From: the human T2T-CHM13v2.0 reference genome, Homo sapiens
Reading direction: 5' to 3' (one strand)
DNA: 64,000 bases
NCBI RefSeq assembly: GCF_009914755.1
Contig: NC_060930.1
Shown: in pieces, positions 1 to 64,000 of the stretch
How the letters are laid out: every line of letters starts with the position of its first letter
How positions within the stretch are numbered: the first letter of the stretch is position 1
The notes under the pieces: generated by a model
Told to the model about the DNA's origin: nothing
The model's database searches: none
Seen by the model: the letters and a program-made list of their open reading frames with translations, nothing else
Program-made: the position numbers and the translations under genes

Positions 1-14667: not shown

Positions 14668-15998
14668 TGAAGGATGACAGCGTGCTGGCAGCCCTTGCAG
14701 CCCTCACTCACTCTTGGCACCTCCTTGGCCTCAAAGTGTCCACTCTGGCCATGCTTGGGGAGCCCTTCATCCCGCCACTGCGCTGTGGGGGCCCCTCTCT
14801 GGGCTGGTTGAGGCCAGAGCTGGCTCCCTGAGCTTGCCGGGAGGTGTGGAGGGAGAGGCGCGGGCGGGAACCAGGGCTGCGCGCCACACTTGTGGGCCAG
14901 CTAGAGTTCTGTATGGGCATGGGCTTGGCCGGCCTGCACTCGGAAAGGCCGGCTGGCCCCCGCCAGCCCCGGGCAGTACAGGGCTTATCACCAGGGCTAG
15001 CAGCTGCGGAGGGTGCGCCGGGTCCCCCAACAGTGCCGGCCCACCAACACTGCACTCGATTTCTCCCCGAGCCTTAGCTGCCTTCCTGCCGGCCAGGGCT
15101 CGGACCTGCAGCCCGCCATGCCTGAGCCTCCCCCTCACCGCCCCTGCCCTCGCCCCCGCCCCCAGCTCTTGCACAGCCCCAGCCTCCCCCACGAGCGCCG
15201 CCCCCTGCTCCACAGCACCCGGTCCCATTGACCGCCCAAGGGCTGAGGACTGCAGACGCAAAGCATGGCGCTGGCAGGCAGCTCCACCTGCCACCCCGGT
15301 GCGAGATCCACTGAGTGAAGCCAGCTGGGCTCTTGAGTCTAGTGGGGACTTCGAGAACCTTTATGTCTAGCTAAGAGATTGTGAATACACCAATCAGCAC
15401 TCTGTGTCTAGCTCAAGGTTTGTAAATGCACCAGTCAGCACCCTGTGTCTAGCTCAAGGTTTGTGAATGCACCAATCAGTGCTCTGTGTCTAGCTAATCT
15501 AGTGGGGACTTAGAGAACTTTTGTGTCTAGGTCAGGGATTGTAAATGCACCAATCAGCACCCTGTCAAAACGGACCAATCAGCTCTCTGTAAAATAGAGC
15601 AATCAGCTCTCTGTAAAATGGACCAATCAGCAGGATGTGGGTGGGGCCAGATAAGGGAATAAAAGCAGGCTGCCCGAGCTGCAGTGGTAACCCAGTCTGG
15701 TCCTCTTCCATGGTCTGAGAACTTTGTTCTTTTGCTGTTTGCAATGAATCTTACTGCTGCTTGCTTTTTGGGTCTGCACTGCTTTTATGAGCTGTAACAC
15801 TCACCACGAAGGTCTGCAGCTTCACTGCTGAGCCAGCGAGATCACGAACTCACCAGAAGAAAGAAATTCCTAACACATCCGAACATCAGAAGGAACAAAC
15901 GCCAGACACTGTGTTTAAGAACTGGAACACCCACCGCGAGGTTCTGTGGCTTCATTCTTGAAGTCAGTGAGATCAAGAACCCACCAATTCCGGACACA
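14668..15998 (+). mobile_element. Solo ERV9 LTR (LTR12, C/D/E group; probably LTR12E-like)
   Basis: Starts TGA..gacagcgtgctggcagccc, ends aagaacccaccaattccggacaCA; GC-rich U3 and CCAAT repeats; 4-bp TSD ctac/ttac. Confidence 0.93.
15385..15680 (+). promoter_or_regulatory. LTR12 U3 enhancer/promoter: repeated CCAAT (NF-Y) boxes and AATAAAA TATA-like element
   Basis: ccaatcag at about 15390, 15471, 15550, 15575 and 15623; GC box gggtgggg; aataaaagcaggctgcc at 15658. Known LTR12 architecture; activity not shown. Confidence 0.7.
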
Positions 15999-16111
15999 TT
16001 ACCACATTCCTTTTGAAACACAAAAAAACGACTGCTCGAGTAACTGGCAAAATAGGAAGCCAATCAGAAAATGGATTCATTTGCTAAACTATCTATAAGA
16101 CCTTCACTGTT

Positions 16112-16442
<331 letters not shown>

Positions 16443-17857
16443 CTAGCTTAAAGAAAAAGAAATTATAAACACTGTAAATTTACCAAAATAATAACTTTAT
16501 GCTTTATCAGGAATCCTAGACTTAATAAATAAACAAACGGACACCACTGCAAAACTCACACTGTGGCTGCAGGTTTGGATCACAGTGTAGCATGTTTATA
16601 GAAATACAAGTGGCCTACAATAGGGATCATTTTCTAAAAACCAATCTCCAACTTGCAAGCAGATTAATAACTTCAATATCCCCTGCTTGCAAGTAACCTG
16701 TTGGCCACATTCTCTTGAGTCCAGGTTAATAAACACTGCTGATTTGTATAGTCATTTTGTTGTTTGTTGATTTGAAGGCTGATTTTAAAACGGCTTTCAC
16801 TGAAATCGTTGGCCTTAGATTGCAAATTAAGCCTTGGAATTGCCAAATCTCTGACGACTGGTTCACTGCTTCCAGAGAAGGGAATTAACATGGCTACAGC
16901 TGTCGTTTCATTGCATTTCTCTTCTCAAGCAGACCAGCAAGGGCAAAGATGGTATTTAACAGAGGTCGCAAGCCAGATTCTGTCTGCAGACACATTTTGT
17001 TTAACCTCCACAGTGATTTTTAAAATGTTGAGCCAGTATTTAAAAATAAGAAAGTTGCCACTTAAAATAGAAATCCGATTTCTGATTTGTCTTGGAAAAT
17101 TAAAAGCTTTGGCAACATAGAGTCAGCATTCATGGTTGGCAGCAATTGGCCAGAGGTGAGTGGCAGCAGCGTGTTTTTCAGGCAATACTCTCCAGGCCCA
17201 TAGATCCCATTCTCCCTACTGCAGACCACAAACCAAAATGTCCTCTCCATTAAGGCGTCGTTTTAGTCATTGCTACATCCTTGGAACGAAGAGCAGAGCC
17301 TCGGAAGCAGTGGGTGCTTGAAAAATATTTATGTAATGTTGAATGAAGTGATCTCAAGGCAGATAGGTAATATTCATGGATGGCTCTAAGACAATAGGGA
17401 GTGTCCAGGAGCCCTCACAATGTATGCCCCAATTTTAAAAACTCTGCCAATCCTTAGCTTGCACTGCTGTTTTTCTTACAAAGAAAGATTTTCCCCTGTC
17501 ACTAACAAAAGCAGGGCCACAAGTGTCAAGGAAAACGAGAGCCCACATAGACCCAGCACACTTAACTCATTTATGTTTCTTGCCTGGCCCCTACAGGCAT
17601 CCGAATTTGAAACTTCTGAGAGACAGATGAGAGGAGGCCTGGTACCCACAATGACAAACTGCTCCACCATCATTCTCTCCCTCATCCTGCCCAGTAGTTT
17701 TCTGCACTACTGTCTAAATCTACATTGAGGAATAAGTAAAAAGAGGAATATAAACCCTGCCTTGGAGAGTCAATAGTTAACACACCATCACTCTACATAG
17801 GAGTAAGAACAGCAGTGTGGAATGGACTGGCATGTATGGTTAAGAAAGAACTGGTTT

Positions 17858-18165
<308 letters not shown>

Positions 18166-18667
18166 TCAAATCTCCTGCACACAGAGGAGTTGCTTAACCT
18201 CTGAAAGTCTCCAGTTTCTCTACAGGATATTTGAGAAATTTTTAAGATTGTGTATATCAGACTTCCAGCTTCCACTTAAGGTGTCCAAAGCTGGAAAGGG
18301 CATCATTCCCAAATGTAAAGCAATAAATATCCTAAGTAATCTGCAAATTTACCAATGCTATTAAACTCATCAGAGAGCTGAGGTCATAGGGTGACAGATT
18401 AATCCGAAACCTAGAGACAGTAAAGTGCCTCCAAGGAGTGACAGGACGCAAGCACTTGCTTACTGGAGCAGGTAGGAGACCCCTTGCGAATCAGTAAGAA
18501 GAATTCACCCAAAAATTGTCAAAAATGTCTAAAGTCTGAATGTGGCTTAGTTAACAGTATAGAACTTGTGGGGTCTTCAAACACAAGGGAAATTCACATC
18601 TACTCACAGCTTCTTCTCCATAGACCTTCTGGGTGCTCAGAATAAATACTGGGGCAAGATGAGAGCC

Positions 18668-18875
18668 CAGAGTGGTGGATCCAAATGGGGGGAAACTTTG
18701 CCTCCAAGGGGACCTTTGGCAATGTGTGGAGATATTTTTGATTGTCACAACTTGGGGGATCCAGTGGGTAGAGGCCAGTAATGTGGCTAAACATCCTACA
18801 ATACATAGACGAGTCCACTACGACAAAGAATTGCCCAATCCATAATATCAACAGAGCTGCTATTGAGAAACCCTG
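18668..18875 (+). mobile_element. MER20 (hAT-Charlie MITE)
   Basis: ggacctttggcaatgtgtggagatatttttgattgtcacaac...tgagaaaccctg. Confidence 0.8.
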
Positions 18876-19352
18876 GTCCATAGAAAGCTTCCCTAGTGAT
18901 GCAGGTTTTGTGGAGAGGAAGAGAAGCCACTATAGAAAAGCACAAAGCCTTACCTGAATATTCCATCTGTACCTCTCCTAAGGAAAAGAAGCCTCATCTG
19001 TTGGAAAGGCAGTGAACCCTGTTGTACCAAGCCACAGGTTAAGACTCTTTGCAGCTGGGAGAAGAGAATACAAACATACCCTGTAACCCTGTGGTAGGAG
19101 CAAGAAAATTTCCTGGCCCGAATTATTAGAGGTCTCCTACTTAAGGCAGAGGGACAGGATCACTGAGATGGCCCCATCCCTGAGACCCAGAGACACAGCT
19201 CCAGCTTAATTCTGAGAAGAATATCCATGCAGCCTACCATCAGGCTAGCAAGCACTGAGTAGCCAATAATATCAATGCCCTGGTGGAAGAGGAGCAAAAA
19301 CATAAAGAGCGACGCTGTCTAAAGGAAAGCTGCAAAGAAAGGACTTAAATAT

Positions 19353-19715
<363 letters not shown>

Positions 19716-20739
19716 TTAAGACTAGAGGAGTTCTCAGCCTGTGACACACTGATGATAGCCTTAACGACAACAACAACCACACCCAGCTCAAGTCCTGTCC
19801 TGGCTAGACAGACTGACCCCCACACATTGAAAGACTAACAAAATAAAAGGCATGCCATTTCTGGGTATAAAGAATGTTTATCTCAGTCTCTACTGTCCTA
19901 CCCAAAATGACCAGCTTTCTGATAAAGTCAGGTGACATATAAAAAAGCAAAGGGAGAGTGGAGGAGAGGGGGCACTCTGTCAGATAGACAAAGCAATCAA
20001 GAGAAGCAGAATCAGATGTGACCCAGGTGTTGAAAATGTCAGATAATTAAAAATAAAGTGATTAAAGTGTTAAAGGCCCTAATATAAAAGGTGGACAACA
20101 TACCTGACTAGATGTGGAATTTCAGCAGAGAGATGGAAACTATAAGAAAGAATTAAATGAAAATGTTACAAATAGTATGGTATTCAGAATGCTATCAACA
20201 ACCTCATTAGTAGTCTCAACATGACTGAGGATAGAATCAGTTGAACTCAAACTATTACCAATAGAAATTACTCAAATTTAACCACAAAGATCTTTTTTAA
20301 TGAGTTTAAAAAAAAGTTAATGCAGAGGATCTGAGAGTGATGGGACCAATTCAAATAATCGGACATACCTGTAATTTTGAAAGCAAAAGGAGAAGGGAGC
20401 ACAGGGTAGAAAAACCACTGAAGGGATGGTGGCTAGGAATTCCCTCAAATTAGTGATGGACACCAAAACTCACATTCGAAGGAACTCAGAGAAGACCAAC
20501 TAGCATAAAACACACCTGGATATATCATCTACAAACTACAAAAAACCAACAGCAAAGAAAAAATCTTGAAGGCAGACAAAGAGGCATATCACACACAGAG
20601 GAACACACATACGAATTACAGCAGACAATCAAAAACTATGTGAACCAGCAGGCAGCAAAGGAAACATCTTTACAGAAAAAAAAATCATAAATACAAAATT
20701 TTATACCCTGAAAAATATCTTTCAGAAATTATGATGTGG

Positions 20740-21088
<349 letters not shown>

Positions 21089-22554
21089 TCAAAAGTCAGC
21101 CTTCAAAAAACAATTATAAAATTGCAAGAAGAAAAGAGTCTAAAACAGTAATCTCAGTGCTCTGGAAAATGACCAGAGGTGAAAAACAAACAGAGAAAAA
21201 CATTCATTAATGGAAAACTGCTCAAATTAAGGCATGAACTGGGGGAGTCCATGGCATTCTTGGTTGAGGTTGCTCCAGTCCCCCACTACCCTGACCTTAT
21301 TCCGGCCAGACCAGTGTTGTAAAGTTGCCAGGGAAAGTCTGGCCAAAAAAACAACAATTTCACTGTTGGAGGGAGATGACTTCATTTGATGCTAGGGCAG
21401 AAAATCCACACCCAGTTGTATTGTAAGTGGAAGTAGCAAACTAATGGGAAGCAAATGAAAGCCCATGGCTCTACCACCCTGAATTGCAGTCCCGCTTGGG
21501 TGGAGCAGTGGAAAATTTGACTAGTCATTAATTTGGCAGGAAGAACCTAGAGATGAGAGGGCCAAAGAAGGGCTGGCTGATTGCTTCTCAGGTCTCTGGC
21601 TAACTGGGAGGCTGTGCACACGTGCAGGGAAGATTCAAGAGGGCCCAGCTGTCTACACATCCTGCATGGGCTTGGATGCTATGCAAGTCTACAGGAAAGA
21701 CCCAGGAGGGCCTGGCAGAAAGTAAACTCTGTGAACGTCTGAAAACTGTCTGAATGTTGAATGGGCTCCCAAACCCTCCCACAGATCCATCAGCAGAAGA
21801 CGGAAATCTTACGGTCAAGGTGTTTGAGGACAATCATTGGTTGACTACCAAACTATGCAGACACAGAGGAGCCACTAGAAAGCCAGCATAAACTTAACCT
21901 TTAAATTTTTCTTAAAATAAACAGAGACATCAGCAGCCACATATCATGGGGAAGACAGATTCAACAGATTAAGTTCCGGCAAGTTAAAACCAGAACAAAA
22001 GAAAACAAGCAAAACAATAACAACACACAAAAAGCAGGAATAACAGCACTCAGGGGAAAAAAATCAGAATTATATTTGCTACAATATATTATCTAAGATG
22101 TCTGGTTCTTGACAAAAATTTACAAGACAGAAAAAAAAGGAAAGTGTGACCTATATTCAGGGAACTAAACTGTCAATAAAAATTAACTCTGAGTGGATAA
22201 GGAAGTTGCGTTTAGCGGACAAAGACTTCAAAGCATTTATTATAACTATGTTCAAAGAATTAAAATAAGCCACATTTAAAGAATTAAAGAAAAATATCTG
22301 ACAGAATTAAAATAAAATATGATAAAGAAAAAATATAATTTTCAAAATAAGAAATTTCAAAAAAAATCAACACTCATACACAAAAATTAACCCCAAATGG
22401 GTCATAGTCCTAAATGTAAAAGCTAAAACTATTAAAATTCTAGGTGAAAGTTTCTGTGACTTTGGCAGTCTTATTCACAATTAATTATAAGAACAAAGGT
22501 ACAAACCCTAAAAGAAAAAAATGGAAAAAAGCAACCTTCAAAATTAAAAACATA

Positions 22555-23110
22555 TTATTACAAGTTTAGCTGCTCAAAACACCCAATTTATTGCTTCACA
22601 ATGCTATAGTTCAAAAGTCTGCCAGGGCATGGCTGGTTTGTGCTCAAACTGAAATCAAAATGTCAGCTGGCTACACTGTTATCTGAAGCACGGGGCCATT
22701 CATGTTATTCATGTTATTGACAGGATTTAGTTGTTTTCACCTTTAGGGCTGAAAGCCTCCCTTCCTTGCTGACTGTCAGTGAGGAGCCACATTTAGCTTC
22801 TAGAGGTAGCCACATTCTACATCCTGTGACCCATTCCATCTTCAAGCCAGCAATGGTGTGTACATCAAAACCTTCTTATGCTTTGAATCTCTCTGGCTTC
22901 TCTTTCTAACACCATCCAGAGAAAACTTTCTGGTTTGAAAGGGCTTCTGTGACAAAATTTATCCTACCTATATAATCTCTGTATCTTAAGCTCGACTGAT
23001 TAATACTTTAATTACTGCAAAATCCCTTCACATCAGTACCTAGATTAGTTATTGGATATCCAGAGGACAGGAAACGGGGAGACACGTTTAAAATTATGCT
23101 TACATAAGTG
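22555..23110 (-). mobile_element. MLT1 (E/F/G-like) MaLR LTR
   Basis: ctgaaatcaaaatgtcagctgg, catcttcaagccagcaatgg, attactgcaaaatcccttcac motifs. Confidence 0.7.
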
Positions 23111-24261
23111 TAGCATGGGAAGGAAAAAAAAGAAAAAAAAAAAGGCTTACCAAAACATCATTAAGAAGGGAAAAGACAAGCCACAGACTGGGAGAAACTA
23201 CTTTTGAATTTATATACCTAATAGACAACTTATATTCAGAATATATAAACACCACTTACGATTCAATAATAAGATGGCAAGCAACCCAGTTACAGGATGG
23301 GCAAAAGATATGAATAAACATTTGCTAAGAAGATATATGAATAGCTAATGAGCACATGAAAAGATGCTGAACATCATTAGTCAATGCCACTCCTAGGCAT
23401 TTCCCCAAATGAAATATAAACATATTTCATATACAAAAATCCATACATGAATATTTTTAGTGGCTTTATTTTAATTTCTAAAAACTAGAAACAACACTGA
23501 TTAATGTCCCCCAGCTGGTGAATGGATAAACCATGGTAAAACATGCAATAGAATACTATTCAGTAATAAAAGACATAAATCTTAAAGGTGAAGGAATACA
23601 GACTCAAAGCCTACAAAATGTTTAATTCCATATATGCCTTGCTGGAAAAGGCAAAACATAGAGCCAGAAAATATATCAGTGGTTACAAGTGCTAGGGCAA
23701 AGGGATAAGTTGGCTACAAAGGAATGAAAGGGAATCCAGCATGAATGAGGAGGAAAGTAATCGAATTCTTTCATATTTTGATCATAGTTGTAGTTACCTG
23801 AATGTATGCACTTGTCAAAATTCACAAAATTGTATACTAGAAAGGATGAATTTGACTGTATGCTAGTTACAGCTTCATCTTAAGAAAGAGAAACCTAATG
23901 TATATAAATTGCTCAGGAAAGAGTAGACTAAACTTTTTTCTAATTTTCATCAAAGAAATAAATGTTTATGACAAGAAATAAAATACAACAAAATGGTTAA
24001 TCTAAATCTGCCCCCACCCTGTTTTTTACCCACCCCAATTCATAACTCATAGAGGTGAATAGTTTTCATCTATTATGATTTTTGTTTGATGTGACGGTTA
24101 ATTCTATTACTGTAATTAATATAATTAATGCAGTGGTGTGTATCTTATCATTGATATCATGTATATATTATATTGAAATAATAAAGAGTAATAAAATATT
24201 TAAATTGTAATTTCTTATGTTTTTTATGTTATTATATTTCTTATGTTGTTTTCTTAATCTT

Positions 24262-24905
24262 GTCATAGATTAGGGGTTGAATGGTGTTACCCAAAAAAAA
24301 GTCAACATTCTAACCCCTAGTACATGTGAACGTGACCTTATTTGCATATAGGGTGATCTGGCTTCTCTTTCTATCACCATCCAGAGAAAACTTTCTGGTT
24401 TGAAAGGGCTTGTATGACAAAATTTATCCTACCTACATAATCTCTGTATCTCAAGATTCACTGATTGATACTTTAATTACTGCAAAATCCCTTCACATCA
24501 GTACTAGAGTTCAGTTCAGTATGAGTTCAGATGAACTCATACCGCAGATGAGTTCGGATGAAATCATTAAGGTGACCCATAGTCAAATGCAACTGTTTCC
24601 TTATAAAAAGTGGAAATTTGGTGACAGAGACAGAACTGCACACAGGAAGAAAACCATGTGAATATGAAGAAAGAGATGGGGGGTGATGCCTCCACAAGCC
24701 ACGGAATGCCAAAGACTGCCAGCAGTCACCAGAAACTATGGGGAGGCATGGAACAGATAGTTGCTCACAAGCGTCAGAAAGAACTGACCCTGCTGACACC
24801 TTGATTTTAGACTTCCAGCCTCCAGAACAGAGAGAGAATAAATCTCTGTTGTTTAAGCTGCCCAGTTTGAGCTACTTTGTTATGACAGTCCTAGCAAAGT
24901 ATATT
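24262..24905 (+). mobile_element. MLT1C-like LTR carrying a templated insertion
   Basis: gtgaacgtgaccttattt...aagccacggaatgccaaag...gacttccagcctccagaac...aataaatctctgttgtttaagc. Confidence 0.85.
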
Positions 24906-25600
24906 AATTTGGTATATTACCATGAATGATTAAAATGTATTTTATTTATACTATTCTTTTTTTCTCTTCTCTCCACATCACTTCCAATTATGTAAGTTAC
25001 TGGGTATCAAGATTTCATATCTTCTAATGGTTGCATTAAATAATATCCAACCTTTATTTGTTATGTCATAGCCTCTACAGAGAATCGCCTCACTTCTTTC
25101 AAAGCATGAGCATTTTAAGGCCCACACCCTTTCTACCCATTTCTTCCCAACATCTCTCTCCAAATCTCTCTCAACTATACCATTACTTTGAATTTTCAGG
25201 TTGAATATATACATTCTGTCATAACCATAATAATTATAACAACATTTTGTGCTTTTGTTAATTTAAATTTGATTTTTATATTTTGAGGTCAAATGTCACA
25301 TTTTATTAATTATATAGGGTATAATTGAACACTTCTGCAATAGTCAAAGTAATAAAAAATGCACTAGTAATTCTGGATGCCTTTACAGAAACTTACACAT
25401 GGAATATGGCATGTAGATCCTGATGGAGTTAGAAGTCTATAAAAGAGAGCTAAAATGTACATTCCTTGATGGTACTAAATAAGGTTGACCCTAGAAAAAT
25501 CATCAAATAGTAAATAAAAATTCATTATATAGGCATACTTTGTCTTCATAAAGCCTCACTTTCTCCAAATTCTATTTCATATTTTCCCAAAATACTAAAC

Positions 25601-25903
25601 TTTTTTTTTTTTTTTTTTTTGAGGAGTCTTGCTCTGTCGCCCAGTGGTGCGATCTCGGCTCACTGCAGCCTCCGCCTCCCCGGTTCAAGCGATTCTCCTG
25701 CCTCAGCCTCCTGAGTAACTGGGACTACAGGCACATGCCACCACACCCAGCTAATTTTGTTTTTATTTTATTTTATTTTATTTTTAGTAGAGATGGGGTT
25801 TCACCATGTTGGCCAGGATGGTCTCATTCTCTTGACCTTGTGATCCACCTGCCTCGGCTTCCCAAAGTGCTGGGATTACAGGCATGAGCAACGGTGCCTG
25901 GCC
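25601..25903 (-). mobile_element. AluS with small internal deletion
   Basis: Poly-T then Alu reverse complement; TSD cccaaaatacta. Confidence 0.92.
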
Positions 25904-26007
25904 CCAAAATACTATACTTTTATTTTCCAAGTTAAGAGAAAATCAAGAAATCAATTCATGCTAATATGTAAATGATTCTTAATGGTCCTTCCAAGGCAAC
26001 ATTTATA

Positions 26008-27622
26008 ATTTTTTTTAAACTTTTAAGTTCAGGGGTACATGTGCAGGTTTGTTACATAGGTAAACTTGTGTCATGAGGGTTTGTGTACAGATTATTTCAT
26101 CACCCAGGAATTTAGCCTAGTATCCATTCTTTTTTTTCCTGATCCTCTCCTTCCTCCAACACTCCACCTTCCAATAGGCCCCAGTGAGTGTTGTTCCCCT
26201 CGATGTGTCCATGTGTTCTCATCATTTAGCTCCCACAATAGCCATTATTATTATTATTATTAGCTCCCATAGTAACCATTCTGATTGGTGTGAGATGCTA
26301 CCTCATTGTGATTTGATTTGCATTTCTCTAATGATCAGTGGTGTCGAGCTTATTTTTCATATGATTGTTGGCCACATGTATGTCTTTGAAAAGTGTCTAT
26401 TCATGTCCTTTTTCCACTTTTTTATGGGATCGTTTGTTTTTTCTTGTAAATGTAAACTTCTTATAGATGCTGGATATTAGACCTTTGTCAGACACAGACT
26501 TTGAAAACATTTTCTCCCATTCTATAGGTTGTCTGTTCACTCTTTTGATAGTTTCTTTATTTTCATTATGCAGAAGCTCTTCCATCCCATTTGTCAATTT
26601 TTGCTTTTGTTGCAATTGCTTTTGGCATCTTCGTCATTAAATCTTTACCCGTGCCTATGTCTTGAGTGGTCTTGCTTAGGTGGTCTTCCAGTGTTTTTAC
26701 AGTTTGGGGTTTTACATTTACATCTTTAAACCATCTTGAGTTCATTTTTGTACATAGTGTAAAGAAGAGGTCCAGTTTCAGTCTTCTGCAAATGGCTAGC
26801 CAGTTATCCCAGCAACATTTGTTAAATAGTGAATCCTTTCCCCATTGCTTGTTTTTGTCAGGTTTGTCGAAGATCAGATAGCTGAAGGTTGGCGGTTGTA
26901 TTTCTGGGTTCTCTATTCTGTTCCATTGGGCTATGTGTCTGTTTTTGTCACAGTTTCATGCTGTTTTGGCTACTGTAGGCCCGTGGTATAGTTTGAAGTC
27001 GGGTAGCATGATGCCTCCAGTTTTGCTCTTTTTGCTTAGGACTGCCTTGACTATTTGGGATCCTTTTTGGTTCCATACTCATTTTAAAATAGTTTTTTCT
27101 AGTTCTGTGAAGAATGTCAGTGGTAGTTTAATAGGCATAGCATTGAATCTATAAATTGCTTTGGGCAGTACGGCCGTTTTAACGATATTGATTCTTCCTA
27201 TTCATGAGCATGGGATGTTTTTCCATTTGTTTGTGTCATCTCTGATTTCTATCAGCAGTATTTTGTAGTTCTCCTTGTAGAGATCTTTCACCTCCCTGGT
27301 TAGCTGTATTCCTTGGTATTTTATTCTTTTTGAGGCAATTGTGAATGGGCGTTCATTCCTGATTTGTCTCTCAGCTTGACTGTTGTTGGTGTATAGGTAT
27401 GCTAGTGACTTTTGCACATCAATTTTGTATCCTGAGACTTTGTTGAAGTTATATATAAGCTTAAGGAGTTTTTGGCAGAGATGATGGGGTTTTCTAGATA
27501 TAAGATTATGTTGTCAGCAAACAGGGATAGTTTAACTTCCTCTCTTCCTATTTGGGTGACCTTTATTTCTTTCTCTTGCCTGATTCCTCTGGCCAGAACT
27601 TCTAATATTATGTTGAATAGGA
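26008..27622 (-). mobile_element. 5'-truncated L1PA11-13-like element with internal deletion
   Basis: 3'UTR plus degenerate ORF2 C-terminal part (ORF track: DLYKENYK...WKNIPCS). Confidence 0.9.
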
Positions 27623-27624
27623 AA

Positions 27625-28090
27625 ATGTTAATTTTATATTCAGGGGATACATGTGCAGGTTTATTACAAGGGTATATTTCATGATGCTGAGGTTTTGGCT
27701 TCTATTGTTCCCGTCACCGAGGAAGTGAGCATAGTACCTAACAGAATGGTTTTCAACCCTCGCACCCCCCCCTTCCTCTGTCCTTTTGGAGTCCCTGGTG
27801 CCTATTGTTCCCATCTTTATGTATGTGTGTGCCCAAGGTTTAGCATACTTATCAGTGAAAACATGCGATATTTCGTTTTCTGTTTCCGCATCAATTTACT
27901 CAGGTTAATGGCCTTCAGCTGCATCCATATTGCTGCGAATGACATGATTTCATTCTTTTTATGGCTGTATAGTATTCCATGGTGTAAATGTACCACAGTT
28001 TCTTTATCCAATCCACCACTGATGGGCACTTAGCTTGATTCTGTCTTTGCTATTGTGAATAGTGCTTCAATAAACATGAGTGAAGGTGTC
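27625..28090 (-). mobile_element. L1 3'-end fragment (L1PA15-17/L1PB-like)
   Basis: caggggatacatgtgcaggtttattac...KNEIMSFAAIWMQL. Confidence 0.82.
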
Positions 28091-28461
28091 ATATTTTTGT
28101 GCTTTGTCTGCAATTTATTCTAAAAACCAAAACCTGATAGCAGCCTTCTCACTATGACTATATTAATACTGCTTACTGTAAGATCATGCAGTTGCTAAGT
28201 TCAGTGTCATGGCTCCTGTACTACTCAAAGGAGAATAGACCCAGCATCAAGGTTAAGTGGCCCCTTTCATCTATAGTTTGTTTGCCTCCCTTCCCGGTCC
28301 ATTTTCTTTCTTCACTCTTTCTGTGAAAATTCAATTCATCAAATGTTTCATTCCTTGGGTTAAATCTCTGCATCATTTAACAACATTTCCCACACTTTCT
28401 GAATCTTTGACGTCTTTTCCCTACTTTCTGGGACATTTTCTTAACTTTGTCTTCCAACTTC

Positions 28462-28758
28462 TTTTTTTTTTTTTTTTTTTGAGACAGAACATTGCTCTGC
28501 TGCCCGGGCTGGAGTGCAGTGTGCCATCTTAGCTCACTGCAACCTCAGCCACCTGGGCTCAAGCAATTCTCATGCTTCAGCCTCCCAAATAGCTGGGATT
28601 ACAGGAGTGCACCACGCCCAGCTAATTTTTGTATTTTTAGTAGAGACGGGGTTTCACCATGTTGGCCAAGATGGTCTCGAACTCCTGGCCACAAGGGGTC
28701 CACCCACCTCGGCCTCCCAAAGTGTTGGGATTACAGGTGTGAGCCAACCAGGCCCAGC
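28462..28758 (-). mobile_element. Alu (Jb/Sx-like)
   Basis: Reverse-complement Alu dimer. Confidence 0.92.
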
Positions 28759-29969
28759 TTCAAATTCCTTATTGACTCTTTCTTATAATTGTGATTATAC
28801 TTTTACTTTCAAAGAGTTCATTTCTGTTATCTGATGCTTCCTTTTTTGGCACCATATTATTGTTTTATGGATGTAAGACTTTCATTTTTCAGAGAGTTTT
28901 TACTTTGGTTTGTTTTGTTTTAATTTCTCCAATCTCTCAATCACCTCCTTCTCCCCAGGATAAGTTTCTCAGTTTGCTTACCATTGTCCTTCTATTTCAT
29001 GTTGCCGTTTTTCCTCACATCGTTGATGGTCCTTGCTTATAGGCTGATGGTTGATGGACCTTGGTTGACCATTCATAGCTAAGTATGAGAGAATTGAAAG
29101 ACTAACAAATGCTTGTGTACACGAGTACTCTTCTGTTTAGGGTAGGAGGGCATCATTTTAGGGTAGGAAGATGAGGAGGAGGACATTAAACTGTCCTCTC
29201 CCACTTGAGAATGAAGAACCAGTGTCCATTATATTTGCCTAAACGTTTCCAGACATTTGCTTCAAAATGTTTTAGAGAAGAATATTCTGAGTTTTTTCTT
29301 ATAGGGAAATTCCTGTCTGTCACATGATATGATAATACAATAATATATAATATATGGCTTTAATTACTTTTCTTGTTTGCATATCCCCAAAAACAACTTT
29401 GAAATTTTAGATAACTTCTGGTTGACATACAAAATTTTCTATCATAAGTTTGCTAAAAATGTGATTTCTAGCATGCTATAAATACTAAAATTTTAAAATA
29501 TTCCTGTTACATAACTTTTGTCACTCATATAAATGTATCCAGTGGAATATAAATACAATAGTATTTTATACCTTCTATTATCCATTTTCAAAATACATGA
29601 ACTCGCTATTTTTATTGTTGATAGTTTCATAATACTTCTTTTTTGACTTGGGTTTCCATTTTACTTCCCTTACAGAATTTTATTGCTTTATTTTAAGGTA
29701 TTATATATTTGTGCTTGAATAAATACGTATTTTGTTGAACACCTTTTATTACATCTGCAACAAAAATATTTATATAAATTAAAATAACTTTTTCTGTATT
29801 CTATATGCCTATAATACACTATTAACTTTTTTCCTTCTCAATTCAATTATAATTAGTTCACAAATTAGAAAAAATATAACTGCAGTATACCACAAATATT
29901 GATAAATAATTGTCAAACACATAAAGTGTTATTATTTTTAAAAGTGCCTCTAAATTAAAGAAATTGGAA

Positions 29970-30098
29970 AGGGTCACTGTGTTCAGTTCTGCAGGTTGTA
30001 CACTGCACTACTCAGGGGAGCACCATTCAAACCAAACTGTGTGGGTTGAGTGTCCCCTTTGAAGCAGTGCACCTGTGCACATATGTGCAGCAGCCCTG
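29970..30098. mobile_element. MER91-like MITE
   Basis: gcaggttgtacactgcac...gcagtgcacctgtgcac...cagccctg, with inverted ends. Confidence 0.5.
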
Positions 30099-32049
30099 GG
30101 TGGTACTTTTTTTTATAACATCAGTTCATTTGTCTATGGAGAAATATTACTGACCCATATTTCTGCATCAACTCTGTTGCTATTTTTCTATGGGAATGGA
30201 AGGAGTTTCATCATGATTTCATCATCATAGTGTCATCAAACATTATTTATAATGCTCTATGAGTTGGCCTCTCAGAGTTGTTGCTATCGCTCTTGTTGAT
30301 GTTTGGCACCAGGGCAGTTCACTAGAATAACAAGAGAGATATGGAAGAGGTACGCCTGCATTTTGAGCAGTGATTGTAAGAGGAGAGGTGGGAAAGAACA
30401 ACCAGTGTTTTCTAAGACTGATTAGCTTTAGAAAAAGAGGACACATGGAAGATGAAAATCTTGAAATTAATTACTTTAAAATTATCTATGTTTGAAGATC
30501 TCTGTACCACTTTGTATGTAGGAGCACATGTTGTATGTATGTGGTATGGTGGGGGGTTTGGGGAGAACTCTGGTTTTGTTCTCAACTTTCAATTAAACCC
30601 TCTATTTGCGGCTGCACTTTGTTCTACTGCCCAGCTCTCTGGGGTTCTCCTGAGAACCCTGGCTCCCTCTTTCCCAGAAAACTTCTCTAGGCTATCACTT
30701 TTCTTATTCTGCTTTATCAGCCAATGGTGGCTCAACTCTTTTTCCTTTTCCAGAAACGTACCGTCCTCTCTTACCTGCAGTACCTTCCCTCCCATTCTGC
30801 ATGCTTTCACTAATGCTTTACTAGTGTTTTAATGAAAGCTCAAGAGAGATGAGAAAAATAGATATTGTGAACCAAAAACTCATAGAAAGATCTCAATAAA
30901 TAGTTATCATATTTACCAGCTAATCTAAATGGAGCATTAAACTATGCTTTACTCAGAGCAGCAAAGGTCCTCTTCGGGCCATTCAGGGCAGCCCAGACAC
31001 TTCTTCCACTACTCAGCCTGATCATGGCACCGCTAAAATGAGCTTTGGCTAACAGAGACTATAAGCATTATATTAATGAGCCAGACTGTGATTGAAGTGT
31101 AGGCTTAAGGTCAGTGAATAGAAGCCTATACCTGCCTTACCCAAGCAAGAATTTAACTTGGAATTTCCCTAGAATCAGATAGAAGAAAAATCCCAAACTG
31201 CATTTATGAGGTCACACCAATAGGGGAAAACAGATCACTTTTAGCAAGCACATGGCTTTCAAAAACACACCTGTTTCTTTGTTATTGATAGTGTAATTAA
31301 TTGATCTCTAGAATCTGATTGAAAACACTGGGCTATAAATCATGCCATATGAACAGTCCTGGATGCATCACTGCTAGTAATTCAAAGCATATTTCATCTG
31401 CCCGTGGCACGCATTTCAGGATTAGTGTCACATCTGGATTAACGAGAAACAGCAGGGGCTATTTGTTTATATGGTCACATTTCTACCTTTCATTTTACTT
31501 CATATTCAACCTGACACTGGCTATACATATCAATACACACGTCAAAGTGGGTTTATATCTCTTTGTCAGGTATCTAGGAACAAAACATTGGTTGACTCAT
31601 AAGTGATGGGAAATTAACGTCATGAAATGACACTTTTGCTACCAAAAGAAAAAAACATTATTCATTGTGCCCACTACCTGAACTTGTCACCTAAGTAGAA
31701 ATGTTCTTCATCATCAAGTTAATTGCAAGGATAGTCTATATTTATTCCCAAGGCCCACATTTACTTGTCTTTCAGTCATTCAATACATATTTATTGAGCA
31801 CCTACTATATATATGAAAGACACAATTTTAAGTGCAGTGGGTGACACTGGTCCCTGTCCCTAAGGAAATTACAGCCCAGGGGGAAAATGACTAGTATATA
31901 AATAACCACAATATCAAATAGATACTGCAGCAATGAGATAAAAGTGACACAGCCAGTCACAAAGAGCCTTAAAGTTCTCAAAAAAAATTAGAGTGAGGTA
32001 GAAAAAAAAAATCATACTCCCTGGAAGTGTATATGTTAATATTGCGGTA

Positions 32050-32250
32050 ATTGCTTAGAGACCAGGGCTTTCCTTATATTATTTCATTGAATCCTCACCA
32101 TAACACATGAGGAAGCTATAGTATCTCTGTTTTAGAGATGAGGAAATTGAAGCAGCAAGAGGTTAGCTAACACGCCCAAGGCCACATAGTAAGCCATGCA
32201 TCCAGGTTTCCAAGGCAGGTAAGTTTGATACCTAGACTGCGCCCTTAGCT
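32050..32250 (-). mobile_element. MIR
   Basis: aatcctcac...ttttagagatgaggaaattgaagc...cccaaggccacatag. Confidence 0.75.
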
Positions 32251-32257
32251 TAGTTGT

Positions 32258-32652
32258 TCTGTTAGGCCATCCTTGCATCACTCTAAAGAAATACCTGAGA
32301 CTGGGTACTTTATAAAGAAAAGAGGTTTAATTGGCTCACGATTCTGCAGATTGTACAAGCATAGCACCAGCATCTGCTCGGCTTCTGGGGAGGCCTTTAC
32401 TCATGGCAGAAGCCAAAGCAGAAACACGCGCATCACATGGTGAGAGCAGGAGCAAGACAGAGAGAGGTGGGGGAGGTGCTGCACACTTTTAAACAACCAG
32501 ATCTCATGGGAAATTACCATCACCAGGACAGCACCAAGCCCTGTGATAAATCCAACCCCCAAGACCAAACACCTCCCGCCAGGTCCAACCTCCAAACTGG
32601 GGATTACATTACAACATGAGATTTGGGTCGGATAAATATCCAAACTCTATCA
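32258..32652 (-). mobile_element. MSTA/MSTB MaLR LTR
   Basis: aagaaatacctgagactggg...aagaaaagaggtttaattggctcac...ccaaactctatCA. Confidence 0.88.
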
Positions 32653-33416
32653 CTCTTCTATTACTTCTGGGACAGCAAATGAAAAGTTTACTGTTACTGA
32701 AAAATGTGTTTTTATCCTTCTGTATAACTGAGGGAGATTTAAAGCCTCTAAAGTGAATTTTGACTAATATGCACATTTCTACGTCCTCCAATAAAAGTTC
32801 TGAACTGGCTCAAAGCATTCATATACATAAACTAAAACTAGCTGCTGAAAATTCCATCAGATGTAAAGAATATATGGAAATGACCCCCATTTTCCTGGCT
32901 CACGTGACTTCATATTCCAGCTGTCAGTTAGGAAACCAGGAGAGGCAATTCACAGCTGCTTGAATTCTATCTTTTTCTAGTTCCCAGCAAACCGTAAAAT
33001 ATTCAGTCTGACCAAACTATTTCTTTGGTTACTACTTTTGTCATTCCCAAAATTAAAACTTCAAACATACCACTCACACATACACAGAGATTTTCACACA
33101 TATGGGCTTTTTGTAGCTTGCTGTTAGAAAAAATGTTCATGAAAAAGATAATTCACTTTTTCTACCCTCTGAATATTATCTAAAGGGAGTTCTGATCTGG
33201 AGCTCACCTTACTTTTTGTCTTGTGCTGTATATTCTTATTTCAATGGGTAAAACCAAGATCTTAGAATTGCCTTTATATTTTAAATACCCCTTTTTGAAT
33301 CTATGAAGATTATCAAACTAACATAACCTTGCAAACAGGGGTTATTGTTCTAGATCCATTTTCTATTGTTTTATGTCTCCTGGGTCACTGAGATCCTGAC
33401 AGTGTGTATTCTAAAC

Positions 33417-33555
33417 CAGTGTTTCTCAAGGCTTAGTGTGCAGCCAGGTCACATAGAGGGCATCTGGGTCCACCCCACTGAATCTCCATCAGTAACAAGA
33501 TTGCAGGTGATGCTGATGCTGCTGGTGCAAGGACGAGCCTGTGAGAACCACTGTT
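33417..33555. mobile_element. MER5A fragment
   Basis: caggtgatgctgatgctgctgg...tgagaaccactg. Confidence 0.65.
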
Positions 33556-33569
33556 TTAAACCAACCTGA

Positions 33570-33720
33570 ATAAGAAAGAGCACTGGACTAAGAGTCAAGA
33601 AACCTAGACTCTGATTCTAGATCTGCCACTGTCTGGCTGTGTGGCCTCAGACAAGTCACTTAACCTCTCTGAGACTCCATTCCCTCATTAAATGGCATGC
33701 TTTAACTAAGTAATTAATAA
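33570..33720 (+). mobile_element. MIR
   Basis: ctgccactgtctggctgtgtggcctcagacaagtcacttaacctctctgag. Confidence 0.75.
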
Positions 33721-33862
33721 AAATCCCATATCATTTCATAATTTTATAACTGAGCCAAGATAGAGTATACTCTACTATGCCCACCAAACAATTTGAGGGG
33801 TCCGAGCTTAACAGTTAACATAGTCACTGTGTTTGAGAAAATACATATGTTTTCCTCCCATA

Positions 33863-35241
33863 CTGTTAAGTTCTGCTGTTATACACCATACATATGTTTC
33901 TAAAAATCATCCCGCTATGCAAAATTGTGCAATAAAAATGGAGCTGGGGAACAACACTCAAAAACTTCAACAGTGTCTCTAGGAAAAAAGAAATTAGAAA
34001 CGTAATAAAGACAATATCACACTTTCATACCTGTTAAATGGTTAAGAAATGCATAAAGAGGCCAGGCGCAGTGGCTCACACCTGTAATCCTAGCACTTTG
34101 GGAGGCCGAGGTGGGCGGATAATGAGATCAGGAGTTCCAGACTAGCCTGGCCAACATAGTGAAACCCTGTCTCTACTAAAAATACCAAAAAAATTAGCCA
34201 GGCGTGGTGGCAGGCGTGTCTAATCCCAGCTACTCGGAAAGCTGAGGCAAGGAGAATCACTATCACTTGAACCTGGGAGGCAGGGGTTACAGTGACCGAG
34301 ATCACGCCACTGCACTCCAGCTCGGACGACAGTGCGAGACTCCATCTCAAAAAAAAAAAGAAATGCATAAAGACTGCGGTCCGTGTAGCATTTAACTTGA
34401 AAAAGACTGGAGGTTTGTCATGGAAGTGGGCTGGGAAGGGTGACAACTGGTGAGTTTTTGTGAAGTGGTACAAGGAAAGTAATCTGGAATCTGACAGAAA
34501 GCCATCACAGCAGATGTGAATAGGTGTGGCTCATTGTCCTCACTTCCAGCATTAGCATAGACACCACAGTTAAGTCATCTCTCGGAGTCTTTAATCATGG
34601 AGGAAGTTTTCCTGTCTTTGCAAGGTAGGTCCTTCAAGGCATGTATGTATAATATAATAGATGCTGTATCATTAAAATTGAAATTCTGATCCAATGTGCT
34701 GCCTTCTTCTTCCTTACCTTCTCTATCACTCCTGGAAATTCTTTGATGGCTTTCTGATCTACATTTATGATTTTCCCAACAGCAGAAGACTTTGGAAATT
34801 GTAGTGATATTTAAAAATGCTACATCAACCACTGCTGGCACATAAAGGACCCATAATAAACCACTTCCGCAGGATTTGGTAATTTTCATTTAAGCTCTTT
34901 GAATCTAGACTGCATTTTCCTTTTGCAGGAATTGCTTGGCAACTTGAACCAAAACACTTACATTTGTCTGGAATATTGAAAGAGATTTTTTTCCTTTTAG
35001 TACACAGAAGGTCACAAATGTGAAGGAGTAGGAAAAGATAACCTTTGTGGATAGAGCTAGCTGGCAGGTGTTTGAAATGTGTGTAGTTTGGGCATTTGTG
35101 TATCTCTACATGGTTTGGTGTGCAGAATAATTGTGGATAAGCAAATTCAAAATTCATGTTTGACTCAAATGATTCTCTAATTTATCATGCACATTGAAAC
35201 AAATTCACATTTTCAAAGCAAGTGTTAAAGTGAACTGACCG
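33863..35241. mobile_element. Tigger13-like TcMar element with internal transposase remnant (minus strand), split by an Alu
   Basis: TA-flanked imperfect TIRs (ta|ctgttaagttctgc ... gaactgaccg|ta); ends resemble Tigger13a; pogo transposase motifs at about 34535-35010. Confidence 0.78.
34060..34359 (+). mobile_element. AluS inside the Tigger
   Basis: TSD aagaaatgcataaaga. Confidence 0.92.
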
Positions 35242-35519
35242 TACTTTTGATGACAAATATTAAAACTTTGATATTAGAATCACTATATGTCATGGGTAGA
35301 ATATTGGAAATCTACCAAAATCTCTCATATGTGGGACTGAACACATTTAGGAAATGACTTCTACGAGATGGGAAACAATCCAAGAGAGTTATAATTTTAA
35401 TATAACTAGTCACACCTTAGACACAAATGAAAGACCTGGGAGTGGAAGATCCTGACTCAGGAGCTCACTGAGGAAGGTCCTGACTCAAGTATTCACGATG
35501 TCTATTAAAATGCTATCTG

Positions 35520-36378
35520 AGTGGGCAGAGGATATAAACAGACACTTCTCAAAAGAAGACACTTATGCTGCCAACAGACACATGAAAAAATGCTCACCAT
35601 CACTGGCCATCAGAGAAATGCAAATCAAAACCACAGTGAGATACCATCCCACACCAGTTAGAATGGCGATCATTAAAAAGTCAGGAAACAACAGGTGCTG
35701 GAGAGGACGTGGAGAAATAGGAAAACTTTTACACTGTTGGTGGGACTGTAAACTAGTTCAACCATTGTGGAAGACAGTGTGGCGATTCCTCAAGGATCTA
35801 GAACTAGAAATAACATTTGACCCAGCCATCCCATTACTGGGTATATACCCAGAGGATTATAAATCATGCTGCTATAAAGACAAATGCACACATATGTTTA
35901 TTGTGGCACTATTCACAATAGCACTTGGAACCAACCCAAATGTCCAACAATGATAGACTGGGTTAAGAAAATGTGGCACGTATACACCACGGAATAGTAT
36001 GGAGCCATAAAAAAGGATGAGTTCACGTCCTTTTAGGGACATGGATGAAGCTGGAAACCATCATTCTGAGCAAACTATCGCAAGGACAGAAAACCAAACA
36101 CCGCATTTCTCACTCACAGGTGGGAATTGAACAATGAGAACACTTGGACACAGGGTGGGGAACACCACACACTGGGGCCTGTCGTGGGGTGGGGCGAGGG
36201 GGGAGGGATAGCATTAGGAGATATACCTAATGTAAACGACGAGTTAATGGGTGCAGCACACCAACATGGCACATGTATACTTATGTAACAAACCTGCACA
36301 TTGGGCACATGTACCCTAGAACTTAAAGTATAATTAAAAATAATAATAATAATAAATAAAAATAAATTAATAAAAAAA
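35520..36378 (+). mobile_element. 5'-truncated L1PA4/5-like element (ORF2 C-terminus, 3'UTR, A-rich tail)
   Basis: ORF 35498..35953 matches the L1 ORF2 Cys-rich end; 3'UTR gcattaggagatatacctaatgtaaacgacgagttaatggg...cctagaacttaaagtataat. Confidence 0.93.
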
Positions 36379-36379
36379 G

Positions 36380-36790
36380 AATTTGGGAGGTTTCTAGTTT
36401 GAGAATATTACCAATAATTCTGAAATTTTTGTATGTCTTTTGGCCAAAATATATTGAGAATATACCTAGGAGCAGAATTGCTAAGTCATAGAATGTATAT
36501 GTGTTCCAATACAGTAGGTACTGCCAAACAGTTTTCCAAAGGGGTTGTACCAGTTTGTATCCCCACCAAAAACATACAAAAATGTTGATTGTTCCATACT
36601 TTGTCATATCACATTAGATAACGTTTTAAAGTTTAGCTATCCTAATGGATGTGTAGTCATATTTCCTTATGGTATTGATTTGCATTTTTACAAATATATG
36701 ATGAAATTGAGTACATTTTCATATGCTTATGATCCATTTCAATATCTTCTTTCATGAAGTGTTTCATATTTCATCTGTTTTACTAAATGT
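36380..36790 (-). mobile_element. Old L1M fragment directly after the L1PA tail (possibly transduced)
   Basis: ORF track 36323..36607 [10 protein letters not shown]...AILLLGI; heavily diverged. Confidence 0.7.
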
Positions 36791-37269
36791 GTGGTCTTTC
36801 TTTTTCGTATACATCTGTATGTATTCTTAACATATACATTATAAACACATATTGTAAAACCTTAAAAAAAGGCTACCTGAGATAGTTTCTGAGGATGCTC
36901 AATGACATAGAGGCATTTCCACAAAATCTGAAGTTTTCAAAAAAATCTGCCCTTTTTCTTCTCTTCAGTTACCTGTCAGAGAATATGGTGTTGATCTCTT
37001 TCCAAAATTTCATAAATTGAAACCAGTTTCCCTTTGATTACCCTTGTGTAAGACCTTTATGGGAATTGTTTTCCCACACTTATTATGAACATTTTAATAG
37101 AATGTGAAAAAATGGAAGATTTTTCAGAAAACAGCCATAGGAAGTATTAAAGATGTGAAAATATTTCCTAAAAGCATAGGAAGCATCTGCAGGGGTGATT
37201 CAGGCTCTCAGCAGAAAAGACAAAGGAACATTTTAATACGCCTAGGATTATTCCAGAGTCCTCTCTTGA

Positions 37270-37955
37270 TCTTATGCCCCACATTCTGTACATCAGGAAA
37301 TCCTGTTGGCTCCACCTTCAAAATCCATCTACAATCCCATAACCTCTTACCACCCCCATTGTTAGTACCCTGGTCCAACCCACTACCAACATCTCCCTAG
37401 AATAAGAAACTCCTAACTAGTCTTCTTGCTTCTCTTTTGACCCCTTGCCCCGGGCTACTCTCAAACTATAGTCCTACTTGTTCTTTGAAGCTATGCCATT
37501 GTTCCACATTTTGTTCAGGATAAGACAACTCATCTCCCATAACTCTTGTCTCTCTCATTACACTCCAGTCACACTGTCCTCATTGATGTTCCTGGAACAT
37601 GCCAAGCATGTCCCACCTCCTACCTTGAAGATTTTGCTAAAATGTCACTACCTCAAGGAAACCTACCCTGACCAATATTTTTAAAAATTGAAAGGACTCT
37701 TCAACACACACACACACACTCACACACTATTAATTCCCTGTATATTGCTCTTCCCCCCAATCCCCCGCAATATTTATCTCTTTGCACCAGGCCAGATAAT
37801 TTACTTTTTACCATGATTATTGCATTTTCATGTCTTCCTCTCATTCTTGTGTAAGCGCCCTGAAGGCAGGGGTCTTTGCTCTCTCACTGATATATTAAGT
37901 ATTAAAAACAGTACCTGGCTTATAACATGTGCTTCATAAATACTGAATGAATAAA
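37270..37955. mobile_element. L2 fragments
   Basis: aaatcctgttggctccaccttcaaaat, ctggaacatgccaagc, gaaggcagggg...aaatactgaatgaataa. Confidence 0.65.
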
Positions 37956-38516
37956 CCACTTTCAAGTTCACAGACGTTAATATGAGGATGAAGTCAATTT
38001 CTTCGACTACAGAAGTCAACTTCTTTCACTGTCCTCCAGTAGAGAGAAAAACCAGGAGACACAGAGACAGACAGAGAGAGAGAGAGAGACAAATAAAAAG
38101 ACAATAATAAAATAAGAAAAAGGTTTTTTGACAGTAAGAGAAAGCAAAACTATTAAAATTAGCTGTCAACAACTATCAAAATAAGCTACCTGAAGGAAGT
38201 ACCTTCTGATTATTCAGGTGCTTTTTAAGAGATAATATGGTTTCACTGGTTAAGGACCAGTTGAAACAAAAACCAGAAAATACTGGGTAAAATTCAGACC
38301 TCTAATATTCAATGAATATTAGACATTGGCCACATGTCTCCAGAGAGATCTCTGCTACTCACCTTCCCTTCTCCTCTAAAATGATGTCACTGACTCAGTG
38401 GATCACAACTTTACAATTTATTTTCATTGATTCTGTCTCAGAGGGACTTAACAATCTATATGGCATTGCATTTTCAGCTATAGAATCCTTGATGATAGCC
38501 TGTCTCAATAAATTAA

Positions 38517-38741
<225 letters not shown>

Positions 38742-38930
38742 TAGGGTACATGTGCACATTGTGCAGGTTAGTTATATATGTATACATGTGCCATGCTGGT
38801 GCGCTGCACCCACTAACTCGTCATCTAGCATTAGGTATATCTCCCAATGCTATCTGTCCCCCCTCCCCCCACCCCACCACAGTCCCCAGAGTGTGATATT
38901 CCCCTTCCTGTTTCCATGTGATCTCATTGT

Positions 38931-42750
<3,820 letters not shown>

Positions 42751-42777
42751 TATGATGTTAGCTGGTGATTTTGCTCG

Positions 42778-43830
42778 TTAGTTGATGCAGTTTCTTCCTA
42801 GTCTCGATGGTCTTTCCATTTTGGCATGATTTTGCAGCGGCTGGTACCGGTTGTTCCTTTCCATGTTTAGCGCTTCCTTCAGGAGCTCTTTTAGGGCAGG
42901 CCTGGTGGTGACAAAATCTCTCAGCATTTGCTTGTCTGTAAAGTATTTTATTTCTCCTTCACTTATGAAGCTTAGTTTGGCTGGATATGAAATTCTGGGT
43001 TGAAAATTCTTTTCTTTAAGAATGTTGAATATTGGCCCCCACTCTCTTCTGGCTTGTAGGGTTTCTGCCGAGAGATCCGCTGTTAGTCTGATGGGCTTCC
43101 CTTTGAGGGTAACCCGACCTTTCTCTCTGGCTGCCCTTAACATTTTTTCCTTCATTTCAACTTTGGTGAATCTGACAATTATGTGTCTTGGAGTTGCTCT
43201 TCTCGAGGAGTATCTTTGTGGCATTCTCTGTATTTCCTGAATCTGAACATTGGCCTGCCTTGCTAGATTGGGGAAGTTCTCCTGGATAATATCCTGCAGC
43301 GTGTTTTCCAACTTGGTTCCATTCTCCCCATCACTTTCAGGTACACCAATCAGACGTAGATTTGGTCTTTTCACATAGTCCCATATTTCTTGGAGGCTTT
43401 TCTGGTTTCTTTTTATTCTTTTTTCTCTAAACTTCCCTTCTCGCTTCATTTCATTCATTTCATCTTCCATCGCTGATACCCTTTCTTCCAGTTGATCGCA
43501 TCGGCTCCTGAGGCTTCTGCATTCTTCACGTAGTTCTTGAGCCTTGGTTTTCAGCTCCATCAGCTCCTTTAAGCACTTCTCTGTATTGGTTATTCTAGTT
43601 ATACATTCTTCTAAATTTTTTTCAAAGTTTTCAACTTCTTTGCCTTTGGTTTGAATGTCCTCCCGTAGCTCAGAGTAATTTGATCGTCTGAAGCCTTCTT
43701 CTCTCAGCTCGTCAAAGTCGTTCTCCATCCAGCTTTGTTCCATTGCTGGTGAGGAACTGCGTTCCTTTGAAGGAGGAGAGGCTCTCTGCGTTTTAGAGTT
43801 TCCAGTTTTTCTGTTCTGTTTTTTCCCCAT
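42778..43830 (-). CDS. L1 ORF1p, uninterrupted, 350 aa (stop read-through adds 12 aa)
   Basis: ORF track; MGKKQNRKTGNSK...NHAKM followed by ERPSRLGRNCIN. Confidence 0.9.
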   Translation of the reverse strand: MGKKQNRKTGNSKTQRASPPSKERSSSPAMEQSWMENDFDELREEGFRRSNYSELREDIQTKGKEVENFEKNLEECITRITNTEKCLKELMELKTKAQELREECRSLRSRCDQLEERVSAMEDEMNEMKREGKFREKRIKRNQKSLQEIWDYVKRPNLRLIGVPESDGENGTKLENTLQDIIQENFPNLARQANVQIQEIQRMPQRYSSRRATPRHIIVRFTKVEMKEKMLRAAREKGRVTLKGKPIRLTADLSAETLQARREWGPIFNILKEKNFQPRISYPAKLSFISEGEIKYFTDKQMLRDFVTTRPALKELLKEALNMERNNRYQPLQNHAKMERPSRLGRNCIN

Positions 43831-44727
43831 CTTTGTGGTTTTATCTACTTTTGGTCTTTGATGATGGTGATGTACAGATGGGTTTTTGGTGTGGATGTCC
43901 TTTCTGTTAGTTTTCCTTCTAACAGACAGGACCCTCAGCTGCAGGTCTGTTGGAATACCCTGCCGTGTGAGGTGTCAGTGTGCCCCTGCTGGGGGGTGCC
44001 TCCCAGTTAGGCTGCTCGGGGGTCAGGGGTCAGGGACCCACTTGAGGAGGCAGTCTGCCCGTTCTCAGATCTCCAGCTGCGTGCTGGGAGAACCACTGCT
44101 CTCTTCAAAGCTGTCAGACAGGGACATTTAAGTCTGCAGAGGTTACTGCTGTCTTTTTGTTTGTCTGTGCCCTGCCCCCAGAGGTGGAGCCTACAGAGGC
44201 AGGCAGGCCTCCTTGAGCTGTGGTGGGCTCCAACCAGCTTCCCGGCTGCTTTGTTTACCTAAGCAAGCCTGGGCAATGGCGGGCGCCCCTCCCCCAGCCT
44301 TGCTGCCGCCTTGCAGTTTGATCTCAGACTGCTGTGCTAGCAACCAGCGAGACTCCGTGGGCGTAGGACCCTCCGAGCCAGGAGTGGGATATAGTCTCGT
44401 GGTGCGCCGTTTTTTTAAGCCGGTCTGAAAATGCGCAATATTCGGGTGGGAGTGACCCGATTTTCCAGGTGCATCTGTCACCCCTTTCTTTGACTCGGAA
44501 AGGGAACTCCCTGACCCCTTGCGCTTCCCAGGTGAGGCAAATGCCTCGCCCTGCTTCGGCTCGAGCACGGTGCGCGCACCCACTGGCCTGAGCCCACTGT
44601 CTGGCACTCCCTAGTGAGATGAACCCGGTACCTCAGATGGAAATGCAGAAATCACCCATCTTCTGCGTCGCTCACGCTGGGAGCTGTAGACCGGAGCTGT
44701 TCCTATTCGGCCATCTTGGCTCCTCCC
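43831..44727 (-). promoter_or_regulatory. L1 5'UTR: CpG-rich sense promoter (YY1 site AAGATGGCC intact) and antisense promoter
   Basis: ggccatctt at about 44709-44717 on the plus strand; many CpGs retained. Function from known L1 biology. Confidence 0.75.
44276..44428 (+). pseudogene. L1 ORF0, frameshifted to 50 aa
   Basis: MAGAPPPALLPPCSLISDCCASNQRDSVGVGPSEPGVGYSLVVRRF then FKPV*, instead of the 71-aa consensus ending. Confidence 0.8.
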
Positions 44728-44728
44728 G

Positions 44729-44833
44729 TAGTTTTTGTATTTTTATTAGAGATGGGGTTTCACCATATTGGCCAGGCTGGTCTTGAACTCCTGACCTCAT
44801 GATCCATCCACCTTCGCCTCTGAAAGTGCTGAG
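44729..44833 (-). mobile_element. AluS left arm (5'-truncated), continuation of 38545-38719
   Basis: Alu TSD tgattattc at 38536-38544 and 44834-44842. Confidence 0.9.
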
Positions 44834-44934
44834 TGATTATTCATTTTTTGAGCAAGAGGGAGGTCACATTTCTTATTACACAGAAACAGAATAACTTCCA
44901 TTTCTGCAATATAGTTAGCAAAGTTGGGGGTTTT

Positions 44935-45250
44935 GTCTGGTTGGTTTTGTTTTTTTTGGGTTTTTTTGAGATGGGATCTAAATCTGTCACCCAGGCTAGA
45001 GTGCAGTTGTGCAATCACGGCTCACTGCAGCCTCAACCTCCCCAGGTTCAGGTAATCCTCCCACCTGAGCCTCCCAAGTAGCTGGGACTACAGGACTATG
45101 CCACCACATCTAGCTAATATTTTTGCATTTTTGTAGAGACAAGGTTTTGCCATGTTACACAATCTGGTCTCTAACCCTTGGGCTCAAGAGATCTATTCAT
45201 CTCGGCCTCCCAAAGTGCCAGAATTACAGGCATGAGCCACCATGCCCAGT
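44935..45250 (-). mobile_element. AluJ
   Basis: Diverged reverse-complement dimer. Confidence 0.88.
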
Positions 45251-46636
45251 CAGGAAAGTTCTTTAATAAAGATTCCAAAGACAGACGCAAACATTTCACA
45301 GGCCAATATTTTTGCTAGTCACAAAGAACATGAACAAAAATACATTGTTTTTAGGATTTTGTAGGTGAAAAAGTAGAATTCTATATAAACTAGTATCAGC
45401 CTGGTGATGAATAGCCTTCATACGACAGAAAGATAAATTAATACCATCAATTATAATCTAAATTGCCATTTTAGACCAAAGCATTATAAATAACGAGATG
45501 AAAATTTAAGAAAAACAAAATGAATTTTCAAAATTATATAGGGCATTTTGTCCAGGTGAGGTTAATGTGGAAATTCAGATTAAGATAAGTAAATAAACAT
45601 AAACAGGCAATTTGAATAGTTCTACCAAATCACAACACTCATAATAGAAGAGCTTTTCATCAGTATTACACACATTATTTCTTTGGCTTTCAATCAGTCT
45701 TGGTTAGTACAAAAGTAACCCTAAGTCTCTTCAGAAATAAAAGTATACCTAAGTAAGGAAAGGAAATTTTGTGAAGTTTATAAAAAATAAAAATGTGTTT
45801 CATTTTTCTAACACTTATTTAAAGAAATGGCTCTTAATTTAGAAAAATAATGTAAGGACTATTTCAAATATATTTTCTCACAACCCTATTTATTTTAAAT
45901 ATTTAAAGCTAGAGAACAGCTGAAGGAATAGTACAATAAACAACATATTCCCTTCACCTAGATTCAACAACAGTTATTTGCATATTTGCTTCAGCTCTGT
46001 GTATACTATATATATAATTTTATATCATTTTCAACATATTTTTGAAACTTACAGTACATTTTCCTCAAAGCAATTATTCCCTGTTCTTTTCTATCCAACT
46101 ATTCAACAAATACCTGTGTCTATTAAGTTCTACGTGCTAATGCCACAGAGAAACAAGATTTTTCCCTGGTATTAAAAAGTATATGATCTACCGAGTGAAG
46201 AGAAACTCATAAACAAGGGAGATAAAGCTTAGCACGCTGGTAGGTGCTACGATAGACTTAGGTGTTGGAAACATCCGGGACGTGAGGGCATGAGTAAGTG
46301 GTCAATTCAATCCAGGGGAAACAGGGAAGAGACAGTATCAGGGAAGAGAGAGTATCAGGAAGAGACAAAGGGAAACACAGTGGTTTCCCTTTGTCAGCCA
46401 ATTGGTTTTGCATATTCAGCCTGGCAATAAACGTCTTCTAAGGAAGCAAGTGAGACTGATATTATTTTGTCATTATCTGTGTCACCATCCCTGTTTCTGC
46501 TGTCCCATTTACCTCCAGCTGAATACACCAATGTCCTCCATGTGTGGGTTTAATACCTTTCCATTTCCTGAGTTGTGCAAATCAAATCAAGTCCAGCAAC
46601 AAACTTGACCACAGCATTTCAAATCAAATTCCAGAT

Positions 46637-46945
46637 CAGTGGTTATCAATGTTAGCCACACACTGGATTCGCCTAGGGAGCTTTAAAGATACTAATACTA
46701 GGTTCTACTCCTGGAGATTCCAACTTAATTGGTGTGATGTGGGACTTTCCAACAAATTATAATGTGAAACCAAGACTAAGAACTACTGTTGCGAGTCTCC
46801 AACTTCAGAATGCATGTAAATTATGTGCAGCTCTTGTTAAGATACAGATCTTGGCTCTGGGGTGGGGTCTGAGGTTCCGCATTTCTAGCACACATCTCCA
46901 TGATGCCTATGCTGCTAGTCTGGGGAACCTGGTTTGAGCAGCAAG
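46637..46945. mobile_element. Two adjacent MER5-like fragments
   Basis: cagtggttatc...aagaactactg; ggggtggggtctgaggttccgcatttctagca...tgatgc. Confidence 0.6.
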
Positions 46946-47094
46946 ATTTTATATCATAAACTACTATTAGTAGCAAGATATTACTCATAAACTGATCACA
47001 GCTGCTATTGCCCAAGTTGTGGCAATGCCAGTCAGGTCCAAGGCCTCACCAGTGAGCCCACCATGCCAATGTTACCCCAAGCTGCAAGTTGAAA

Positions 47095-48028
47095 GAGAAG
47101 TCACTTCTAACACTTCTGATACCAAATGTGTGGGTTTTGGTTTTCACACCAAGCAATTCTCCAGTTATTTGTGGACACTCACTGGTGTCCTACAGTTTAA
47201 CTCAATGTTCACACTAACCACTCAGAGGTAGCGTAGACCCCACAAGTTAAAGGCTCAGCCCCACAAGTCTGCCCCCTACTTCAGACACCAGTTACAAGTA
47301 GTAGGTCCCCAGGTCACCCACAGCTCCTGTCCAACTTGGCTGCAAGTTGGAGCCTCTCATGACCTCCCCCTCAAGTGGAATCATTTGCTATAACGGCTAA
47401 CAGAACTCAGGGGGACACTTTGCTTGCTATTACTGGTTTAAGATAAGGGATACAGGTGAACAGCCAGATGCAGAGGTACACAACGCGAGGTCCAGAAGAG
47501 TCCCAAGCACAGGAGCTTCTGTCTCCATGGAGTTTGGATGCACCACGCTCCTTGCACATGGATCCATCCATCAACCCAGAAACCTTCCTGGGTTTAGTGG
47601 TTTTATGGAGGGGTTTAGGGGTTTTATGGAGGTTCATAACCTCATTGTTTAGGGGTTTTATGGAGGTTCCATTATGTAGACGTGATTAGTTAAATCATTG
47701 GCTATGGACGATCAGCTCAATCTCCAGCCTCCTCTCCTCCCTGGAGGCCAGGGATGTGGAGGAAGGGAGGGATGCTGAAAGTTCCAATCTTCTAATCATG
47801 GCTTGGTCTTTCTGGTGACCATCTTCCATCCTCAAGCTATCTAGGGACACCCAGCCACCAGTCTTCTCATTAGTGTAAACTCGGATGCATTTGAAAGGGG
47901 CTTATTGTGAATAACAAAACATGTTCCTTTCACCCCAACGCTCATCAGCTTATGAGTGTTTTAGAAGTTCTGTGCCAGGAACCCCAGCACTAAGACCAAA
48001 TATGTATGTCTTATTCTATCATATCACA
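47095..48028 (-). mobile_element. MER21-type ERV LTR
   Basis: Reverse complement starts TGTGATAT...aataagacatacatatttggtc...ggttcctggcacaga; contains a triplicated gtttaggggttttatggagg unit. Confidence 0.82.
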
Positions 48029-48059
48029 CAAATCCTTTTCCCTCCACAGTTTATCTGCT

Positions 48060-48237
48060 CTAGTGGTACTTGAAGTCCCTGGACCAGTAGCATCAGTGTC
48101 TCCTAGAAACTACTGAGAAATGCAACTTCTAGGACCTCACCCCAGACCTAATAAATCAGACACTCTGGAGGTAGGGCACCACAATCTGTTTTAATATCTA
48201 GGGGAAGCTGATGCATGCTCAAATTTGAAAACCAGTG
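48060..48237. mobile_element. MER5A
   Basis: ggaccagtagcatcag...ccccagacctaataaatcagacactctgg...tttgaaaaccagtg. Confidence 0.75.
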
Positions 48238-50088
48238 ACCCAGTTGGTATATTTGTGGATCTTCCTTGCTGTCCTCTTCATCCTTCTGACCAACTATTCT
48301 AAATCAGTGATTCTACTTGATTGCATGTTAGAATCCCTTTGAGAACCCTTATAACATGCCTATGCCCCTCCCCTGAAGCTCTGGGAGTTGGACTCGGTTA
48401 TGAAAATACGTGTGCAAGAGCTCACCGGGTGATTCTATTGTACAACTGATGCTGAGAAATTTTGTTTCGAATAATCCCCGGGAGATCCCTTGATACGTAA
48501 TATTTTCCTTTGGCCAATCTCAGTTTCTGAAATCTAACTATCCACGAACACATTCTGCAGATTATCCAGTGCCTCCCTCGTCCCATACTGTTGACTGACC
48601 TCTAAGTCCCCTTTTGCAGTGCTTTGGGGTGAATATTACAGCTCAATTCCTTCCACCTTATTTGCTTAATCTAAGATTGGTATATCCTGGTAAGTAGAGC
48701 TTTTATATACAAATATCTTGGCTGATTTCATGAAGCCCACATCCCATCAGATTTCCCTCTGCATTCTCTATGAAGCCTCTTCTATTCCCTCTTAATGCGT
48801 ACATCTTCCCAAAAGTCCCACTGAGCCATCTTCCTCCATTTGCCATCACACTGCACGGTTTCATATCTTTTATTTATTCGAATGCTTGTCTTTCCTTTCT
48901 AGACTATAAACCATTAGAGTGAAGGTAGATATCTTTCCTAGATCCAAGTTTTCACCATACCTAGAACACTGTGAATACTGTGCCTTCCAAAGGTTTGTGG
49001 AATAGAAGATAAATATCTAGTGTTAACTGTCCCCACAATCTTCATCAAATTGCTAGCCTTCAGACACTGTGCCTTAATTTCTGCCCTCCTCTTTTTGAGT
49101 TGTCTTTAACCAGTATGTTTCCCTAGCCCATTCCCTTGGCCCAGAGAATCAGCTTCAAATTTGGTCCCATCTTCTTTTCCAAGAACTCTTTGCAGCCTCA
49201 AAACACCATGGTTGAGTTAGAATGAGTACCCTTGAGAAGAGACTAATTCTGTAGATACATTCAGCAGTCATACTCTTCCGTAAAATATTTAATGTGCACA
49301 TACTGTTTTCAATCAACAAGCAGATAATTAAGGCTTTAACTCTAGGTTTTTAAAATAAAAACATCATAGAATTACTGTATTTTCTCTCCCCTTCCCCAAA
49401 AGAGTCCATTATGCATATCTCCACTGCTATGATCTATACTCATCAATCAGATTGTTAGATCTTGGAACTTAGGAGAATATTTCTGTTTATTTTGACATGT
49501 AGAAATTCTGTTTAACCTGACCTGAAGAATTTCTCAAATTTATCCTATTTTGTTTAACTGATCATTTGCCTCTCAAAATATTATTTCTTTCAAGTATGCC
49601 ATTGGTCAGATAGAGGGCTGTCTTTCTAGCTGCTGGGGTAGGACTAGAATCAGTTCTTTTTTTCTCTGAGTAACATAGTCTTTGCACAGCCTAGTAACCC
49701 ATGGATAAAACAGACAAGCCTTAAGGTCACCTCTGGCCAGACCTCTCAGTGGTGCCTACAGGTTCCCAGTGAAATAGGCTCTACCTTGAACAGCCAGGGG
49801 AAGCACTGGTGGGCCTCAGCAAATAGAAAGGTGTCAGGACAAGCCTCTCTGAGACAGCTAGATATGGTCCCAACCCACAGTGAAGGTAACCAGGTATTCA
49901 GAAACTGGACTGACCAGGCACAAAGAAAAACAAAAACAAAAACAAACAAACACAAATAACTTTTCCAAATAAGCAGCTAAGAGTCAATCCCTTTCTTTCA
50001 TTTCAAGTCTAGCATTTGTCTAAACTCAAAGTGCTCTGCTAAATCGTGTCAACTAGCTTTGTAACTAAGACCTGCAGGCTTTAATTAC

Positions 50089-50243
50089 CTTAAGGAGAAA
50101 GTCTGGTGTCCAAAGAAAGCCTCATTACAAACTGGGTTTTGCTTGGGGGTGGGAGAAGGCCCAGGAATGAGGCTGTCTTGGGGATCCCCTGCCAAATCAA
50201 ATATATCTTCATCCTTCATGGTGATGAGACTGGTGATCCACAT
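50089..50243 (-). CDS. OFCC1: Candidate upstream OFCC1 coding exon: (MWITSLIT)MKDEDIFDLAGDPQDSLIPGPSPTPKQNPVCNEAFFGHQTFSL(R)
   Basis: Donor TTAAG|gtaatt at 50089/50088. ATGs at 50243 and 50219 (ACCATGA). It ends in phase 2, and AG plus the first A of the 12028 exon gives Arg, in frame with MERE. Unique, non-repeat sequence. Confidence 0.6.
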
Positions 50244-53200
50244 AATTAATATAAGCTCACACAGAAGTAAACATGAAACGATTAAACAGGAAGCCTTTAA
50301 CCAGGCAGCATGAAGCAGGGAGGTGGGGGAGGAATTAATGGATAACAGAGTCTTAGAAACACAGGCAAGTAGTACATGGTATTTTTAAATGAACCTTTGT
50401 TCCTGGACTAAAACCAAATGGCTTTTAAAACTTTTCTCTCCACAACAGCCTCGACAAGGTGGTTTGGAGCAGGTATTATGCCCAGAATATTTACATTCTG
50501 GCAGTTATAGCATAGCCATATGCTATAACTATATTTGATAAATGATATAGCAAATTCAAAAAGAAATAGTAAGAAAAATAGTAGTTGAATAATTTGTACT
50601 CCTTAAAGACTAAATTTGGAGGAACAGCAGATAGCTTGTGAGCCTACTATGATTGGCATTAAAACAGTAACTCTGTCGTGGTGGGCAGAGGGGGTGAGGG
50701 TAGGGGTCTTTATGTGTTGAATAGGGACCGGGCACCATGTGAACTGCTGGGAATATGTAATCTCATTTAACACTAAATACATCTTATTTGAACTCTCTGA
50801 TATCATGCAATTTTTTTTTCTTGCAGAACACCCAGGGTTAATACATGGGCACTACTAAGCAAGTGAAGTTCAAGATATGCACGTCCCATTTCCAATAGAT
50901 AAACTGCATGGAGAGGAGAAAACATAGTAACTGCAGAATCTCTTGATTAAAGCCTCCTTTTTAAAATTAGGCTTGCTTGCTTTTTTAATGTTTCAATTAG
51001 GGAATTAAGCTAAAAGGAAAAACTAAAATCTGCCCTGCAGTTTTCTGCATCAGGAAAATAAGTTGTGATAGGATGTCACTTTTGATCCTTTCTCAGATGA
51101 TCTGAGTTATAAGTCACCCAGGGACCACAGTTTGGGTTTCATTAGCAGTAAGTCTAGAACATCTAAGTTCAGGACCTCCCTATAGAGCTTGACTGTGGGC
51201 TGTGGGCAAACACCTAGGGGCTACCATCACCAGCATGAGAGCCAGCTCAGAAGTCTTTTCCTGCCCCAGAAAAGAAGAATCACACCTTTGGCAGAGGCCT
51301 GAAGGCAGGATGAGTAATACCGTATTTATAGGAACCCCAAAAGAAACACCCCAAACCCTTCGGCTGTCGCCTGTCTCATTCTCTGCTGAAACGCCTATTG
51401 CATCATTTTTTTTTTAAGTCAAGCAAGACCCAGCATGTGGAGAGGAGGCAGTTGGCAATTTTGCTACTGTTCTAAAACACAGCCTTTGATGAAGCCATCG
51501 AATGGTATCCCCACTTGTACAGGTAAGGAAACACGAATTAGAGGAGGTTGACTTCCTTGTCTATTACCACACGAAGTAAGTAGGAGAATCATTTGAACTC
51601 AGGCAGTTTATTGTCAGGTATATGTTCTCTGCTCTTCCTTGTCTTGTCATGAGGGTAGTACCTGTTGTACATGGTTGGATATTAACCAGTGTAAACTGCC
51701 CTCCACCACCAGGAATACAGAAACATACCACAGCCAGTGGAAAATGAGAAAGATGAAAAAAGAGGGACTAGAGATTCCTAGCTAACATTGTAAACATTGT
51801 AACAGTGGAAACACTGCATCTGGAGGGATACAGAACTTGTACTTCATTTCTTCCTGAAATTTCAATCCTTTCCAGCTAATCTGGGTTTTTTAATTAAATA
51901 TTAATAAAGAGGTATACTGGAGCCAGGTGAACCAAATTGATGTTTTCCTTCAAGATTCTAATGCACTTGCTTCAAATACTGGTGATGAACCCTTAAGTGG
52001 GGCCTGAACAGAGCCTGAACCCTTTGGGCTTACTGATGATGGGAGGCCTGATGTCCCTTACTTTCCAAGACTAATACAGATAAAAGAAACAGCCTAAGGG
52101 GAAATCCTACCAACACAACTCCTATTTTTTTAAATTTTGCTTTCATGAAGACTTCCAGCTCAGGATGATGGATCTGTTTTCCATAGAGAATTGCTTGTGT
52201 TTTCACATTCTCATTATATGGAAAGGGTGCAAGAAAGGAACAGAAAATAACCACAATAAAATTAGAAGAGCAAAGTATAAATTTTGAAAACTTGATGGAA
52301 TATTTCTGGATGGCTTGCATTTTGAAAGCTCATTATTTCAGCTCCAAAATTAAATAAATATGGTTTTATTTGGACTAAATATAATTTTACAACCATAAAA
52401 ACAGTTTTAGAACCATTTCAAAGGCTTGACAAGTTTGACCAAACTTCTTAAAACCATTCTGTCACCCAAAGGGCAGTGCAAAAGAATAGAGGAACAAAGT
52501 GTGCATAAAATGTTTCATTAAATAAGGGCAATTGGCAAAACCTTTAATCCACCACCTCACAGCGCTAGGCACACCCTCCAAACACAGATGATAAATAGGA
52601 ACAACATGGTGAAGCTTTGGTCATGCGACACATCTGTTCACTTATTTGGGTCATGTTTTAGATTTGGGCATAACAAGTTTTGATTGTCTTTATGTACGGT
52701 GACAGCAATGTAATGAATGTTGTTTGAACTCTGAATTATATAAATACATAGACATGTTGATTTGAGAAGAGAAAACAAAGCATGTGAAAATTGGTAAAAT
52801 ACCCACTTCAAGAATTACAGATATTCTTCTTTAAAAAAAAAAAAAGAAAAGAAAGAAAGAAAGAAAAGACTAGCACGCAACTGGCAGACCACCCGTGAAG
52901 TGCGATTAAAATCTGAACATGAACAAAAGAGAATGTTCTCCAGTCAGTACAATTCCTAAAAGTATTAACTTTTAAAAGTTCTTCACTTAATCCAATGACC
53001 TTAAAATATGTCATTGAAATGCAGTATCCTTTTGTGTAATCAGTGGAAGTCCTCTCACGTATATGAAATTAATTGAGATAATTAGAAAAGGCCAATAATA
53101 ACGATAGTTGCTAGTATTTATGGGGCACTTTCTAGGAGTGAAACGGAAGTATTATACATGTTATCTCATGTAATCCTATCATCAAGCCTTTAAAATAAAT

Positions 53201-55369
53201 ATTAAGTGAAACATACACATTTATCAAATAAAGAAAGGCTAAGACACTAAATAAATTGAATAAAGTCACATAGCAAGATTCAAACTCACGCCCATCCTAG
53301 TCTAAGACAATGTGGCCTTTTCACTACAATGTGCTGACATTTAATAGCTCTTTTTTTCCTACAGTAGGTCTAATTAGCTTGCAATGAATCAAATTCATTA
53401 TTAACAACAAAAGAGAAACACATAACCCCAAAATAAGGATTCAATTCCTAGAAGAAAAAAATTCAATGACAAAATCTTCCAAGGAAACAAATAAGCAATT
53501 AAATTGGGCAAATGTGCACTCAATTTGAAAGAAATACAAAAAGGAAAATGTTCAATAATAATTCAAAATAAATCTGTCTCAAGCAATGAAGAAGTAATGA
53601 ATAGAGTAATCCGAGTGTTTTTCTCTGTAGAAGTAATATGTCTACCCGACTCCAGAAAGAGCCTAATTAAACATGGGGAATGTCCTTTGCCCCCATTTTT
53701 CTCTGATGATCCTGCCCACCAATAATTATTCTTTTATGCTTTGTTTTCCTACTTCACTTAATATCTGAATGACTTGTAGGCCACTTCACTTTGTACTGTT
53801 AATTTCCTTTTATATGTTTAGATCCCTACAATGAGATTTAAGCTCCTCAAAGAAGTGAAGAATATCTTGCACTTTTGTGTATGTCCATATGCCTTGCACA
53901 TAATAAGTGTTCAACTAATTGTTGGTTTAATTCAGGCTGAGACTTCTGCCACTAAGATTACCTAGACACCAAATTTGACTAAATGGTAGCATAATGATTA
54001 CAGTTACCTTGGCAACATTTGAAAGTTTTTGCAATGTAACCTGTATTTTCAATGAAAAGCATCCAATTCTTTGCAATAGACATCATCCTTTTGCCCTTTA
54101 GTAGGCAGATCACTGTGTTTGCAAGCAACAGGTGCAGGGTGAAGCTTGTGATTTATTTGAGGTATGTTTCTCAAAAGTTACATTTCATTTTAATTTCTGC
54201 CATGTAGGAATTCATCAAGGAACCCCTAAGCAGCACAACAGATTACATGATCTACTGCAAAATAGGAAAGACCATGACTGGATTAGTGGAAAGACGGAAT
54301 GGAGCAGAGCTTGAAAAACATTGTCATAAAGAGTAAATCAGAGTCACTAGAAAAAAGGACACAAACAGAAGAAGGATGAGGCAGAGTGAACCAAGGCTTT
54401 AAGATGTGTAAGTGCAAGTTAAGATTTAAGATGTTCTATAAATGTTTATTGAGTGACTGAAGGAATGAATGCATAATATCAGAGTCCCCGCACTTTACTG
54501 CACTTGAGAGAGTAGACGCATAATGACAGGATAGTAAAAGGGAATTGAAGGTCAGAGTTAAGATGTACTTAAGGGATACATTTAAGCTGAAGCAACCAAG
54601 AGTTCTTTGGGAGCAGCACAGAAAAACTGAACATTGTGTTGTATTGCTTTTGAAAACTCCCAAGAAGTTTTGGCCAATGCAGCTACCATGCAACGCATTA
54701 AAGAGTGATGGCCACATTGTGCCTCTCCGAATCATCCAGGTGGCTGGATTAAAAGGGGGTGCACCACTTAGCAAACTCTTTCACCAGCTGTTTCTATGTG
54801 TGAATTTTGAAGCTGCCAAACCATACACGAATGGCACGTTGGCCTCTACAGTCGCACAAGCGCAGTAAGCCACTATCACAGATGTGCTATGTTCACACAA
54901 TATTCACGGTAGCTAGACGGCAGCTAACTTCCTCAGAGGACACTGGGTGCACCAGCTGCTGGTGACAGCAATAGAATCAGATAGGTTCTGCCCTGTAGTT
55001 TTTAAATGCTGCCTGCTTTAAAAAGCAGAGCCTCCAAATAATGCAGGAGCTAACAAGTTTGCAAAGGAAATGCACTTGCAATATGCAAACCAGAGCAGCT
55101 GGGTATCCCAACTGTGTAAAGAAACACGGAGAGCTCTTCTTTCCCTCAAACTGATATTACTCACACGGGTTTTATAGAGTCGAAAGCATATGCTTAAGTA
55201 TAATTACTCAACAACTCAGACCAATTTCTACATCACAGCCACATAAATGAGATATTTCATTCCACCTAGGTGGTGACAATGTGACTCTTTTGCCTGGGTA
55301 TTTCTGATGAGTATTATAAACCAGTGGCTCAAGAGGCAACATTTTGAGATTAATTTGAAAAACAAGATA

Positions 55370-57170
55370 TTTCATACACACACAATATGTGTAACACTCT
55401 ATATAAGTAGATAAAACAAATCACCATCTAGATTAAGAAAGAACATCACCAGTACAACTCAAATCTCTTCTCTATCACTCCATGTTTGTATCCCCCAGGA
55501 CCAGCTGCATAATTTGAGGGGCCCAGTGCAAAATGCAAGGTCTCTTGTTCAAAATTATTAAGGATTTCTAGATGGTGACAACACAACATGAAATCACACC
55601 TAGGGTCCTTCTAAACTCAGGGCTCTGTGTCACAGGTCACATTCCCATGAAACTGGTCTGGTAGTTCCTCGACTCAGCACTCACACAGAGGGAGAATTAC
55701 TCTGGATTTTCTAGATATGAATACAATCATTTTAGTAGGCTTTACTCAATATATAGTAATTAAATATCGTATGTTTGAAATTTATAAACATGCTGTATAT
55801 CTGAAAACATGTTTTTGAGATTCATCCATGTTGCTCTATAAAGTTGTCATTAATATATTTTTATTGTTTATATTATACCAACTAATGTCACTATATGTTT
55901 AAACATTTTCCTATTGAAGAACATTCAGGTCGTATCCAGTTTTCATGTTTGTTTCTGTAAGAAACAATGCCTCCAGGAACATTTTTGCAAATGTCTCCTG
56001 GAGCCCATATTTAGCGTTCCATATGTTTTAGGCATGCTTCTCATAAACAGCATAGAAATGCACTGGGCTTTCATCAAGTCTGACAATCTGTCTTGTTACT
56101 AGTGAAAATGGTCCATTTACATTTATGTGGCTATTGGTATATTTTGATTCATTTCTATCATCTTACTCTGTGCTTTCTATTTGTCCTACTCCATGTTTCT
56201 TTTTCTCTCCTAACTTATCTTGATTTTCATTTCAATTTTTCTCTACTGCTTTAATTGAATTCTTTCTTATTCTGTCCTTGGAATTGTAGCATATCTAAAT
56301 ATCAACGTCTCAGGTTAATCATTATCTTAATTATCTAATCAAATAATGCTGAAACTAGAGAATGTTTTAACTTTTGTCACCCTCCTTCAAATTTATAAAC
56401 TAATGTCATTCAGTATTTTAGTTCTGCCTTATTATTTTGCCCTACAAAATAGACATTGTTAGTATTATTTTATACTGTCACTAATTATTTAGATTTATCT
56501 ACATGTTTATCCATTTCTTGGCTCACATTCCTTCTTATATATCAGAAATTCCTTCTAGAGTCATTTTTATTTCATCTGAAGTACAGTTTTAAATGTTCCT
56601 TTACTTAGAACCTAATGATAGTAACGTCTCAGTTTTGTTCATCTGAAGATCTATTTGGTTTTGGTTCCTGAAATACAGTTTTACTTGCTAAACAACTTAA
56701 AATTGACAGCTACTCCATCTCAACACAGCATTCATGGTTGCTATCAGTCTAATTTTTGTTCCTTTCTGGAAAAGAGAATAATTTTAAAATCATCTTTTTG
56801 TCTTTGGTACACCCCAGTTCCACCACAACGTATAGAGGGGTAGATTTCTTTTTATTTTCATGTTTGGAAATTTTGTTCACATCTCTGATTATTCAAATCT
56901 ATCACCAGTTCTGAAAACAGCTCATCCACTATACAGCCAAATATTGCCTCCTCATTCTCTCTGTTGTCTCAAATTTAAAATGCTAGATCTTCTCATTATA
57001 ACCTCTGTGTCTCTTACACTCGATTTTCTATTGTCAGTCACCTTTTTCTATAAGCTATATTCTGGTTTACTTCTTCACATTTGTCTTCCTATTTACTAGT
57101 TCTTTCTTTAGCCGTGTCTACTTACTGCTAAACTATTCATGATTTTATTGCAATAAACGCATTTTTTCAT
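55370..57170 (-). mobile_element. Ancient L1ME-like fragments
   Basis: gagattcatccatgttg, ccatttacattta, T-rich antisense L1 composition; boundaries approximate. Confidence 0.55.
55496..55660 (-). mobile_element. MER45A
   Basis: caggaccagctgcataatttgaggggcccagtgcaaaatg...cccatgaaactggtctg. Confidence 0.78.
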
Positions 57171-57713
57171 TTTAAGGATGTTGTCTTTTTAGAAGACGAA
57201 TTAGTCCAAAACTAAAAATTAAGAGAGGTATGTACCTATTTTCCAAGTTCAGCAAGTTGACTGTTGACTCTGGTCTAAAAGAAAGCTTTCCAGGCATGGC
57301 TTGCTGAGGAATGGGGCCAGGTGGTGGCTAATCTTTTTATTCTCAGTTCAACCAATTAGCCAGGACAGTGTTAATTATCTCATGCTGATGACAGGTCTAT
57401 TGTCTCAGTCTATATCAATGAATGAAATGGAAAAGGAGAGCCTTTTGCATGGTGTTAGTGTGATCCATGGTACTTTCATTTCTGCTTTCACTTTTGGGCA
57501 AGTAACAGTATAGGATTGCTTAAAAGGAAAAGGCAATAGATCTTCAGTAAAGTCTAGGAAAATACAAATGGGTGCTTGAAGATGATGATGCAGATTAGAG
57601 GGCAATATGGAGATGATACAGCAAAGAAGTGAGGAAGAGGAAGAAGAAGAAAAAAACAAAGGTAGGAATATGGATGGACTGCTGATTCAGTTCTAGTGGC
57701 CTGATGTCAGTAA

Positions 57714-58044
<331 letters not shown>

Positions 58045-58047
58045 TAG

Positions 58048-58049
<2 letters not shown>

Positions 58050-58094
<45 letters not shown>
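58050..58094. repeat. (TG)~22 microsatellite
   Basis: Direct reading; pure alternating purine-pyrimidine tract. Confidence 0.95.
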
Positions 58095-58095
<1 letters not shown>

Positions 58096-58689
58096 TTATA
58101 ATTTATTTTATACACATAGCATACATATTTTAAACCTAAACTATAGGATATACTTGAGTATCATACTTCATATTTAATAATACTATAGGCTGTGGATATG
58201 GTAGAGACACAGCTTGCCAATTACATTTTTAGCAGCCATACCAAAGAATGAATATTTCATAAGAAACCTAAAGGGATTACTTTTTGAGTCTTTCACTGGA
58301 GAAAGAAGACTATCATCTGAAGAGGCAGCTTAAGGGGACTGTTTAGATGTTGTAAAGAGCCATCAAGTTTATTATTTGTGACATAAATGGAAACTTTTTA
58401 AGTAGATTATGTTCTGACATAAAGAATTCCAGTTAAGACACCAGATTGCAAGGCAAAGACACAAACAGCTGCTGCAGCTTTGAAACTGTACTTACAGCTC
58501 ACTTGTTCACAAAAATGTTTAGATCAACTTCACTACTTTCAAACTTTCTGCAGACAAGAGGCATGGATGTATTACAGGCCTAGGGAATGGTTTTAGAAAC
58601 AATCAAAGGCTAACACAAAGCCAAGAAATGTTCAGGAGGTACAAGCCTCCACCTCATGAATGAAGTGTTCACTACAAACACTGTGATAT

Positions 58690-58997
58690 TATTGAAGAAA
58701 ACACGGGCAACCAACCTATGAAACAAAATGAAAAACTTAAACCATAATAAAATTACTGCTATCATATTGAAGCAGTCCCAGAGAATCGATAAACAATTTG
58801 GTTTCCAGAGAATATGAATTCTACTTGCCAAAGAGAATCTGAGGGACCAATTCTTTTTTGATGCTATTCTCTCCACTCCAGTTTCTGCCTGTCGAGAGTC
58901 CTTCCATCCTTCAAGCCTAGGTCAGCATCTACTCCTCCACAAAACACTACTTCATTAGCTCTTTCCATTCCTCTAACACATAGGATGTATGGATCTT
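58690..58997 (+). repeat. About 300-bp dispersed direct repeat, copy 1
   Basis: Matches 60731-61035. Confidence 0.92.
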
Positions 58998-59389
58998 CAT
59001 TTGTGTTTTTACCTTTGAATTCTGTAGCATGTAATTTGCATCACTATTCATGCTTGTTATAAGATGATGCTGCTTAGAAAATTTCACAGCAATCTCAAGG
59101 CTTTCTGACTACCACGTCTTATTTGTGGTTTTAACAATTCAATGATGCCAGTGAGAAAAATATTATTACTGTTACCTCATTGTATGCTTGGCACATAGAA
59201 GACAGTTGGTAAATATGAGTTGAATAGGTGTCAGTTTTTGACAAAGAAACAAAACCTCAAAGATACTTTCAAGTTTACACAGTTAAGAAACAGCAAAACC
59301 ACGTCTTAGCATATACCTTGATCTTCAGGTTCCCAATCCAAGATGCTTTGCATTACCAGGGCTGCCTCTCATATTCTGCCTTGTTTTTA

Positions 59390-59575
59390 CATGCTCACAC
59401 ACTCTCACACACACAGAAGCATAACACACTCATATATATGCTCACACTCTCACAGTTACTCTTAGATACATTCACACAGAGACATATACACACAGTCACA
59501 CACAAACACATATGTACCCACACACTCACACTTTCTCACACACTAACATATACACTCACACAAGCACACACAGAG
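59390..59575. repeat. Degenerate CA-rich low-complexity tract
   Basis: Direct reading. Confidence 0.85.
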
Positions 59576-60730
59576 CTTACCTACTAGATTGAAATATCTT
59601 ACCTACCACATTGAAATTGTGTTCCAGTGTGAATGACTAGTAAAAACTGGTTTTTAGTCCACCCACAGTGAGGCTTGCAAAGAAGTTGTTTATTGAATTT
59701 AAACAGCAGAAATACCTATTCAATGACAAATAAACATGCTGCACTATCCTGAGAAGTAATTTAAATAAACTACAATAAACAAAAGTTTATCTATTCTTTC
59801 TTAAAGCTCTCTTGTGCTCTACTGAGAAGGAGACTGACTGACTGAAATGAAAAAATAATAATAATCCAGGAACAACCAGAAATGAAGATGTACAGGAAGT
59901 AGAGGATTCTTCAACCGGAAGTGAAGATGCACACGAAATTTGAGGATTTCTTTCTACACACTGTCCCCTATGCCCACCTGGGAGAATTCTAACCTCCTTT
60001 TCAGCCAAGTTCTCACACCTGCAATCTGAACAGTTGGGAACCACCAAGAAAGATGTCCTTACTCCCAAGAGGACCAGACAAGTTGAGGAGGCAGCAGGAC
60101 GCCGACGGGACCAGAATGATCTTCACGAACCCTCAAATCTCTCAAGTCTCCAGTCTCCATACCCATAGCAAACCACTGTACCTGGGAGTATTCCTTAGGC
60201 CACTCTGTGAGGTGTTATGTCTGCCTTCAGTGCTAACTGAGAGTGCTGTCTTCAGAGTCTAACTTCACTGCTAAATGCAGGTGTCTGCATTTCCAGATAT
60301 TAATAGCTTGAATGTTGTTTGGTGACACATATTATAAGTACATAAAAACATACCCATTGTAAGAGATCATGCTGGTTGTTTACTTTCTCCAGTTTCTATT
60401 ACCTGTGGAATTAATAATGAATATTTTAAAAGTATTATTTGAGAGTCATCAGTGAAATCATTTAGCTTGAATTATCAGTTCTTGAATTAGCTGAGGTGGG
60501 GGAGCGAAGATGGGTCATGAGTGGAACCAGAGGAAAAGATGATGCCAAAGGAACATCACCACTCTCATCCAGAATCAGGATTTTGAAGCGTTGCCTTAGG
60601 TGGAAACTGACTGCTACCATATGGTTGCATTTTCCAGGGCAAAATAAATCAATTAAAAATGTCTACAGAGGGGCCAAGTATTACAGTCTTTTTGTCTGTT
60701 TCTAAGACTTATTTCATCACCAATATTAGT

Positions 60731-61035
60731 TATTGAAGAAAACATGGGCAACCAACCTATGAAACAAAATGAAAAACTTAAACCATAATGAAATACCTGC
60801 TATCATACCGAAGCAGTCCCCAATCAATAAGCAATTTGGTTTCCAGAGAATGAGAATCCTACTCGCCAAAGAGAATCTGAGGCACCAATTCTTTTTTGAT
60901 GCTATTCCCTCTACTCCAGTTTCTGCCTGTCTAGAGTCCTTCCATCCTTTAAGCCTAGATCAACGTCTACTCCTCCAGAAAATACTACTTCATTAGCTCT
61001 TTCCATTCCTCTAACACATAGAATGTATTGATTTT
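60731..61035 (+). repeat. About 300-bp dispersed direct repeat, copy 2
   Basis: Matches 58690-58997. Confidence 0.92.
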
Positions 61036-61059
61036 AGGAATATATAAATAAAAAGAATC

Positions 61060-61180
61060 CCAGTGCGATGTGCAGTATGTGGGTAATGGATACACTAAAA
61101 GCTCCAACTTCACCACTAAGAAATATCTCCATGCAACAAAATTGCATTTGGATCCCTTAAACATATACAAACTTTTTAAA
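61060..61180 (+). mobile_element. Very short L1 3' terminus (L1PB/L1MA-like)
   Basis: gggtaatggatacactaaaagctccaacttcaccac...ccatgcaacaaaattgca. Confidence 0.7.
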
Positions 61181-61285
61181 ATCCTGTTTTTATTCTAATA
61201 TTTAATAAATATGTAACTCCTTTGCTAACATAAGAAACACTTTATGAATGACGAGACTGTATTGACACCAATTAACATCCTTCCG

Positions 61286-61355
61286 GGTCGGGCGCACTAG
61301 CTCACACCTGTAATCCTAGCACTTTGGGAGGCGGAGGCAGGAGGATCACAAGGTT
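61286..61355 (+). mobile_element. Alu 5' fragment only (about 70 nt)
   Basis: ggtcgggcgcactagctcacacctgtaatcctagcactttgggaggc...ggatcacaagg, then unrelated sequence. Confidence 0.85.
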
Positions 61356-61833
61356 AAAACAGTCCATGAAATTATTCCCATTTTAAAGTTCATTCGCATT
61401 TTAAAGCTCAATATTTTTATATTTAAATTTTTAAAATTTATAATTATTCCCATTTGAAGCTCAGGGAATTTTTAAGAGGCTTTTCTGAGGACATACAAGC
61501 CAGCATGTGACAGAAAACAGTCTAGATGCAAACCACATCTTCTCATTTTAACTCAAGTGCCTCTGGGATCTGTTGGAGGCATGAATACAGTCCATGTGTT
61601 TTGACCCAAGTCCACTACTCTTCACACAGTGACACAGTCGACAAATTAAAAATATGACCCCCAGAGGGTCATGGGTGAAAAAAGTGACAAAGATTGTTTT
61701 ACATGCACAACAGCCATTTAGTTAAAAAGAAATCACGAACCTATCTTATTTTAACCTCTTAAGTGTTAGAGGGAGTGAAGGTATAGGAATACTTTCTGGG
61801 CCGGATTTGGATCTAAGTATTTGTATACTTAAA

Positions 61834-62048
61834 GCAGAGTCTCTCAACAGCAACACTACTGAAATTTGGGGCCAGCTATTTCTCCTATGTAGGAGTGACG
61901 GAGACTGTCCTATGCATCTTGGGCTATTTTGCAACATCCCTGGACTCTACTCACTAGATGCCAGTAGTGATAACAAAAAGTGTGTCATTTTTGACAGACA
62001 TTGCCTCTCTGAGAAGCAAAACTCACTCTTCCCCTTATTGAGAACCAT
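61834..62048 (-). mobile_element. MER20-like MITE
   Basis: tctctcaac...gcaacatccctggactctactcactagatgccagtag...ttgagaacca. Confidence 0.7.
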
Positions 62049-62499
62049 AGACTTAGAAGTATGATTTATTTTTTTCTGCACCTGAAAGGAGTTCTATTTA
62101 ATCTGAATTATAAAATGTAACTGAGAAATGTTCCAAACTTCCTTCAGATGTAGAAGAAATCCAAAAACAGACTGTTCTCCCACACCAAGTGTGAGAAAAT
62201 TGCCCGACCACATATTACCAAGAGCAACTATCTTGTAGTTGACAGTGACTTCCCTGACCTTCGATTTTCTGCCACGGATGGAACATTCACCATACATTGT
62301 ATCCTGATGGCACAAAAGCATGCCATGAGCAGTAACATACTTAGAGGATGTTAAGAATTCGGGGGAATTTTGTCATTCAGATATTTTTACGTAAAATATG
62401 ACAAATGCATGAACTGTGGTACTAGAACCCAAGGGGGTTTGTGCCAGTGTGAAATGAGTAAGAGAGGAAACCAAAACCAAAAAAAAAAAAAAAAAAAAA

Positions 62500-63760
62500 A
62501 AAGTGAATCCACCTGATCAACTGATTTTCAATAAAGGTTCCAGAGTAATTCAATGGAGGTATAAAAGTTTTTTCAACAGTGGTGCTAGATCAACTGGAAG
62601 TCCATATGGAAAAAAAAAATTAACTTTTACCATACAACATTTACAAAAGTTAACTTGAAATAGAACACAGATCTAAACATAAAACCTAAAACTACAAAAA
62701 TTCTTAGAAAGACACAGGGGCAAAAATCTTCACAACTTTGGAGTAAGCAAAGATAGAATATATATATATATATGATATTGGATTTCATCAAAACGTAAAA
62801 CTTTTTCTTTTTGAAAAGTACCATTAATTATGTAAAAGGCTGGGGATAAATATTGGCAATACATCTAGCACACCAGAATTTGTATCCAGAATACATAAAG
62901 AACTCTCACAACTAAAGAAGAAGACAAACAACTCAATTTTTTAAATGGGCAAAAAATTTGAATGAACATTTCACAAAAGGAAAGATATATAAATGGTCAA
63001 TAAGCCCAGGAAAAGACGCTTCATGTCACTGGTCATAAAGAAAATGCAAACCAAAGCCACAGAAAGATAACACTGCACATGCATGAGATTTTCTAACATG
63101 TAAAAGGTTGACCATACCAAGTGTCGGCAAGGATGAAGAGGGATGGGAACCTTCATGTAGCGCCAATGGGATGTAAAATGGGACAAACATTTTGGAAAAC
63201 AGTTCAGTCATTTCTTAAAATGTTAAAATACACCTACCATACCATCCAGTCATTCCAGTTCTAGCCATTGACCCACAAGATACAAACAAATGTGCCCACA
63301 TTTGAATATGAAAATATTCATAGCAGCTTTCTTTATAACCAAATACTTTGAAAAACTCAAAATTAAAATATATCCATACAGTGGAATACTACTCAGCAAT
63401 AAAAAGGAATGAACTATTAATATATGTAATAATATGGATGAATCTTAAAATTATTATGTCAAGTAGAAGAGACCAGGCAATAAAGACAATATACTATATG
63501 ATTCCATTTGTATAAATTCTATAACATGAAAACCAATTTGTAGTGATGGGAAGCAGGTTGGTGTTTCCTGGGGTTGATGTGGAAGGAGACATGAATTTCA
63601 AAAAGGTACAAGGAAATTTGTACACAGACAGACATGTTTGCTAACTTGATTGTGATGATGACTTTAAGGGTGTGTACCTGTGTCAAAACTGTTGAAATCG
63701 TAAACTTTAAATATACGTAGTTTATTGCACTTCAATTTTAGCTCAATAAAATAAAAAGGA
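62500..63760 (+). mobile_element. Old L1 (L1MB/MC/ME-like) ORF2 end and 3'UTR
   Basis: caactgattttcaataaagg, gtggaatactactcagcaataaaaagg, cttgattgtgatgatg, aataaa end. Confidence 0.8.
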
Positions 63761-63981
63761 ACAAGTTGTAGGAAAATAAAAAGTTTCATCTACCTAATAG
63801 AAATTGTGATGAAGGATACAATTCACCCCAAACATCTTTTATTCCAAAGTAACCACTAAAGACAATTTTGGTAAAGTTATATGTTGCATAAACATCCAAC
63901 CCATGACATAGCTGTGCTTGGGAACCAGTCTAACTAGTGTATCTTGACTTTCAGGCCAGAATTTAAAATAACAAAAACATA

Positions 63982-64000
63982 CACACACACACACACACAC
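63982..64000. repeat. (CA)n microsatellite running off the window edge
   Basis: Direct reading. Confidence 0.9.

What the first reader, a model, noticed from the sequence alone, without database searches (positions are those of the whole stretch)
50089..50243. Distal exon that extends OFCC1 in frame by 60-68 N-terminal residues
Seen: on the minus strand, ACC-ATG at 50219 opens 43 codons (MKDEDIFDLAGDPQDSLIPGPSPTPKQNPVCNEAFFGHQTFSL) plus AG, ending at a strong donor AAG|gtaatt. The OFCC1 ATG exon begins with one spare A followed by 16 stop-free codons before MERE. Joined, they read ...FSL-R-ETGLKSVHCQGQEAEN-MEREKFQQ, 60 aa longer than the MERE-initiated protein (68 aa from the ATG at 50243). 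The ORF track misses it. Inference: the true N-terminus of OFCC1/Opo may lie in this exon, 38 kb upstream. The phase match alone has a 1-in-3 chance, so splice evidence is needed.
Basis: partly seen in the sequence, partly recalled or inferred. Interest (0 to 1): 0.8.

Follow-up and report, generated by a model that had tools for sequence, protein, structure and literature searches.

The report
Known alternative first exon of OFCC1
The upstream exon that lengthens human OFCC1 by 60-68 residues is real, but it is already catalogued as UniProt isoform 2, and the added residues are absent from the conserved protein family, so the finding is ordinary.

Summary
On the minus strand, ATGs at 50243 and 50219 open a frame that runs to a GT donor after 50089. 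The phase fits the OFCC1 ATG exon (12028-11968), whose 16 codons before MERE carry no stop.

The predicted join is not new. It maps colinearly to seven pieces of chr6 with nothing between the two exons.

The idea that this is the true N-terminus of OFCC1/Opo is not supported:
- Pfam's OFCC1 model starts at residue 73 of isoform 2.
- Of 84 homologue representatives, 9 start exactly at the MERE position, including one of 1023 aa.
- Apart from the isoform itself, only a 54-aa stand-alone ORF resembles the extension.
- Its 61% identity is what neutral drift at about 80% DNA identity gives.

By sequence alone such ORF-plus-donor combinations occur by chance, in 2 of 51 comparable donors on this strand.

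Verdict: a known, probably lineage-restricted alternative 5' exon of a locus that RefSeq now calls a transcribed pseudogene. Low interest.

The parts
50089..50243 (-). Coding part of the distal alternative 5' exon. It runs from the ATG at 50243 (residue 1 of isoform 2) to the last exon base 50089: 51 codons plus two spare bases, AG.
   Evidence: 100% match to residues 1-51 of P0003. Single place in the genome.
50219..50221 (-). Second in-frame ATG (context caccATGa). It is the one kept in the only related ORF found (P0074).
50083..50088 (-). Donor intron bases gtaatt after TTAAG. If the exon is left unspliced, the frame ends two codons on (AGG TAA).
50385..50387 (-). First in-frame stop (TAA) upstream of the exon's ORF. 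It caps any further N-terminal extension within this exon.
11968..12028 (-). OFCC1 ATG exon (RefSeq exon). One spare A completes the R codon, then 16 open codons, then the conserved start MERE (context gagaacATGg).
   Evidence: P0003 residues 48-73 map here.
5926..5992 (-). Next coding exon ([22 protein letters not shown]), where the Pfam OFCC1 model begins.
5454..5630 (-). Following coding exon, which holds the NPAF motif region.
50049..50149 (.). Stretch spanning the exon's 3' end, the donor and the start of the intron. It is 75% identical to a place on chromosome 4 and is probably an old repeated or conserved non-coding element.

Best explanation
Window 50243-50089 (minus strand) is an alternative 5' exon of human OFCC1, and it is already catalogued.

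How it works: when a transcript carries this exon and splices its donor (after 50089) straight to the ATG exon (12028), the two spare bases AG plus the spare A make an Arg codon. The two ATGs of the distal exon then lie in frame with the conserved start MERE. A ribosome starting at the first or second ATG makes a protein 68 or 60 residues longer, which is UniProt's isoform 2 of 276 aa.

The added residues are not part of the conserved OFCC1/Opo family. The family's N-terminus is the MERE-type start four residues before KFQQ. The extension is therefore best read as a lineage-restricted by-product of an alternative leader exon that happens to be open and in phase, in a locus that RefSeq now treats as a transcribed pseudogene.

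Shown: the sequence, the phase, identity to the catalogued isoform, and absence of the extension from the family model and from the orthologue representatives.
Inferred: that the isoform rests on a cDNA, that the exon is a first exon, and that the extension has no conserved protein function.
For: (1): the only hit to the 51-aa peptide among proteins of 91-2000 aa (1 of 5 candidates) is P0003, which UniRef names Isoform 2 of human OFCC1.

(2): P0003 maps in order to seven places on the minus strand of chr6. Residues 1-52 fall at window 50091-50243 and residues 48-73 at the ATG exon, with no piece between them.

(3): Pfam PF15680 (OFCC1) covers residues 73-180 of P0003 only. The 51-aa peptide alone hits no family.

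(4): of 84 representatives with E up to 0.001, 9 align query residue 69 to their own residue 1 (P0006, P0011, P0012, P0015, P0017, P0019, P0025 of 1023 aa, P0029, P0032). Only P0003 and the 54-aa P0074 reach into residues 1-51.

(5): BLASTP of the peptide against all 84 gives P0003 and P0074, with the next best E = 2.0. Among the 46 that carry the K[FL]QQKA motif, 8 start with an M[ED][RK]E start codon four residues before it, and 5 more start with MDTF six to seven residues before it. The start position is thus kept across divergent members.

(6): the human-P0074 pattern (30 identities, 34 positives, BLOSUM sum 153 over 49 residues) falls inside what random mutation of the human exon gives at 76-84% DNA identity. 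Positives reach the observed value in 61-88% of runs, and the frame stays stop-free in 43-60%.

(7) The MERE ATG has A at -3 and G at +4.

(8) PMC3248446 (section 13 read): the N-terminal region is conserved among human, mouse, turkey and medaka, and mouse exon 1 is non-coding.

(9) The hub table lists RefSeq's single OFCC1 transcript as a transcribed pseudogene without this exon. PMC7555810 (passages) lists OFCC1 among human pseudogenes.
Against: - I could not see the evidence behind UniProt's isoform 2. The primary paper (Davies 2004) is not held, and no RNA-seq, CAGE or Ribo-seq data were available.
- P0074 shows that the frame is open, ungapped over 49 residues, and keeps the second ATG in at least one other organism. 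That leaves some room for constraint.
- The representative library collapses proteins at 50% identity, so orthologue isoforms that carry the extension could hide behind representatives that lack it. The word-index searches need shared 5-residue words and are weak evidence of absence.
- Several homologue models (P0004, P0005, P0009, P0018, P0034) read in frame through the 5' part of the ATG exon. An upstream-extended reading is therefore not unique to human.
- No other vertebrate genome was available to me, so no dN/dS or PhyloCSF test was made.
Confidence: 0.75

Rival explanations
1. The exon is a genuine, selected coding exon. Under this reading a mammal-wide alternative N-terminus of OFCC1/Opo is translated from the conserved second ATG (MKDE...) and adds a functional, probably disordered, 60-residue segment ahead of the NPAF-bearing N-terminal region.
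For: - P0074 (54 aa) is 61% identical without a gap over 49 residues. It keeps the second ATG and ends one codon after the exon end, as the unspliced human frame does.
- The second ATG has a good context.
- The 16 codons before MERE are open in human and are read in frame in five other representatives.
Against: - The substitution pattern fits neutral drift.
- The extension is outside the Pfam model.
- None of the 83 other representatives longer than 54 aa carries it, and no longer protein was found with a human+P0074 profile (1 hit of 23 candidates, the human isoform itself).
- P0074 was found only because it is open, so there is ascertainment bias.
- The best-kept part of the peptide overlaps a stretch that also matches non-coding DNA on chr4, where the same frame carries a stop and a 1-nt gap.
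Confidence: 0.1
2. The exon is of no biological consequence. Under this reading it is a chance ORF next to a chance donor, and the catalogued isoform stems from a rare or aberrant transcript of a decaying locus.
For: - Such ORF-plus-donor combinations occur by chance: 2 of 51 comparable donors on the minus strand and 1 of 44 on the plus strand.
- There is no CpG island (CpG observed/expected 0.16, GC 0.39 over 49900-50900).
- RefSeq's only transcript omits the exon and calls the gene a transcribed pseudogene (hub table).
Against: A curated isoform with exactly this junction exists in a 90%-identity cluster of 9 member sequences. The donor is as strong as two of the three annotated OFCC1 donors in the window.
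Confidence: 0.15

Closest known systems
UniProt/UniRef 'Isoform 2 of Orofacial cleft 1 candidate gene 1 protein' (Homo sapiens), 276 aa (P0003)
   Same: Identical. Residues 1-51 are the translation of window 50243-50091, residue 52 is the junction Arg, residues 53-68 are the open 5' part of the ATG exon, and MERE starts at residue 69.
   Different: Nothing differs. The finding is this isoform's first coding exon.
Canonical OFCC1/Opo (ojoplano) proteins starting at MERE/MDRE/MEKE; Pfam PF15680
   Same: They share the ATG exon and all downstream N-terminal exons.
   Different: The canonical start lies four residues before KFQQ and is kept in 8 of 46 motif-bearing representatives as residue 1. 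The distal exon's 68 residues are absent from them and from the Pfam model.
Mouse Mrds1/Ofcc1 and Opo transcripts with alternative first exons (PMC3248446)
   Same: Alternative 5' exons are spliced onto the shared ATG exon. Exons 2-8 are shared between Ofcc1 variants and Opo while exon 1 differs (section 13 read).
   Different: The mouse exon 1 is described as non-coding. The human distal exon happens to carry in-frame ATGs.

Membership tests
Human OFCC1 isoform 2 (UniProt/UniRef record) | The N-terminal sequence equals the translation of the distal exon joined to the ATG exon. | tested here: met
   100% identity over 51 of 51 residues. P0003 residues 49-76 read as the predicted junction.
Human OFCC1 isoform 2 (UniProt/UniRef record) | Colinear with the OFCC1 locus, with no intervening coding exon. 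| tested here: met
   Seven ordered matches on the chr6 minus strand cover residues 1-276.
Human OFCC1 isoform 2 (UniProt/UniRef record) | Supported by a transcript (cDNA, junction reads). | not testable with these tools
   No transcript data are available here, and Davies 2004 is not held. That Swiss-Prot isoforms rest on deposited cDNAs is general knowledge and was not checked here.
Conserved OFCC1/Opo family region (Pfam PF15680) | The segment is covered by the family model. | tested here: not met
   The model matches residues 73-180 of P0003. The 51-aa peptide alone matches no Pfam family at E up to 1.
Conserved OFCC1/Opo family region (Pfam PF15680) | The segment is present in orthologous proteins. 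| tested here: not met
   Of the 83 representatives other than P0003, only one (P0074, a 54-aa stand-alone ORF) resembles it, and the next best has E = 2.0. The profile search for longer proteins found only the human isoform. Caveat: clustering at 50% identity and the word index limit sensitivity.
Protein-coding exon under purifying selection | The amino-acid substitution pattern is more conservative than neutral drift. | tested here: not met
   The observed 34 positives and BLOSUM sum of 153 lie within the neutral simulations. This is one pair only, without the other DNA.
Protein-coding exon under purifying selection | The frame and splice sites are kept across species (PhyloCSF, dN/dS). | not testable with these tools

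The most novel reading that the evidence does not exclude
The distal exon is a conserved mammalian alternative first coding exon. Initiation at the conserved second ATG (MKDE...) would give an N-terminally extended OFCC1/Opo isoform with its own promoter and a distinct role. The current pseudogene label would then hide a real protein product.
Probability: 0.08. Interest if true: 0.35.

Novelty: already known. Interest (0 to 1): 0.1.

Why it matters
It matters little.

The useful result is negative. The extension should not be taken as the ancestral N-terminus of OFCC1/Opo when variants are interpreted or constructs are designed, because the conserved start is MERE.

If the extension did prove to be translated and conserved, it would bear on variants reported in the OFCC1 5' region (a 5'-UTR variant is mentioned in PMC4746269; passages seen).

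Tried and rejected
- Three primary papers (Davies 2004, Martinez-Morales 2009, Mertes 2009) are not held. A search for Q8IZS5, 'OFCC1 isoform', 'OFCC1 transcript' and MRDS1 listed 12 papers. Judged from the listing and from the papers I had read, none describes this exon.
- A word-index search for proteins of 28-90 aa similar to the peptide found no candidate.
- Rfam finds nothing in 47000-53000 at gathering thresholds.
- I looked for a usable acceptor between the in-frame stop (50387) and 50244 that would make the exon internal and let the frame run further upstream. No YAG site with at least 70% pyrimidines exists there. The nearest are at 50609 and 50672, above the stop. The AAG at 50296-50294 has a disfavoured A at -3.
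- I suspected that the 4 stops in the match at chr6:9566315-9566560 marked a broken human Opo exon. On inspection the exon proper (55 aa, 91% identical to P0005) is open, and the stops lie in flanking intron. I therefore did not find where, or whether, the human long ORF is broken.
- I considered a coding paralogue on chr4. It is rejected because the chr4 copy has a stop and a 1-nt gap in the corresponding frame, and its similarity runs on into the intron.

Full report
**Observation**

Reading the minus strand shows ATG at 50243 and ACC-ATG at 50219 in one frame. The frame runs to TTAAG|gtaatt, with the last exon base at 50089. Translation gives MWITSLIT-MKDEDIFDLAGDPQDSLIPGPSPTPKQNPVCNEAFFGHQTFSL, followed by two spare bases.

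The annotated OFCC1 ATG exon 12028-11968 is 61 nt: one spare A, 16 open codons, then MERE and gtaaga. The next exon continues KFQQ.

The stop-to-stop frame is 99 codons. Its upstream stop is TAA at 50387-50385, and no in-frame ATG lies above 50243.

**Is it more than chance?**

Not on sequence alone. I used a rough donor matrix whose frequencies I recalled from memory. The donor scores 7.95 bits, like two of the three annotated OFCC1 donors in the window (7.7, 7.7 and 10.3).

On the minus strand, 2 of 51 donors at least as strong also follow an ATG-started frame of 43 codons or more in the required phase. On the plus strand it is 1 of 44. The 16 open codons before MERE are also unremarkable.

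**What it is**

I searched the 51-aa peptide against longer proteins of the 5.8-billion-protein collection. Of 5 candidates it returned one hit: a 276-aa protein that UniRef names [quoted passage not shown]. The match is 100% identical over the whole query, in a 90%-identity cluster of 9 member sequences.

Searched back against the genome, the protein maps in order to seven places on the chr6 minus strand. The first two are the distal exon and the ATG exon, with nothing between them. The peptide occurs once in the genome. The exon is therefore the first coding exon of an isoform that is already catalogued.

RefSeq's single current transcript (hub table) does not use the exon and labels the gene a transcribed pseudogene. 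PMC7555810 (passages seen) also lists OFCC1 among human pseudogenes with coding counterparts in rat and rabbit.

**Is it the true N-terminus of OFCC1/Opo?**

The evidence says no.

- Family model. Pfam's OFCC1 model covers residues 73-180 of isoform 2, and the extension matches no family.
- Homologue survey. A full HMMER search of isoform 2 against 1.84 billion representatives gave 84 proteins at E up to 0.001.
  - 9 of them align their first residue to the MERE position. One of these is 1023 aa long.
  - Only the isoform itself and a 54-aa protein (P0074, query residues 3-52, E 4.5e-9) touch the distal-exon peptide.
- Direct comparison. BLASTP of the peptide against all 84 confirms this, with the next best E at 2.0.
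- Start position. Among the 46 representatives with the K[FL]QQKA motif:
  - 8 start with M-[ED]-[RK]-E four residues before it.
  - 5 more divergent ones start with MDTF six to seven residues before it.
  - 14 read ...SLQ before it. This is the human intron sequence just before exon 5992 (att tcc ctc cag), so these are models that read through the acceptor.
- Other extensions. The remaining N-terminal extensions (P0007-P0010, P0013, P0014, P0026, P0027, P0030, P0040) resemble neither one another nor the human extension.
- Profile search. A profile of the human peptide plus P0074, searched against longer proteins, again found only the human isoform (1 hit of 23 candidates).
- Mouse. In PMC3248446 (section 13 read) exon 1 is non-coding, and the N-terminal region is reported as conserved from human to medaka.

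**P0074**

P0074 is 61% identical to the human peptide without a gap over 49 residues. It keeps the second ATG but not the first. It ends one codon past the exon end, as the unspliced human frame does (...FSLR then stop). It therefore looks like a plain ORF call on orthologous DNA of another organism. Its library gives no names.

I mutated the human exon at random and kept the stop-free outcomes with 29-31 identities. Positives reached the observed value (34) in 61-88% of runs. The BLOSUM sum reached the observed value (153) in 18-57% of runs. The implied DNA identity was 76-84%, and 43-60% of all runs stayed stop-free.

P0074 therefore gives no sign of selection on the protein. It could also only be found because it is open. 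The absence of indels is the one mild point in favour of constraint.

**Surroundings**

- The region 49700-50900 is single-copy except for 100 nt (window about 50049-50149) that are 75% identical to chr4:114012111-114012210.
- That similarity spans the exon's 3' end, the donor and the first intron bases. The chr4 copy has a stop and a 1-nt gap in the corresponding frame. This points to an old non-coding repeated or conserved element rather than a coding paralogue.
- There is no CpG island: observed/expected 0.16 and GC 0.39 over 49900-50900.
- No Rfam family matches in 47000-53000.
- No good acceptor lies between the upstream stop and 50244, so the exon behaves as a first exon, or at least as the first coding exon.
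- Three out-of-frame ATGs (50377, 50311, 50274) lie upstream and would matter if the transcript starts higher.

**Mechanism**

This is an alternative leader exon that happens to be open and in phase.

- Shown: the phase match, the in-frame ATGs, and identity with the catalogued isoform.
- Inferred: that the isoform rests on a cDNA (general knowledge of how Swiss-Prot isoforms are made; the primary paper is not held), that the exon has its own CpG-poor promoter, and that the extension has no conserved function.

The MERE ATG has the stronger context (A at -3, G at +4). Even on this transcript some ribosomes may therefore scan through to it.

**Limits**

- No transcript, CAGE or Ribo-seq data and no other vertebrate genome were available.
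- The representative library merges proteins at 50% identity, so orthologue isoforms with the extension could be hidden.
- The word-index searches are weak evidence of absence.
- Supplements were not consulted.

**Verdict**

The join is real but already known. The "true N-terminus" reading is not supported. Interest is low.

Noticed in passing
window 50049-50149; L003:1501-1600 (chr4:114012111-114012210): A 100-nt stretch across the exon end, the donor and the start of the intron is 75% identical to a single place on chromosome 4 (E 1e-6). The chr4 copy is not open in the same frame. It is probably an old repeat or a conserved non-coding element and is unnamed here, because no repeat library is available.
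   Followed up: partly
window 11980-12027 (5' part of the ATG exon): The 16 codons before MERE are open in human. The equivalent stretch is read in frame in five other representatives (P0004, P0005, P0009, P0018, P0034). P0034 joins a different short upstream exon (MSSCPS-K) in the same phase. This could be conservation of a 5' UTR plus a longest-ORF annotation habit, or a hint that upstream-extended isoforms recur.
   Followed up: partly
G000 chr6:9467430-9566560 (window about -328,570 to -229,440), outside the window: Exons matching the C-terminal part of long (about 1000 aa) Opo orthologues lie beyond the low end of RefSeq's OFCC1 span (-222,312). The one inspected (9566340-9566504) is open and 91% identical to P0005. 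I did not find where the human long reading frame is broken, if it is.
   Followed up: partly
P0008, P0010, P0013, P0020-P0022, P0027, P0030, P0031, P0035-P0037, P0040, P0073: 14 of the 46 motif-bearing OFCC1 representatives carry ...SLQ immediately before KFQQ/KLQQ. This matches the intron bases before the acceptor of exon 5992 in human. These public gene models appear to read through that acceptor and miss the small ATG exon.
   Followed up: partly
window 50125 and 50212 (minus strand): Out-of-frame ATGs inside the distal exon open short frames. One ends at the TAA at 50092-50090, just before the donor. They could act as small upstream ORFs on transcripts that carry this exon.
   Followed up: no
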